Below are positions 1 through 64,000 of a stretch of 64,000 nucleotides of DNA, piece after piece; positions within the stretch are counted from its first letter, which is position 1, and each line of letters begins with the position of its first letter. The notes below the pieces were generated by a model. It worked only from the letters and a program-made list of their open reading frames with translations. It searched no databases and had not been told where the DNA came from. Source of the stretch: an uncultured bacterium (lineage in GTDB: Bacteria > Fidelibacterota > Marinisomatia > Marinisomatales > UBA1611); contig CALSPG010000008.1 of assembly GCA_943788175.1 (NCBI GenBank), forward strand, positions 32,001 to 96,000, written 5' to 3'. Position numbers and translations under genes: made by a program.

Positions 1-62
1 GTTTTATCGGTATAGTGCTTCTTGCCCTTGCAATGATTTTAATTATTAAAACAATGAATTAA
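1..62 (+). CDS. 3' end of a membrane protein (partial)
   Basis: Frame from nt 3 reads FIGIVLLALAMILIIKTMN* (hydrophobic), followed by a terminator hairpin. Confidence 0.55.
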   Translation, partial: FIGIVLLALAMILIIKTMN

Positions 63-112
63 GGTTTATTATATTATTTTTTTAAGACAATATGATAACT
101 AAAAGCTTTTAC

Positions 113-138
113 AACCCCCAACTGTCGTTGGGTTTTTT
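113..138 (+). terminator. Rho-independent terminator
   Basis: CCCAAC-TGTC-GTTGGG hairpin followed by T-run. Confidence 0.7.
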
Positions 139-166
139 ATTTACAGAATAGTAGTTAGATTGTATT

Positions 167-349
167 ATGAACAAAATTAGTGAATGGTTTAAAAAAAATG
201 AACGCTTCATTATTGGACTTGGTGTAATTCTAGCTATACTAAATATTCCAAGTCTATTACCTTTAGAGGAAATTAGTATCGTTCCGATTGTCATAATTGT
301 TTGGTTGTTTTACACTATATATGCAAATGAAAGATGGAAGGGATTTTAA
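167..349 (+). CDS. Small membrane protein, 60 aa
   Basis: ATG-started ORF with two hydrophobic segments, ends 4 nt before the likely ogt start. Confidence 0.55.
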   Translation: MNKISEWFKKNERFIIGLGVILAILNIPSLLPLEEISIVPIVIIVWLFYTIYANERWKGF

Positions 350-353
350 AATA

Positions 354-920
354 ATGGGAATCATTAGTGCTGATAAATCAATAAATGAAAATAGTGGACG
401 ATTGGAAATACAATATCATAAAACAAAAATTGGAGAATTAGTTTTAGGTTCCTATGATAGTAAGCTTTGCTTACTTGATTTCAGATATAGAAAAATGCGA
501 TTCGCAGTTGATAATCGTTTAAAAAAAACATTAAATGCAAAATTCGTAGTTCAAGATAATAAAATATTAAAAGAAACGCGGAAACAGATAACTGAATACC
601 TCGGGGCAGAAAGAAAAACATTTGATTTGCCAATTTTATCTGTTGGAAGTGATTTTCAAAAACAAGTTTGGGAGGCATTATTAAAAATAAATTATGGAGA
701 AACCGCATCTTACCTAGATATAGCAAAGTATATTGGGAATGAAAAAGCAGTAAGGGCCGTTGCCTCCGCAAATGGTGCAAATGCTATAGCCGTTATAATA
801 CCCTGTCATAGAATTATTGGAAGTGATGGTGAGCTTGTTGGTTATGGTGGAGGATTACCAATAAAGAAAAGATTATTAAACTTAGAAGAAAAGCATTCAA
901 AACTTGCTAATCATTTGTAA
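354..920 (+). CDS. ogt: Methylated-DNA-protein-cysteine S-methyltransferase
   Basis: IPCHRII active-site motif, AVRAVASANGAN HTH region, YGGG motif; ATG 354 preferred over TTG 297 to avoid overlap. Confidence 0.92.
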   Translation: MGIISADKSINENSGRLEIQYHKTKIGELVLGSYDSKLCLLDFRYRKMRFAVDNRLKKTLNAKFVVQDNKILKETRKQITEYLGAERKTFDLPILSVGSDFQKQVWEALLKINYGETASYLDIAKYIGNEKAVRAVASANGANAIAVIIPCHRIIGSDGELVGYGGGLPIKKRLLNLEEKHSKLANHL

Positions 921-927
921 AAATTTA

Positions 928-1089
928 ATGTTCAAGCAAAAACCATCATTTTATGTCTCAATTATTTTTCCATTGCTATGCTTCCTTTCAACATCTCAAA
1001 TAAATAACAGAGGTGGAGAGTTTTTATTTTATTTTTTAGGGGTATGTAGTCTGGCCTGTATGCTTGCTTTTATTTTCACTGATAAATGA
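928..1089 (+). CDS. Small hydrophobic hypothetical protein
   Basis: ATG at 928 just after ogt; two hydrophobic stretches. Confidence 0.4.
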   Translation: MFKQKPSFYVSIIFPLLCFLSTSQINNRGGEFLFYFLGVCSLACMLAFIFTDK

Positions 1090-1202
1090 GTTAAAGACTT
1101 TGCTCAATTCTTTAGATATTTCAGGTGTCGAATAACTCATCAAAACATGAATTGCGTTTCAATATTTAGTAGAATTTAGATCTTATATATTATCCAGGAT
1201 TT

Positions 1203-1616
1203 TTATTCAATTTCTAATAATTCTATATCAAATATTAAAGTTGCATTAGGTGGGATTACGCTGCCTGCACCTTGTGAACCATAACCCAGATTTGGTGGAA
1301 TAGTTAATCTTCGTGTGCCACCAATTTTCATCCCAGGGACACCTTCATCCCATCCTTTAATAACGACACCAATGCCGACTGTAAATGAAAATGGTTCACG
1401 GTTTGGATTTTTTGATGAATCAAAAATTATTCCATCTGTCAATTTTCCTGTGTAGTGAACGGTTACATTGTCCATTGATTTTGCTTCAGCGCCATCGCCA
1501 ATCACAAGATCCTCAATAATAAGTTCGCCTGTCATAGTTTCTCCTTGCTCTTCACAACTAATACTAAAAAGTAATATGGATATTATTATCAAATGTAAAA
1601 TGTTAAATTTCTTCAT
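1203..1616 (-). CDS. FKBP-type peptidyl-prolyl cis-trans isomerase, lipoprotein
   Basis: VHYTGKL..G.IFDSS, VIKGWDEG, IPP.LGYG, IPPNATLIFDIELL; start at MKKFNIL with lipobox-like SISC. Confidence 0.93.
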   Translation of the reverse strand: MKKFNILHLIIISILLFSISCEEQGETMTGELIIEDLVIGDGAEAKSMDNVTVHYTGKLTDGIIFDSSKNPNREPFSFTVGIGVVIKGWDEGVPGMKIGGTRRLTIPPNLGYGSQGAGSVIPPNATLIFDIELLEIE

Positions 1617-1661
1617 TAGTTGCTTATTTTTTCTTTTAAACCAACATGAAATTAATTGTTT

Positions 1662-2972
1662 ATGGATCAAACTCAAACGCTCTTCGATACTCACTTACCT
1701 CCATTAGCGGAGCGTCTTCGTCCAACTAATATAAATGATTATAAAGGGCAATCACACTTAGTTGGCAATGGAAAAATTCTGAAAACAATTATTGAAGAAA
1801 AAAAAATATTTTCTATGATACTTTGGGGTCCACCTGGTACAGGTAAAACAACCCTTGCGCGTATAATTGCTCAAAAAACTAATGCCGTCATTAAAGAAAT
1901 ATCAGCTATCTCTAGCGGAGTGAAAGATTTACGTGGGGTTATTTCAATGGGTAAGTCTAATCGAGAGATGGGTAAACAAACTCTCTTATTTATCGATGAA
2001 ATTCATCGGTATAATAAATCACAACAAGATGCACTTCTTAAAGCTGTTGAGGAAGGCACTGTTAATCTTATTGGTGCGACTACAGAGAACCCTTCTTTTG
2101 AAGTTATATCGCCACTTCTATCTCGATGCAAAGTTTTAACTCTAAAGTCCTTAGAAGAATCTCATCTAGAATCCATTTTAAATCATGCATTCGATACTGA
2201 TATTATTTTGAGTCAAGCGGGTATTACAATAGGAAGTGATGTCCAAAAAAAGCTTATTAAATCAGCTGGTGGAGATGCAAGAAAAATGCTAAATACCTTG
2301 GATGTGGCTGTGCAATTATTAGGAGAAGAAAAAGAGATCACGGATCAAATTTTTTCTGAAGCGGCACAATCTAAAACATTGATTTATGACAAAAAAGGCG
2401 ATTATCATTATGATACAATTAGTGCTTTCATAAAATCTGTAAGGGGTAGCGATCCTGATGCTGCTATTTATTGGCTAGCTGTAATGTTAGAGGGAGGTGA
2501 AAAACCTGAATTTATAGCCCGAAGGCTTATCATTTTAGCTTCTGAGGACGTTGGGAATGCTGATCCAAATGGATTAATCATTGCAACGTCTGCTTTTCAA
2601 GCTGTTCATATAATTGGCATGCCAGAAGCATCTATTATCTTAGGTCAAATAACAACCTATCTTGCAAGTGCTCCAAAATCAAATGCTTCTTATGAGGCTA
2701 TTAATCAAGCACGTGACTATGTGAAGGAGAATGGTGCGCCATCTGTACCTCTTCATTTGCGAAATGCACCCACAGGGCTGATGAAAAATTTAGATTATGG
2801 TAAAGAATATAAATATCCTCATTCGCATCCAGACCATTTTGTAAATGTGAATTATTTACCAGAAAAAAATGATGTAAATTTTTTTAAACCGTCTAACCAA
2901 GGGCATGAAAAATGGATAAAAGAAAGGTTGCAATCTTTATGGGGAGATAGATTTATATATGAAAAAAAATAG
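1662..2972 (+). CDS. rarA: Replication-associated recombination protein A (AAA+ ATPase MgsA/RarA)
   Basis: PLAERLRP, Walker [41 protein letters not shown]. Confidence 0.95.
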
Positions 2973-3459
2973 GTTATTTATTTATTTTTTTTTCATTATT
3001 TCATACAGCTTTTCAGGTGACAATCATTGGACTGAAAGTAGTTTTCCGGGAGGATATCTGAGCCTAGGTATTCAAATGGGAAAAACAAAAGACAATTCCA
3101 GGTTCATAGATATTCAAATTAGTCCATCATTTGTATTAATTGGACCATATAAACATAAGTTTTCAGGGTATATATTTTTAGGTAGTTCAATAGGGAAAAG
3201 ACTTAGTAAAGAGAAATCTAATATTTATTTCGATGTTAATTTAAATTTTTGGAATACGTTATTAACACTTGGAGGAGGGAAAGGTTTTATTCTAGATAAA
3301 GATGAGAAATACCTAAGAAATAAAACCTGGGCTGGTTTAGGTTTTTTACCTCTGATAGTATGTACTGATAATTATATTATTGATAAAAATAAATATAAAC
3401 AGGCTGGGATTATGGGAGTGCTTCCTTTCCCTTTTTTTGGCAACAACTTTTACCCATAG
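2959..3459 (+). CDS. Hypothetical exported protein
   Basis: 166-aa ORF with signal-peptide-like N-terminus, overlaps rarA stop. Confidence 0.65.
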   Translation: MKKNRLFIYFFFIISYSFSGDNHWTESSFPGGYLSLGIQMGKTKDNSRFIDIQISPSFVLIGPYKHKFSGYIFLGSSIGKRLSKEKSNIYFDVNLNFWNTLLTLGGGKGFILDKDEKYLRNKTWAGLGFLPLIVCTDNYIIDKNKYKQAGIMGVLPFPFFGNNFYP

Positions 3460-3592
3460 AAAGTTTAATTATTGTTCATTACGAGATGTCTTTGTTTTGC
3501 TAACTAATGTTATGATAAATATTATTTAATTATTTGCAAATAATATTAGTTGTACAATTTTAGTAATCTTAATTTCGCCACCTTATATTGTA

Positions 3593-3727
3593 ATGAAAAG
3601 AAGTACGATGTTTACTACAGCAAGAGAGCGGAGACGAAGACGAAGACGATTTATTGTCGACAGAATCAATAATGTTCGATCTAGAAATGCGCAATGGTAT
3701 CCCGTTAAAAGACAAGATATTTTGTAG
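3593..3727 (+). CDS. Small Arg-rich peptide, 44 aa (not in ORF track)
   Basis: MKRSTMFTTARERRRRRRRFIVDRINNVRSRNAQWYPVKRQDIL*; GC-richer than flanks; terminator downstream. Confidence 0.5.
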   Translation: MKRSTMFTTARERRRRRRRFIVDRINNVRSRNAQWYPVKRQDIL

Positions 3728-3797
3728 CATTATTTTTAGATAAAGGAGACTAGAACATATTGTTTTATTTTATTTTTTCTAAAAATATAAAATCACC

Positions 3798-3825
3798 AAA
3801 AAGCCCCACATCTGTGGGGTTTTTT
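3798..3825 (+). terminator. Rho-independent terminator
   Basis: CCCCAC-ATCT-GTGGGG followed by T6. Confidence 0.8.
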
Positions 3826-3842
3826 ACTATAAACCAAAATAT

Positions 3843-3873
3843 TTTTTAACTTTTTTTTTAAAGATGAGTCTAA
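3843..3873 (+). promoter_or_regulatory. Putative ECF-sigma-type promoter
   Basis: TTTTTAAC-N15-GAGTCTAAT, same motif and spacing at 5860..5891. Confidence 0.45.
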
Positions 3874-3908
3874 TTAGTATAGAGTAATAAAAATAAAAAG
3901 GCATTATT

Positions 3909-4283
3909 ATGATTAAATATTTATTAATTATTATTATCTTTTTGTCTTCTGTATTTGCTGATGGCCCCGGTAATAAACGTTGGAAAAAAGGGCATAAGAA
4001 ACACTACAGATATAAAAAACATAAAACCCACAAAGTAGTACATCACACTAGACCAAATGTAAAAATTAAATATGGATATCATTGGTGTTTAACTCCATGG
4101 AGGAACCTTTATCCAAGACATAACCATAATAATGTGGTGGTTATAAAAAATGAAGATAATGTTTTAAATGATAGTTCAGATGTTTTTGAAAAAATTCAAC
4201 AATTAGGCGCTTTAAAAGAAAGTGGTCTAATCACTGAAAAAGAATTTTTAAAAGCAAAAAAAGTACTATTAAAGAAGATTTAA
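3909..4283 (+). CDS. Exported His/Lys-rich protein with C-terminal SHOCT-like domain
   Basis: Signal peptide; KKGHKKHYRYKKHKTHK; C-terminal LKESGLITEKEFLKAKKVLL. Confidence 0.75.
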   Translation: MIKYLLIIIIFLSSVFADGPGNKRWKKGHKKHYRYKKHKTHKVVHHTRPNVKIKYGYHWCLTPWRNLYPRHNHNNVVVIKNEDNVLNDSSDVFEKIQQLGALKESGLITEKEFLKAKKVLLKKI

Positions 4284-4418
4284 AATAAAATAGAGGGCAT
4301 CAAAAAACTATTTGATAATTTTGTTGGCGTGCTCAAGTTCTGTTTCGGATAGATACTGAGTGTATCCTTAAATTTTTTCAACGACTAAAAAAACACTTTT
4401 TATCTGAGCTCATAAATT

Positions 4419-5117
4419 TTATACTAGAATTTGTTTTTTATCTTCCTGAGTATTTTCATAAAAATCAGTGATGTATGGTTTAAGTATGTACATTGCCTCG
4501 TCAACATCTTGTACAATAATAATATTTTTAAAATCATTTTTACCGATTAGGTTCTTCTTCAGAGGCTCTGATTTCATCCAATCAATTAAGCCTCCCCACA
4601 TTCCTCCTAATAATATTATTGGTCTCTCAGAAATGTGTTGGACTTGAATTAATTGCCATGTGTACAATAACTCAAGGATTGTACCAATCCCACCTGGGGT
4701 TACAATTACAGCGTGACTGATACGCATAAATTCATCTAATCTTGATGAGAATCTTTTATGATGGTAAGTAACATCAAGGTGGTCATTGGGGGTTGTTTCA
4801 AAGGGTAAATCAATATGGAGTCCAATTGATTTTGAATCTGATCCACCATCCTTAGCGCCTGCATTGGCTGCTTCCATTAGACCTGGCCCGCCACCAGTGA
4901 CGATATCTGTTTTATTTTGAGCAAGCTTTTTAGCAAGTGTATATACTTGAGTGTAGTCAGAAGTCCCTTCTTTTATTCTTGCAGACCCAAAAATACTCAC
5001 TCTATAATAATTGCTTCCAATCTCTGTAACTAAAGAGTCTAAATCGGCTACAATATTATTTAGCTGTTGAATTTTTTTTGAAAGAAACTTCCTTACTACT
5101 TTTTCTTTAATTTGCAT
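4419..5117 (-). CDS. LOG family protein (nucleotide phosphoribohydrolase-like)
   Basis: VSIFGSAR, TGGGPGLMEAAN, PGGIGTILE motifs. Confidence 0.9.
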   Translation of the reverse strand: MQIKEKVVRKFLSKKIQQLNNIVADLDSLVTEIGSNYYRVSIFGSARIKEGTSDYTQVYTLAKKLAQNKTDIVTGGGPGLMEAANAGAKDGGSDSKSIGLHIDLPFETTPNDHLDVTYHHKRFSSRLDEFMRISHAVIVTPGGIGTILELLYTWQLIQVQHISERPIILLGGMWGGLIDWMKSEPLKKNLIGKNDFKNIIIVQDVDEAMYILKPYITDFYENTQEDKKQILV

Positions 5118-5301
5118 CTAAATCTCACTTTCATATTCCTTTAAATATTAACTGCCTTGGAATATAATGTAAAAATTAATGCTTTGATTGATGAATTAAT
5201 CATAAAAATTCACTTTTTAGTTTTTTGTTTGTGGAAAAATAATATTTTTAATTATATATTGAGTTAATATAAAATAAGAAAAATATAAGGTATAAAGAAT
5301 T

Positions 5302-5628
5302 ATGAGCGATGATAGTATTTTTGATGATATAAATCTGACAAAGAAAAAGACGATTACAAATGGTAAGAAGTATGACTTCTATGTATTTAAAACTCTCAAA
5401 CTGGAAAAAGAGATTTCTAAAGGTAAGTTTGGAAAAGGCGATACCTCAATAAGTCAAATTAAGAATTATAAACTTATTGATGATGAAGGTGATGATCTGC
5501 TAGATGTAAAGTTACAGTGTTCTAAAAAGTTAGATGATGCAATGACTGGATTTACACCAAAAGAAGCAAAAAAAGTAATGGACGAGGTTCTTAAAAGGTT
5601 GATGAAGATAGGTCTAGTTAAAGTATAA
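5302..5628 (+). CDS. Hypothetical protein
   Basis: 108-aa ORF followed by terminator. Confidence 0.7.
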   Translation: MSDDSIFDDINLTKKKTITNGKKYDFYVFKTLKLEKEISKGKFGKGDTSISQIKNYKLIDDEGDDLLDVKLQCSKKLDDAMTGFTPKEAKKVMDEVLKRLMKIGLVKV

Positions 5629-5653
5629 AATTTTTTAGGTCCAATTTTTAGTT

Positions 5654-5677
5654 AAGCCCCACTTACGTGGGGTTTTT
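5654..5677 (+). terminator. Rho-independent terminator
   Basis: CCCCAC-TTAC-GTGGGG followed by T5. Confidence 0.8.
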
Positions 5678-5695
5678 AATTTTCGGGATACAATT

Positions 5696-5714
5696 AATGC
5701 GATTGATTCTCAAT
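5696..5714. promoter_or_regulatory. Degenerate Fur-like box
   Basis: AATGCGATT-G-ATTCTCAAT resembles the perfect 9-1-9 palindrome at 26952..26970. Confidence 0.45.
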
Positions 5715-5741
5715 TTCATTTTTATTAAATTCCAGATACTT

Positions 5742-5825
5742 ATGAAATCGAAATGTTGCAAAAAGTTCAAGAAAAAAGGCAAGTGGTGCAAAAAATGCCC
5801 GAAACTCAAAAAGCCCAATAATTAG
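5742..5825 (+). CDS. Cys/Lys-rich 27-aa peptide with CC-x9-C-x2-C-P motif (not in ORF track)
   Basis: MKSKCCKKFKKKGKWCKKCPKLKKPNN*. Confidence 0.6.
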   Translation: MKSKCCKKFKKKGKWCKKCPKLKKPNN

Positions 5826-5859
5826 CCCAGGAATTTTTTTTAGTTTTTTGACCTCAATT

Positions 5860-5891
5860 TTTTTAACCTAATCATACTTATTGAGTCTAAT
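5860..5891 (+). promoter_or_regulatory. Putative ECF-sigma-type promoter
   Basis: TTTTTAAC-N15-GAGTCTAAT about 55 nt upstream of the YHYH gene. Confidence 0.45.
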
Positions 5892-5944
5892 CATTATAAT
5901 CAACCAAAATTTTGTAAAAAAACCATAAAAAGAGAAAGTCTAAA

Positions 5945-7687
5945 ATGAAACTAATTATCACACTTTTTATTTTATCAGTATCCATTTACAGTCAGTGTGA
6001 AGACGGAGAATTTTCTACAAATGGAATTCTAGATAGTATTAGTGTAGAAATTTTTAATGATGACGAATCTGTAAATGCATATAGCGTTTATTCTTGGACT
6101 TCTGATGAGCTTAATAGAATATTATCTGGCAATGGAATTCCAAATCATGAGGTTGGAACATTTCCTAACCCAAACAACCCGAACACTATCAGTGAGCAAA
6201 ATGTAAATGAATCTTTTACGCTCTGTCCAACATTAGTTTCAGAGACTGGTGAGCCAGCTGGAGGTCCCGCTGGTGCGATAGCTTTCGCTATTAACAGTGT
6301 GAAATTTGATCCTGCCACTGCAGGAAGGTGCAATGATGATGGTGAATGCAGTCTTGCTCAGGGACAAGGAAATTGGAGCATAGAGGCTCTTGGTCATGAG
6401 ACATTTGACTTTGGCGATGACATGAATCATGCTCATGTGCAGCCAACGGGGGAATATCACTATCATGGTATGCCAGAATTACTAATAGATTTTTTAGGAG
6501 ATAATCAAGGTATGACTCTTGTTGGGTGGGCCTCAGATGGTTTTCCAGTTTATGCCAGGTACGGTTACACAGATTCAAATGATTCAACTAGTGAATTAAT
6601 ATCGCTTCAACCAAGTTATAGATTGAAATCTGAACCTGATCTAAACCGTCCAGAAACGTTAACCTCCTTAGCAGGTGGACCTGGACAGGGCGGAACAACG
6701 CCTAATACACCAATACCGATGGGCGCTTTTACTCAAGATTTTGAATATGTTGAAGGATTAGGAGATTTAGATGAGTGTAATGGCAGGTTTGGAGTCACTC
6801 CAGAATTCCCAAATGGTATCTATTACTATTCAGTCACTGATGATTTTCCATATTTTACAAGGTGCTTGAAAGGTGAATTTGACACTGCTGGTGGTGGCGG
6901 TGGTGTTGTGGATTGTGAAGATGTACCCGCCGGTTTACCATGTTGTGGCGATGGCGCATGTGGTGGCCCTGAAACAGAAGATAATTGTCCAATTGATTGT
7001 GCAACATCGATTGTTCCTCCAGAATTAAATAGTTTTAGTCTTTCTGCTGATAGTGTAAATACTAGTCTCAATGCAGCTATTGTTATCTACAATATTGGAG
7101 CTAGTTCCTATAATGCTACTCTTTCTAGCTATTCTTTGAAATTAATATTAAATGGTGGTCCAATTAACGGAGGAGAAATAATTGAAGAGTCGGGACTATT
7201 TAATGAAGGGCTCTATGAAACTACAATCTCTGGATATTTTTTATTTCCAGCTGAGTCTAGTGAGGGGCAATGGAATGTAAGAGTTGAATTAAATGATATA
7301 AACGATAATTCAATAAATTTGAGCCCAAGTGATTTAGCGCAAAAAAACTTTCAAAATTACATCATTGTTGATAATGCTTCTCTGGGAATACCAGGAGCTG
7401 AATTACCATTACATTTTTCTTTAGATCAAAATTTCCCTAACCCGTTTAACCCCTTGACCTCCCTAAGATATGCAATTCCAGAGAGTGCAATTGTAAAAAT
7501 AACTGTTTATGATGTTCTAGGAAATATTATCAAAAATATTATAAACGAAAAACAATCACCGGGATTTAAAACAGTGCAATGGGATGCAACAAATAATTTA
7601 GGCGAACCAGTTTCTGCTGGATTATATATCTACAGTATAGAAGCCGGGGATTTTAGACAAACAAGAAAAATGATACTTTTAAAATAA
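5945..7687 (+). CDS. Secreted YHYH-family protein with Cys-rich linker and secretion/FlgD-like C-terminal domain
   Basis: NHAHVQPTGEYHYHG, DGFPVY, GDLDECNGRFGVTPEFP; C-terminal QNFPNPFNP...SAGLYIY...KMILLK. Confidence 0.88.
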   Translation: MKLIITLFILSVSIYSQCEDGEFSTNGILDSISVEIFNDDESVNAYSVYSWTSDELNRILSGNGIPNHEVGTFPNPNNPNTISEQNVNESFTLCPTLVSETGEPAGGPAGAIAFAINSVKFDPATAGRCNDDGECSLAQGQGNWSIEALGHETFDFGDDMNHAHVQPTGEYHYHGMPELLIDFLGDNQGMTLVGWASDGFPVYARYGYTDSNDSTSELISLQPSYRLKSEPDLNRPETLTSLAGGPGQGGTTPNTPIPMGAFTQDFEYVEGLGDLDECNGRFGVTPEFPNGIYYYSVTDDFPYFTRCLKGEFDTAGGGGGVVDCEDVPAGLPCCGDGACGGPETEDNCPIDCATSIVPPELNSFSLSADSVNTSLNAAIVIYNIGASSYNATLSSYSLKLILNGGPINGGEIIEESGLFNEGLYETTISGYFLFPAESSEGQWNVRVELNDINDNSINLSPSDLAQKNFQNYIIVDNASLGIPGAELPLHFSLDQNFPNPFNPLTSLRYAIPESAIVKITVYDVLGNIIKNIINEKQSPGFKTVQWDATNNLGEPVSAGLYIYSIEAGDFRQTRKMILLK

Positions 7688-7708
7688 GCATATATTTTTC
7701 AATATTTT

Positions 7709-7733
7709 AAACCCCACATTAGTGGGGTTTTTT
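7709..7733 (+). terminator. Rho-independent terminator
   Basis: CCCCAC-ATTA-GTGGGG followed by T6. Confidence 0.8.
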
Positions 7734-7790
7734 GTTCATAAGAATTTTTGTAGATTTTTATTTATTTTATTAAATACTTAAGGATTATAT

Positions 7791-8276
7791 ATGAGCAATA
7801 AAATACCAATTACGCACATGTTTACAGACAAAAGCGGTCATACTCGATTTAAAGAGAAATTTTTGCCTTTAGAGCCAAAAACAGGACTTGGGTCAGTTGG
7901 GTCATTTTCAAATTTATTCGTCAATCAAATTTTGAAAGATAATTTGGGGGATATAAAAATGCAATTTGCTGTAACGCCAGTACCAAATTTAAGTAATGGA
8001 GAAGGTCCAAAATTAGCTCACACAGCACCGCGTAGACAGCTAGTAATTACATTAGACGGGTACCTTGAGTTTAAAAGCTGTGATATTGAAGCGCTAGATC
8101 AGGAGCATCAAGCAATAATTAGCAAGGGCAATATCCTCCTAGCAGATGACCTAGAAGGGGCCGGCCATGTGTGGAGTTTTTTGAAAGATGAAAAAGGGCA
8201 AATGCTTCCATGGGTCAGGTGTTATGTCCATCTTGGCGAAGAATATGAACACTTTATATCAGATCTAATAATTTAA
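7791..8276 (+). CDS. Cupin-like hypothetical protein
   Basis: HTAPRRQLVITLDG and LADDLEGAGH motifs. Confidence 0.7.
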   Translation: MSNKIPITHMFTDKSGHTRFKEKFLPLEPKTGLGSVGSFSNLFVNQILKDNLGDIKMQFAVTPVPNLSNGEGPKLAHTAPRRQLVITLDGYLEFKSCDIEALDQEHQAIISKGNILLADDLEGAGHVWSFLKDEKGQMLPWVRCYVHLGEEYEHFISDLII

Positions 8277-8398
8277 TTTAGGATTTTTTTAAAAATATTA
8301 ACTCGGTTAAGAAATGATCTGAGACATGAGTATATCTTTGACTTAGTCGTGTTATTCTTGTAAAGTTTCCAATAATAAAACAAGAAAGAATAGTTCAA

Positions 8399-11014
8399 AT
8401 GAAAAATATACTAAGATTATACACCATCATTCTCATTAGTTTGCTTTTTGTAAATAAAGTAAGCGCTAACGTGGATTTAACGGTTAAATCCTTAACGACA
8501 CAAAATGAGTATGTTCCAACTTACTCAGGTTCTGAATATTTACAAGGCACATTAGAGATTGGCATTACAACTGATGAAAATATTAATCACGTGCAGATGG
8601 GTATGAATCATTACAATAGCATGGGCTTAGGTTTGCCCTATGGTGGTTTAGTAGAGCAGTACGACTTTTCTATGTCATCACTTTCAGGGGCAACTATATA
8701 CGGATATCATAATATGTTCCCACAAGAATATTATATACCTGCTGGCACTACTGATGAAACTCTTATGTACATCCCGATCCTAATTTCTGAAAATAATGAT
8801 GAAGAATTTTGTATACAATATCCAGATTTTAAAGATCTTGAGGGGAATTCATTAGTTGTGAATTTAGGCGATGAATCTTGTATTTCAATTGATGAGCTTA
8901 CCAGACTTGATTCCAATACTACAGATTCAAACACATTAACCATTCAGATAATTGATTCATCTACTGGAGATGGAATTGAGGGTGTGATAGGTAATATTTA
9001 CAACTTTAATACCAATACGCTACCTTCACTTTCTTTATCTTTTGTGACAAATGACTCTGGGTATGCATTCCTCGAAGACTATCCTAATAGTACTGGAGCT
9101 ATTGAGGTCTATAGACAAGGCTATCAGCCTTCATACCAGGAATATAACTTTTCAGGATCAGAGCAGGTAACTATATCTATGGAACCTAATGGTTTTACAG
9201 ATGGTGAAACAGACACTCTAGTAATGCAGTTTACCGATTCAAATACTGGTCAAGGTATTGAGGGGGTCTCAGTAAGTATTTATTTACCAAGTATGACTGG
9301 TGAGGATTGTTGGAATGGTGCTTGTACTATTTTTGAAACAACGGATGACTCTGGGTTTATCACAGTTCAAGATTTTCCATTAGGTCCTGGTTGGATGGAA
9401 TCATATGTAGCTGGTTATAATCCTATCAGCACACAGTTCACATTTTCCGGTTCAGAGCAACTCTCATTTACTATGGAGCCTTACGGGGATTTTGAAGGTG
9501 AAACAGACACATTAGTTGTTCAAGTTGTTGACTCAAATACGGGACAGGGCATTGCTGGTGCGGAAGGTACTATTTGGAGTTTTAGTGGCAATAATAACTT
9601 TTTGGGGGAAGAGGTAGTTTTTCCGTTTGTTACAAATGAAGACGGGTATGTTTCCATTGATAATTTCCCGATTGGTTATGGTTTTGCAGAAATAATTACG
9701 CAAGGATATTTACCGGGATTTTTACAGTTTGAGTTTACTGGCTCTCAAGAATTTACCATTAGCATGAATTCTTCCGATGATGTAGGCGATAACTTTGAAT
9801 CATTAGTTTTTCAATTTGTTGATGCTCAAAATGGTGAAGCAATTGAAAATGTAATGGGTTTTGCAATGAATTATAGCGAGGGTATTATTCCTTCAATGTC
9901 ATTTGATTTTATTTCAGATGAATTTGGTTTCGCTTATCTGGACTTTCCGTTAGGCGCTGGAGTAATAGATGCTTATACAGTTGGTTACGAACATATAAAT
10001 TTACAATTCGAGTTTTCAGGTAATGAGACAATCATTGTAGAGATGCAAAGTTTAGATCAATTTAACTCCGCATCAATCTCTGGAATAGTTGGGTATGAAT
10101 TAGAACAAAATAGTTTTCTTACTCCATTTGTATTTGCAATGAATACTGATGCTTCACTGAACTCATATTGTTCATCCGTTGCGGTAGATGGTACTGGAAA
10201 TTATGAGCTACCACTCAGCCCTGGAGAGTATGTTATTGGTGCACTCTATTTTACGAACCCTAACATTGGTTGGTTTGAAAATGCGAGCGATTCTATTAAT
10301 GATATGGGTTTTCAATTACAATTTTTTGAAAATTCTATGACCTTTGAAGACGCTACAATCATTCAAGTTAATGAAGGGGAAAGTTTAGGAAATATAAACT
10401 TTAATTTTGTATCAAATGACTTTATGGCTTTTAATGGCCAAGCAGGTAATATTGTAATGGGTGAGATTACTAGTGATAATAGCATTAATATGGAATCTAC
10501 ACTTGTTTCAGTAGTTAATATGAATGGTGAAGTTTTATCCGAACAAACAATTGGTCAAGATCAAACCTTTACAATTACTGGATTAGCGCAAAATACAAAT
10601 TATATTTTGAAAGCTAGCCACGATGAATATGGTTTTGTTGAAAGGTCTTTTTCACCGAACTCTATGGTTCACATTGAAAACATAGAATTCAATTTGAGTG
10701 CACTTTCTACTATAAATGATAATAATCAGATACCGAAGGTTTTTACTGTAAGTCAAAATTTTCCTAATCCGTTTAACCCTTTGACAACCTTGCAGTACAC
10801 GATTCCAGATAATGCAGTTGTAAAAATTACGATTTTCGATAATATGGGTAGATTAGTGAAGAATCTTATGGATGGATATCAAATTGCTGGAAGAAATACG
10901 ATACAATGGAATGCTACTGATAATATGAGTCAGCCTGTCCCTGCTGGTATGTATATATATAGAATTCAAGCGGGAAGTGATGTCAAAACAAGTAAAATGA
11001 TTTATTTAAAATAA
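8399..11014 (+). CDS. Large acidic secreted protein with tandem Ig-like/carboxypeptidase-regulatory-like repeats and secretion C-terminal domain
   Basis: Signal peptide; four approx. 95-aa repeats (TL..Q..DS.TG.GI.G); C-terminal QNFPNPFNP...KMIYLK. Confidence 0.85.
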   Translation: MKNILRLYTIILISLLFVNKVSANVDLTVKSLTTQNEYVPTYSGSEYLQGTLEIGITTDENINHVQMGMNHYNSMGLGLPYGGLVEQYDFSMSSLSGATIYGYHNMFPQEYYIPAGTTDETLMYIPILISENNDEEFCIQYPDFKDLEGNSLVVNLGDESCISIDELTRLDSNTTDSNTLTIQIIDSSTGDGIEGVIGNIYNFNTNTLPSLSLSFVTNDSGYAFLEDYPNSTGAIEVYRQGYQPSYQEYNFSGSEQVTISMEPNGFTDGETDTLVMQFTDSNTGQGIEGVSVSIYLPSMTGEDCWNGACTIFETTDDSGFITVQDFPLGPGWMESYVAGYNPISTQFTFSGSEQLSFTMEPYGDFEGETDTLVVQVVDSNTGQGIAGAEGTIWSFSGNNNFLGEEVVFPFVTNEDGYVSIDNFPIGYGFAEIITQGYLPGFLQFEFTGSQEFTISMNSSDDVGDNFESLVFQFVDAQNGEAIENVMGFAMNYSEGIIPSMSFDFISDEFGFAYLDFPLGAGVIDAYTVGYEHINLQFEFSGNETIIVEMQSLDQFNSASISGIVGYELEQNSFLTPFVFAMNTDASLNSYCSSVAVDGTGNYELPLSPGEYVIGALYFTNPNIGWFENASDSINDMGFQLQFFENSMTFEDATIIQVNEGESLGNINFNFVSNDFMAFNGQAGNIVMGEITSDNSINMESTLVSVVNMNGEVLSEQTIGQDQTFTITGLAQNTNYILKASHDEYGFVERSFSPNSMVHIENIEFNLSALSTINDNNQIPKVFTVSQNFPNPFNPLTTLQYTIPDNAVVKITIFDNMGRLVKNLMDGYQIAGRNTIQWNATDNMSQPVPAGMYIYRIQAGSDVKTSKMIYLK

Positions 11015-11027
11015 ATAACATACTGGT

Positions 11028-11051
11028 TAGGCCTCTGAAAATGGGGGCCTA
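11028..11051. terminator. Hairpin between convergent genes
   Basis: TAGGCCTCT-GAAAAT-GGGGGCCTA. Confidence 0.55.
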
Positions 11052-11068
11052 CCTAGTTATATAACTTT

Positions 11069-11986
11069 TTACATATACTTAATTAAATCTGAAAATGTCT
11101 TGTTAGCAGATATGATTGCTCCATCAGCTTGGCCAATAGAAAAAGAGTCGCCACAAATTCCTAACATTACATCCTTGTCAAAAAAGTGGCTAGGATTATT
11201 TTGTTCTTTTGAAAAAGCATATTTCCAAAAATGAAGAGCTAAGCTTGAATAGCTATTAAAGCCCAGATTCTTTAACTGTTGATTTATCATATTATGTCTT
11301 TGATCTTGATTTAAGCCTAATAATTTATTTGAAAAATCATTTGAGAAGTTAATTGTGAATATATTTTTATTATTTAGTAAGCCTTTTTGTGAGTTATTAC
11401 ATATCCATGGTGCATTTATCTCGGATCGAATGATATCGGAGCTTATTTGTTTATTACTTTGAAATGTAGAGGTAAAAAAGCTTTCATATTTTGGATTAGG
11501 AAGTTCTCCTATGGTATTTTTAAGGGGCTCAATTAATTGATTCGCCTGATCGATAGGCATCGTCAGAATAATCGATCTAGATTTTATTTCGTATGCGTTT
11601 GTTTTAACTGTCCAATTCGATTTGGTTTTTTTTAATGATACTACTTTTTGGTTAAGTATTGTATTTATGCCTAGACTTAGAAATTGAGGAATTTTATTCA
11701 TTCCATATGGAGCTATATAAGTATGATTTGAGTCATTTATTTTTGTTTTTTTAACAATATATTTGTTTTCTAATTCTTCAATTAGATTAGATAGGTCATT
11801 GCTTTTAGGACTCAAATACTGGCATCCATAATCTGCAATACCTTCCCCGACTGCTTTTGTAGAGAGACGTCCGCCAATAGTAGTACTCTTTTCAATTAGC
11901 AACGTATTTAAACCAGAACGATTGATTTTTCTTGCAATAAATGATCCGCTTAAACCAGCGCCAATAATGATAACATCGTATACCAT
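11069..11986 (-). CDS. NAD(P)/FAD-dependent oxidoreductase (renalase-like)
   Basis: IIGAGLSG, EKS..IGGRLST, ADYGCQY, W.YA, CGD motifs. Confidence 0.85.
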   Translation of the reverse strand: MVYDVIIIGAGLSGSFIARKINRSGLNTLLIEKSTTIGGRLSTKAVGEGIADYGCQYLSPKSNDLSNLIEELENKYIVKKTKINDSNHTYIAPYGMNKIPQFLSLGINTILNQKVVSLKKTKSNWTVKTNAYEIKSRSIILTMPIDQANQLIEPLKNTIGELPNPKYESFFTSTFQSNKQISSDIIRSEINAPWICNNSQKGLLNNKNIFTINFSNDFSNKLLGLNQDQRHNMINQQLKNLGFNSYSSLALHFWKYAFSKEQNNPSHFFDKDVMLGICGDSFSIGQADGAIISANKTFSDLIKYM

Positions 11987-12195
11987 AACAGCTATGTTAT
12001 TCAAGAATAACTAAAGAATTCAATATATTTCAGTCCTTATTAAAAGCCATACTTAAAAATGTAATTTTTTAAATAAGTTAATGGTTATTGAATCTTATTA
12101 CTTTCAAACAATATTTTGACATATGTATTTGTTTTAAAAAAAATCACCTTTAAATGTGATTATATTTTTGAAAATAAAACTTAAGTTTTTTATAA

Positions 12196-12435
12196 ATGAA
12201 GAACACATACGATAATTGTTATAATAATATAATTAATCTAAATGGTTCTAAATGGACATCATTAAAAACCAAAAAAGGATGGCACCATTTTGAAGTATTT
12301 AGTTTTTCTAAAAAAACACAGATTGTATCAATGTTTGCTGTCTGTGATAAAAAAATAATTTTGACTATAAAAAAACCCGAATTGAAAAATAAAGAAAAAT
12401 GGAAAAGAGGGTGGGTGAAAAATGTCAAGATCTAA
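12196..12435 (+). CDS. Trp-rich conserved protein (TIGR02450-like)
   Basis: SKWT...GWHHFEV...W.RGW pattern. Confidence 0.7.
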   Translation: MKNTYDNCYNNIINLNGSKWTSLKTKKGWHHFEVFSFSKKTQIVSMFAVCDKKIILTIKKPELKNKEKWKRGWVKNVKI

Positions 12436-12586
12436 AGTATGTCAATTATGTAAAAAAGAGTTTAATACAATGTATCGAATTATAGTTGATAATTCAAAAA
12501 AATGGATATTTTCTTGTGAAGTTTGCTTAAAAAGTGCTAAGCCAAATAATAATTTTTATCGATATGGTGGAACTTGGAAAAAATAG
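12422..12586 (+). CDS. Small zinc-ribbon-like protein, 54 aa (not in ORF track)
   Basis: MSRSKVCQLCKKEF...WIFSCEVCL...FYRYGGTWKK*; two CxxC pairs. Confidence 0.8.
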   Translation: MSRSKVCQLCKKEFNTMYRIIVDNSKKWIFSCEVCLKSAKPNNNFYRYGGTWKK

Positions 12587-12633
12587 TTTCCATTTGTTTA
12601 AACTTGTAAAATGAAACTATAACATTTCTTATT

Positions 12634-14490
12634 TTGAAAAACAATTCCTCTAAATCAGGTATTATAACTATTCTTCGAGATGGAAGAGGAATTATATATA
12701 GTACAAATGATAAATCCGATAAAGTTTTTGTTTCAAAAGAATATCTTAACGGTGCCTTTGATCAAGATGAGGTAAAGTATACGGTTCAAAAATCGTATAA
12801 TTCTTCTTTTAAAAAAGCAAAAGTCGTTCAGATCTTAGAACGAAGAAACAATACTTTTACAGGTAGAGTACATAATGAAGGAAAAAAAACTTTTATAATT
12901 GTATTCCCAAATCAGCCGAAAAAAATAAAGTTAATCAAACAACCGAAACCATTAGCTGATTTAACTGTTGTTAAGGTTGATATAGTAGATTGGAATGAGC
13001 GTGGGCCCTATGCCCATGCACAAATAAATAAAGTTATTGCACAGCCAGATGACCCATTAGCGGATCATTTATATATAGTCAACAAGTATCTAATTAATGG
13101 ATTATTCAATAAAGATAGCGGGTTAATGAATATTAATTTAAATGATTTTATTTCAGAACAGAAACATAGGACAGACTATTCTCACTTAAATACATTCAGT
13201 ATTGATCCAGATGATGCTCAAGATTTTGATGATGCGATTTCAATAAAACTCCAAAAAAATATTTATGAACTTATTATTCATATTGCTGATGTTACGGCGT
13301 TTGTTGATGAGGGCTCGCGCATTGATAGTTTGGCATTGCAAAACAGTAACTCTTATTACTTCCCTGAAAAGTCATATCACATGTTGCCAGATAAATTAGC
13401 AACTAAATATTGCTCTCTAGTCCCAAACGAAAAGCGATTAGCAGTTTCATTATACTTTGAACTAACTAAAGATGGCGATGTGGTAAGCCAACATGCAAAT
13501 CTTAGTATTATAAAGAATAAAAACAGAATGACCTATGGAAAAGTAAATGAATTACTAAGCAAAAGTGATAATATAAAAAAGCATGAAGATATATTTTTAC
13601 TTTTTGAACTGCACAAGAAGCTGAGGTCAAAAAGGTTAGAAGACGGAGCCTTGAACCTCTCAGGTGGTGAAAGTACGTTTGAATTTGATCAAAGTGGCTA
13701 CCCTGTCAGAATAGTTGATAAAAAACAAAGTGTCTCACATGCCATGGTTGAAGAGTGTATGTTGCTGGCAAATAAGTATGCGGCAAAATTACTATCGTCA
13801 AAAAGTTTTCCAATCTTTCGTAATCATGATATGCCAAGCAGAAGATCTTTCTTAAAAATAGAGTCGCTAATCAGTGCTTTTTCAAATAAGCCTAGAAATT
13901 TCAATGATTTTATTACTTCAATTAAATCAGAAAAAAAAAGAAGAGTCTTCTCAAAGTTAATTTTAAAAAATCTTAAAAGAGCTGATTATAGCCTAACGAA
14001 TAAAGGACATTATGGTTTATCATTTGATACATACATTCACTTTACTTCTCCTATAAGAAGATATGCTGATTTACATTGTCATAGGTTGTTAAAAAAAGTT
14101 TTGAGGAATGAAAAAACTGATTATTCCGTCCCTATCGAGGAAGTTATTAAAAAAATAAATTATAATGAGCAAAAATCTAAAAACGCAGAAAATGAATACA
14201 ATCGATTGAAAAAGTTGAAATATATAAAATTAAATCAAGAAAAAACTTTTTCGTGCACGATTGAGAGTTTATCTAAAAAATTTATACGTGTAAATATAAA
14301 TGAGGCAAATTTCACAGCTATTTTGTCGAAATCGTATCTTAAACATGATAGATATAGGTTAGCTCGAAACAAGCATGCCTTAGTTGGGCAATTTTCAAAC
14401 AAGACATATAAAGTTGGCGATGAATTACAGGTTGAAATAAAGAAAGTGGACATGATGAACCAAGAAGTCCATTTAAGCTTATGCAACTAG
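12634..14490 (+). CDS. RNase R/RNase II family 3'-5' exoribonuclease
   Basis: SIDPDDAQDFDDA catalytic motif, EECMLLAN, HFTSPIRRYADL, C-terminal S1-like region. Confidence 0.9.
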   Translation: MKNNSSKSGIITILRDGRGIIYSTNDKSDKVFVSKEYLNGAFDQDEVKYTVQKSYNSSFKKAKVVQILERRNNTFTGRVHNEGKKTFIIVFPNQPKKIKLIKQPKPLADLTVVKVDIVDWNERGPYAHAQINKVIAQPDDPLADHLYIVNKYLINGLFNKDSGLMNINLNDFISEQKHRTDYSHLNTFSIDPDDAQDFDDAISIKLQKNIYELIIHIADVTAFVDEGSRIDSLALQNSNSYYFPEKSYHMLPDKLATKYCSLVPNEKRLAVSLYFELTKDGDVVSQHANLSIIKNKNRMTYGKVNELLSKSDNIKKHEDIFLLFELHKKLRSKRLEDGALNLSGGESTFEFDQSGYPVRIVDKKQSVSHAMVEECMLLANKYAAKLLSSKSFPIFRNHDMPSRRSFLKIESLISAFSNKPRNFNDFITSIKSEKKRRVFSKLILKNLKRADYSLTNKGHYGLSFDTYIHFTSPIRRYADLHCHRLLKKVLRNEKTDYSVPIEEVIKKINYNEQKSKNAENEYNRLKKLKYIKLNQEKTFSCTIESLSKKFIRVNINEANFTAILSKSYLKHDRYRLARNKHALVGQFSNKTYKVGDELQVEIKKVDMMNQEVHLSLCN

Positions 14491-14595
14491 GGTTAAGATA
14501 TTCATAAAACTAAAAATCCACTAATTTCATAATTATGATTAAATAAATAATAATTATGAAAGATAAAACAATGAGTTTTATGATTGGAGATAAGT

Positions 14596-14829
14596 CTAAA
14601 AACTTCTTGAGCGGTGTTTTTCCCATTCCTCTTTTGACATAAGTTTAGTATTATTTTCTAAATGCCTCGGAGAGTAAGGGCACATAAAGCATCCATTGCC
14701 ACAACAATGTCCTCTTTCAGTTAAAAATTCTTTAGAAAGCATATTAAATACATTAGATTTTTTTTTATAATTTTCATTCGTTGTTACATATCGTAATAAA
14801 GTGATCTTTTTCTCAATTCTACTCCCCAA
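14596..14829 (-). CDS. Small Cys-rich protein (DUF5522-like); true start probably internal
   Basis: FLTERGHCCGNGCFMCPY motif. Confidence 0.65.
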   Translation of the reverse strand: MGSRIEKKITLLRYVTTNENYKKKSNVFNMLSKEFLTERGHCCGNGCFMCPYSPRHLENNTKLMSKEEWEKHRSRSF

Positions 14830-15206
14830 CTGCTGAGTCTATCTAAAAGGCTCTTCGTTTGTGCACTGCTGCCGTATTTAATTTCTTGATTTTTTACGAA
14901 TTGAACTAAGTCTTAATGCATATTAATCTTTTTTAAAAAAGTGAGTTCTTTTTGATTATTCATATAGTCGTTATTATTTAATTATGTTCAAAATACTTAG
15001 ACATATTGTACATATTTAAGCGAAAATTGTTCAAATATTTTTGCATTCATATTGCGAGAATAATTTGTAAAAAAACTGATGACATCTGATCTTAAAATCT
15101 TGATAAAAATTTTATTATCAACTAGTTTTTTTTTAAGTAAAAAAAGTGGCGGTATGGCCCCATTAGATAGTAGTCATGTTTATAGATAATGAAGGATTTT
15201 TAATTT

Positions 15207-16022
15207 ATGCCTGAGGGTCCAGAAACTCGAAGAATGGCTGATGGCTTATCAAAAGCAATCAAAAAAAAAGATCTAATTTCTTACCAGTTCTTGCATCCAA
15301 GTCTTGATAATCTTAACAAGCTAAAAGGTATAAAAGTAATAGACGTATCTTCATTAGGGAAAACAATTATTACCAGACTAAACATTGGTAAGAGTATAAT
15401 GACGCATAATCAATTATATGGGAAATGGACCGTAAATCTTACAGACACTATTGTTAAACATAATAGAAAATTAAGAATTGAATACAAAACCAGTAAAAAA
15501 ATTGCAAGGTTATGGTCTGCCACTGATATTGTATTACTTGAAACAGAAAAAGAGAACACGCATCATTATATCAAAAACTTAGGACCTGATGTTTTAAATA
15601 ACTTTGTAACGATTGAAACCATTGCTAATCAATTAGAATCAAAAAAGTTTAGAAATAGAAACCTGGGGGGACTTTTATTAAATCAAAATTTTATTGCTGG
15701 GCTAGGAAACTACCTTCGTTCTGAGATATTGTTCTTTAGTGGTCTTTTACCAACGATTAGACCTTCTGATTTAGATGCAGATCAAATATATAATTTATCT
15801 AACTCTATAAAGTGCATAAGTATGAGAGCTTACCACCAAAAAGGAAATACAATTGATAAAGATGATTTTTCAAAGAAATTTGGAAATATTTTCAATTTCA
15901 GATTAATCCGTCATATGGTTTTTGGAAGAAAAGACCAGCCTTGTTTCAATTGTAGCAATAAAGTAATCAAATCTGTGCAGAATTCAAGAAGACTCTATTA
16001 TTGTAGAGAATGTCAGATATAG
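15207..16022 (+). CDS. nei: Endonuclease VIII (Fpg/Nei family DNA glycosylase)
   Basis: N-terminal PEGPE, HNQLYG.W, AGLGNYLRSEILF (H2TH), C-terminal CxxC...CxxC zinc finger. Confidence 0.9.
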   Translation: MPEGPETRRMADGLSKAIKKKDLISYQFLHPSLDNLNKLKGIKVIDVSSLGKTIITRLNIGKSIMTHNQLYGKWTVNLTDTIVKHNRKLRIEYKTSKKIARLWSATDIVLLETEKENTHHYIKNLGPDVLNNFVTIETIANQLESKKFRNRNLGGLLLNQNFIAGLGNYLRSEILFFSGLLPTIRPSDLDADQIYNLSNSIKCISMRAYHQKGNTIDKDDFSKKFGNIFNFRLIRHMVFGRKDQPCFNCSNKVIKSVQNSRRLYYCRECQI

Positions 16023-16124
16023 ATCAAATTATTTTTGAATAAAACATTCTTAACCGTATTTATCTTTATAGAATGTTTAATTAATTGTTTTTACTGTTTG
16101 AACTAAAATAACCTACTTTTGTAT

Positions 16125-16898
16125 ATGATAAATAAATACATAGTTAAATCATTAATTATGCTATCAATTTTAACTGGTCAGGACTCGTATTCACTTCTAG
16201 ATCAAAATCCTAGTTCATCCACTTATGGTATGAATGTCGGGCCGTTATTTTTCGATGGAAAAGTTGTGCTTCATTATTTTGGTGCCTTTACATGAGGAAC
16301 TTGTACTACCAGGTTTGGTGAGTTAAATGAAATTAATGAAGACTTAAAACAAGAAGGTTATGAAGTAGAACTGATTGGCGTGAGCAAATCTTCTTGGGTT
16401 GGGGGTATTGATAATTGGGTAAATCAAGGTAGTGCCCCAATTTGTGTTGACAGTTCTCCCTACTTGATTTGGAACGATTGGAATGCTTCTCAGAGAGACT
16501 TATTTATTACAAACTCAAATGGCGAAATTGTTTTCAAAGAAAATATAACATCAGGAATTCCAAATGATATTAATGCTATAATATTGAACTATCTATCGAC
16601 TGAAAAGGATGTTCAACCAGTCACATTCAAATTAGGTCAAAATTTTCCAAATCCATTTAATGGTCAAACACAGATTCCTTTCACTCTATTTAATCCTGAA
16701 AATATATCTGTTAATATTTTTGACATAAATGGAAGAATCATAAAAAGTTTATTTGTGGGTTATCAGAATGCCGGGTCTACTGTTCTAAAATGGGATGGGA
16801 CGAATAATTTTAATGAGATTGTTTCATCAGGAATATATTTTTACAAAATTAAAACAAGTAATATTTCATCGATGAAAAAACTGATTTTTGCAAAATAA
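16125..16898 (+). CDS. Putative secreted selenoprotein: thioredoxin/peroxiredoxin-like UxxC domain plus secretion C-terminal domain (257 aa with TGA read as Sec)
   Basis: ATG 16125 is in frame with track ORF 16380; single in-frame TGA at 16293-16295 in GKVVLHYFGAFT-U-GTC-TTRFGELNE; signal peptide; SECIS-like hairpin follows. Confidence 0.85.
16305..16323 (+). promoter_or_regulatory. Bacterial SECIS-like hairpin
   Basis: ACT-ACCA-GGTT-TGGT-G-AGT; apical GG starts 16 nt after the TGA. Confidence 0.7.
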
Positions 16899-16913
16899 GG
16901 AAGAGTAATTACC

Positions 16914-17345
16914 ATGAAAAAAATATTATTTGTATGTACTGCTAATATTCATCGTAGCAGATTTGCTGAGGAAGTTTTTAATCATCTAGCCATTCAAGAG
17001 AATAAAGAATATCGCGCGTTTTCCGCTGGTCTAAGAGTAGGTGACTTTAGTTATAGAGAAATATATTATCCAGCGTTAGAACATCTTGAGTCTTTTAATA
17101 TTAAACCAATTCGTCCAAAAGAGTCCTCAATGCATATAGACGATGTAATATTAGAAGATTATTATAAAATAATTTGCATGGATAAAAACGAGCATAAACC
17201 GATGGTAGATGCAAATCCAAAGTTATCAAAATATAAATTTGAATATTGGGAAATTGTTGACATCCCTAAAGTTGAAAGCACTGTCTCTTTACCTATGTGT
17301 TATGAAAAAGTTGTTAAATTATTTAAGAATATTAATCTTAAGTAA
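16914..17345 (+). CDS. Low-molecular-weight protein-tyrosine phosphatase/arsenate reductase family
   Basis: ILFVCTANIHRS (CX5R), SAGL, IICMD, W...D.P. Confidence 0.85.
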   Translation: MKKILFVCTANIHRSRFAEEVFNHLAIQENKEYRAFSAGLRVGDFSYREIYYPALEHLESFNIKPIRPKESSMHIDDVILEDYYKIICMDKNEHKPMVDANPKLSKYKFEYWEIVDIPKVESTVSLPMCYEKVVKLFKNINLK

Positions 17346-17347
17346 AA

Positions 17348-17647
17348 ATGAGAAAAGGTGATTGCTCTGAATATGGAGGACCTAAATATAGATCTCAAAA
17401 AAAAGTTTTTGATAAGGTAAAAGTCGTATTTGAGAAAGCAATAATAAATAGAGAATTACTTTTAGATAGCCAGGTAAAGCATGAGCACAAAGATAAAATA
17501 ATCATTCTTGATTTAAGGATATCTATATGTATTAAAAAGAGAGCTCGACTTACTTTAGGTGGTTATTCTTATTTGCCAGAGGAGATGTATGATTGGGAAC
17601 CAATCTATGAAATTGACAGAAGCTTACTTCCAAAAACAGTGACTTAA
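17348..17647 (+). CDS. Hypothetical protein
   Basis: 99-aa ORF abutting previous gene. Confidence 0.55.
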   Translation: MRKGDCSEYGGPKYRSQKKVFDKVKVVFEKAIINRELLLDSQVKHEHKDKIIILDLRISICIKKRARLTLGGYSYLPEEMYDWEPIYEIDRSLLPKTVT

Positions 17648-17658
17648 ATAAGTGTTAT

Positions 17659-17838
17659 TTATTCATTTCCATCTGAAATATCTAGTCGAATAATTTTACC
17701 ATTCTTTTGTTCTACGAATAATTTATTTGGCCTACAGCAAACCTCGCAATCTATAATTTCTTGATGAACACCATCATAAACTTCAATGTTTTCGGAAAAA
17801 TGCTCATAGCAGGTGAAACATGTAATGTCTATTAACAT
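17659..17838 (-). CDS. CPXCG-type cysteine-rich small protein, 59 aa (not in ORF track)
   Basis: MLIDITCFTCYEHF...QEIIDCEVCCRPNKL...DGNE*. Confidence 0.8.
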   Translation of the reverse strand: MLIDITCFTCYEHFSENIEVYDGVHQEIIDCEVCCRPNKLFVEQKNGKIIRLDISDGNE

Positions 17839-17887
17839 AAAAGAAGAAGCTTTTGGATTATATAAGGTCTTAGTTAAGAATGATATT

Positions 17888-18127
17888 TTATTTTTGATTA
17901 TAAGATTTGAACCTAGGTGTCTTCGTTTGCGATGAGGTTCTGTGTTTTGTTTTTCTTCCAGATACCCGTTCTCTCCATAATTTAAAAGAGTTTCGTTTTA
18001 AATTTTTTCGCATCAATTTGATTACATCTGGTTCACTAATCCCGTATTGGTCTTTAATTGCATCAAAAGTAGTTCTATCTTCCCAGGCCATTTCAATGAT
18101 TCTATTTTCATCAAATAATTTTTGCAT
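17888..18127 (-). CDS. TIGR03643/DUF2805-like protein
   Basis: RIIEMAWEDRTTFDAI...SFKLWRERVSGRKTKH. Confidence 0.85.
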   Translation of the reverse strand: MQKLFDENRIIEMAWEDRTTFDAIKDQYGISEPDVIKLMRKNLKRNSFKLWRERVSGRKTKHRTSSQTKTPRFKSYNQK

Positions 18128-18498
18128 TATTCTTTTACCTGCTCATTTATACTCATCGTTACAAGGTCATCTAATTTTAAATACTCTAGTGATTTTTCAT
18201 GAGTAGCTTCTAAGACTACTTTAGGAGCACAGTTATTTTCGAATGCTTCTTTCCACCTTAATGCGCAGACACACCACTTATCTCCAGGCTTTAGACCAGG
18301 GAAGTTATACATGGGGTTTGGAGTAGATAAGTCATTGCCCATGTCGCGTGAAAATTTTAAAAATTTTCTATCCATTACAGATGCTACAACATGTCTTCCA
18401 TGGTCACTTTTATCTGTTCTGCAAAATCCATCACGGAAATAACCAGTAGCTGGTTTTGAACCACAACTCTTTAAATCAGTACCTAATACATTTCTCAT
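18127..18498 (-). CDS. DUF2237 family protein
   Basis: NVLG..L..C, TGYFRDGFC, GNDLSTP, FPGLKPGDKWCVCA.RW.EA. Confidence 0.88.
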   Translation of the reverse strand: MRNVLGTDLKSCGSKPATGYFRDGFCRTDKSDHGRHVVASVMDRKFLKFSRDMGNDLSTPNPMYNFPGLKPGDKWCVCALRWKEAFENNCAPKVVLEATHEKSLEYLKLDDLVTMSINEQVKE

Positions 18499-18601
18499 GT
18501 GTAAAATTAAATATATGAGTCATAATAAATCAAATTTCAAGTTTTGGTAAAATGGACTAATTACTTTTGATTGTTTTGGATTTTAGATTACAATTTTATA
18601 C

Positions 18602-20098
18602 ATGTTCACATCAATTTTATGGTTTAAAAAAGATCTTCGTATTATTGACCACAAGCCGCTCTGGGAAGCTTCAAAAAATGGACTTGTTCTACCATTATAC
18701 ATTTTCGAGCCTGAAATTCTAGATAGTGAAGATTATGATCCAAGGCACCATCAGTTTATTAATGACTCTTTAGAATTTTTAAAAATAGAACTTGAAAAAA
18801 TTGATGGGTATTTGCACGTTGAATATGGATCAGCTCTAGAAGTATTTCAGAAAATGAAGTCTCAAATATCAGGCCAGATTGGAGTTTTTTCTCACGAAGA
18901 AACTGGGAACTGGATTAGTTACCAAAGAGATATTCATTTAAAAAATTGGTGTAAAAAAAACACTATCAATTGGATAGAGTTTCCCCAACATGGTGTCCAG
19001 AGACCAATCAAAAATAGAGATGGTTGGTCTTACGAATGGAATAAGTCAATGAATGAGCCAATTATTCCTGCCCCAGTCAATATAAAATTTGAACCGTATC
19101 AAAATAATTTCAGCTTAATTAATGGAAAGATACTTAACAAAAAAGTAACCCATAAAAACATTCAAAAAGGTGGAAGGGTTAATGCAGAAAAACTTTTGGT
19201 TTCTTTTTTAAATGAACGAGGTCGTAATTATGCGAAAGAGATGTCTAGCCCCTTAACAGCAATGACAAGCTGTAGTCGGTTGAGTCCCCATATCTCATTT
19301 GGGACTATTAGCATAAAAGAAGTATATCAAACAGCAAAGAAAAAGCGGGCCTTACTTAAGGGCGTTAAGGGTATTGGTCCTTGGAGGTCTTCAATCTCTT
19401 CGTTTCTAGGGCGGTTGAGATGGCATTGTCATTTTATTCAAAAATTAGAAGACCAACCTAAAATTGAATGGGTAAATATGGCTCGAGCATATGATAATAT
19501 TCGAGAAAATGATTTCAATGAAAATTATTTTGAAGCTTGGAAAGTAGGCCTTACTGGTTACCCGCTTATAGATGCTTGCATGAGGTGTTTAAATGAGACA
19601 GGTTATATTAATTTTAGAATGAGAGCGATGCTTGTCTCTTTTGCTTCATACGATCTTTGGTTAGATTGGAGGAAAACCAGTAAATATATGGCAACACAAT
19701 TTTTAGATTATGAACCTGGAATTCATTACAGTCAATTTCAAATGCAATCTGGTGTAACTGGAATAAATTCAATAAGAATATACAATCCGATTAAGCAACA
19801 AAAAGATCATGACCCGGAAGGGGAATTTGTTAGAACATGGGTTCCTGAGTTAGAAAACATCCCTTTAGAATATATTTTCACACCTCATTTAATGAGTGAA
19901 GGATTCCAAGAAAAGTATTCATGTGTAATTGGATTGAATTATCCTGCTCCAATTATTGATCATAGCCTACAAGTTAAAAAAGCGAAAAATATTTTGTATA
20001 AAATAAAATCAACACCTGAGGCAAAAAGTGAAGCAAAAAAAGTTTACATTAAACATGGAAGTAGAAGAAAACCCAACCAAAAAAGGAACCAGGGATAA
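18602..20098 (+). CDS. Cryptochrome/DNA photolyase family FAD-binding protein
   Basis: WFKKDLR..DH, SRLSPHISFG, TGYPLIDACMR, FLDYEPGIH, RIYNP.KQ..DHDP.G.F...WVPEL. Confidence 0.92.
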   Translation: MFTSILWFKKDLRIIDHKPLWEASKNGLVLPLYIFEPEILDSEDYDPRHHQFINDSLEFLKIELEKIDGYLHVEYGSALEVFQKMKSQISGQIGVFSHEETGNWISYQRDIHLKNWCKKNTINWIEFPQHGVQRPIKNRDGWSYEWNKSMNEPIIPAPVNIKFEPYQNNFSLINGKILNKKVTHKNIQKGGRVNAEKLLVSFLNERGRNYAKEMSSPLTAMTSCSRLSPHISFGTISIKEVYQTAKKKRALLKGVKGIGPWRSSISSFLGRLRWHCHFIQKLEDQPKIEWVNMARAYDNIRENDFNENYFEAWKVGLTGYPLIDACMRCLNETGYINFRMRAMLVSFASYDLWLDWRKTSKYMATQFLDYEPGIHYSQFQMQSGVTGINSIRIYNPIKQQKDHDPEGEFVRTWVPELENIPLEYIFTPHLMSEGFQEKYSCVIGLNYPAPIIDHSLQVKKAKNILYKIKSTPEAKSEAKKVYIKHGSRRKPNQKRNQG

Positions 20099-20115
20099 TT
20101 CTGGTTATCAGTTTT

Positions 20116-21015
20116 TTAAAAATTGCTGAATTGGAAAAATAATTTACTAAAAGCTTTAACTGTCTGAGAAATAGGTTTTGAATATCCTCCGCCCATAAAA
20201 ATAACAATTGGGCATCCTTGTTTTTTACAAAAGTTAAGAACCATTTCGTTCCTTTTAATCATCCCATTATGACTAAGCTCTAAATGACCCAGGGTGTCAT
20301 GAACTAAACCATCTACTCCCGCTTGAAAAAAAATAATATCTGTGTCATTATCTTCTAATTTTTCTAAGCTTGAGCCAAGTATTCTTAAATAAGTTTTATC
20401 TTTCATTCCTTTCTTTAAGGGTACATCTAAGTCACTTATTTGTTTTTTTAATGGGAAATTAGTTTCACAATGCATTGAAAATGTAAATATTGATTTATCA
20501 GTTTTAACCATAGATGCAGTTCCGTCTCCCTGATGAACATCTAAATCAAGAATAAGTATGTTTTGATACCTTTTAAATTTTTCTTTGCAGTAATATGCAG
20601 AAATTACAAGATCATTAAAGACACAATATCCTGAACCATAATCATAATAAGCATGATGAGTACCTCCGGCTAAATTCGCAGATGCACCATTTTCTAAAGA
20701 GCTCATGACAGCGTTAACACTGCCACCCATTATAAAAAGTGTTCTTTCTATGATTTTTGAAGTCCAGGGCCTTAGGCCAATCTTTCGCTGTTGACTTTCA
20801 GGCAAAGTGCCATCCAAAAATTGGTCTACATATTTTTTTTGATGGACTCTATAAAGATGTTTAAGATTGATTTTTTTTGGAGTTTTAAATACGATGTTTT
20901 TATCTTGATTCGATTTTAATATTGAGTCAAAGATGAGTTGATATCTATCTCTTGGAAAACTTGAAGATTTTGAGATTCCAGAGGTGTAAATTGGATGGTA
21001 AAATATTTCGAGCAA
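20116..21015 (-). CDS. Histone deacetylase family protein
   Basis: GGTHHA, GYCVFND, DLDVHQGDGT, AGVD, MGGGY. Confidence 0.92.
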   Translation of the reverse strand: MLEIFYHPIYTSGISKSSSFPRDRYQLIFDSILKSNQDKNIVFKTPKKINLKHLYRVHQKKYVDQFLDGTLPESQQRKIGLRPWTSKIIERTLFIMGGSVNAVMSSLENGASANLAGGTHHAYYDYGSGYCVFNDLVISAYYCKEKFKRYQNILILDLDVHQGDGTASMVKTDKSIFTFSMHCETNFPLKKQISDLDVPLKKGMKDKTYLRILGSSLEKLEDNDTDIIFFQAGVDGLVHDTLGHLELSHNGMIKRNEMVLNFCKKQGCPIVIFMGGGYSKPISQTVKAFSKLFFQFSNF

Positions 21016-21160
21016 GTATATAGTTATTATTTTATGAGAAAAAATATCTAATTATGATTAATAAAATCAAATTATACTTTAATAAATGTACGTGATTAAA
21101 GTAGGTTAATTAATTATCGTTATTTATAAAAATTATTTTGTAATTAAAATGGATAAATAA

Positions 21161-21685
21161 ATGTATTGTGTTAAATGTGGCAATAAAACCGAAAAGAGCG
21201 TTCCTACTGGCGATAATATTAATAGAGAAATTTGTACCGATTGCGATTACATAAACTATGTAAATCCTAAAATCATCGTTGGTGCTTTACCTATCTTTTC
21301 CGGTTCGGTTCTTTTATGTAAAAGAGATATTGAACCTGGTTTCGGTAAATGGACATTGCCATCCGGATTTATGGAAATGGATGAGTCGCTTGAGGAAGGT
21401 GCAAAAAGAGAGGCCCATGAGGAGGCAAACCTAGAATTAAATATTAAGTACCTGCATACAACATATAGTTTGCCAAAGATTGGACAGGTATATATGCTGT
21501 TTTTAAGTGAAATATTAAATGATGATTATGCTGCAATGCATGAAACTTCAGAGGTGAAATTATTTTCATTAAATGAAATTCCATGGAATAAGATTGCATT
21601 TTCTGCAGTTACATTCGCATTGAAAAACTACATAGAAGATTCTGAGAATGGTTTCCCTGGGAAATGTCATTCTAACTACAATTAA
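21161..21685 (+). CDS. NUDIX hydrolase with N-terminal zinc ribbon
   Basis: CxxC...CxxC; Nudix box [20 protein letters not shown]. Confidence 0.9.
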
Positions 21686-21687
21686 AT

Positions 21688-22248
21688 ATGAATAATGCCA
21701 TGCAAAAAAAAATCATATTAGGCATTTTATCATTAGTTTTATCTATGATAGCAGAAGTCCTGAAAGCAGAGATTGTTCATGATTTTTCAAAGAGTAATTT
21801 AGAAGGCTGGTATGTAATTGATGATGGAGTAATGGGTGGTAGGTCTAGAGGACAATTAGAAATTGAAAATGATGATATTGGACTGTTTTCAGGAAGAATT
21901 TCTTTACAAAACTATGGTGGTTTTAGTTCAATAAGATATTATACCGATAATATCAAAGTAAAAAAATATAAGTATATTGCGATGATTATTAATGGTGATA
22001 ATAAATACTATCAATTAAGGATTAAAGGATCAAGAAATGATCGTTATGTTTACACTTCAAAATTTTTTGCAAAAAATGGCTGGCAACAGATTAGAATACC
22101 CCTTGCTGACATGGAGCCTTACTTTAGAGGAAGAAAATTAAATAAGAAAAATTTTGACAAGAAATATATCACTGAACTTGGATTTTTGATTGGGAATAAA
22201 GTTCCAGAAAATTTTGAGCTTCGCATAAGGTCAATATTGCTTGAATAG
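21688..22248 (+). CDS. CIA30 family protein
   Basis: W..IDDGVMGGRS, NYGGFSS motifs. Confidence 0.88.
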   Translation: MNNAMQKKIILGILSLVLSMIAEVLKAEIVHDFSKSNLEGWYVIDDGVMGGRSRGQLEIENDDIGLFSGRISLQNYGGFSSIRYYTDNIKVKKYKYIAMIINGDNKYYQLRIKGSRNDRYVYTSKFFAKNGWQQIRIPLADMEPYFRGRKLNKKNFDKKYITELGFLIGNKVPENFELRIRSILLE

Positions 22249-22359
22249 TCAGATTGGTTATTTATAGAGGTTTCTTTATTAATGCTTTAATCTTTGATGT
22301 ATCATTGATATTTTTAACTAAGTTTTTTATTAAAGAAATACATAGTGTTTGGAGTAAAT

Positions 22360-22713
22360 ATGATTTTTAATATAGATATAATAATAGAAGCATTAAAAAT
22401 AATTGCAGCGGTATCTGTTTTTTATGTTTGGGTAGTAAGATACGATAATATAAAAAAAGAATTTAAAGATTATAAACTGCCAAGTGCTTTTAGAGATTTC
22501 ATAGGTATTATAAAAATTTCTTTTACTGTAATGTTGCAGTTTGATGATAATAATTTGGTTGTCATTGGATCTCTGGGGATAATTGTATTGATGCTAGGTG
22601 CCGTAGCAACTCATATAAAAGTAAAAAATCCTATCAAAGATGTAGTCCCTGCACTTACGATGCTCTCAATAGGGCTAATTATATTTTTACATGTTTACGC
22701 ACAATCTATTTAA
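22360..22713 (+). CDS. DoxX-like membrane protein
   Basis: EF..Y.LP, MLGAV.TH.KVK.P; GGAG before ATG 22360. Confidence 0.75.
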   Translation: MIFNIDIIIEALKIIAAVSVFYVWVVRYDNIKKEFKDYKLPSAFRDFIGIIKISFTVMLQFDDNNLVVIGSLGIIVLMLGAVATHIKVKNPIKDVVPALTMLSIGLIIFLHVYAQSI

Positions 22714-22767
22714 AAGTAAAAATTTATAGTTGAACAGGTTTTTAAATTGACACTTTTTTAAACCTCC

Positions 22768-23088
22768 ATGGCAACATATTACGTTTATGTAATAGAACTA
22801 GAACCTGAGGTAGCAAATCTTAGAAAGTTTAGAGCTAAGAATCCGAATTATATAAAAGGGAACGGATGTTTTTATGTTGGTCAATCGACAAGGCCTCCAG
22901 AATTAAGGTTTGAGCAACACAAAGAGGGCTATAAATCCAATAAATATGCTAAGTATTATGGTAAAAAATTAAGGCCGGACATTTACAAAAAATATAATCC
23001 CATACCTTCTCGGGATGATTCATTAGGCATTGAAGCTTATTTAGGCAATAAATTAAGGGGTAAGGGTGCTGCTGTTTGGTTTAATTAA
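22768..23088 (+). CDS. Small GIY-YIG-like protein
   Basis: YVYVIEL...YVGQS..PE.RF.QH..G. Confidence 0.7.
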   Translation: MATYYVYVIELEPEVANLRKFRAKNPNYIKGNGCFYVGQSTRPPELRFEQHKEGYKSNKYAKYYGKKLRPDIYKKYNPIPSRDDSLGIEAYLGNKLRGKGAAVWFN

Positions 23089-24092
23089 CTATTTTTGTTA
23101 CCATTGAGCGAAAAGATAAAACCATTTGCCATGCACTAGTACTTTGGTCAAGGTCACCCTCATTTATATTAAATGACCCTTCAATAAAAATAGGTTTTTG
23201 CATACTAATACTTAATACTCCCTTACTTGTACTAAATAGATATCCTAAAGATGGAGTGATGATTAAAGCAGATGAGTTTGGACTAGGGATACCATGCCAA
23301 TATTCCTTGGATAGCGATTCTACTCCTAAACTTAAATCAAGTGATCCGTCTAGCTTATCAAATCTTTTGTAAATAGTCGAAAACACTGCTTTCAAAGATG
23401 TTCTGGGCATATAAAAATATTCATTTTCACGGATAGGTTTTTCAATAGAAAAATTTCCACCAAAAAATACAGGATTGGCGGAACGTTTATAATAAAATTG
23501 AATATCAGATATCAGGTTATAAGTACCATTGCTCATACTAAAATGTCTATGCGGGATAAATGCATCATCACTTTTTAAAAACGGGTTTTTTGTGAGATTG
23601 TTTTTTGATGGTAGCGTAATTCCGCTACCAAAAATAATTCTGTACCCATCGCCTGCCCCAATATTTTTGAGTAAATACCTAAGTAGAATTCTAGAATCTC
23701 CTAAAATACCTCCTTTAGCATTGTCAAAATCACTAGCAGAGTGCTCATCACGATGATGAACTGACTCATTGTCTTTATTAAAATTCATTGTCCTTAAGCC
23801 TAATGTGGTACTTATAGACAAATTAACTTTATTACCTAAACCATAAATGAGCCCTGGTCTTATTATTGATGTTATTAAATTTCCTTTGTGCTCAAAATTT
23901 TCTCCCGGTAACAGGAGCATGCCACCAATCTATGTATTGAGTGCTCTGTGTAAGTGAGTAAAAAATCTCATCTTTATTTGCACCTAATCCTTTATCTGAG
24001 CTGCCACCTGGAAGCGAGGGGTTTCCTCAAAGAGCTCATTGGCCATATAATGCAGCGAATAAAAGGTAAAAAAGAATTAGAATGTTTTTCAT
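23081..24092 (-). CDS. Putative UxxU selenoprotein, predicted outer-membrane beta-barrel (COG4313/SphA-like); one extra base near 23904-23906
   Basis: ATG 24092 gives MKNILILFYLLFAALYG-Q-U-A-L-U-GNPSLPGG...IDWWHAPVTG; removing one G joins track ORF (ENFEHKGN...); GGILGDSRILLRY, GITLPS, GTY motifs; TGA at 24038-24036 and 24029-24027. Confidence 0.72.
24000..24015 (-). promoter_or_regulatory. Bacterial SECIS-like hairpin
   Basis: Coding strand GCT-T-CC-AGGT-GG-C-AGC; GG lies 18 nt after the second TGA. Confidence 0.55.
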
Positions 24093-24312
24093 AAAATTTT
24101 AATTTTTCGTTTTAGACAGATTTTAAATAATAAGATAATTTTAATTTAATAACGTTAATCTATTTTATATAGTATAATTTAAATAATATGTCATTGACAA
24201 GGTCGTTAATTAAATATTAATTTATTTATATAGTAAATACTAAAAATTTAAAGTTTTAGTAAGTAATATTTAAAATTAGATTTGTTTTTATAAAATTATA
24301 AGATGTTAGTCT

Positions 24313-24416
24313 TGGTAGGATTACTCCTTCTACCATTCTCTGTTGCCCCTCTAGCCAATGAGTAGAATCTTCTACTGCCTTCTTGTGTTCTAAAATATGG
24401 AGGGGCAATTTTTTTT
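24313..24416 (+). ncRNA. Candidate structured RNA or attenuator
   Basis: GC-elevated island: hairpin TGGTAGGA/TTCTACCA, 11-bp stem TTGCCCCTCTA/TGGAGGGGCAA enclosing AGTAGA/TCTACT hairpin, then T8. Confidence 0.5.
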
Positions 24417-24593
24417 GTTAGCTTTTTTATTTAATAGTGGACACTCTATATTCACTCATTATGTTTTATATCATGATTATAAAAGAAATGATTTTTCACA
24501 AATCATCATTCCTCTAATTGATTTCTAAAAAACTGATTTGATTCATTATATAGACAGGTAGTTATTATTTTTACTATTTATAATTCTTTAGGT

Positions 24594-25307
24594 TTGACCT
24601 CCTTTGAGCTTTTACTAATAGCGTTGTGCGCGATTGGTGTTGGAATGGCAAAAACTGGATTAGGTGGATTCGGGATGGTTGTAGTGCCTATCCTTGCCAA
24701 TATATTTGGACCAAAATCTTCGACTGGTATTTTATTACTTTTGCTTATAATGGCAGATTTTTTTGGAGTCTGGTATTATCATAGGCATGCTGAATTAAAA
24801 AAAATTATACAACTAATGCCTAGTGCTCTAGTGGGTATTATAATTGGTGTTTATATTGGAGATAAAATCTCAGACATACATTTTCAGATATTGCTTGGTG
24901 CCATAATAATCTCGGGTGCTTTAATGATGCTCATAAAAATAGATGTCAAAAGAAATAAATCATTATCGATATTGGTAGGGTTCTTAGGCGGATTTATCAC
25001 AATGGTTGGAAATGCTGCTGGTCCAATTATGTCAATATATTTTTTATCGATTGGTTTTGAGAAAAATAAATTTATTGGCACTGCTGCTTGGTTTTTTCTG
25101 TTCGTAAATATTATAAAAGTTCCATTTCACATTATCTTTTGGGAAACAATAAATCTTGATACTTTTATGTTCGATATAATCTTGTTTCCTTTAATTTTAG
25201 TTGGTGCATTAATCGGAGTATGGATTGTTAAAAAAATCCCGGAAAAGCCCTACAAGGTATTTGTTATTACTTCCGTTCTTTTTTCTACAATATTGTTGTT
25301 TTTATAA
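24594..25307 (+). CDS. Sulfite exporter TauE/SafE (TSUP) family membrane protein
   Basis: GMAKTGLGG.G, GGFITMVGNAAGPIM.IY, FIGT.AWFF..VN..K.PF; multiple TM segments. Confidence 0.88.
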   Translation: MTSFELLLIALCAIGVGMAKTGLGGFGMVVVPILANIFGPKSSTGILLLLLIMADFFGVWYYHRHAELKKIIQLMPSALVGIIIGVYIGDKISDIHFQILLGAIIISGALMMLIKIDVKRNKSLSILVGFLGGFITMVGNAAGPIMSIYFLSIGFEKNKFIGTAAWFFLFVNIIKVPFHIIFWETINLDTFMFDIILFPLILVGALIGVWIVKKIPEKPYKVFVITSVLFSTILLFL

Positions 25308-25331
25308 TTACGTGTATAAAATTTTAATTTA

Positions 25332-25375
25332 AATGGATTTTATTTTTTAATATTAATAATGGATTTTATTTTTTA
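25332..25375 (+). repeat. 18-bp direct repeat
   Basis: AATGGATTTTATTTTTTA at 25332..25349 and 25358..25375. Confidence 0.7.
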
Positions 25376-25490
25376 CCTATGGTTACCAATAATAATATTA
25401 GCATTGGCTAGTTTATTAAAATTCTCAACAAAAATTAAAGGTAATAAAAAACCATGGATAAGAATAGAGGAGACAAAAGAAAATGAGTAG
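25359..25490 (+). CDS. Small single-TM protein, 43 aa (not in ORF track)
   Basis: MDFIFYLWLPIIILALASLLKFSTKIKGNKKPWIRIEETKENE*, overlaps start of next gene. Confidence 0.5.
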   Translation: MDFIFYLWLPIIILALASLLKFSTKIKGNKKPWIRIEETKENE

Positions 25491-26229
25491 ACATTTATCA
25501 ATGAGGACTGCTAACCCGGCATTGCAATCAGAAACTTTTAAAAAATCAATGGCTGATTCAATTTCTAATGAAAGGGCAATGACAATAAATGGTGTTGTGA
25601 ACAAAACTGGATTGTCTCTTATGCTATTGATTTTTGGAGCTTCATTTACTTGGTCGAACCCAGAGTTGTCTGGTTTGGCAATAATAGGTTCTATCGTGGG
25701 TCTGATTTTAGCATTTGTTACTATTTTTAAACCGACAATTGCATATATAACGGTTCCAATTTATGCTATCATGCAGGGCTTATTTCTTGGTTTTATTTCT
25801 AGAGTTTTTGAAATGCAATATCCTGGAATAGCAGTTCAAGCAATTTTTCTTACTTTTGGTACGCTTGGTTCATTATTACTTGCCTATTCTTCGGGTTTAA
25901 TAAAAGCTACTGAAAATTTTAAATTAGGCGTCTTTGCTGCGACAGGGGCCATAGGTGTTTTGTATTTGATAAATTTTATTATGAGCTTTTTTGGTACCGG
26001 AATAGGTGTTATTCACAGTAATAGTACAATGGGAATTGTTTTTAGTCTTGGTGTCGTTGTTATAGCAGCATTAAACCTTGTTCTTGATTTTGATTTTATT
26101 GAAGAAGGTGCTGAAATGGGTGCACCTAAATATATGGAGTGGTATGCAACATTTGGATTATTAGTCACACTTATTTGGTTATATATTGAAATTTTGAGGC
26201 TTCTTTCTAAATTAAATAGTAGAAGATAG
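25483..26229 (+). CDS. Bax inhibitor-1/YccA family membrane protein
   Basis: MT..G..NKT, LVLDFDFIE.G...GAPKYMEWY..FGL.VTLIWLY.EILRLL. Confidence 0.9.
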   Translation: MSRHLSMRTANPALQSETFKKSMADSISNERAMTINGVVNKTGLSLMLLIFGASFTWSNPELSGLAIIGSIVGLILAFVTIFKPTIAYITVPIYAIMQGLFLGFISRVFEMQYPGIAVQAIFLTFGTLGSLLLAYSSGLIKATENFKLGVFAATGAIGVLYLINFIMSFFGTGIGVIHSNSTMGIVFSLGVVVIAALNLVLDFDFIEEGAEMGAPKYMEWYATFGLLVTLIWLYIEILRLLSKLNSRR

Positions 26230-26276
26230 GAGTGCCTTTATAAATACATTTAAAAGGTGTGTATATTTAATATTTT

Positions 26277-26912
26277 TTGCCAACGCTTCTAATTGGTGAA
26301 ATAGATTATCTTTTAAACGTACAACCGATTTTTAATAATCATTGCGTTTCTTGCCATTCTGGGACCTTTGGGTCTGGAGTACTTGAGTTAGATTCATATG
26401 AAAGATTAATTGAAGGTGATAGTAATAATGGGCCAGTCGTGTTTCCATTTAATGCGGATAGCAGTTTGCTCTACAGGGTTTTACTACGTGACTCAGTTGT
26501 CGTTCCAAATGAACCTATATGTTGTCGAATGCCTAAGAATGCAGACCCCTTACCAATTAGTCAACAGACAACAATTTACAACTGGATTAATGAGGGTGCT
26601 CAAGGACCAAACTTATCGATAGGTTTAGAAAATCTTAGTGATAGAATAGTTGTAAGTACCTCTCCAAATCCATTTAATAATATGCTAAAAATATCATTTA
26701 GAAGTGAAAATATTTTTGTAGAAAATATAGCTATTTTAAACTTACTTGGAGAAAGAGTTAGGATAATAGAAGTTCATAATCAAACCGACGGCGTGATTTT
26801 TTGGGATGGCACTAATGACCTTGGCCAAGCTGTTACAGCTGGTATTTATTTTATTTATTTTTACCAGAATAGTAGGTTGGAATTAATACGGAAAGTATTA
26901 TTTCTCAAATAG
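26277..26912 (+). CDS. Secreted c-type cytochrome (planctomycete cytochrome C-like) with FlgD-like C-terminal domain; 5' end uncertain
   Basis: VQPIFNNHCVSCH heme motif, distal RMP, WINEGA; C-terminal PNPFN...WDGTN...AGIYF. Confidence 0.8.
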   Translation: MPTLLIGEIDYLLNVQPIFNNHCVSCHSGTFGSGVLELDSYERLIEGDSNNGPVVFPFNADSSLLYRVLLRDSVVVPNEPICCRMPKNADPLPISQQTTIYNWINEGAQGPNLSIGLENLSDRIVVSTSPNPFNNMLKISFRSENIFVENIAILNLLGERVRIIEVHNQTDGVIFWDGTNDLGQAVTAGIYFIYFYQNSRLELIRKVLFLK

Positions 26913-26949
26913 ATCCATTCCATTAAATATAGTTGGATATTTAATTTGT

Positions 26950-26972
26950 TTAATGAGAATTATTCTCATTAA
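26950..26972. promoter_or_regulatory. Fur-type box (perfect palindrome)
   Basis: TTAATGAGAAT-T-ATTCTCATTAA, 36 nt upstream of the OM protein ATG. Confidence 0.75.
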
Positions 26973-27008
26973 TTTTCACGCTTGTATATAAATAAATAAG
27001 GAAAAATA

Positions 27009-27614
27009 ATGAAACACATACTAAAAATATTTCTTGCATTCGCAACGTTAGTTGTAGCGCAAGACTCTACAATGAATGTAGAAAAAGAACCCAGCCTTCC
27101 AGGATGGGGAGTCTATATAGGTGGAGCATTTGGGAATGCAACAGCTGTAGATGATTTGCCAGATGAGGTCAAACTAGAGTCTCGATTAGTATTGCCAAAT
27201 ATCGGAGTGACCAAGGGTTTAATGCTCGGGCCTGTGCCACTAATAGTTGGTTTTGGTTATCACCCTAGGGGTTATACATATAAATCTAATTTTGATTATG
27301 CAGTTGAAGCAGATTATCAAATAGATATGCTTGACTTCTGGGCTACGGTTCCTTACCCCGTTAGTGATAGAGCAATTCTTCAAGCTGGATTTCTGGTCGG
27401 AACCTGTTTAGGTGGTAAGGTAATAATTGATGGTGAAGACGATATAGATCTTGAAGAAATCGAAGGCGAACCTGATTTTGGTATTATGCTTGGTGGTGGT
27501 TTTGCAATTACCGAACAAGTTGGTGTTAATTGTGCTTATTACATCGGATTAGCAGAATTTGATGATCAAATGAAGTTTAATGGTCTGGTTTTTAATTTAG
27601 GATATAATTTCTAA
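27009..27614 (+). CDS. Outer-membrane beta-barrel protein
   Basis: Signal peptide, alternating amphipathic strands, C-terminal LGYNF. Confidence 0.8.
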   Translation: MKHILKIFLAFATLVVAQDSTMNVEKEPSLPGWGVYIGGAFGNATAVDDLPDEVKLESRLVLPNIGVTKGLMLGPVPLIVGFGYHPRGYTYKSNFDYAVEADYQIDMLDFWATVPYPVSDRAILQAGFLVGTCLGGKVIIDGEDDIDLEEIEGEPDFGIMLGGGFAITEQVGVNCAYYIGLAEFDDQMKFNGLVFNLGYNF

Positions 27615-27632
27615 TTAAAAGTTATTTTCTTT

Positions 27633-27663
27633 AAAAAAGCCTCGGTAACGAGGCTTTTTTTTT
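27633..27663 (+). terminator. Rho-independent terminator
   Basis: A6-GCCTCG-GTAA-CGAGGC-T9. Confidence 0.9.
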
Positions 27664-27691
27664 ATCATCAAATAAACATAGTATCTATGTC

Positions 27692-28063
27692 ATGAAACTT
27701 GATTTAAAATTTATAAGTGTAGTAATAATGAGTGTATTCTATGTTTCTGTAGGTATTTCACATTTCACAAACCCTTTTTTGTACTTACAAATTATCCCTC
27801 CGGTACTTCCTTATAAATTGGCGCTTGTATACATTAGTGGTTTTTTTGAAATATTATTTGGAACAATGTTAATATATAAAAAAACACGATTTCTAGCTGG
27901 ATGGGGCCTTATAATGCTCCTAGTCGCTGTTTATCCTGCTAATATATATTTAGCTCAAACAAATGGTGCTGCTATGGATATTTCTGCAACTATTGCCTGG
28001 GCTAGACTTCCAATTCAATTTATTTTTATTGGTATTGCATATTGGCATTCAAAAATAAATTAA
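27692..28063 (+). CDS. DoxX-like membrane protein
   Basis: GISHF..P, LVYISGFFEI, VYPANI, WARLP.Q. Confidence 0.82.
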   Translation: MKLDLKFISVVIMSVFYVSVGISHFTNPFLYLQIIPPVLPYKLALVYISGFFEILFGTMLIYKKTRFLAGWGLIMLLVAVYPANIYLAQTNGAAMDISATIAWARLPIQFIFIGIAYWHSKIN

Positions 28064-28302
28064 TTTTGTTCTTTTAGTGGTACAGGATCATGTCCGTGAG
28101 TCCCCCACCAAGGATTACATCGAATGACTCTTTTTATAGCGAGCCATAATCCAAAAAAAACACCCCACTCATTAATTGCTCCTATCGCATAGTTTGAGCA
28201 AGTAGGCTGGTGAGCACAGTTTTGTCCTAAAAAAGGAGATAGGGTATATTGGTATATGCGGATAGGCATAATAAATAGTTTTGAAAATACTTTACTTAGC
28301 AT
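28060..28302 (-). CDS. yidD: Membrane protein insertion efficiency factor
   Basis: YQ..LSP....C...PTCSNYA..AI...G...G.WL...R..RCNPW. Confidence 0.9.
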   Translation of the reverse strand: MLSKVFSKLFIMPIRIYQYTLSPFLGQNCAHQPTCSNYAIGAINEWGVFFGLWLAIKRVIRCNPWWGTHGHDPVPLKEQN

Positions 28303-28354
28303 TTGTTAAAAATCTCGTAATTTTGTAAAAAGATATAATAAAATACATTTGATT

Positions 28355-29746
28355 ATGGCACAACTAAGATTATACAACTCTCTAACAAATAGAAAAGAAG
28401 ATTTTTCACCAATTGATAATGATCATGTTAAGGTATATACATGTGGTCCTACTGTTTATAATTTTGCGCATATTGGAAATGCCAGACCACCATTAGTTTC
28501 CGATATTTTAGTTAGGTTACTTAAGCAGTTATATAAAGAAGTCACATATGTTTCTAATATAACAGACATAGATGATAAAATAATTACTACATCCATTGAA
28601 CAAAAAGTACCCATAGCTGAACTGACAAAAAAATATGAAAATGTATATAACCAAAATTTAAAAGATTTAGGCGTCTCTAAGCCTGACCATCAACCAAGGG
28701 CGACAGATCACATTCAAGAAATGATAGTTCAAATAAAAGAATTAGTTAATAATGGACATGCTTATATAAGTGAGGGGCATGTTCTATTTAGTGTGAAAAC
28801 ATTTCCTAAATATGGTCAATTGTCTGGCAGAGATAAAGATCAACAATTGCATGGTAGTAGAGTGGAAGTAGCTTCTTATAAAAATGATCCAGCTGATTTT
28901 ATTTTATGGAAACCAAGTACAAGTGAACAACCAGGCTGGGATTCACCATGGGGATTTGGGCGCCCGGGTTGGCATTTAGAATGTTCTGCAATGTCGCAAA
29001 AAACCTTAGGCGTTCCATTCGATATCCATTCTGGCGGGCAAGATTTAATTTTTCCGCATCATGAAAATGAGCTGGCTCAATCTTGTGGAGCGCATGGAGA
29101 GATTGAAGATATTAACCATTATGCAAAATATTGGTTACATAATGGTATGATTAAATTTGATGGAGATAAGATGTCTAAGTCATTAGGTAATATTGTATAT
29201 ATTAATGACTTACTTAAAAAGTACAATGGTGAGGTTCTTAGACTTGTTTTACTATCAACGCATTATCGGCAGCCATTAAATTGGTCAGAAAAGTCAATTT
29301 TACAATCACAAAAAATGCTAGATAGGATGTATCGAACTTTGTACCAAATCGATGGCGAGGTATCAAAAGGGGCAGTAAACCCACCTAAAGAAATTATACA
29401 AGCCTTATGCGATGACCTAAATACTCCAGAAGCTATTGGACAATTAAATATTCTTTTTAATGACTTTCAGCATGCTAAAGGCAAGCAAAAAAATGAGTTG
29501 CTGTCACAAATCATGAGTGGCGCAAGTTTATTAGGGCTTTTAAATCAAAAGCCAGAGAACTGGCTTGGATATCAAAATGAGATGGATAGTAAGGATTTAA
29601 AAGAAGTTGAAAAATTAATAATGGACAGGGATAAGTATAGAATAGAAAAAAATTATAAAATGTCTGATCAAATCAGAGATGAATTAACTGCACTTGGTAT
29701 AGAAATCGAAGATAGTCCTCAAGGTACAAAGTGGCGTAAAACCTAA
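28355..29746 (+). CDS. cysS: Cysteine--tRNA ligase
   Basis: CGPTVY, HIGN, GRPGWHLECSAM, DLIFPHHENE, KMSKS. Confidence 0.97.
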   Translation: MAQLRLYNSLTNRKEDFSPIDNDHVKVYTCGPTVYNFAHIGNARPPLVSDILVRLLKQLYKEVTYVSNITDIDDKIITTSIEQKVPIAELTKKYENVYNQNLKDLGVSKPDHQPRATDHIQEMIVQIKELVNNGHAYISEGHVLFSVKTFPKYGQLSGRDKDQQLHGSRVEVASYKNDPADFILWKPSTSEQPGWDSPWGFGRPGWHLECSAMSQKTLGVPFDIHSGGQDLIFPHHENELAQSCGAHGEIEDINHYAKYWLHNGMIKFDGDKMSKSLGNIVYINDLLKKYNGEVLRLVLLSTHYRQPLNWSEKSILQSQKMLDRMYRTLYQIDGEVSKGAVNPPKEIIQALCDDLNTPEAIGQLNILFNDFQHAKGKQKNELLSQIMSGASLLGLLNQKPENWLGYQNEMDSKDLKEVEKLIMDRDKYRIEKNYKMSDQIRDELTALGIEIEDSPQGTKWRKT

Positions 29747-29747
29747 A

Positions 29748-30089
29748 TTATCCAGGTGGCCATTTCATTTGTCTACCGCCTAAAACATGTAAATGAATGT
29801 GATTTACGGTTTGGGCGCCATGTTCATTACAGTTAAATATTGTCCGATATCCTTTTTCTGAAATTCCCTCTTTTTTTGCTAGTTCTTTAGCAATAATGAA
29901 TAGCTCCCCAACTAAATTTTTATCGCCATCTTGTATATCATTAATTGTTTGAATTTCTTTTTTTGGAATTACTAAAAAGTGAACTGGCGCTTGGGGGTTT
30001 ATATCTCTGAATGCTAATATATCATCATTTTCAAATAAAATATCAGCAGGAATTTCTTTGTTAATTATTTTTGTAAATATGGTACTCAT
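29748..30089 (-). CDS. Histidine triad (HIT) nucleotide-binding protein
   Basis: [19 protein letters not shown]. Confidence 0.93.
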
Positions 30090-30141
30090 GAAACTCTGAT
30101 TATGTTAATGATTTTATCAGAAATTTTCATGAGGGAAATAG

Positions 30142-30713
30142 TTAAGAATATAGTAGCTGCTTATCTTTAATAGATGAGTATTCTGATTGAATAAGGTAAT
30201 AAGATCCAAAAAGAACAGTTGTGAAAAGTAAATTACTGATTATTGTATTTTGCAGAAAGGGTAATCCGGCTGTGTAACACGCTAAAAGACCGATTAGGTT
30301 CTTAGAATACATTCCGCTTCCAATCCAGACACCAAAATTGGATATTAAAAAGAAAATAGCTCCTGATCCAAAAGCTGTTTTAAATGTTTTGGGTAATGAT
30401 ATATTATTTTTAAAAACATAAATATTTAATAAAATAATGATTAAATAAGAGCCATACTGCCATAGAAAACCTTTGTAGAACCAAACAAACTCTAGACTAG
30501 TTGTGTATACATAATTGTTTATAATTAAATCACTAAACCAAATAGCAAAAATAGAGATAAATAATGCGTGCCATTTTTTTGTAAATGAGCTGCCCCAAAT
30601 ATTCCGATTGCAAGAATAGGTGAAAAATTTGGAGGGTGGGGTAACAACCTCGTCATAGCGGCGATAAACATGATACCAATTAATAAGCTAAGATTTATAT
30701 TGAATTTTTTCAT
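30142..30713 (-). pseudogene. DUF6580-like membrane transport protein, split by a 1-nt frameshift near 30574-30585 (probably sequencing error)
   Basis: N-part RLLPHPPNFSPILAIGIFGAA; second frame continues KKWHALFISIFAIWFSD...FFLISNFGVW..SGMY.....GL.ACYTAGLPF..N to TAA at 30142. Confidence 0.8.
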
Positions 30714-30874
30714 TTTTTAATACGCAAGTTTATGTACTCATGACTGTAAGAGTCTAGTTTAAAAAAGTGATTAGAGTATTTAATTCAATATTTAAATAGA
30801 ATTATTGTATATAAAAATACAATTAGTCTGTATTGACTTTGATTTATTAACAGTAAATTTATTTATATATATAC

Positions 30875-31645
30875 ATGATTGAACTAGAAAATATATCTAA
30901 AGTATTCACCCTGACCAAAGATCAAAGAAAGGTTGTTGGTGATTCTATATTAAGGCCAAAGTTATTTACAGCTGTTGATTCTATAAGTTTTAAATGTAAT
31001 GCCAGTAGCGTTTTTGCCTTGCTCGGGCCAAATGGTTCTGGAAAAACCACTACGTTACGCATGATTTCAACAATGATCTCGCCGACATCAGGTTCTATTA
31101 AAATAAAAGGTAAAGATGTAACAAAAAATGGTCGCGAAGCTAGAAAATCTATTGGGTTTATGACGAATCAAACGGCTTTATATGATAGATTAAGTCCTTA
31201 TGAAATGGTTAAATATTTTGCGGATTTAAATAGTATGGAGAAGGTTGTTTTTGAGAAAAGGTGTAAAGATATTTTTGATACATTAGACATGAATTCTTTT
31301 GCTAATAAACGTATTGGCACTTTGAGCTCGGGAATGAAGCAAAAAACATCAATTGCGCGCACGATTATTCATAATCCAGATATTATCGTTTTTGATGAAC
31401 CAACTACGGGACTTGATGTTATGACCTCAAGGTCGATAATTGAACTAATTAGAAACTCAAAAGGCGAAAAGAAAACTATTATTTTTTCCTCGCATAGGAT
31501 GGAAGAAGTTCAATCACTGGCAGATGACATAGGTGTCATTTATAATGGAAAACTTATTTTTTCAGGAACGAAGCTAGATTTTGAGTCTTTATCTGATTCC
31601 TCAAGCTATGATGACACTTTAATTAACCTAATTGATAATTCATGA
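30875..31645 (+). CDS. ABC transporter ATP-binding protein (NatA-like)
   Basis: GPNGSGKTT, LSSGMKQK, FDEPTTGLD, SSH. Confidence 0.9.
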   Translation: MIELENISKVFTLTKDQRKVVGDSILRPKLFTAVDSISFKCNASSVFALLGPNGSGKTTTLRMISTMISPTSGSIKIKGKDVTKNGREARKSIGFMTNQTALYDRLSPYEMVKYFADLNSMEKVVFEKRCKDIFDTLDMNSFANKRIGTLSSGMKQKTSIARTIIHNPDIIVFDEPTTGLDVMTSRSIIELIRNSKGEKKTIIFSSHRMEEVQSLADDIGVIYNGKLIFSGTKLDFESLSDSSSYDDTLINLIDNS

Positions 31646-32835
31646 ATATTATTTATTCTATTTTTAAAAAAGAACTTATTGATGTTCTAAGGGATAGAAG
31701 AACTCTAATGTTTATGGTCGTTATTCCAATTTTAATAACACCATTATTGGTCATTGGTTCTATAAAATTCCAAGAATATCAAAATAAAAAATCTGAAGAG
31801 AAAATTTTAAGCATTGCTTTTATTAACGATTCTGGAGACTATTTAATAAAAGAATTACTATCGAATCAAAAAGGGGTAAAAGTAGTAGAAGGTATTGTAC
31901 TCGATAGCTTAGAATCATTTATTAGATCTGATTCACTTCAAGGAGGATTACATATTGATAAAAATTTTCTGAACAACATCAATTCAAATTCTTCTGGCTC
32001 GGTAAAAATTTATTATAAATCCTCGGATCTTATGAGTAAATCAAAAAAACGAATGCAATCAGCGTTAGAAAGTTATAAAAATGATATAGTATCTAAACGT
32101 TTAGAGAAATTAAAGTTTGATGAGGGGTTATTAGAACCCTTAGACATTACAAATGTTGATATGGCTACTGCTAAAGAAACACTTGGTAAGGCAATCGGAG
32201 GGTTTATACCATACGTTTTAGTGATGTTTATTTTTCTTGGTGCTATGTATCCAGCAATTGATTTAGGAGCGGGCGAAAAAGAAAGAGGGTCTTTAGAAAC
32301 ACTACTATCTTCTCCAGCAACGAAATTCGAAATTACAATGGGCAAATTATTAGTAGTGTCTTTAACTGGGTTGGTTTCTGGTCTTGTCTCAGTTTTAGGT
32401 ATTTCATCTTCATTATTTTTTATTGACAAAATACCAGTCCAAATACAAGAAACTATCCTTGAATTAATTAATCCATTTATGATAGGCTCTATTATTGTTC
32501 TCATGGTACCTATTGCTATATTTTTTGCTTCTATGCTATTATCCATATCTTTTTATTCTCGATCATTTAAAGAGGCGCAAAGTTTAATGGGACCTCTAAA
32601 TATGGTTATAATAGTTCCTTTGTTCTTAAGTCTGGGACCAGGAATGGAAATGGATCATGCTACAGCCTTAATGCCTTTAATAAATGTTGGCCTATTAACG
32701 AAAGAAATTTTAGCAGGATCTGTTGAACTAATATATTTCATAGAAACTTTATTCTCATTACTCTTTTGTGCCGCAATAGGAATTTGGTTTTCAGTTTATT
32801 GGTTTAAAAAAGAAAATACAATTTTTAGAGTATAG
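31642..32835 (+). CDS. ABC transporter permease (NatB-like)
   Basis: KKEL.D.LRDRRT, AGEKERGSLETLL, SFKEAQS; ATGA overlap. Confidence 0.9.
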   Translation: MNIIYSIFKKELIDVLRDRRTLMFMVVIPILITPLLVIGSIKFQEYQNKKSEEKILSIAFINDSGDYLIKELLSNQKGVKVVEGIVLDSLESFIRSDSLQGGLHIDKNFLNNINSNSSGSVKIYYKSSDLMSKSKKRMQSALESYKNDIVSKRLEKLKFDEGLLEPLDITNVDMATAKETLGKAIGGFIPYVLVMFIFLGAMYPAIDLGAGEKERGSLETLLSSPATKFEITMGKLLVVSLTGLVSGLVSVLGISSSLFFIDKIPVQIQETILELINPFMIGSIIVLMVPIAIFFASMLLSISFYSRSFKEAQSLMGPLNMVIIVPLFLSLGPGMEMDHATALMPLINVGLLTKEILAGSVELIYFIETLFSLLFCAAIGIWFSVYWFKKENTIFRV

Positions 32836-32889
32836 TACCTTTTTCTTTAATTTTTCTTTTCAAATAGTCACAAATTGAGGCAGTAAATA

Positions 32890-33375
32890 ATGATAAAAAT
32901 CCACATACTTATTATTTTATTCCATATTTCAGCGTTCACTTTTTCACAAACAATTAATATTGCAACTAATACACTTACAATTGGAATGGACAAACGTGAA
33001 GCTTTAATAAAAATGAATGAATTTATTGATCAATCTGCAATTGAACCTGAATCAGAAAATTATTGGTTGATAAATAATAATCAAATCGTTGGATCAATCG
33101 GGTTTGAAAATGAAAAACTTAGCTATGTTACAACTGATTGGGATGATGAAATAGATTATTTGGATTCAATTAATATGTTTAACACGCTATTTAAGGCATT
33201 AAAAAGTACTTTTGGATCCAATTATGAAGGTGATATCATTCTTCATTTAGAAGAAATAAATGAACTTAATTCTGAAAAATTAGGCATCAGTATTCAATCA
33301 AGTGATGGTAAAAGTGTGAGTATTAAAAGGGAAAATATTAGTTTAGAGATTCAACAAATAGCAAAAAAATTATAA
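32890..33375 (+). CDS. Hypothetical exported protein
   Basis: 161-aa ORF with signal-like N-terminus. Confidence 0.65.
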   Translation: MIKIHILIILFHISAFTFSQTINIATNTLTIGMDKREALIKMNEFIDQSAIEPESENYWLINNNQIVGSIGFENEKLSYVTTDWDDEIDYLDSINMFNTLFKALKSTFGSNYEGDIILHLEEINELNSEKLGISIQSSDGKSVSIKRENISLEIQQIAKKL

Positions 33376-33381
33376 AAATAT

Positions 33382-34941
33382 TCATTCATAATTTTTACTA
33401 TAGTTAATCTTTTTTTGTTCAAGCCTTTGTAGATGCTTACTTAGTCTTACCTCAAAACTTGAATAGTCTTTTCTATCTTTTTGTGACCATACAGTCTCAG
33501 CTAATGCACATAGTCTTGGTAGTAGCATATATTCTGCTTGCTCAGGAGTTTGAATATATTCTGTCCATAAATTGGCTTGTCCGCCTAGTATAAGATGTCT
33601 TTTACTTTTATCAATTTTTGCAGGAATTGGTTCAAAATCATAAACTTTTGAAAGGGGAAGATATCCACCTATCGCAAGCGGTTCATTCTTTGAATCTTTC
33701 AATTGATAATAATCAAAATATACATTTGTTGTTGGCGACATTATTACTTCATGACCAGCATTTGCTGCCTCTATTCCGCCATCCATGCCTCTCCAACTAT
33801 GAACGACTGCATTAGGTGCTAGGCCTCCTTCGAGAATTTCATCCCAACCAATCAGGCGCTTATTGAATTTTAATAATACTTTTTCAATGCGTTTAATAAA
33901 ATAACTTTGAAGCTCATTTTCATCTTTGAGTTTTTCTGAGAGTATTCGTTTTTGACATTTTTCACATTTAGACCATCTGTCTTTTGGGCACTCATCGCCT
34001 CCAATGTGAATATATGGCCCTGGAAAAACTTTTGAGACTTCTTCTAAGACTTTTTCTAAAAATTTGAATGTATCTTCGTTCCCAGCACAATAAACTTCTT
34101 TGTGAATTCCCCATACGGTTTCTGATTCATGTGGGCCTCCGGTACATGATAATTCGGGATAAGCTGATAAAGCAGCGGTGGCATGTCCAGGCATTTCGAT
34201 TTCTGGGATTACAGTAATGTGGCGATTTTTAGCATACTCTATTATTTCATTAATTTGTTCCATTGTATAGTAACCACCGTACTTAGAGTTATCAAACTTA
34301 TGTGGTTTATCATTATAGTGACCGATAAGAGTCTCTTTCCTGTATGCAGCAATTGACTTTAGCTTAGGGAAATTTTTAATAGGAATTCTCCAACCTTGAT
34401 CTTCTGTTAAGTGCCAATGGAAGATATTCATTTTGTGGGACGCTGTAATATCGATGCAACGTTTAATAAAATCTACTGGCATCATATGTCTTCCAACATC
34501 GAGCATCATTCCTCGCCACTGAAAGCGCGGTTCATCCTCAATTTTCAAGCCAGGAATTTTTAGCTCATTATTTATTCTACTTGTCTCCAGTAATTGAAGT
34601 AAAGTTTGAACTCCATAGAAAATGCCTTGGTAGTCTCTTGCCATTAGCATCATTCCATCATTATCAACTTTCAAGGTGTAAGATTCGTCTTTTTTTATGA
34701 CATTATCATTTAATGTAAAATATACTTTAGTATGATTTTTTTCATTAAGAGTTGATGGTTTAAATCCAAAACTTGAAAAGCTTGTTTTAAAATAATCATG
34801 GATTTTTTTTAATGCTTTATCATTGTCGTTATAAATAACTCTGATTGCAGTGTTTAAAGTTATGTCGAGATCTAATTTTTTAATGCTAGAGGGGATTGGA
34901 ATTAGTCCTAATTCATTAAAATTATTTAGGTTATCATTCAT
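33382..34941 (-). CDS. Beta-N-acetylhexosaminidase (GH20)
   Basis: PRFQWRGMMLDVGRH, HWHLTEDQGWR, PEIEMPGH, HIGGDE. Confidence 0.95.
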   Translation of the reverse strand: MNDNLNNFNELGLIPIPSSIKKLDLDITLNTAIRVIYNDNDKALKKIHDYFKTSFSSFGFKPSTLNEKNHTKVYFTLNDNVIKKDESYTLKVDNDGMMLMARDYQGIFYGVQTLLQLLETSRINNELKIPGLKIEDEPRFQWRGMMLDVGRHMMPVDFIKRCIDITASHKMNIFHWHLTEDQGWRIPIKNFPKLKSIAAYRKETLIGHYNDKPHKFDNSKYGGYYTMEQINEIIEYAKNRHITVIPEIEMPGHATAALSAYPELSCTGGPHESETVWGIHKEVYCAGNEDTFKFLEKVLEEVSKVFPGPYIHIGGDECPKDRWSKCEKCQKRILSEKLKDENELQSYFIKRIEKVLLKFNKRLIGWDEILEGGLAPNAVVHSWRGMDGGIEAANAGHEVIMSPTTNVYFDYYQLKDSKNEPLAIGGYLPLSKVYDFEPIPAKIDKSKRHLILGGQANLWTEYIQTPEQAEYMLLPRLCALAETVWSQKDRKDYSSFEVRLSKHLQRLEQKKINYSKNYE

Positions 34942-35073
34942 AATAGTTTTTTATGTATTGGATTGGTGATTATAATTATCAAATTATAAATATTTAAATC
35001 TTATTTAATGTGATAGAATAATTTATATGTGATTAATTTAAAAAGTGCTTTTATTAAATAATTCATTATAAAA

Positions 35074-35961
35074 ATGCTCTTAAATTTAAATTTAGGTGAT
35101 TTTTATGCTATAATGACTGCATTATGCTGGTCTTGTGGAGTGATATTTTTTGAAATTGCTGGCAGGTCTTTAAACACGCTGCAAATAAGCCTGTTAAAAA
35201 ATATTGTGGGCGTAATTGGTTTTATCCTTTTCCTTCTATTGCAAGGACACTCTTTTCCAATATTTAGCGATCAAGAGTATAATACATTAGTTATCAGTGG
35301 GATTATTGGTGTCGCAATTGGAGATATTCTCTTCTTAGCATCCTTGCGCAGGCTGGGTTCAAGTTTGAGCGCAATAATTAGCACTAGTTACACAGTGTTT
35401 GTATTTATTCTCGCTTATTTAATGTTTGATGAGGTAATCTCAATCATTTCATACTTGGGCGGTGTTCTTGTTATTACAGGAGTCATCATTGGAACGAATG
35501 ACCGCAGTATTAAAATCACACCAAAACAATTAGTTTTAGGTGTTCTCTACGGTCTTTTTGCCCATTTATGCACTGCATATTCTATATTATTAATCAAACC
35601 AGTAATGGAACATCATCCAATCGTACCAATTGCTTTAATTAGATTTAGCACTGGCGTAATAATAAGCGGGTTTATCTTATTGTACCTTAAGGGTCATTTA
35701 GCTTTGAAAGATACTATTATTAGAGGTTTTTCAAATTATAATTTATTAGCAGGTGCATTTTTCGGAACATTTTTATCTGTAATTTTATGGTTAGCTGGTT
35801 ACAAGTACACACTTGCTGGCAGAGCTGCGATTTATAATCAGCTCTCAACGATTTTTATAATTATTTTTGCTTCTATTTTTTTAAATGAATATTTAACAAA
35901 GCGAAAATGGGTAGCGATATTTTTAGCTTTAATAGGTTCTTTTATTGTTAGCATTTATTAG
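35074..35961 (+). CDS. DMT/EamA family transporter
   Basis: About ten TM segments in duplicated architecture, FLNE motif. Confidence 0.85.
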   Translation: MLLNLNLGDFYAIMTALCWSCGVIFFEIAGRSLNTLQISLLKNIVGVIGFILFLLLQGHSFPIFSDQEYNTLVISGIIGVAIGDILFLASLRRLGSSLSAIISTSYTVFVFILAYLMFDEVISIISYLGGVLVITGVIIGTNDRSIKITPKQLVLGVLYGLFAHLCTAYSILLIKPVMEHHPIVPIALIRFSTGVIISGFILLYLKGHLALKDTIIRGFSNYNLLAGAFFGTFLSVILWLAGYKYTLAGRAAIYNQLSTIFIIIFASIFLNEYLTKRKWVAIFLALIGSFIVSIY

Positions 35962-36916
35962 AAAATATGTTGAAGAAAGTCACCTTTTTATTCAACTTTT
36001 TTATGGACCGCGTTTAAATAGGAAAGAACTGTCCGAACTTTTTTCCAGTTGGAGAAAATCAAAAAATCGATCTCTTGAAGAAAAAAACAAAATTATAATA
36101 TCTGGAGTTCGATCGCAATATTCTGATTTATTCAAAAATTGGAAATGGATAATCATTCAAACTATTTTATGGTTAGCAATATCTATTAAATTTGATTTTA
36201 ACCCAATAATTAACATTATGGCTTTTTTTACTATTCTTAATCAATTTATACAAAACATTACGTCGCTTGCAAAAGATAAAAGACAAACATTTAATATTTT
36301 TATTGCCCAAGAAATTTTATCAACATTATCATTCTCAAGTTTACTTTTGGAAAAAGTATCTGATCTAAAGAAGGGAGAAAAGGTAATGAAGGCTAAAAAT
36401 ATAAATTACGCATCAAACTGCGAATGGACAGATATCAAGATACAATTATTACCAAACGAATATAATGATGAGCTTCCACACTTAAGAATAAATATTGGAC
36501 ATGAGAAAAGTGAGGTGTTACATGCTTCAAAATTGGGTTTGGTGCAAAATTCAGATTATAAAGCCCAAAACGAGCTTTTTGTTATTCTAAAAGCATTTGG
36601 TAAATATGGTACTTTCAAAGTAGAAGGTCATGGCTCCCAAAAAAAAGCTATTGAAAAATCATTAAACGATTTAATAGAAAATTTAAATCTTTATTTTGGT
36701 GAAAGAGATATAATGCCAATTGTCAAAAATGATAAAACTGAAAATTGGGAATGCTTTGTAAATATTGAGGATAGAACAAATAGTTGGCATCAGCTTGAGC
36801 TAGAAAGATATGAGGATATAAAAACTATGCTGCAAGAGTGGGTTCCGTTAATCGAGGAATTAGAAAAAGTAGATTTAGCTGAGCAATCTTATAGGATGAA
36901 GGGATATGAGTGGTAA
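35945..36916 (+). CDS. Hypothetical membrane-anchored protein (start uncertain)
   Basis: 323-aa ORF with two hydrophobic segments. Confidence 0.65.
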   Translation: MLAFIRKYVEESHLFIQLFYGPRLNRKELSELFSSWRKSKNRSLEEKNKIIISGVRSQYSDLFKNWKWIIIQTILWLAISIKFDFNPIINIMAFFTILNQFIQNITSLAKDKRQTFNIFIAQEILSTLSFSSLLLEKVSDLKKGEKVMKAKNINYASNCEWTDIKIQLLPNEYNDELPHLRINIGHEKSEVLHASKLGLVQNSDYKAQNELFVILKAFGKYGTFKVEGHGSQKKAIEKSLNDLIENLNLYFGERDIMPIVKNDKTENWECFVNIEDRTNSWHQLELERYEDIKTMLQEWVPLIEELEKVDLAEQSYRMKGYEW

Positions 36917-36969
36917 ATGAAATGGCTTTTTTAATACTTTTCTTGTGTTAATTATATTTAACATTAGAG

Positions 36970-37575
36970 ATGAGTTTGAGAGAAAATAATATGGAAAAAT
37001 ATCATAAGCTCTCAAAAGAAGAGATCAATGCTTTGCCTCTTATCAAATATGAAGGCGAAGTAGTAGTCTTGTCCTCAGACGATAATGTGCAAACAGCCAT
37101 CAATGACTTAATGAATTATGGAACGATAGGATTCGATACAGAAACAAAGCCTACTTTCGTTAAAGGCCCTCTTAATCCTCCTTCAATAATTCAATTAGCA
37201 ATAGAAAACCGGGTTTACATTTTTCAATTAGATAATAAAAATATTTTTGAAGCACTTACACCTATACTCTCGAACACAGACATTACTAAATGTGGAGTGT
37301 CAGTAGAAAGAGATTTGATTGAGTTAATGTATTTAGCACCATTTCATCCATCCTCTTTTATTGACTTAGGAAATGTAGCTAGAGGCAATGATATCCCTCA
37401 CCACGGCTTAAGGGGGCTAGTAGCAATGTTTCTAGAAAAAAGAATTTCAAAGGGCTCACAAATTTCTGATTGGAGTAAGGCTAAACTTTCCGAATCCCAA
37501 ATTTCTTATGCAGCAACAGATGCGTGGGTTAGTCTTAAATTATTTAAAGTCTTTGATCAACTAAAACTATTATAA
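36970..37575 (+). CDS. 3'-5' exonuclease (WRN/RNase D-like DEDDy)
   Basis: IGFDTETKP, IQLA, SDW....LS..QI.YAATDA. Confidence 0.9.
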   Translation: MSLRENNMEKYHKLSKEEINALPLIKYEGEVVVLSSDDNVQTAINDLMNYGTIGFDTETKPTFVKGPLNPPSIIQLAIENRVYIFQLDNKNIFEALTPILSNTDITKCGVSVERDLIELMYLAPFHPSSFIDLGNVARGNDIPHHGLRGLVAMFLEKRISKGSQISDWSKAKLSESQISYAATDAWVSLKLFKVFDQLKLL

Positions 37576-37583
37576 TTATTGAA

Positions 37584-38762
37584 ATGAATAAAAATAGAAA
37601 AAGCTTATTCATTTATCTTTTTATGTTGAATTTTTTGATTAATGGGTGTGCCTCAATAATTTATAAATCAATTCCTTTGAAAGATGTCGCAAAGACAAAC
37701 GGGAAATATTTTGTTGGTACTCAAAATTTTCAATTAGTTGACTCTACTAGGTCGATGTGGTTTACTGATGATATCAAAAGTTTTAGGACCCTGAGCGTTA
37801 AGATGTGGTACCCCGCAGATGAAAATTCATTATCTGATCGAGCACCTTACGTAGATCAATATGAATTAATAGCTAAGGCTCTTTCGACTAGTTTGGGTGT
37901 TCCGGAAGCATTGATGAGCAGAGCTGGTGCTGTAAAATGTAATTCTTGGTTAAATGCTGACATATCAATTGGAAATTTTCCGATTGTGATATACTCTCAT
38001 GGGCATCAGAGTCTCAAAATTGCAAATACTTTTCAAGCTGAAGAAATTGCTAGTAATGGGTATATCGTTATCGCTCCTGATCATACATATGACGCGGCTT
38101 TAACTATTATTAATAAGGATAAAATAATTTATACTCGCTCTAAGCTGCCGAATAGTGATGAAGAAGCTGAAGATTCTGAAATGATCGAAAGAGTAAAAGA
38201 GCAATTAAATATTAGGGTAGAAGATGTCAGTTTTGTTATTGATAAAATGATTGAAAAATTTTCAAAAGATCAACAGTTTAATCAGTCTGCTGATTTTGAG
38301 AATATTGGAATATTTGGGCACAGTTTTGGTGGTTCCACTGCTATAATGGCAGCTAATAATGATAACAGAATAGATGCTATCCTTGGCCTTGATGCCTATT
38401 TCTTACCGCTCCCAAATTATATTATTGAAAAAGATATAAATAAACCTTTTATCCACTTAGGACAAACGAGTTGGGGTGACTCAAATAATTATGAATTAAT
38501 GAAAATATGGGGGAGTAATAACAACCAAAATTCGTTTCATCTTTCAGTTGAGGGCTCTAAACACAATGATTTTACAGACTTTTCTCAATTTACAAAACTA
38601 ACTAGAAAGTTTGGTTCAGGAAAAGTTCCTCAAAAAATTATGCGAAATATAATGAATGATGTTATACTACAGTTTTTTAATTATCATTTAAAAAGCATAG
38701 ATACTTTTGATGCTAACCAATTTGAAAATAAGTATGAAAGAGTTAAAACTTATGTTCATTAG
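37584..38762 (+). CDS. Alpha/beta hydrolase (PAF-acetylhydrolase-like), possible lipoprotein
   Basis: WYPA, YSHG, GHSFGG nucleophile motif, LD, H.DFTD. Confidence 0.85.
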   Translation: MNKNRKSLFIYLFMLNFLINGCASIIYKSIPLKDVAKTNGKYFVGTQNFQLVDSTRSMWFTDDIKSFRTLSVKMWYPADENSLSDRAPYVDQYELIAKALSTSLGVPEALMSRAGAVKCNSWLNADISIGNFPIVIYSHGHQSLKIANTFQAEEIASNGYIVIAPDHTYDAALTIINKDKIIYTRSKLPNSDEEAEDSEMIERVKEQLNIRVEDVSFVIDKMIEKFSKDQQFNQSADFENIGIFGHSFGGSTAIMAANNDNRIDAILGLDAYFLPLPNYIIEKDINKPFIHLGQTSWGDSNNYELMKIWGSNNNQNSFHLSVEGSKHNDFTDFSQFTKLTRKFGSGKVPQKIMRNIMNDVILQFFNYHLKSIDTFDANQFENKYERVKTYVH

Positions 38763-38801
38763 ATTTTTTGTATTTTGAAAATCAATTATTAACTTCGCAT
38801 T

Positions 38802-40460
38802 GTGCTCAAATTAATTCCCATCCTTGTTATAATGTTTTTTTATGCCTGTGGGCCTGATTATGATTCTTCATTAGACCTCACAGGTCTGCAATTTGATGGT
38901 GTGGATGATTATGTTTTGATAGAGCAAAATGTTTTACCAGATTCAGGTGATTACACTATTTCTATTTGGGTAAAAGCTGATTCAAATAATTCGAGTGCGA
39001 GAACATTAATTTCTCAGAGTGATACATCTGGGAATCCTTTCTTTTTTGGTTCTAATGCTGTTTCTGATACATCCGGCACTATTAAAATGAGCGAAGACTG
39101 GAGAACACTAAGTGATACGCCATTTTACTTGGACGATAGATGGCATCTATATACAATAGTTAATGATGGAACCATTGGTGATTCTAGTGAAATAATTGAC
39201 ACCTCCTCTTTTTTCATTGATGGCGAAAAATCTTCACTAGTTATGGGGGTTGGTAAAGGATATCCGCTAGTTGAAAGATTTCTTATTGGTACCATGTGGG
39301 ATAGCTCAGGAGAATTTTTCTCTGGTACGATTGATGATATTGTAATTTGGGATCGTAAATTATCAGATGATGAAATTACTTCATTATACAATTCTGGTTT
39401 TGGCCTAGATCCAACTTTAGACACACTAAATTACAAAAGTTCTGAAAATCTCATCGCTTTTTGGCCATTTAGTGAGGGTTTAGATAGCTCTATTACAGAT
39501 TATAGTGGTAATGGATTTAATGGGCAAATATCGGGTGCTAGCTGGGTAAATATCAAATCTAAACTTAATCCTATTGTAGAAATACTAGCTGCAGAAGAAA
39601 AGCAGGATGTCTACCAAAAAGAATTATGGGGAAAAATAACAGATAAGAATGGGAAATCACTTTATCAGGCTAATATTGTTTTGGCAGGTTTTCATAATGA
39701 AGAGTTTAAATGGAAAACAAATATCTTAACGAACAGGAGGGGTGACTATGAGATTAATGATTGTCAGCCCTGGAATAAATTCACTGTTTCATTGGACGGA
39801 TACGAAACTCAAAATTTCTTGCCAGAAGATTCAATTTTTTTAAAAAGTCCGGTTGACTTTACATTAATTGAAAAAATTGAAGATGTTCCTTCTATTGATA
39901 GTACGATGTATGCTGAGATTTCCAAAGAGGCAGAAGAAAATTATGAAATGATCCAATATATGATAAATTCTGCAAAACAGAATCAGGTTATATCTATTCC
40001 TGAGGGAATTCACATCGTTTCAAAACCTATCATTGTAAATAAAAAAGTAAATATTACTATACAGGGCATTCTTTCATCAGGCATAGTATTGATTGATAGT
40101 TACCAGCCTGTTTTCATAATTAATAATTCATCAAACATTGTTCTTCAGCATCTTGTTCTTGGTCATGATATTTCTACAAAGGGGAATCATGATTCAGAGA
40201 TTGTCAGAATTAATAATGGTAATAATATATATGTTAATAGTTGTGAAATTAGTGGGGATGCTGCTATAGGATTAAAGGCCGTTGGCGTAAAGAGTCTGAC
40301 CATCTCTAGTTGCTTTGTACACGATAATAGTTGGTTTGCATTTTCTTTTCAAAAATGCGACAATGTTACCATTGAAAACTCTCAATTAATTGACAATAAG
40401 GAAGTTTTGTATCAAAGGTCTTCTAATGTCGTTCTTCATAGTAATATTGTTAAAGATTAG
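38802..40460 (+). CDS. Lipoprotein with LamG-like, Ig-like and right-handed beta-helix domains
   Basis: Lipobox-like FYAC; FDGVDDYV...FSGTIDDIVIW; DYSGNG.NG; C-terminal parallel beta-helix repeats. Confidence 0.75.
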   Translation: MLKLIPILVIMFFYACGPDYDSSLDLTGLQFDGVDDYVLIEQNVLPDSGDYTISIWVKADSNNSSARTLISQSDTSGNPFFFGSNAVSDTSGTIKMSEDWRTLSDTPFYLDDRWHLYTIVNDGTIGDSSEIIDTSSFFIDGEKSSLVMGVGKGYPLVERFLIGTMWDSSGEFFSGTIDDIVIWDRKLSDDEITSLYNSGFGLDPTLDTLNYKSSENLIAFWPFSEGLDSSITDYSGNGFNGQISGASWVNIKSKLNPIVEILAAEEKQDVYQKELWGKITDKNGKSLYQANIVLAGFHNEEFKWKTNILTNRRGDYEINDCQPWNKFTVSLDGYETQNFLPEDSIFLKSPVDFTLIEKIEDVPSIDSTMYAEISKEAEENYEMIQYMINSAKQNQVISIPEGIHIVSKPIIVNKKVNITIQGILSSGIVLIDSYQPVFIINNSSNIVLQHLVLGHDISTKGNHDSEIVRINNGNNIYVNSCEISGDAAIGLKAVGVKSLTISSCFVHDNSWFAFSFQKCDNVTIENSQLIDNKEVLYQRSSNVVLHSNIVKD

Positions 40461-40478
40461 ACTTTCTTAATATCTTTC

Positions 40479-41189
40479 ATGCAAACGAAAGAAAGAATAT
40501 TATTTTTTATTTTACCCTCTTTTGCCATTTGTGCCTTCATTATTTTTGTAATTATTGGAGCCTTGTCATACAAAGGAGGAAATAATTTAGATCAGAATTC
40601 AATTGGGTATTCTTTTGCTAATAACTATCTTAGTGATTTGGGTAGACTGAAATCAGTTGCTGGTCATGTTAATTCAGTTCCTTTCTATTGTTTCAATGGT
40701 GGGCTCATAATGTTGAGTGTCGTTTTTTCACTTTATTTTTCATTTTTGCCATCTCTTTATGATGAAAGTATAAATGTACAAAACATATCTCGAGTCGGAT
40801 CTATTTTTGGCTTTTTGGCGAGTCTTTGCTTTGCCGGAGTAGCATTTACACCTGCTGATTTATTATTAGAACCTCACATATTTTTCGCTGATTGGTTATT
40901 CCGATTAATGAACTTATCAATTATTTTTTATGCTATTTCTTACGTGATAATGGAAAAAAAATATTTCATTTTTTCCTTTATTTTTGGGCTTGTTGCATTA
41001 TTTGTAAGCGCACACATAATACTGTCTGACTTTGGACTAGCAAAATTCTTTAATGAACCACATACCGTAAGGGTGCTGTCCCAGAAAGCTGCTTCAATTG
41101 CACTTCTTATCAGTGTCCCCTTAATGACAATCTATAACCGGCAACGTTTAAAATCAGGCCCTGTAGTTCTTAAAATTTTATCTTTATAA
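40479..41189 (+). CDS. Membrane protein (DUF998-like)
   Basis: Y.GG, GYSF..NYLSDLG; multiple TM segments. Confidence 0.65.
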   Translation: MQTKERILFFILPSFAICAFIIFVIIGALSYKGGNNLDQNSIGYSFANNYLSDLGRLKSVAGHVNSVPFYCFNGGLIMLSVVFSLYFSFLPSLYDESINVQNISRVGSIFGFLASLCFAGVAFTPADLLLEPHIFFADWLFRLMNLSIIFYAISYVIMEKKYFIFSFIFGLVALFVSAHIILSDFGLAKFFNEPHTVRVLSQKAASIALLISVPLMTIYNRQRLKSGPVVLKILSL

Positions 41190-41233
41190 TAATAGATATA
41201 ACATATTATCTAAAACATAAATAGGAGGCTGTA

Positions 41234-41518
41234 ATGAAACAGTATGCAATTGGATTTATTTCTGCAATTATGATATTTCTTGTGGTAATCGTATCAGCGG
41301 GATTTGCTCCCGCTCCAAATTTTGGTATGGCAGGGAAATATCAAATTGATACATTGCTTATTAAGCAAGAGGATTATCTTGGAAATAAAAGTTATGAGGT
41401 CTTATATACCATTTTTGATACATCTACTGGTGATATAAAGCAAACGAGAAGAGTCCCTCACAGTAATTATATAGCAAAAAAGATACAAAGACAAAAATCT
41501 GCATTTGATTATAAATAG
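41234..41518 (+). CDS. Small exported hypothetical protein
   Basis: AGGAGG RBS, hydrophobic N-terminus. Confidence 0.75.
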   Translation: MKQYAIGFISAIMIFLVVIVSAGFAPAPNFGMAGKYQIDTLLIKQEDYLGNKSYEVLYTIFDTSTGDIKQTRRVPHSNYIAKKIQRQKSAFDYK

Positions 41519-41533
41519 ATAGAGGAGTTTATT

Positions 41534-41782
41534 ATGAAAAAGTATAGTATCGGAATATTAACAGGACTTATGCTTGGTATAGGGAGTGTGTTTTTTTTAG
41601 GATCGTCTACCATTAAACCTGGTGGAGATCGCTATGAGTATATAAGTGGTTCGACAGTAGATTTAAAAATCTTTGATAAACGTACGGGGAAAATGTTCGT
41701 TCGAGGTCGTGATTTTGTTACGGAATATGATATAATTAATGGTTATTATAGAGTTCAAACATTTACTTTATATGAAGAATAA
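41534..41782 (+). CDS. Small exported hypothetical protein, probable paralog of previous
   Basis: GAGGAG RBS, shared MK.Y.IG and IFD..TG motifs. Confidence 0.75.
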   Translation: MKKYSIGILTGLMLGIGSVFFLGSSTIKPGGDRYEYISGSTVDLKIFDKRTGKMFVRGRDFVTEYDIINGYYRVQTFTLYEE

Positions 41783-41798
41783 GTAGTATTTCTTACAA

Positions 41799-42746
41799 AT
41801 GATTAAACAAAACATAGATAGAGCAGCAGCAAGAATAAGTAAATACGTTCAAAAAACTCCATTTGAAAAATCTGAAATGATATCTAAGATGACTGGAGCT
41901 GAGGTTTGGCTAAAGATGGAAAATCAACAGCACACAGGATCATTTAAGTTTAGAGGAGCAATGAATAAAATGCTTACTTTGAGCCAGCAGCAACTAGATT
42001 CAGGTATCTATGCTGCATCAACAGGCAATCATGGAGCAGCTGTTGCTTATGCTAGCCAGATTCTTAAAGTCCCTTGTATTGTTTATGTTCCAGAAAAATC
42101 TTCAGAAGCAAAATTAGCTAACATGATGAGTTTTGGTGCTGAAATCAGAGTACATGGTGTAGATTGCATGGAAGGTGAGATAAAAGCTAGAGAAGTAGCA
42201 AGTAAAACGGGAGGAGTATACGTTTCTCCTTACAATGATGCTGAAATCGTTTACGGACAAGGTACTATTTCCGAAGAAATACAATCTCAATGCGACGGCC
42301 TTGACGCCATTATAGTTTCAGTTGGTGGTGGTGGGTTGATTAGCGGCGTAGGAGGTTACCTAAAATCAATTTGGCCTAATATTGAGGTAATAGCTGCTTC
42401 ACCTGAGAATCATGCGGTAATGATAAAATCATTAGAGAAAGGGGAGATAGTTAAAATCAATCCAAAGCCCACAATTTCTGATGGAACAGCTGGCGGTGTT
42501 GAAGAAGGGTCAATTACGTTTGATCATTGTCAAAATTTTGTAGATCACACGATATTACTGACTGAGCAAGAAATTGAAGAAGGTTTAATACATGTACTCG
42601 AAAAAGAACGAGTTTTAGTTGAAGGTGCTGCCGGTACATCAGTAGCTGCTTTGATTAAAATGCAAGACCAGTTAAAGGGGAAGAAAGTTGGAATTATCCT
42701 CTGTGGTAAAAATATTAGTGTTGATGTACTTAAAAGAATTTTATGA
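41799..42746 (+). CDS. PLP-dependent threonine/serine dehydratase (no regulatory domain)
   Basis: TGSFKFRGA, STGNHG, VGGGGL. Confidence 0.9.
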   Translation: MIKQNIDRAAARISKYVQKTPFEKSEMISKMTGAEVWLKMENQQHTGSFKFRGAMNKMLTLSQQQLDSGIYAASTGNHGAAVAYASQILKVPCIVYVPEKSSEAKLANMMSFGAEIRVHGVDCMEGEIKAREVASKTGGVYVSPYNDAEIVYGQGTISEEIQSQCDGLDAIIVSVGGGGLISGVGGYLKSIWPNIEVIAASPENHAVMIKSLEKGEIVKINPKPTISDGTAGGVEEGSITFDHCQNFVDHTILLTEQEIEEGLIHVLEKERVLVEGAAGTSVAALIKMQDQLKGKKVGIILCGKNISVDVLKRIL

Positions 42747-43702
42747 AAATCTATGGACTCGAAGACATTAAACGAGTCTTGCCACAAATTGACCTAACTC
42801 CAATAATTAAAGAAGGGTTTATGGCCTACTCATCAGGTCTTTCAGTTGTACCACCTGTTGGAGAATTATTATTTGAAGACCCTCCTGGTGACGTCCATAT
42901 AAAATATGGTTATATTCAAAATGATGATTATTATGTTATAAAAATAGCTTCAGGGTTTTACGGAAATCACGAATTAAATATACCGTCTAGTCAAGGTGGT
43001 ATGATGATATTGTTTGATCAAAAAACAGGTAAAGAGGTTGGTATCTTAATTGATCAATGCTATTTAACAAATGTAAGAACAGCCATAGCTGGAGCAATAT
43101 GCGCAGAGTTATTTGCACCTTATAATTTGAATTGTATTGGTGTTATAGGCACTGGAGTACAAGCTAGGATGCAAATTAGTTATTTGAGCAATCTCACCAA
43201 TTGTAAAAAAATAAAAGTATGGGGTCGAGGAGGAAAAAGTGTTGAAAAATACATTGAAGAAATGTCTTTATTAGGATGGAATATTGAAAAAGCTCAAACA
43301 ACAGATGAGATTGCTGCTACATGTGATTTAATTATTACTGCAACGCCATCAAAAGAACCTCTTTTAAAAAGTAGAAACCTTAAAAAAGGAACTCATATTA
43401 ATGCAATTGGCTCAGATTCTCCTGAAAAAAATGAAATTGATCACCAAATTTTTAAAATGACTGATTTAATAGTTGCAGATAGTATATCACAATGTTTGGA
43501 AAGAGGTGAAATTTCTCACGGGATCAAAGGAGGGTCAATTGAACAAAAAAATATTAAAGAATTGGGGTCTTTAATTGAAAGTAAAAGTGACCATCGTTGT
43601 CAAAGTAACCAAATCACTTTTGCTGATTTAACTGGTGTTGCTGTTCAAGATATTCAAATTGCCAAAGCAGTATTTAACGCCTGTAAAAGGTTGGAAGTAT
43701 GA
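42743..43702 (+). CDS. Ornithine cyclodeaminase/mu-crystallin family protein
   Basis: LT..RTA.AGA, IGTG.QA, HINAIGSD, DLTGVAVQD. Confidence 0.9.
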   Translation: MKIYGLEDIKRVLPQIDLTPIIKEGFMAYSSGLSVVPPVGELLFEDPPGDVHIKYGYIQNDDYYVIKIASGFYGNHELNIPSSQGGMMILFDQKTGKEVGILIDQCYLTNVRTAIAGAICAELFAPYNLNCIGVIGTGVQARMQISYLSNLTNCKKIKVWGRGGKSVEKYIEEMSLLGWNIEKAQTTDEIAATCDLIITATPSKEPLLKSRNLKKGTHINAIGSDSPEKNEIDHQIFKMTDLIVADSISQCLERGEISHGIKGGSIEQKNIKELGSLIESKSDHRCQSNQITFADLTGVAVQDIQIAKAVFNACKRLEV

Positions 43703-44808
43703 AGTTTGAAGAATTTGAATTAGAAAGAAATCAATCTCTTTTTGAGCATAAAGTTGATTTTAATTTGTCAGAAAGTGGTTTACACCCCCTACCGTTAAAA
43801 GATATACTAACCAAGGAAGAGCAACGCAGTCTTTTAGATACTGAACTTATATATGGTTACACTAAAGGGACACCACTTCTTAGAGATAGAATAACGGGAC
43901 TATATGAAGGCGCAAAACGCGAAAATATTTTAGCTACTTCAGGCTCAGCAGAAGCAAATTTCATAGCCATCATGACTACTTTGAATCCTGGTGATGAGCT
44001 TATTTATATGATCCCAAATTATTTGCAAATTCGAGGAATTGCTCGTAGTTGTGGAGTCAAGGTAATTGAGTTACCATTGCATGAAGAATTAGGATGGCAG
44101 TGGGACATTGATGAATTAAAGTCAAAAATTTCAAAAAAAACAAAAATGATTGCAGTTTGTCATCCAAATAATCCTACTGGTTCTATTGTTTCTGCAGATA
44201 ACATGCGAAGTATAATAGAAATAGCTTCTGAAAATGATTGCTGGATATTATCTGATGAAGTATATAGAGGTGCAGAATTAAACGGAATAGAATCACCCTC
44301 TTTTTATGGCAGTTATGAAAAAACTATAGTCAATGCTGGTTTATCAAAAGCATATAGATTACCAGGTCTCAGACTAGGTTGGACCGTGGGGCCTAGAGAC
44401 TATATTAAAAAAGCTTGGGCTTTTCATGATTACACATCTATAAGTGTTGCATATCATAGTGATTGGGTTGCTTCAAAAATTTTAGAGAAAGAAAGACGAA
44501 AAGCGATTCTAGACGGTACTAAAAATCATCTAAATGAAAATATGAATACTCTCAGAGAGTGGGTTGATTCTTTAGATGGAAAATTGAGTATGAGTGTACC
44601 TCAAGCAGGTGCGATAGCTTTTGTTAGAATACATATGAATGAAAGTTCAAAAAAACTAACATATCATATAAGAGATAACTTTAGTGTCTTATTAACAGCG
44701 GGTGAATGGTTTGGGCTTGAAGGTTTTCTCAGGTTTGGATATGGTTCACCCAATCAATATTTATCAGCCGCTCTTGAAAGAATAGGCACATCATTAAAAA
44801 AAATATAA
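43699..44808 (+). CDS. Aminotransferase class I/II
   Basis: PNNPTG, DEVY, GLSKAYRLPGLRLGW. Confidence 0.9.
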   Translation: MKFEEFELERNQSLFEHKVDFNLSESGLHPLPLKDILTKEEQRSLLDTELIYGYTKGTPLLRDRITGLYEGAKRENILATSGSAEANFIAIMTTLNPGDELIYMIPNYLQIRGIARSCGVKVIELPLHEELGWQWDIDELKSKISKKTKMIAVCHPNNPTGSIVSADNMRSIIEIASENDCWILSDEVYRGAELNGIESPSFYGSYEKTIVNAGLSKAYRLPGLRLGWTVGPRDYIKKAWAFHDYTSISVAYHSDWVASKILEKERRKAILDGTKNHLNENMNTLREWVDSLDGKLSMSVPQAGAIAFVRIHMNESSKKLTYHIRDNFSVLLTAGEWFGLEGFLRFGYGSPNQYLSAALERIGTSLKKI

Positions 44809-44817
44809 TCTTTTTAG

Positions 44818-45609
44818 TTAAAGAATCTCAGGAACATAATTAAAATTAGATCTTTCTGGCCTTTCATAAGAATCTGAAGGCGCTCTATCAGGCAGCTCTA
44901 CTTGCTCATGCTCTATGTCTTCATAATTAATTTTACTAAGAATATGCGAAATGCAATTTATTCTTGATTTCTTTTTAATATCAGATTCTACAATATACCA
45001 GGGGGAAATATTGGTATCTGTGTGTTCAAGCATATTATCTTTTGCTTTAGAATAATCTTCCCACCTATTAATTGACTCTAAATCCATTGGGCTCAGTTTC
45101 CAGACTTTGGTAGGATCATTGATTCTATCTTGAAAACGTTTTACCTGTTCATCTGCGCTAACAGAGAACCAATATTTTAAAAGGGTAATTCCAGAACCAA
45201 TTAACATTCTTTCAAAGTCGGGAGCAGTTTGTAAAAACTCGATGTATTCTTTATCGCTGCAAAAGCCCATTACTTTCTCCACTCCTGCGCGGTTATACCA
45301 ACTCCTATCAAAAAGAACAATTTCTCCTGCCGCTGGGAGGTGAGAAATATATCTTTGGAAATACCACTGGGTTTTTTCTCGATCCGAAGGCTTTGCTAAG
45401 GCAGCAACTTTGCAACTTCTAGGATTAAGGTTTTCAGTAATTCTTTTTATGGTACCACCTTTTCCAGCAGCATCTCTACCTTCAAAAAGGATAACTACTT
45501 TTTTATCATTCTCAATTACCCAATCCTGCATGTGAACAAGTTTAACTTGAAGCTCTTTAATTAGCTGGTTATATTTATTTTTAAATTCTTTTTTTTTGCT
45601 CATGATCAT
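44818..45609 (-). CDS. ppk2: Polyphosphate kinase 2
   Basis: FEGRDAAGKGG, QWYFQRY, LFDRSWYNR, WKLSPMD. Confidence 0.95.
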   Translation of the reverse strand: MIMSKKKEFKNKYNQLIKELQVKLVHMQDWVIENDKKVVILFEGRDAAGKGGTIKRITENLNPRSCKVAALAKPSDREKTQWYFQRYISHLPAAGEIVLFDRSWYNRAGVEKVMGFCSDKEYIEFLQTAPDFERMLIGSGITLLKYWFSVSADEQVKRFQDRINDPTKVWKLSPMDLESINRWEDYSKAKDNMLEHTDTNISPWYIVESDIKKKSRINCISHILSKINYEDIEHEQVELPDRAPSDSYERPERSNFNYVPEIL

Positions 45610-45761
45610 TCCTAATTCATTAAAAAGTATAGTAAAAATATAATAGACCTTATTTAGTTGTTCAAATCCAATAATTATAAATAGATTTCAAATGCCCACT
45701 GCGGATATTTAGGGCTCCCACATACAACTAAAAGTTTTAACTATTTAATTAGGGAAGCTCA

Positions 45762-46763
45762 ATGAAGAAGATATTATTTTTAGCTTTAGTTTATTTTATT
45801 CCAGTCAATGCCCAAAATAATCCATGCTATGATGACCTCTATTTATCCTTAAAAGCAAATGGACTCAATGCTATGACGACTAGAGAATATCATTATTTTA
45901 CTCGCAAGGATGAAGAATGTTCTGAGTATAATACTTTCGATAAAAAGTACTATGACCAATTAAATGAGATGCAAAGTGAAATATATAGAATTGCAGAAAA
46001 AATTGGTGAACTAGATGAAGATATTAACCTTGAAAATATTTATGGATTAGGTCGCCTGAAAGCTACAGATCCTGAGCTAAGAAGTCTTGCAATTATGCAA
46101 TCAAAAGATGATGATATAAGAAATGAGTTTAATACTTTATTGGAGAAATTGATTGTTCTTAAAAAAGAAATAAAAGAAGAAAAAAAGGAAGATGTTGGGC
46201 CCACAGATTTAGTTGTTAATTCGCTCACTGTAATTGATAGTTCAAATGGCGGTTACATTAGAACGATAAGTAAAGATGGTAAAAATACAGTTATGATTGG
46301 GAATCATCCTTCAGGTAGCGGAAGTGTAATTACTTATAACCGGGAAGGAGCCCCTTCTGTTAGAATTGGTTCAGATGGTAAATCTGATGGTTATATGAAT
46401 GTAAAACGAAAATCAGGGAAAAATGCTCTATTTGTTGGTGTTGGTGATGATGGAAATAATGTTATTGTTACTTCAAACTCAAAAGGTAATCCATCGATTG
46501 TTGCAGGTGTAAATGATGATGATAATGGATATTTAAAAACCATAAATAATCAAAATAATAGCTCAATAATCATTAGTTCTAAAAAAGATGGATCAGGTTA
46601 TCTATCAACATTTAGCAATTCAGGTAAACGATCGTCTTTTATTTCATCAGATAGAAATGGTAATGGTATGATGGGGTTATATGATAAAGATCAGAAACTT
46701 CAATATTCTCAAAAAGGTATTAAGCCGGTTATAAATGAAATACCTGAAGACAAGAAAAAATAA
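45762..46763 (+). CDS. Exported protein with coiled-coil and 23-aa beta-repeats
   Basis: Signal peptide; helical region; about seven 23-aa Gly-patterned repeats. Confidence 0.75.
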   Translation: MKKILFLALVYFIPVNAQNNPCYDDLYLSLKANGLNAMTTREYHYFTRKDEECSEYNTFDKKYYDQLNEMQSEIYRIAEKIGELDEDINLENIYGLGRLKATDPELRSLAIMQSKDDDIRNEFNTLLEKLIVLKKEIKEEKKEDVGPTDLVVNSLTVIDSSNGGYIRTISKDGKNTVMIGNHPSGSGSVITYNREGAPSVRIGSDGKSDGYMNVKRKSGKNALFVGVGDDGNNVIVTSNSKGNPSIVAGVNDDDNGYLKTINNQNNSSIIISSKKDGSGYLSTFSNSGKRSSFISSDRNGNGMMGLYDKDQKLQYSQKGIKPVINEIPEDKKK

Positions 46764-46796
46764 TCTTACTTTTAAGATAAATCATTGAGGGCCTAA

Positions 46797-47837
46797 ATGC
46801 ATACAATCGATTTACGTAGCGATACCGTAACCCTTCCGACAAAAGAAATGCGAGAAGCAATTTCAAATGCAGAATTAGGTGATGATGTGTTTCAAGAAGA
46901 TCCTACGATTAATAACTTAGAAAAGTTAGCAGCAAAAAAATTCAATAAAGAAGCAGCTATATTTTTACCTAGTGGAACGATGGCCAACCTTGTTGCCGTT
47001 CTTACTCATTGCAATCGTGGTGACGAGGTTATTTTAGGTGACCAATCGCATACTTTTTTGTATGAAGCTGGGGGTATATCTTCTTTTGGAGGTGTTCATT
47101 CCAGGCAATTAAAAAACCATAATGATGGAACAATAAGTTTAAATGATATTAAAAATGCAATAAGAAAAAAGGACGTTCATTTTCCACCATCCCGTCTTAT
47201 ATGTTTAGAAAATACTCACAACAGATGTTTTGGCATGCCTCTAGAAATTAATTATACAAACGCGGTAGTAGATATAGCAAAAAATAATAATATGTCTGTA
47301 CATGTAGATGGTGCAAGAATTTTTAATGCAGCTGTCGCAACTGGTTCTACCGTTGCAGACTTAACGAAAAATGTTGATACTGTATCTTTTTGTCTTTCTA
47401 AAGGATTATCTGCGCCCTCTGGTTCATTACTTTGTGGGGATAAAAATTTTATTCATAGAGCTCGATTTAATCGTAAAGCTCTTGGAGGCGGCATGAGACA
47501 AGCTGGGATATTAGCTGCAGCTGGTATTGTTGCTATTGATATTATGTCTGAAAAAATCATTGAAGATCATCTGAATGCAAAAGCTCTTGCAGGCGGGATA
47601 GCTAAAATCGATGGCATTATTATTGAAACAGAAAAGATAAATACAAATATTATATACTTCAAACTTGATCATCCAAAAGTAAATAGTGAATTACTTTTAG
47701 AGACTATGGGTAAAAAAAACATACGATTTTTTGAATTGGGTCCTAATTGGTTTAGGCTTGTAACGCATTCTGGTATAAGTAAAGAAAACATTGATTATGT
47801 AATAGGTGAGTTTGATAGCTTTTTTTCTCAAGCTTGA
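46797..47837 (+). CDS. ltaE: Low-specificity L-threonine aldolase
   Basis: IDLRSDTVT, SGTMAN, LENTHN, DGARIFNA, CLSKGL, GGGMRQAG. Confidence 0.95.
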   Translation: MHTIDLRSDTVTLPTKEMREAISNAELGDDVFQEDPTINNLEKLAAKKFNKEAAIFLPSGTMANLVAVLTHCNRGDEVILGDQSHTFLYEAGGISSFGGVHSRQLKNHNDGTISLNDIKNAIRKKDVHFPPSRLICLENTHNRCFGMPLEINYTNAVVDIAKNNNMSVHVDGARIFNAAVATGSTVADLTKNVDTVSFCLSKGLSAPSGSLLCGDKNFIHRARFNRKALGGGMRQAGILAAAGIVAIDIMSEKIIEDHLNAKALAGGIAKIDGIIIETEKINTNIIYFKLDHPKVNSELLLETMGKKNIRFFELGPNWFRLVTHSGISKENIDYVIGEFDSFFSQA

Positions 47838-48359
47838 ATGAAAGTATTAGATTTAAAACAAGCTAAAATTTCGATATTTTTTTTATCAGTCCTATTAACT
47901 GCCAATCTTAATGCCTCTGAAACTAGATTCCCCAAAAATATTTCGGATATAAACGGAGATAAACTATCATTTTCAATCTTATCTAAAGATAAGATTGTTT
48001 GTTTAATTACAATCAAATCTATTACCTGCCCTATCTGCATTGAACAGCTAGAAAGAATTAAAACAAAAGTATTAGACTTTGAAAAATGTAATTTAACATT
48101 TCTTGTTCTAGCTCCAGGGCCTTTAAAGGGAATAAAGGCATTCGCAAAAAAAATGAAATTTCCCTTCCCTTTCATACAAGATAAAAACTTTTCTATCTCA
48201 AAAATATTTAGGTTGGCTAACCCTCCTTTTGAAATTATACCTGCTGTAATTTTATTTGAAAAAAATGGTTTTGTGAAATGGCGGCAATTAGGTCGAAGCT
48301 TTGATTATTTTAGTGATCAAGCACTTGAAGATTATCTTGATTGTGAAAATTGGATTTAA
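47838..48359 (+). CDS. Peroxiredoxin-like/AhpC-TSA family redoxin, probably exported
   Basis: TCPICIEQL (CxxC), FPF..D, PA.IL....G. Confidence 0.8.
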   Translation: MKVLDLKQAKISIFFLSVLLTANLNASETRFPKNISDINGDKLSFSILSKDKIVCLITIKSITCPICIEQLERIKTKVLDFEKCNLTFLVLAPGPLKGIKAFAKKMKFPFPFIQDKNFSISKIFRLANPPFEIIPAVILFEKNGFVKWRQLGRSFDYFSDQALEDYLDCENWI

Positions 48360-48447
48360 AAAATATTTACTAAGTGTAATTTGTATCATGACTTGGTACG
48401 ATTAAGTTTGAGTTATATAGTTCTTCAAAATAAAAAAACTGATTTTT

Positions 48448-49053
48448 ATGTTTGATAGTGATGTAATAAAACAAGGCATTAAAAACAAATCTATCCTTAA
48501 TGTTATGAGAGATATAGACAGAGGTAACTTTGTCCCAAAGGAATATTCTGATGTAGCTTATGACGATTGTGCCATTCCTTTAGGTGAAAACCAAACAATC
48601 AGTCAGCCGTTTATCATTGCATTTATGACTGAAAATTTAGAATTAAAACCAATGCATAAAGTACTTGAGATTGGAACGGGGTCAGGTTTCCAAACTGCGG
48701 TATTAAGTAAACTTGCAGATTTAGTAGTGTCTGTAGAAATAAATGAAGTATTAGCAAAAAAAGCTTTAATTAGATTAAATCAGTTAGGTTACTCAAATAT
48801 ATCTTTACATCACGGTGATGGTATTAAGGGTATTCCTAAATATGCTCCATATGATAGGATTTTAGTATCAGCGGCTTCCAGTGAAATCCCAAAAAAATTA
48901 TTTGATCAATTATCAACTAATGGTCAGATGATTATACCGATTGGAAAACAATCAGAGGTGCAGTATTTATGGTTGATTAAAAAAATGAAAGATGGCCAAA
49001 TGAAAAAAGAGAAAATTCTTCCTGTGCACTTTGTTTCGATTATAAAAGGTTAG
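48448..49053 (+). CDS. pcm: Protein-L-isoaspartate O-methyltransferase
   Basis: QTISQP, VLEIGTGSG, APYDRI.V.AA. Confidence 0.92.
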   Translation: MFDSDVIKQGIKNKSILNVMRDIDRGNFVPKEYSDVAYDDCAIPLGENQTISQPFIIAFMTENLELKPMHKVLEIGTGSGFQTAVLSKLADLVVSVEINEVLAKKALIRLNQLGYSNISLHHGDGIKGIPKYAPYDRILVSAASSEIPKKLFDQLSTNGQMIIPIGKQSEVQYLWLIKKMKDGQMKKEKILPVHFVSIIKG

Positions 49054-49557
49054 ATGCTTCAAAAAATTATTATAACGTTTTTATTGTTTTCTTGCTCTTA
49101 TGGACAATTAATATGGCATGAAGGGAATCTAAAAAAAGTTGAGGAAGTATCTTTAGACATAGTTGTTAATGGCCAGGATGACCCTATATGGAAAGAAAAA
49201 TTAACACAGATTGCGTTGTTATTTTTAGAAGGTTATAAACTGAAGATAGACCCCAAAGTTTTTTCTCCTTCAATGATTATTCAAATTAGTTTAATGAAAT
49301 CAAAAGATTTAAATCGCTACTCATACCAAGTCGAGCTGTCAGTTTTTGATTTATTTTTAACTAAAGAAATATATTTAAAAAACATCTCAAAAAAGAAAGT
49401 TTTAAAAAAGTTCAAAAAAGGAATTATTTATCAGCAAAATTTAATGGGGCATTCTTCTGATAAAAAAATCATCCAAGATATAGAGGATTCGTTAGTAAAA
49501 ATTTTAGATATGTTTATAAATAGCTGGTATCAAGATAACCCCATGAAACAGTTTTAA
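49054..49557 (+). CDS. Hypothetical exported protein
   Basis: 167-aa ORF with signal peptide. Confidence 0.7.
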   Translation: MLQKIIITFLLFSCSYGQLIWHEGNLKKVEEVSLDIVVNGQDDPIWKEKLTQIALLFLEGYKLKIDPKVFSPSMIIQISLMKSKDLNRYSYQVELSVFDLFLTKEIYLKNISKKKVLKKFKKGIIYQQNLMGHSSDKKIIQDIEDSLVKILDMFINSWYQDNPMKQF

Positions 49558-49628
49558 TTCTATGATTTGTTTCTACCCTTATTTGACATTTCCTTTCTTC
49601 AGTGTAAATTTATTAGTTTTATTAAAAA

Positions 49629-51155
49629 ATGAATTATATCAACAAAATATTAATTGTCGCTACTAATTGTGGCTTATTTATTGCATTTTGGTTTTTATTG
49701 ACGGTAGATGCATCAGCTGCAGAAAGAATTGATTGGCAAGGTGGTGGTACAAAAACTGGAAAGCGATTAGCTGTTCTAGATTTTTCATCTGAAGGTATTT
49801 CTCTACCTATGCGAGATCTCTTAACCGAACAATTTCGACAAAACATTAAAAAACTAAATATTTATGAGGTTCTTGATGCTAGTATGACAAATCAGGTTGA
49901 TATTTTTTATCCAGGGGAAAGGGTCTATGGCGAATGTAAATCTAAAGCATGCATTTTAGAATTAGGTAAGATATTAAAAGTCAATTTTGTAGTGGCAGGT
50001 ACGATTATAGAAAAAGAAAAAGAATATTTTGTTAAAGGAAAAATGTATTCTATTGATTTAGAGCAGGAGGTTCAAGGGTTTTCAATTGATAATGTTAGTG
50101 CAATTGATAGTATTCGGCTTGAAATGAAAAAATTATCATACAATGTTAGTGGGTTGGAGGTGCCTGATACTCTAACAATCGAAGCATCTTCTGAAACATT
50201 AGGCTATTTAAAACCAAAAAAAGAAAAGCAGAAAACTCCTTGGCTTAGATTACCAAAAATCCCCAAAAAAGTTAGGTCCTTAGTTTATTCTACGTTTGTA
50301 CCAGGAGCAGGACAGGTATATTCAAAACGTTCTTATACAGGAATGGGCTTTTTTGGTACTGAAATTATAATCGGCGGGCTGGCACTACTTGCCCACTCAA
50401 ATTATCAAAAATCTTGGGGAGGATTTGAAGAAAAATATACAAATTATCAAAGTGAAAACGATCCCGGTAAGCTAATTGAGCTTAGACCCGATATAATTCG
50501 TTATGCTAGTGATACAAAAAAGCATAATAACTTTTTGAAGGGATTAAGAATTTTAGGTACATCTATTTGGGGCATAAATATGCTGCATGCTTATATCGTC
50601 GCTCCTGATGAGATATTTGTCAATGCTGGTAATTTTGGGTCTGTTGTTGATTCAAAATCAAAACCTAGAATGACTACATGGGATTTGCTATCAGGCTTTG
50701 GTCTAAGAGGCTCAATCATTAGGCCAATTTTTAAAGGAAATTCTTTATCTGCTTATTCTCCGTACACTGACGGGGGGTTTTTAATTACTACACCAATAGG
50801 TCTTTATTTTGGTTCTGTTTTTACATCATTGACTTATGAAGTTTCTAATTATTCATTTACATCCTCAACCTTTGATGATGAATACGAAGGGTCTAGTAAT
50901 ACGGTAGCGCTTAATTTTGATTTAACTGAAAAAATATCTTTTGGTGGAAAGAGCCTTAGAAAATATTCTTTTTTAGGCAGGTCTTTTTATGATGATGGTA
51001 AAGGTTATGTACTTGGTGGTGATCTGATCTATGATATAAGTACGTTCCCATTATCATTTGCGCTTTCAAGCAGAGCCAATTTGGTTAACACATCTTCATT
51101 AGGTAGTACAATGTGGGTTTCATTAGGAGTTAATGTCGGTGTTAAAATCCCATAA
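49629..51155 (+). CDS. Exported multi-domain protein (CsgG/TolB-N-like domain, DUF5683-like segment, C-terminal beta-rich region)
   Basis: LAVLDF...C...C..ELGK.L.V..VV.GTI; S..VPGAGQ.Y; C-terminal amphipathic strands. Confidence 0.7.
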   Translation: MNYINKILIVATNCGLFIAFWFLLTVDASAAERIDWQGGGTKTGKRLAVLDFSSEGISLPMRDLLTEQFRQNIKKLNIYEVLDASMTNQVDIFYPGERVYGECKSKACILELGKILKVNFVVAGTIIEKEKEYFVKGKMYSIDLEQEVQGFSIDNVSAIDSIRLEMKKLSYNVSGLEVPDTLTIEASSETLGYLKPKKEKQKTPWLRLPKIPKKVRSLVYSTFVPGAGQVYSKRSYTGMGFFGTEIIIGGLALLAHSNYQKSWGGFEEKYTNYQSENDPGKLIELRPDIIRYASDTKKHNNFLKGLRILGTSIWGINMLHAYIVAPDEIFVNAGNFGSVVDSKSKPRMTTWDLLSGFGLRGSIIRPIFKGNSLSAYSPYTDGGFLITTPIGLYFGSVFTSLTYEVSNYSFTSSTFDDEYEGSSNTVALNFDLTEKISFGGKSLRKYSFLGRSFYDDGKGYVLGGDLIYDISTFPLSFALSSRANLVNTSSLGSTMWVSLGVNVGVKIP

Positions 51156-51684
51156 AAATTTATTATATTTTATATTTGTACTTATTTTTTTGTACTCCTG
51201 CGATGATGCTAATTATGCGCTTGACAATGAATTTGACCCAGAAAACCTTGGTTTAAATTCGCCAACAATATTTTTCCACCCTCCTGAATTTGAATCCATT
51301 AAAGTTGGCGAAAGCGATACGCTTGAACTTTATTGTTATAAGGTCCAGAATGCTGCCGGCGCTCATTTGCAAATTGAGTTTGATTCTGAGATAATTCAGA
51401 TCGATACTGTTAAGTATGGTGATTTTTTTATGAATGGTGTTAATAATCCCATTATGTTCACAGATCAAGAGGATGGCTTTTTAAACGTTTATCTATTTTT
51501 ACAGCCAACCACAGTTGCAAGTAATTCAAGTGGCACCATGTCTATGGCTAAAATATTATTTACTGTAAAAGATGAAGGCTTAGCGCCAATAAGGTATACA
51601 AATAATACTGTACTTAGAAATGAAAACAATACTTCGATTTTTCTAAATAGCTACGGTGAAGGCTTAATCAATGCCGTTCAATAA
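51133..51684 (+). CDS. Lipoprotein with cohesin-like domain
   Basis: Lipobox-like LYSC; GAHLQIEFDSEII.I..V..GDF, SGT..MAKI.F.V...G. Confidence 0.7.
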   Translation: MSVLKSHKNLLYFIFVLIFLYSCDDANYALDNEFDPENLGLNSPTIFFHPPEFESIKVGESDTLELYCYKVQNAAGAHLQIEFDSEIIQIDTVKYGDFFMNGVNNPIMFTDQEDGFLNVYLFLQPTTVASNSSGTMSMAKILFTVKDEGLAPIRYTNNTVLRNENNTSIFLNSYGEGLINAVQ

Positions 51685-54600
51685 AATAACAGCATTATTA
51701 ATTATTTTAAGTTTTTCAGTACCCGCGACCATAAATGCCCAATGTGAAGATGATGTTAATCTAACAATATCAGTAGATGATTTCCCTATTGAGCTTTCTG
51801 GGTCAACAACAGCAAGCGGAGATGATTTTGTAGTTTACAGCTCAGGAACCACAGACATATTAGCAGGGTACCTTACAAATGATGTGATATATAAATTTTC
51901 TATTGGATTTTCTGATGAAGATGGTGATGGAGAGAATGATGAGGGTATAAACTTATTTGCCGATATGTGTAGAAGTGGGGTGAATTTTGATGCTTCGATT
52001 GCAATAGTTAAAGCGGATGGTATAGATTGTAAAAACATTGATGAAAATGAATTAATTGCTAGCGAAATTTTTTCTTACGAATTAATTGATTCAGGTGTAT
52101 TATGCCCTAGCGCTGTAGATTTTAGTCCTCCTGATTATTTACCAATAGCTAGAGAGATATATTTGGATGAACAAGGAGATTATTACATAGTGGTAGATGG
52201 CCATAATGTTGGTAATACAGGTGATTTTAATATTGTCATTGGTGAAATGTCTCACTTTTCTGATTATAAAAATCTGCATCCTCAAAATTTGTTTGTTGAT
52301 ATCGATTTTTCAAATGAAGTATATGGTGTAAATGATGGAGAGGTTTGGAGTATTGGTTCTATTTTAAATGGTGAAGATTATTTTGAAATTAGAGATGAAA
52401 ATGGTTTTAATGTTGGGCTAGGTGAATTACTCAATGAAAACGGTGGCTTATTGCAACAGAATACTGGTTATAGTACAATTAGATTTCCATTAATTAATCC
52501 GCCGAATTATGGTTCCTATATCTATGTAACTGTAAAAGATCATATTTTTGCAACGCGTGATGAAAATGGAGAAATCCTTTCTCAAATTACTGCACCTCAT
52601 TTAATAAACAGTGAAAGCATTCCATTTACTATTGGCGATACCATTTATATTGAATTATATGATATTATCCCCCCTAGAATAACAATTGAGGGTATAAGTG
52701 TTGAATCTGATCCTATGATTGTTGATCCGAATGAAAATATAATTATTTATTCATCTGAAGAACTTTTTAAAAATCAAGATGAGGTGTCTGCAGCGAATCT
52801 ATCGGACTATATCTCGCTTTCATTTCTTGAAAGTGGAGCCCCTTTAGGTTTTAGCATCGATGTTAGTGATGATTTGCGAGTAATTCAGATTGATCCAGAT
52901 GATTCTTTTGTTGACTCGCAATGGGAAGATATTCAAATAACTATATTAAACCAAAATGCTAGCGGTGTTTCTTTAAATGATGAATCGGGCAATCAGATAA
53001 CTGCTAAATCATCGAATATTCGAATAAATGATATTGTAAACCCATTATTTACTAGCGCCGTAATTGACAGCAATTCAAATACACTAGTAATTATATCTAT
53101 GAATGAAGAAATATATAAAGATTACGCAGACCTGGTCGCTTCTGGAGGGTTAAACACCGGTCACTTTGATTTAGCTATTTCAAGCAATGATTTAAATAAT
53201 GTCCAAACTGTATTGGTAGAAAATGTTATTAAGGTTGATAGTTTTGAACCAGTTGTAGGGGGAGAGACTAGTCTTAGATTGCAGTTAATTTTAGATCCAC
53301 CTAATGCTTCAGGTACTGAAGTAGTTACAATATCTACCACTTTTTTACCAATAAGGGATCGCGCTGGGAATCAAGTTTTGAATCAAGTAACCTTTAATTT
53401 AAAAGATGAATTAGCACCAACATTATTGCAAGTATCTCCTGACCCTGATAACGCTATATTACCCAGTAGTAATATAATTTTACTATTTAGTGAAACTGTA
53501 AAAAGTTATAACGAAACCGATTTAAGTATAAATGATTTAAATGATAGTGAATTTAAAAAAATTGTACATTTAATTAATCAAAATGGCGATACCTTAGATT
53601 ATCAAACTGAATTTAATATTGATACAACCTCAATTACTTTGGATCCAGATATTCTATTTACTGAATTAGAAATATTTACACTTTCTATTAATAGCTCAAC
53701 TTTATGTGATAGTGACACAAATTTCACTGTGGCTTATAATTTTGAGTATGAGGTCGCGGATGTTTCTCCACCTAGTTTTATTGAAGACTCTTTTGGTCGG
53801 GGCAATGATTATGTGTTGATTCAAATGAGCGAGAATGTTTTCAGTAATTCTGTTGCGACAGAGCCTCTTACTGTTCAAGACTTTAATCTTGAAGTGGATT
53901 ATGGCGATTTAAATGGTGCACAATCTATTTATCTCGAATCAGTAGCTGATACATCAGGAGGTAACCCAGCAATTGGTGAAACAATATTTCGGTTGAATTT
54001 AAAAGTTGTTGGCTCTGCAAATGGGACTGAAAGCATTTTGGTAAGACCAACTCCAAATGAAATTTATGATGCTGGGGGTAATATTATGAGCGCTACTGAA
54101 GTAACAGAACAATTTTATTTACTACCATCACCTATTTTCGGACAAAACAGTAGCCTTAGTTCAGATAATGGGTTCTTTAGATTGATATTCGAAAACGGTC
54201 CTGTTTTTTCAAATGAGTTATCTAATTCTGGCCTTGTCATTCAAGATTTTAAAGTATTGCTCACATCAAATGATGATACCATAAGTGAGGTGTTCCCACT
54301 CTATGTTGTTGATGAAAATAATAATTTGCTTGATAATGAAGGCGCAGACACAATAAAACTTGATGTTAGCCTTGATTTTATTCCAACTGGTGGTGAAATA
54401 ATTAGAATATTTCCTGAATCTTCAAATGCAATTTATAATGAAAATGGTGTTAACATGGATTCATCAGAATTTGCTGGGCCGTTTATTTTAAATGATCAAT
54501 TAAGACCATTTTATAGTTCAAATATCACGAATGAGAGTAATAATGTATCATATAACGATACATTAATTTTTAGCTTTAATGAACCTATTAGACTATTAAA

Positions 54601-56497
54601 TGGTCAGCCTCTAACTGATGATTCTGCTTTAGAAAGTTTTAAATTAATAGACGTATCTAGGTATGAAGATATAGTGGTTTCAACTCCTGACTCTACTATC
54701 ATAATCCCCCCAGACAGTGCTATTGATTATGTAACATACTATACAATAGTGAATGATCCATCGCCTGATAGTATTTGGGTTATAATGACCCAACCTTTTG
54801 GAAGTGAGCACATAATGTCTGTAATAATTGAAAATAACTTTGAGGATTTTTCAGGTAATCAAATTTTAGCAAGAGATACTATAACATTCACAACATCAGA
54901 TAATATTGCGCCTGATTTTATTTCTGGTTCAGCTAAAATTGATTCTAATTTGTATATGACTTTACAAAATAATCCATCTGAGGCATCCCGAAAAATTTGT
55001 GCAGTGCACTTTTCTATTGATGATAATGTATTTACAGATAACTCAGGGTTTAATTTTATAGCAGTTAATGATTTCAATGTTGAGGTATTTAAAAATAATG
55101 GTTTTGTTTCAAGTGCAAATATTGAAGAAATTGAGATTTTTGACCACTCTGAAGAAGGTAAAGACTCTATTAAGTTACAAATAAAATTTGATGAAGTGCC
55201 CTCTGGTAAAGAGCAATTTCTTATTCGACCAGCTAATAATTCAGCAATTTATGATTTAGGTCTAAATGCAATGAGTGTAGATAGCACTAGTGATACTCTT
55301 TTCACATATGATTTGCGATTTCCTACAATTGACTCCACTAATATTGAACATGAAGGGTTTGTTGACTTGATAATTGATTCAGTCATTTCAATATATTTTT
55401 CAGAGTCCATTGATGTTGAATCTTTTTCATATAATTTCACTTCAAAACGTGATACTCTAGGATTTGATCACGCCTATAGGCTTAATCCAGATACTTTATT
55501 TTTAATTCTAGATTCCACAATAATGTCTTACGATACTCTAGAACTTGAGGTTCTTAATATTAAAGATACCTCAGGTAATGTTAGAGATAGTTTATTAAGT
55601 AGACGTTTTTTTACAAAAGCGGCCGGTGATTTTAGTAATCCTCCTGATGACAGAGTTAGTTTAGAAGATTTGGCGCTTTTTATATCAAGTTGGAATTCAA
55701 ACGATTATTCTAAAAACCTTGGACCTTATATTGGAAGCCCTCCAAATATTAAAATAACACAAGATAGCCTTTTTGGAATTGATGATGGAATGGCTTTTAC
55801 TCAAATGTGGCTATGGTCATTAAAAAAATATGGACCAGTTGAGTTAGTTGATGAAATTTTAGTTCCTGACCAGTCCTCATTGATTCAGATTACTGAGGAA
55901 ACATTAAGCATTATTCCACAAAGAGAAACTAGGTATGGCCAAATAATTTTTGATTATGGTCAAAATATAAATACTGTTACGGCAATTGATAATTTTCAAA
56001 TTAATAATAATGGTACTATGCTAAAAAGTATCAATGATTTTGAGGGTCTTGGCGTTATCGAATTTGCTACTTCTAATAAATTGACTACATCGTTGGGTTT
56101 TGATTTTAAAAAAAGTCATAATGAAGATTTAGATGTGCGTATTCGTTATACATTTTTTGATGACAATTTTAATATTATTGAATCTAAAGATAGTGTCATA
56201 AACCAAATCAAAATTCCTAGCGAGTTTTCATTAATGAAAAACTATCCAAACCCTTTTAACCCAAAAACGAATATTCAATTCTCGGTACCTGAACATTCTT
56301 TTGTGAAGTTATTTATCTATGATATAAACGGTAAGACCATTTCAAAAATTATAAATAGTGAATTAGAAATAGGACATTATAAGGTATCCTGGAATGGAAC
56401 AAATGAACTTGGTCGGAAAGTTGGTTCGGGCGTTTATATCTATCGTCTCCAAGCCAAAAATTTTACGAGTTCACAAAAAATGATTTTTATAAAGTAA
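51671..56497 (+). CDS. Very large secreted acidic protein with repeated Ig-like domains, dockerin/EF-hand-like segment and secretion C-terminal domain
   Basis: 1608 aa; repeated FSE/D.AGN modules; GDFSNPPDDRVSLEDLALF...DDGMAFTQMW; C-terminal NYPNPFNP...KMIFIK. Confidence 0.85.
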   Translation: MPFNKITALLIILSFSVPATINAQCEDDVNLTISVDDFPIELSGSTTASGDDFVVYSSGTTDILAGYLTNDVIYKFSIGFSDEDGDGENDEGINLFADMCRSGVNFDASIAIVKADGIDCKNIDENELIASEIFSYELIDSGVLCPSAVDFSPPDYLPIAREIYLDEQGDYYIVVDGHNVGNTGDFNIVIGEMSHFSDYKNLHPQNLFVDIDFSNEVYGVNDGEVWSIGSILNGEDYFEIRDENGFNVGLGELLNENGGLLQQNTGYSTIRFPLINPPNYGSYIYVTVKDHIFATRDENGEILSQITAPHLINSESIPFTIGDTIYIELYDIIPPRITIEGISVESDPMIVDPNENIIIYSSEELFKNQDEVSAANLSDYISLSFLESGAPLGFSIDVSDDLRVIQIDPDDSFVDSQWEDIQITILNQNASGVSLNDESGNQITAKSSNIRINDIVNPLFTSAVIDSNSNTLVIISMNEEIYKDYADLVASGGLNTGHFDLAISSNDLNNVQTVLVENVIKVDSFEPVVGGETSLRLQLILDPPNASGTEVVTISTTFLPIRDRAGNQVLNQVTFNLKDELAPTLLQVSPDPDNAILPSSNIILLFSETVKSYNETDLSINDLNDSEFKKIVHLINQNGDTLDYQTEFNIDTTSITLDPDILFTELEIFTLSINSSTLCDSDTNFTVAYNFEYEVADVSPPSFIEDSFGRGNDYVLIQMSENVFSNSVATEPLTVQDFNLEVDYGDLNGAQSIYLESVADTSGGNPAIGETIFRLNLKVVGSANGTESILVRPTPNEIYDAGGNIMSATEVTEQFYLLPSPIFGQNSSLSSDNGFFRLIFENGPVFSNELSNSGLVIQDFKVLLTSNDDTISEVFPLYVVDENNNLLDNEGADTIKLDVSLDFIPTGGEIIRIFPESSNAIYNENGVNMDSSEFAGPFILNDQLRPFYSSNITNESNNVSYNDTLIFSFNEPIRLLNGQPLTDDSALESFKLIDVSRYEDIVVSTPDSTIIIPPDSAIDYVTYYTIVNDPSPDSIWVIMTQPFGSEHIMSVIIENNFEDFSGNQILARDTITFTTSDNIAPDFISGSAKIDSNLYMTLQNNPSEASRKICAVHFSIDDNVFTDNSGFNFIAVNDFNVEVFKNNGFVSSANIEEIEIFDHSEEGKDSIKLQIKFDEVPSGKEQFLIRPANNSAIYDLGLNAMSVDSTSDTLFTYDLRFPTIDSTNIEHEGFVDLIIDSVISIYFSESIDVESFSYNFTSKRDTLGFDHAYRLNPDTLFLILDSTIMSYDTLELEVLNIKDTSGNVRDSLLSRRFFTKAAGDFSNPPDDRVSLEDLALFISSWNSNDYSKNLGPYIGSPPNIKITQDSLFGIDDGMAFTQMWLWSLKKYGPVELVDEILVPDQSSLIQITEETLSIIPQRETRYGQIIFDYGQNINTVTAIDNFQINNNGTMLKSINDFEGLGVIEFATSNKLTTSLGFDFKKSHNEDLDVRIRYTFFDDNFNIIESKDSVINQIKIPSEFSLMKNYPNPFNPKTNIQFSVPEHSFVKLFIYDINGKTISKIINSELEIGHYKVSWNGTNELGRKVGSGVYIYRLQAKNFTSSQKMIFIK

Positions 56498-56498
56498 T

Positions 56499-56518
56499 GT
56501 TTAACTGACCAGTTAAAC
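56499..56518. promoter_or_regulatory. Palindromic operator candidate upstream of MATE pump
   Basis: GTTTAACTG-AC-CAGTTAAAC. Confidence 0.55.
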
Positions 56519-56568
56519 TAAGATTTAATAGTATAGTAAGTTAATCACAGGAGGAACGTAAGTTTTCC

Positions 56569-57963
56569 TTGATGCAAGAACAAACAAAGTCTAAGTCCCG
56601 CTTAAAAGTATTTTTAGAAAACCCTTCTAAAGCTTTATGGTCTTTAGCAGTACCTATTATGTTTGGTATGGGCATACAAACATTATATAACCTAGTTGAT
56701 ATGATATTTATCGGAAGATTAGGTGGTCAAGCAATAACTGGGATAGCATTCAATATGCCTTTATTCTTTTTAGTTCTAGGCTTAACTATGGGACTAGGTA
56801 CAGGCGTCACAGCTGCTATTGCAAGATTCATAGGAGAGGATAATAAAAGGCAAGCTGATAATTGTGCAGAGCATGCCGTATTTATGGCAGCATTGATTAG
56901 TATTCTATTATCGTCTACTGGATTACTTTTTGGTAGAGAAATTTTATCATTATTTGGGGCAGAAGGTGAAATATTAAATTTAGGTTGGGAGTATCTTCAT
57001 GTGATGTGTATCGGTATGCCTTTCATGATATTTTCTGGTTTTTTTAGATCTATACTTTCTGGCGAGGGAGATATGAAATTTCCAATGATGGTGGCTGGTT
57101 TAGGTACGGTTTTAAATATTATTTTAGATCCAATTTTTATTTTTGAGTTGGATAGTTATGGTGGCTTTGGCTTCGGTTTAGGTATCGCTGGAGCTGCAAT
57201 GGCCACTGTTATAAGTCAAGTAGTAGTCTTTTTGGTTTTTATATTTATGCTATTCTTCAAAGACCATTCTTACATCTCTTTTAATCTTAATGATTTTAAG
57301 TTTTCAACAGATATTCTATGGGACATTATTAAAATAGGACTCCCTGCATCCTTATCGATGATTGTAATGGCCGTAGGACAAGGGGTCTTTAATAAGATCC
57401 TTGCCCATATATCAGTTGAAACTGTTGCAGCTTATCAAGTAGCAGGTAGATTAGACATGTTAGTGTTTCTACCAATTTTTTCAATTGCGGCATCTCTCAC
57501 CACATTAGTTGGAATGTTTTATGGTGCAAAAGAATATGAAGCTTTGAGATTTACAATTAGGTATGGAATTGTTTCAGCACTAATAATAACTATTTTTTCT
57601 TCAGCAATGGTTTATATTTTCGCTGATCAGGTAGTCAGGTTTTTTACTGAGGATGAATCAATAGTAATAATTGCTGTTAATTTTTTACAAATCTTTGCAT
57701 TTGCTTATCCATTTATTGCAGTAGGAATAACCACGGGAAGAGTATTGCAAGGATTAGGTAAAGGGTTGCCTGTTTTAATTATAACAATAGTAAGGGTACT
57801 TGGTATTTCCGCACCTCTATCATTGTTTTTTATTTTTATTATGGGAAAGTCCGTTGAATGGGTCTGGTACTCGATGTCGATCTCAACAGTTGTAGCGTTC
57901 GTTATTGGTCTTACATGGTTATTTTCTACTATCAAAAAACTACCAGTAAAAAATGAATTATAA
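56569..57963 (+). CDS. MATE family efflux transporter
   Basis: LA.P...Q.LYN.VD..FIG.LG, N.ILDP.FIF, G..GAA.AT; about 12 TM segments. Confidence 0.92.
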   Translation: MMQEQTKSKSRLKVFLENPSKALWSLAVPIMFGMGIQTLYNLVDMIFIGRLGGQAITGIAFNMPLFFLVLGLTMGLGTGVTAAIARFIGEDNKRQADNCAEHAVFMAALISILLSSTGLLFGREILSLFGAEGEILNLGWEYLHVMCIGMPFMIFSGFFRSILSGEGDMKFPMMVAGLGTVLNIILDPIFIFELDSYGGFGFGLGIAGAAMATVISQVVVFLVFIFMLFFKDHSYISFNLNDFKFSTDILWDIIKIGLPASLSMIVMAVGQGVFNKILAHISVETVAAYQVAGRLDMLVFLPIFSIAASLTTLVGMFYGAKEYEALRFTIRYGIVSALIITIFSSAMVYIFADQVVRFFTEDESIVIIAVNFLQIFAFAYPFIAVGITTGRVLQGLGKGLPVLIITIVRVLGISAPLSLFFIFIMGKSVEWVWYSMSISTVVAFVIGLTWLFSTIKKLPVKNEL

Positions 57964-57975
57964 ATAAATTCAGAT

Positions 57976-58749
57976 TTAGTTCTTATCGTATTTAGAAATA
58001 CTACTTTTTGATTTGTTTATTACCCAGTCATAAAAAAACTGTGGCAAAATATTAAAAGCTTTCACAAATAATTTCATTTGCCATGGATATATATATGTTT
58101 TCTTACCAACTTCAATTGCTTTTATAAATGCTTTTGAAGCTGTATTAGTATCCCTTAGGAATGGTTTAAATAAGATTTTTTCTGTCATTGGAGTATCTAT
58201 AAATCCAGGACAAATTGAGATTGCTTTAATTCCATTTTCAACAAGTATTGGTCTCCAAGAATCAAATAACCTTCTTACAGCTACCTTCGAAGCTGAATAT
58301 CCTCCTTTATGTGGAATTGGTATAAAGCTAGCTACTGAACTTACAACGACAATGCTGCCACTTTTTTGTTCTTTCATCCTAGGTAGAAATGGTAATATAG
58401 TGTTCGTTACTCCAAGAATATTAGTCTCTAAAACTCTATTTATTTTCTCACTAGAACCTGAAAAGATTTCATCGCTGCTTCCGACGCCAGAATTAGCAAT
58501 TAATATATCGATACCTCCAGCTACTTCAATAAAACTTTTTGCCGATTGTTCACATTCAGATTTTTTTCTTACGTCAGTTTTATAAATGAATATTTTACAC
58601 TTTAATGATTTGCATTCTTCTTTTATTATTTTTAATAAATCGATTCTTCTTGAAGCTAGGCCAAGTACTACCTCTTCATTTGCATAATTAATTGCTAGAG
58701 CTTTTCCAATCCCTGTACTTGCGCCCATTATAAATATTTTTTTTTGCAT
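57976..58749 (-). CDS. Short-chain dehydrogenase/reductase
   Basis: GASTGIG, ANSG, SS, YSASK, PGFIDT. Confidence 0.92.
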   Translation of the reverse strand: MQKKIFIMGASTGIGKALAINYANEEVVLGLASRRIDLLKIIKEECKSLKCKIFIYKTDVRKKSECEQSAKSFIEVAGGIDILIANSGVGSSDEIFSGSSEKINRVLETNILGVTNTILPFLPRMKEQKSGSIVVVSSVASFIPIPHKGGYSASKVAVRRLFDSWRPILVENGIKAISICPGFIDTPMTEKILFKPFLRDTNTASKAFIKAIEVGKKTYIYPWQMKLFVKAFNILPQFFYDWVINKSKSSISKYDKN

Positions 58750-58751
58750 AA

Positions 58752-59690
58752 TTAAAAATAAAATTCCATTCCAAATCTTGCGGTGTTATAGCCATTTTTG
58801 ATAATGCTTCGAGAAGCAGCAGAGTTTTTAGAAAGTGCAGGATTTGTATGATTTAAATGAATGAAGAATATTTTTTTTTGATCACGTTTTAAAAGTCCAC
58901 TAAAATAATTCATACTCTCGATAATCAGAGGGTGGGGAATTTCACTCATATTGCGATTCGGGACTTCGTCATCATAGTAAAATGTTCCATCTAACAAAGC
59001 ATAAGTGTTAGACTCAATCCAGAATAAAATATCATGTTCCCATTTATTCCATTTATCTATATCAGGTATATAGAGCATAGATTCATTTGGTCCTATTATA
59101 TTAAAACCAACTGTTTCAGAATACTCATCTCTGTGCGGAACTAAAAATGGTTCTAAAATTAAATCTCTAGATAATTGAATTTCTTTTTTATCATTCATTG
59201 GTAATAGTACAATATTTTTCAGATTTATGAGTTGATTCCAAGGGCCATTTTTCTCAAGATATTTTTTCATTTTAGGCATTGTATAAACTACTATATTTTT
59301 TGCTCCCATAACTTCTTTACCCAGTTGCATTAATCCGGCATAATGTCCGATATGAGCATGCGTTAAAAATATACCTGCAAGTCTGACTCCATGTTTTTTA
59401 GTAACTATGTGGAATTGTTTTGCAAAATCTGGTGTAGCATCTATCATCCAGCCCAAGCCTAATCTAGGGTCTATAATAGCAATACTAGATACCATCTTTC
59501 TCAAACTGTCTGATGACCATGCATTTTTACAGCATTGTCTTTCGCAGCCAGCATGAGGATATCCACCATCTTGAGTTGTTCCTAAAACGACAGCATATGG
59601 ACGGTTCGTTAAATATTGGTGATTGTCTTGAGATTGTAGTTTAATTGAAACAACAAAAAGAAAAATAATTAAAACAAATTTCTTTATCAC
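58752..59690 (-). CDS. PqqB-like MBL-fold metallo-hydrolase, exported
   Basis: LGTTQDGGYPHAGC...CC, THAHIGHY, VPHRDE, DGTF, HLNHTNP; GTG 59690 overlaps upstream TGA. Confidence 0.85.
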   Translation of the reverse strand: MIKKFVLIIFLFVVSIKLQSQDNHQYLTNRPYAVVLGTTQDGGYPHAGCERQCCKNAWSSDSLRKMVSSIAIIDPRLGLGWMIDATPDFAKQFHIVTKKHGVRLAGIFLTHAHIGHYAGLMQLGKEVMGAKNIVVYTMPKMKKYLEKNGPWNQLINLKNIVLLPMNDKKEIQLSRDLILEPFLVPHRDEYSETVGFNIIGPNESMLYIPDIDKWNKWEHDILFWIESNTYALLDGTFYYDDEVPNRNMSEIPHPLIIESMNYFSGLLKRDQKKIFFIHLNHTNPALSKNSAASRSIIKNGYNTARFGMEFYF

Positions 59691-60799
59691 AGGTTTATAA
59701 ATATTTTCTTTTTGTATAGCCATAATAATATCAACCAGAATCCTAATAGGTGAGCAAGGGCGAATAGTAATGACCCAAACATGTCTCCTGCAATTGGAAC
59801 GAATAAAGTTTTATATAAATAGCCGTATCCTGAAATTGGCTCTCCTTCCAAAGTAAACTTTATTTTTAAAATTATTTTCGTCCAAAATCCAGATAGGACA
59901 AATAAAAAAATAGAGTTTGTGCCAAAAATCTGAAAAACCCAGAGTGGTTTTTTCCATTTTTTAATATCAATCACGTAGCAGAGTAAGGATAAAGATAAGG
60001 TAGCAATGCCCCCTGTCAGAAGCACATATGAGCTTGTCCATAATTGTTTATTTATAGGGAAAATCAGTCCCCATATTAATCCGAAAACTATTGAAATGAT
60101 TCCAAATGTGGACATCCTTTTAACATTATCTAAAAAATCTTTTGTTGTGTGAAGCATTGATCCTACTAGATACCCCATTAAAACGGTTACAACTGACGGT
60201 ATAGTACTTAATAATCCTTCCGGATCGAATTGAATTCCAGTACCTCCATAAAGGTGGTTTGCCCCGAGGAGCATAATATCAATTTTACGGATAAAGTTGG
60301 TTTCAAGGCTATATGGTGCGCTCCCGCCACCTAGCCAAAGGATTCCCCAATAAGCTAAAAGTATGCCTACGCCAGAAATGAAAATCTTTTTCAAATCTAG
60401 ATGGATAACCATAATAGCTGCTATACCGTATGCTAGTGCAATTCTTTGAAGCACACCCATTATTCTATAATTGCCCCAGTCCCAGTCTTGTTGAATAAAA
60501 GGAAAGGCATGAATGAAGCTTCCAGCTATAAAGATAGATAATGTCCTTATTAATACATGCTTATAAAATTCATTTGAAGCAAAAGAGTGCCATCTAACAA
60601 ATGCAAACCTCATTGAAGTACCAACAATAAATAAGAAAAATGGGAAAATTAAATCAGTGGGAGTGCAACCGTGCCATTTAGCATGGCGCAATGGTGCATA
60701 TACATAAGACCAGCTTCCTGGGTTATTAACAATTATCATCATTGCAATAGTAATCCCTCGGAAAATATCGATAGAGAGAATTCTTCTTGGCTTAGACAT
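59687..60799 (-). CDS. HGSNAT/NagX-like membrane acyltransferase family protein
   Basis: SIDIFRG, H..WHG.T..DL.FPFFLF, GVLQRI, FDPEG.L, PINK.LWTSSY. Confidence 0.9.
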   Translation of the reverse strand: MSKPRRILSIDIFRGITIAMMIIVNNPGSWSYVYAPLRHAKWHGCTPTDLIFPFFLFIVGTSMRFAFVRWHSFASNEFYKHVLIRTLSIFIAGSFIHAFPFIQQDWDWGNYRIMGVLQRIALAYGIAAIMVIHLDLKKIFISGVGILLAYWGILWLGGGSAPYSLETNFIRKIDIMLLGANHLYGGTGIQFDPEGLLSTIPSVVTVLMGYLVGSMLHTTKDFLDNVKRMSTFGIISIVFGLIWGLIFPINKQLWTSSYVLLTGGIATLSLSLLCYVIDIKKWKKPLWVFQIFGTNSIFLFVLSGFWTKIILKIKFTLEGEPISGYGYLYKTLFVPIAGDMFGSLLFALAHLLGFWLILLWLYKKKIFINL

Positions 60800-60805
60800 A
60801 ATAAT

Positions 60806-62638
60806 TCAAGTTAGCTTTGAGATACTTTTATTCCAAATGAGATATGACCCAAGACCAGCGCACCCAAAAAGAATAACAGAAGCTCCATAGTTTTGAAAAA
60901 TCAGGTTCCCAATACCAAATGTGAAACCATATATCATTAGTACTCCTGATACCCATAAAATAAAAATGCCCTTGGTAACAGGCTGTAATGTGTGTTTAAA
61001 ATTAGATGTTATTGGTCCCCACCATCCTCCAGGTTGTACTCTTTTATAAAATTCTTCGAGTTTTTCTATCGGTTCTGGTTTGCTAAGGAAAGTAACTGAA
61101 ACCCAAGCTATTATTGCTATCGGTACTATAATCATTAACTTATGATGAATTTGTAATTGAATACCAAAGATTACTGGCGAGGCGCCAAACAAAGAATATT
61201 GCAAATCATTATTAATAGTTTGAAAATATGCTATCAATTCCAAAGTGATTGTTATAATAATGGAAGTGGCCAATGCAGTTATTTCGCTCCAAGCGTTTAT
61301 TCGCCACCAAAACCAACGAAGTATTAACACTAAGCCTATTCCTGCTCCCATTGAAAAAATGAACTCCCAAGCTTTAGAAATACTTTGCATTTTAAGAGCG
61401 GTAAAAGCAGCAAGGACCATTAAAACAATTGTCATTATTTTGCCTGCAAACACATAATGCCTTTCGGATTCATCTGGTTTAAAAAACCTTCTGTATATAT
61501 CGTTAATTAAGTATGAAACTCCCCAGTTTAAATGTGTATCGATAGTAGACATAAATGCTGCTAGAAAAGAAACGATGAGAATCCCTTTTAAGCCGGGACC
61601 AAGTAGCGTATTCATAACAAGTGGGTATCCCGCTTTGACTCCTAATTCAGAATATTCAGAGGGTATAATTGGGAACATGACTATAGAAACAACCGCTACA
61701 ATAATCCACGGCCATACACGTAGAGCATAGTGTGCTAAATTAAACCAAAGCGTAGCAAGGAGTGCGTGCCTTTCATTCTTTGCTGATGACATCCTCTGAA
61801 TAATATATCCGCCTCCGTCAGTACCATGATGAGACCACCACATTATTGTTGTAAAAATTAAAAATTTTGAAAAAGGAGATTCCCAAAATGTCTGAGTTCC
61901 CAATCCTTCATCGGGTATGGGAGGTATGAATTTCAAAGTATTTTCTGTTACAACATCTGTTCCCAAAAGTTGGTTAAGTTTTTGCAGCAATGTTTCCATC
62001 CCACCTACATAATTTAAAGCAATTATTGCGAGAGCTATTGATCCGAACATTGCTATTAAAAATTGAACTAAATCTGTTACGACAACCCCCCAAAATCCTG
62101 ATAAAATAGCATATACTAAGGCTATGATAACGCATAGCCAAACAGCAGTCCATTTATCCATATTTAGCATTACCGAAACAACGGAAGCCATCGCGTTAAT
62201 CACCCAGCCCATAACGATAAAGTTATAAAGAACAGCAAAGTATCCTGCTTTGAAAGCGCGTAGGAATGCAGCTGGTTTTCCGCTATAACGAATTTCTAGC
62301 AACTCATTATCTGTTAGGACTTCTGCTCTTCGCCAAAGTCTAGAAAACAGAAAAACGCCGAGGAGAGAACCCATTAGTAGGTTCCACCAGAACCAGTTTT
62401 GCCATATCCCGGGTCCTCTTACAAACTCAGTAATAGCAAGTGGTGTATCAGCAGCAAATGTAGTGGCAACCATAGATGTTCCAACAATCCACCAAGGAAG
62501 TGATCTTCCAGATAAAAAATACTCCTCAGTGCTTGAAGCTGCTCTTTTTGAAAAATAAATTCCTACACCAAGTGAAAAAATTATATAAGAAATAATGATA
62601 GCCCAATCAACCCAATGTAATGTTATCGATTCACTCAT
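60806..62638 (-). CDS. Sodium:solute symporter family protein
   Basis: YFLSGRSLPWW..G.SMVATTFAADTP, QRM.SAKNE, AAFMST. Confidence 0.92.
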   Translation of the reverse strand: MSESITLHWVDWAIIISYIIFSLGVGIYFSKRAASSTEEYFLSGRSLPWWIVGTSMVATTFAADTPLAITEFVRGPGIWQNWFWWNLLMGSLLGVFLFSRLWRRAEVLTDNELLEIRYSGKPAAFLRAFKAGYFAVLYNFIVMGWVINAMASVVSVMLNMDKWTAVWLCVIIALVYAILSGFWGVVVTDLVQFLIAMFGSIALAIIALNYVGGMETLLQKLNQLLGTDVVTENTLKFIPPIPDEGLGTQTFWESPFSKFLIFTTIMWWSHHGTDGGGYIIQRMSSAKNERHALLATLWFNLAHYALRVWPWIIVAVVSIVMFPIIPSEYSELGVKAGYPLVMNTLLGPGLKGILIVSFLAAFMSTIDTHLNWGVSYLINDIYRRFFKPDESERHYVFAGKIMTIVLMVLAAFTALKMQSISKAWEFIFSMGAGIGLVLILRWFWWRINAWSEITALATSIIITITLELIAYFQTINNDLQYSLFGASPVIFGIQLQIHHKLMIIVPIAIIAWVSVTFLSKPEPIEKLEEFYKRVQPGGWWGPITSNFKHTLQPVTKGIFILWVSGVLMIYGFTFGIGNLIFQNYGASVILFGCAGLGSYLIWNKSISKLT

Positions 62639-63914
62639 AAATATCCTTTATCTGAGTTTGTTTATAGTAGTGATAAAGAATCTCATTAGTATTTCTACCT
62701 GCTAATGACATTCCTAGTGCTCCAATTTGACATAATCCAACTCCATGACCCCAGCCGGCACCTTTTAAAGTGAAATATTTGCTGCTATTAGTGTTTGAAT
62801 TTGTTTCAATTGTAAATGCTGAGCTATATAAAAATTTAGGATGCAAAATTCTTCTTATTTCATATTCTGACTCTATAGATAATTTATAATCATTTTTATC
62901 TTTAAGAGTACCTATGATATCTAAATGTAATATCCTGCCAGAGGCACCTCTTTTTAATGGTAATATTTGTTTTATGTCTGTAAATAGTTCCCCGGTTTTA
63001 ACAAAAATAATTTGGATCATTTCATCCATATTATAAGAAACTTTCCATCTGTAATATTTGCCTTCCTTATCGACATTCCCCAAGTATTCACCAAGCTTAT
63101 TTTCATCAATAAATTGAGGGCCACAATAAGATGAATGCTCTAGTCTCATCCAATTTTTAAATGACTCCTCGTTTGAAATATTTTTTTTCATTTGTGAACT
63201 ATCATCAACAAGAGATTCTAAATATGGTTTTTGATCCATAGTCCAAACATTTGCACTACTTTCTGTTATTCCACCACAACTTTTTGAATAACGCGCATCA
63301 CATATTGTATCGCTATGCATTATAGCTTTTCCTCTAGTATTGACAGTTGCCTTTATTGAAGATTTTGTTAAATTTGATATGCCCTGGTACCTTTGGCAAC
63401 AGTCGTCATTGCAGGCATCCAACCCAAGGCGTTCATGTTTTTTTTCTGCTGCCGCAAGAATCCAAGATCGAGCAACAATAGTTTGAGCTTCTAAAAGCGA
63501 TGTGGGACAATTACTACCCATTTCTGATGTGGCTACACACATTAAGTAATCTTCAAGGTGTATTCTATTTATTACAAAAAGAGAATGCCCAATAAGTTTT
63601 ATGACTATGTCACCAAGTACTTTTATTTTTATTCGCTTTTGCCAATGAAATCCTCTTCCGGCGATTACAGAATCAACTACTATATGGTCCGTAATTACCC
63701 TCTGTCTATTTGTTAAAATAATGGACTCGCATTCTTTGCCTTCTAGATGCATGCGTTGATTTTTTGATTGAATAAGTAATTTTTTATTAAAATGAGTTTG
63801 ATTTAAATCATTTACTTTGAGATCAAAACTATCGCCATTTAAAACTAGTGAAATATCTTTTTGATTATCTTCTGGCATTACAAGGCCTATAGACATGATT
63901 GGTTCTTTATGCAT
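62631..63914 (-). CDS. SpoIID/LytB domain protein (lytic transglycosylase-like)
   Basis: LEDYL..V..SEM, AQ.IVARS, DCCQRYQG, GRGFHW, GWGHGVGLCQ.GA; ATG 63914 overlaps upstream stop. Confidence 0.88.
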   Translation of the reverse strand: MHKEPIMSIGLVMPEDNQKDISLVLNGDSFDLKVNDLNQTHFNKKLLIQSKNQRMHLEGKECESIILTNRQRVITDHIVVDSVIAGRGFHWQKRIKIKVLGDIVIKLIGHSLFVINRIHLEDYLMCVATSEMGSNCPTSLLEAQTIVARSWILAAAEKKHERLGLDACNDDCCQRYQGISNLTKSSIKATVNTRGKAIMHSDTICDARYSKSCGGITESSANVWTMDQKPYLESLVDDSSQMKKNISNEESFKNWMRLEHSSYCGPQFIDENKLGEYLGNVDKEGKYYRWKVSYNMDEMIQIIFVKTGELFTDIKQILPLKRGASGRILHLDIIGTLKDKNDYKLSIESEYEIRRILHPKFLYSSAFTIETNSNTNSSKYFTLKGAGWGHGVGLCQIGALGMSLAGRNTNEILYHYYKQTQIKDIYE

Positions 63915-64000
63915 AATTATCTTCATTAATGGCCAGATAAACAGCTCCCATAGCTGCGGTATTCCTATTTGAAGATAATTCAATAGGGATGTCCTTAAAA
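63907..64000 (-). CDS. 3' end of a gene, possibly a sugar kinase (BadF/ROK-like)
   Basis: FKDIPIELSSNRNTAAMGAVYLAINEDNYA*; GA..LA terminal helix pattern. Confidence 0.45.
   Translation of the reverse strand, partial: FKDIPIELSSNRNTAAMGAVYLAINEDNYA

Follow-up and report, generated by a model that had tools for sequence, protein, structure and literature searches.

The gene at positions 16125–16898 (+ strand) of the window, by which we mean the whole 64,000-nucleotide stretch of DNA from an uncultured Marinisomatales bacterium that was analysed, appears to specify a single antioxidant-type enzyme that is exported and ends in a cell-surface sorting tail, and its in-frame 'stop' almost certainly encodes selenocysteine (Sec). 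Profile matches, alignment and the GOS dataset identify the product as a 257-residue selenoprotein precursor of the GOS 'Prx-like 2' and NF053656-like type. The family, 'Prx-like 2', was catalogued in 2008 and the protein is one of its ordinary members; the sequencing runs that contain the stretch 16125–16898 are marine.

Translation of 16125–16898 gives 257 codons followed by TAA, with codon 57 (16293–16295, + strand) as the sole in-frame TGA. Under translation table 11, the ORF list holds a 172-residue product from the GTG at 16380, 85 codons downstream of the start of the full gene. The original prediction had extended this ORF upstream by those 85 codons through the single TGA at 16293, and the extension holds: the 257 codons are there, as is a U-G-T-C motif, within F-T-U-G-T-C. 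Sec57 is the first residue of this motif and Cys60 (16302–16304) the last.

Codon 57 is, with near certainty, translated as Sec by SelB and tRNA-Sec under the guidance of a downstream hairpin, a reading with a genomic basis that agrees with what had been proposed. The rival reading, which we consider highly improbable, is that the TGA is a real stop (two short genes or a pseudogene), a Trp codon or an assembly error, and it is the public protein records that speak for it. With residues 20–160 as a protein query, 75 relatives were found among 105 candidates, and 36 of those 75, each covering at least 94% of residues 20–160, made up the aligned set. Position 57 is Trp in 36/36 of these aligned database homologs, most of the other relatives are products that end short, after the site, and a truncated 172-residue product is on record within a protein cluster of 73. 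Frameshifts elsewhere in the assembly likewise favour an error. The Trp at position 57 in database proteins is a translation artefact, because the DNA at the site reads TGA. Codon 57 was TGA in 47/47 ortholog loci (44 metagenome contigs, two genome contigs and the window), never TGG, TGT or TGC, in a search whose DNA pattern was open to any TGN at codon 57 and selected close orthologs by its other positions. These 47 loci contain 30 distinct 30-mers after codon 57. A translated search of genome contigs yielded two loci from 20 candidates, a low number due in part to a pattern that presupposed Trp at codon 57. Public protein sets hold the Prx-like 2 family either shortened after the TGA or with Trp for Sec.

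The original prediction had named three findings that would speak against it, a TGT, TGC or TGG in place of the TGA, a lack of conservation in the 56 codons upstream and an absence of selABCD from the lineage, and none of the three was observed. Besides the 47 loci, RNA-library contigs from three studies span codon 57 with no other letter among the differences shown (22 rows lie outside these, and they are contigs, not raw reads); such contigs show neither strand, level nor transcription. The 36 homologs align from the signal peptide onward, so the part upstream of the TGA is conserved. The genome uses TGA as a normal stop, at the end of 210 of 1197 long ORFs, and the code is therefore not one in which TGA means Trp. 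A stop at codon 57 is opposed by the alignment of the site with Cys, by the conservation of both halves in one frame and by the covarying hairpin next to it. The Sec/Cys pairing is seen among distant relatives (202 found, 150 listed, 146 representatives used): the 84 aligned rows that cover the motif comprise 52 CxxC, 25 WxxC, one WxxW and six other forms, and the family copy of one genome (G194) carries the Cys codon TGC at the Sec place.

A search for the Sec machinery, also proposed at the outset, found every component in the genome, which is 92% complete: tRNA-Sec (selC), adjacent selA and selB, and selD, which itself contains a TGA. Three of the features by which bacterial selenoproteins are recognised are found together, namely an in-frame UGA at a Cys-held position, its conservation in orthologs, and selA, selB, selC and selD in the genome. 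Across 301 genomes of the phylum, NF053656 matches occur in 76 (53 above the cut-off) and selA matches in 222. A strong TGA-bearing NF053656 match was present in 62 genomes, 58 of them with selA (a hand count, in which kin are not independent), and the four without selA are 77–91% complete. In two big families selA is near-absent (1/30 in f3 and 0/33 in f26), and neither has a TGA-bearing NF053656 match; those f3 genomes that were listed measure only 0.8–1.1 Mb.

A candidate bacterial SECIS lies at 16307–16320 (+ strand), 12–25 nt past UGA57, with a 5-bp stem and a GGUU loop whose first base, a G, is at +17. The hairpin agrees with the consensus SECIS geometry as given in the accessible part of a 2026 review (PMC13188914), that is, a stem of 4–16 bp and a loop of 3–9 nt with G in its first two places, 16–37 nt from the UGA. 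The consensus model in the same part of that review asks for an energy of −7.5 kcal/mol or lower, which some SECIS fail, and which the window hairpin misses (−3.0 to −4.0 kcal/mol alone). The region after the UGA folded no better than its shuffles (z −0.08 to 0.79), a competing hairpin was the minimum-energy form in 3/5 folds of the region, and an equally good hairpin, taking the window's own value as the threshold, stands at the same place after 2/262 true TGA stops.

Support for this putative SECIS comes from family comparison, as synonymous-codon constraint and covariation, with no signal from plain folding. Codon +5 ends in C in 30/30 distinct ortholog 30-mers (genome-wide, ACC 11% and GCC 10%), and the Arg codon is AGG or CGG in 28/30 (about 22% genome-wide). 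Four stem pairs hold in 114/120 cells among close orthologs, which is barely above shuffles because the columns hardly vary. Across the wider UxxC family, represented by 31 distinct sequences, the GG at +17/+18 is invariant and 121/124 stem cells are paired, against a shuffle mean of 97.3 and a maximum of 109 in 2000 shuffles; here, amino acids change in step with the stem pairs and the hairpin register differs by one base. A shifted hairpin was observed in 15 UxxU relatives; its loop G lies 18 nt past the second UGA, and 75/75 cells are paired (shuffle mean 61.4). Members of the UxxU clade (L041–L056, from genomes of families f17 and f20) have dockerin-like ends and belong to the same family as the window protein. 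They carry one SECIS-type hairpin (AGUU loop), 27 nt after the first UGA, the ancestral site being lost. UxxU proteins are already in the 2008 dataset, and the shifted hairpin was not found in the parts of the printed record available to us.

The domain that carries Sec57 (residues 19–158, 16179–16598, + strand) has the thioredoxin fold that the original prediction had assigned to it, in a ResA/TlpA/BCP shape. Its best family match is NF053656 (redoxin_TUGYCR), 'TUGYCR motif thioredoxin fold (seleno)protein' (94.9 bits, E 4e-27, cut-off 100; 88.3 bits in the genome search). The AhpC-TSA and Redoxin profiles of Pfam, which had been suggested as tests together with TIGR04183 and FlgD_ig, both stayed below threshold, whereas the latter two exceeded their cut-offs on the tail. 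An AlphaFold2 model (mean pLDDT 79) comprises two domains with a low-confidence linker between them. The top Foldseek matches of the model are ResA (E 2e-8) and related reductases, including DsbE and CcmG, and the VIA structure search gave Z scores of 17.3 (3gl3) and 16.5 (2f9s), with r.m.s.d. values of 2.0–2.3 Å over 135 residues; the Z scores of BCP peroxiredoxins were 14.3–14.8. This wide structure search returned matches to the N-terminal domain only, and the fold of the tail is assigned from Pfam and NCBIfam. A single-domain sequence search of solved structures gave a weak best match (E 0.046), and the ESM Atlas returned an unnamed cluster first, followed by AhpC/TSA-clan leads.

Arg124 (16494–16496, + strand) stands where thioredoxins have their cis-proline and peroxiredoxins their catalytic Arg. 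It is invariant in 37 close rows, and in the wider alignment of 31 family rows Arg is present in 27 and Pro in none. Sequence–profile alignments built on these 31 family domains match Arg124 to the ResA cis-proline and, for the BCP encoded in this genome, to its Arg; Cys60 pairs there with the BCP peroxidatic residue. The peroxiredoxin motif PxxxT/SxxC is absent from the window protein, in which Gly53 and Sec57 stand at the Pro and Thr places, and Cys107 is kept only within the close subfamily. We tentatively propose that the domain is a selenol-dependent hydroperoxide reductase of the envelope or surface, a plausible assignment that falls a little short of probable. The proposal gains from six outer relatives that score above the Pfam threshold for the N-domain of selenoprotein P, a UxxC domain with hydroperoxide-reducing activity. 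We know of no reductant at the cell surface, which counts against a peroxidase acting there.

The top fold matches (ResA, DsbE and CcmG) are not peroxidases and point instead to a ResA/TlpA-type thiol–disulfide oxidoreductase or isomerase that would act on the disulfides of tail-bearing proteins, either in the periplasm during transit or at the surface. The two-residue UxxC/CxxC motif kept across the family and the presence of a DsbD-family gene and 81 tail-bearing proteins in the genome fit such an enzyme; we nonetheless rate it as rather unlikely, since the usual cis-proline is Arg in those 27/31 rows and Pro in none, the window protein has no membrane anchor, and none of the 46 loci links the family, in the nearest ORFs, to dsbD or cytochrome c maturation genes. 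The 'Sec oxidoreductase' of the original prediction therefore stands as far as the UxxC thioredoxin fold goes, but the Arg at the cis-proline place makes a plain thiol–disulfide oxidoreductase less certain. According to the portions of PMC2757866 at hand, the cis-proline of thioredoxins and cytochrome maturation proteins likely aids the binding of polypeptide substrates and may keep metals from binding, and peroxiredoxins have an Arg at its place. Because Arg replaces the cis-proline, these statements lead us to rank peroxide reduction above both disulfide exchange and metal binding. A surface trap for metals or metalloids (Cu, Hg or Zn), with Sec57 and Cys60 as ligands, is unlikely and the least probable of the three. 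A double-Sec UxxU clade exists, and an Arg at the cis-proline place reportedly let a thioredoxin hold an Fe–S cluster (work attributed to Su et al., 2007), both of which would suit a trap. Against this, no third ligand is evident, Cys107 being confined to close relatives, no metal-transport genes neighbour the family loci, and Sco-type structural matches rank below ResA.

The precursor very probably crosses the inner membrane by the Sec/SPI route, exposing Gln19. Its leader (residues 1–18, 16125–16178, + strand) is hydrophobic and reads as a probable Sec/SPI signal peptide, as had been predicted, with a helix at residues 2–15 in the model; Gln follows directly in 44/45 ortholog loci that reach that place. 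The Q-rule for signal peptides was tested in Bacteroidetes, and this phylum goes unmentioned in the accessible part of that study (PMC5837995). At the other end, residues about 172–257 (16638–16895, + strand) form the C-terminal secretion domain foreseen in the original prediction, an Ig-like, type-A T9SS-like sorting domain with terminal lysines. It scores above the cut-offs of TIGR04183 (44.1 bits, cut-off 23), PF18962 Por_Secre_tail (38.9, cut-off 27) and PF13860 FlgD_ig (40.8, cut-off 27), is a separate domain in the model, and is present, with its terminal lysines, in 41/41 full-length loci (those running at least 195 codons past the TGA). Such lysines are required for secretion and such tails are restricted to Bacteroidota according to the available text of PMC10202324, and T9SS is extended to the FCB superphylum in that of PMC11205867.

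Delivery to the surface or outside by a T9SS-like route, with probable removal of the tail, is likely on these grounds. The genome contains 81 TIGR04183 tails, matches to SprA, PorU and seven PorV-family proteins, all over cut-off, and a DsbD-family gene. SprA is found in 29/31 relatives and, in close kin, occupies one frame of about 2110 residues; the genome's own sprA has two frame shifts near its 5' end (L104:300-1700; G000:C7 about 328000-329400), which are possibly assembly errors. GldM and GldN gave no match in the genome and a GldK-like match was weak, in searches that no control genome passed; likewise, GldN was found in 0/101 phylum genomes and GldL over cut-off in 0/101, again with no control genome passing. 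The phylum sample (this genome and 100 others) thus has SprA, PorV, PorU and sorting tails with no detectable GldL/M/N motor. A similar sorting tail ends three more nearby ORFs of the window, at 5945–7687, 8399–11014 and 26277–26912 (+ strand).

That missing motor, in searches lacking a positive control, leaves room for a periplasmic enzyme whose tail is an Ig-like FlgD-type domain and which makes no outer-membrane passage. FlgD_ig scores as well as Por_Secre_tail, a periplasmic location would solve the electron supply through the DsbD-family gene, and many family members are tail-less lipoproteins or have dockerin-like ends. We regard this as somewhat unlikely, given that SprA, several PorV proteins and PorU are conserved alongside the 81 tails and that the terminal lysines required for secretion (PMC10202324, in its available text) are kept in all 41 full-length loci. 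The extracellular or surface location of the original prediction is consequently backed by the encoded SprA, PorV and PorU and weakened by the undetected GldL/M/N motor and the frameshifted sprA.

The gene lies between an endonuclease VIII gene (nei, 15207–16022, + strand; NF007763, 273 bits), present in 20/46 ortholog loci, and, 15 nt downstream, a gene for a low-molecular-weight phosphatase/ArsC-fold protein (16914–17345, + strand; PF01451, 35.4 bits), present in 26/46 loci and replaced in the others. These counts come from 46 short loci, and other subclades carry other neighbours. Both neighbours represent local synteny, with the phosphatase as a possible operon partner. A search for promoters and terminators did no better than chance, with 10 sites (11.4 expected) and no terminators. 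In a quick tree of 130/155 domain rows, for which one ortholog in four was kept, the window subfamily falls in a clade (SH-aLRT 98) that includes the domain P0080, beside an over-cut-off HEY/HES/HET clade and the UxxU clade and apart from a mostly Cys-containing group.

A genome-wide screen for TGA read-through was noisy (3560 candidates, 280 after filters), and eight named genes were picked from it by eye. Besides the window gene, the likely selenoproteins of the genome are a paralog and a second redoxin (both tailed), a UxxC thioredoxin, two BCP proteins, a SelW-like protein and SelD, at G000:C1:334413(-), C6:72356(-), C2:67796(-), C5:139022(+), C5:279033(+), C5:504319(+) and C7:397476(-). 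Most of these genes have a hairpin with a G-led loop 17–23 nt after the UGA. In other proteins (P0079, P0126 and P0095), the family domain is repeated in tandem with the first Cys missing, or lies, with CxxC, at an end of a large surface protein of cadherin-like or other type. An identical stretch lies near the ends of two contigs (G000:C6:315038(+) and C8:124455(-)), possibly a repeat or an overlap.

Taken as a whole, a scheme that joins Sec recoding, T9SS-like export and a peroxidase at the surface or in the envelope is evenly poised between right and wrong. UGA57 would be decoded as Sec by SelB and tRNA-Sec, guided by the hairpin 12–25 nt downstream, and the Sec/SPI route would carry the precursor over the inner membrane, leaving Gln19 as the N-terminus. 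A T9SS-like route (SprA, PorV and PorU) would recognise the tail and probably cut it off, after which the 140-residue domain would be anchored at the surface or released. There, the Sec57 selenolate would attack a peroxide and Cys60 would resolve it to a selenenylsulfide, with Arg124, in the stead of the cis-proline, helping to polarise the active site. Re-reduction might come from a DsbD-fed periplasmic thiol chain or from small thiols outside. Should the protein prove to be displayed at the surface and to act as a peroxidase, abundant marine bacteria would be investing scarce selenium in antioxidant enzymes that face outwards.

The closest precedent is the GOS selenoproteome (PMC2398784, PLoS Genet 2008), in which, in the parts accessible to us, 'Prx-like 2' is described as a UxxC family of 99 sequences from 23 samples with low similarity to pfam04592. 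Under this heading, string matching found the window protein's 12-residue active-site string in seven Dataset S1 entries, at least three of which run through the whole C-terminal tail; paralogs of the HEY-U-G type and UxxU proteins are filed there too. Tailed members were therefore in print in 2008 and the family has an NCBIfam entry, NF053656, so that the original prediction overstated how unusual the protein is among described bacterial selenoproteins, as far as these parts of the sources go. The 2008 description differs in that the fusions drawn in its Fig. S1 exclude the window-type tail, and in that the parts seen assign the family neither a host lineage nor a chemistry and do not analyse its SECIS; the terms 'signal peptide', 'extracellular', 'periplasm' and 'SAR406' do not occur in its main text. 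The NF053656 model is passed by the genome's paralog (109.4 bits) and by P0080 of the window's own clade (100.9 bits), whereas the window protein (94.9 bits) and four orthologs (82–97 bits) fall below the cut-off of 100. NF053656 is a domain model, silent on the tail, and 'TUGYCR' was not found in the literature searched.

As far as its available part goes, the 2026 review (PMC13188914) lists a 'Prx-like thiol:disulfide oxidoreductase, UxxC/UxxU', contains no occurrence of 'secreted', 'T9SS' or 'signal peptide', and has a table that includes envelope selenoproteins (a TonB-dependent receptor, ABC substrate-binding proteins and an outer-membrane barrel). Because of this table, selenoprotein export as such is not new. 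We found no selenoprotein described as T9SS cargo in the literature searched, and subscription papers, bioRxiv supplements and recent selenoprotein-family papers, which lie outside that search, may describe export. A search for T9SS in Marinimicrobia gave one unrelated match.

Among characterised proteins, ResA, TlpA and CcmG (2f9s, 1su9 and 3gl3) share the fold, the extracytoplasmic setting and a two-residue redox motif with the window protein, which differs in that Sec replaces the first Cys and Arg the cis-proline, in its extra N-terminal loop and its sorting tail, and in lacking a membrane anchor. The BCP/PrxQ peroxiredoxins, two of which with TxxU are encoded in this genome, share the fold, an Arg equivalent to Arg124 and a peroxidatic residue equivalent to Cys60, whereas the window protein lacks PxxxTxxC, has Sec at the Thr place and is predicted to be exported. 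The selenoprotein P N-domain is a UxxC thioredoxin-fold domain of a secreted protein. The Pfam gathering score of PF04592 (23.2) is exceeded by the six outer relatives, which were found with the window's domain, but this profile matches only 2/31 family rows and gave no match to the window protein at E up to 1 and none in the genome. The SelP_N-like relatives lack the Arg. Type-A T9SS cargo of Bacteroidota likewise has a TIGR04183/PF18962 tail over cut-off, with SprA, PorV and PorU encoded, and a signal peptide, of which the leader here is a probable counterpart; the window's host differs in that it appears to lie outside Bacteroidota and in that no GldKLMN motor was detected.

From these comparisons, and from at least three tail-bearing UxxC proteins in the genome, we put forward a doubtful, speculative extension: the phylum may use a T9SS-like route without GldKLMN to display a set of selenoenzymes, in which the window's family would be an extracellular selenium peroxidase, a counterpart and distant relative of the N-domain of animal selenoprotein P, with a UxxC plus Arg site between those of thioredoxins and peroxiredoxins. 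Were this so, a T9SS-like system would work without its known motor. Relative to the literature searched, the family itself is not new; what had not been described is its T9SS-like route, the covariation of its SECIS and an active site with Arg in place of the proline. The window gene connects an orphan ocean-survey family of 2008 with genomes, with a SECIS that covaries and with a route for export.
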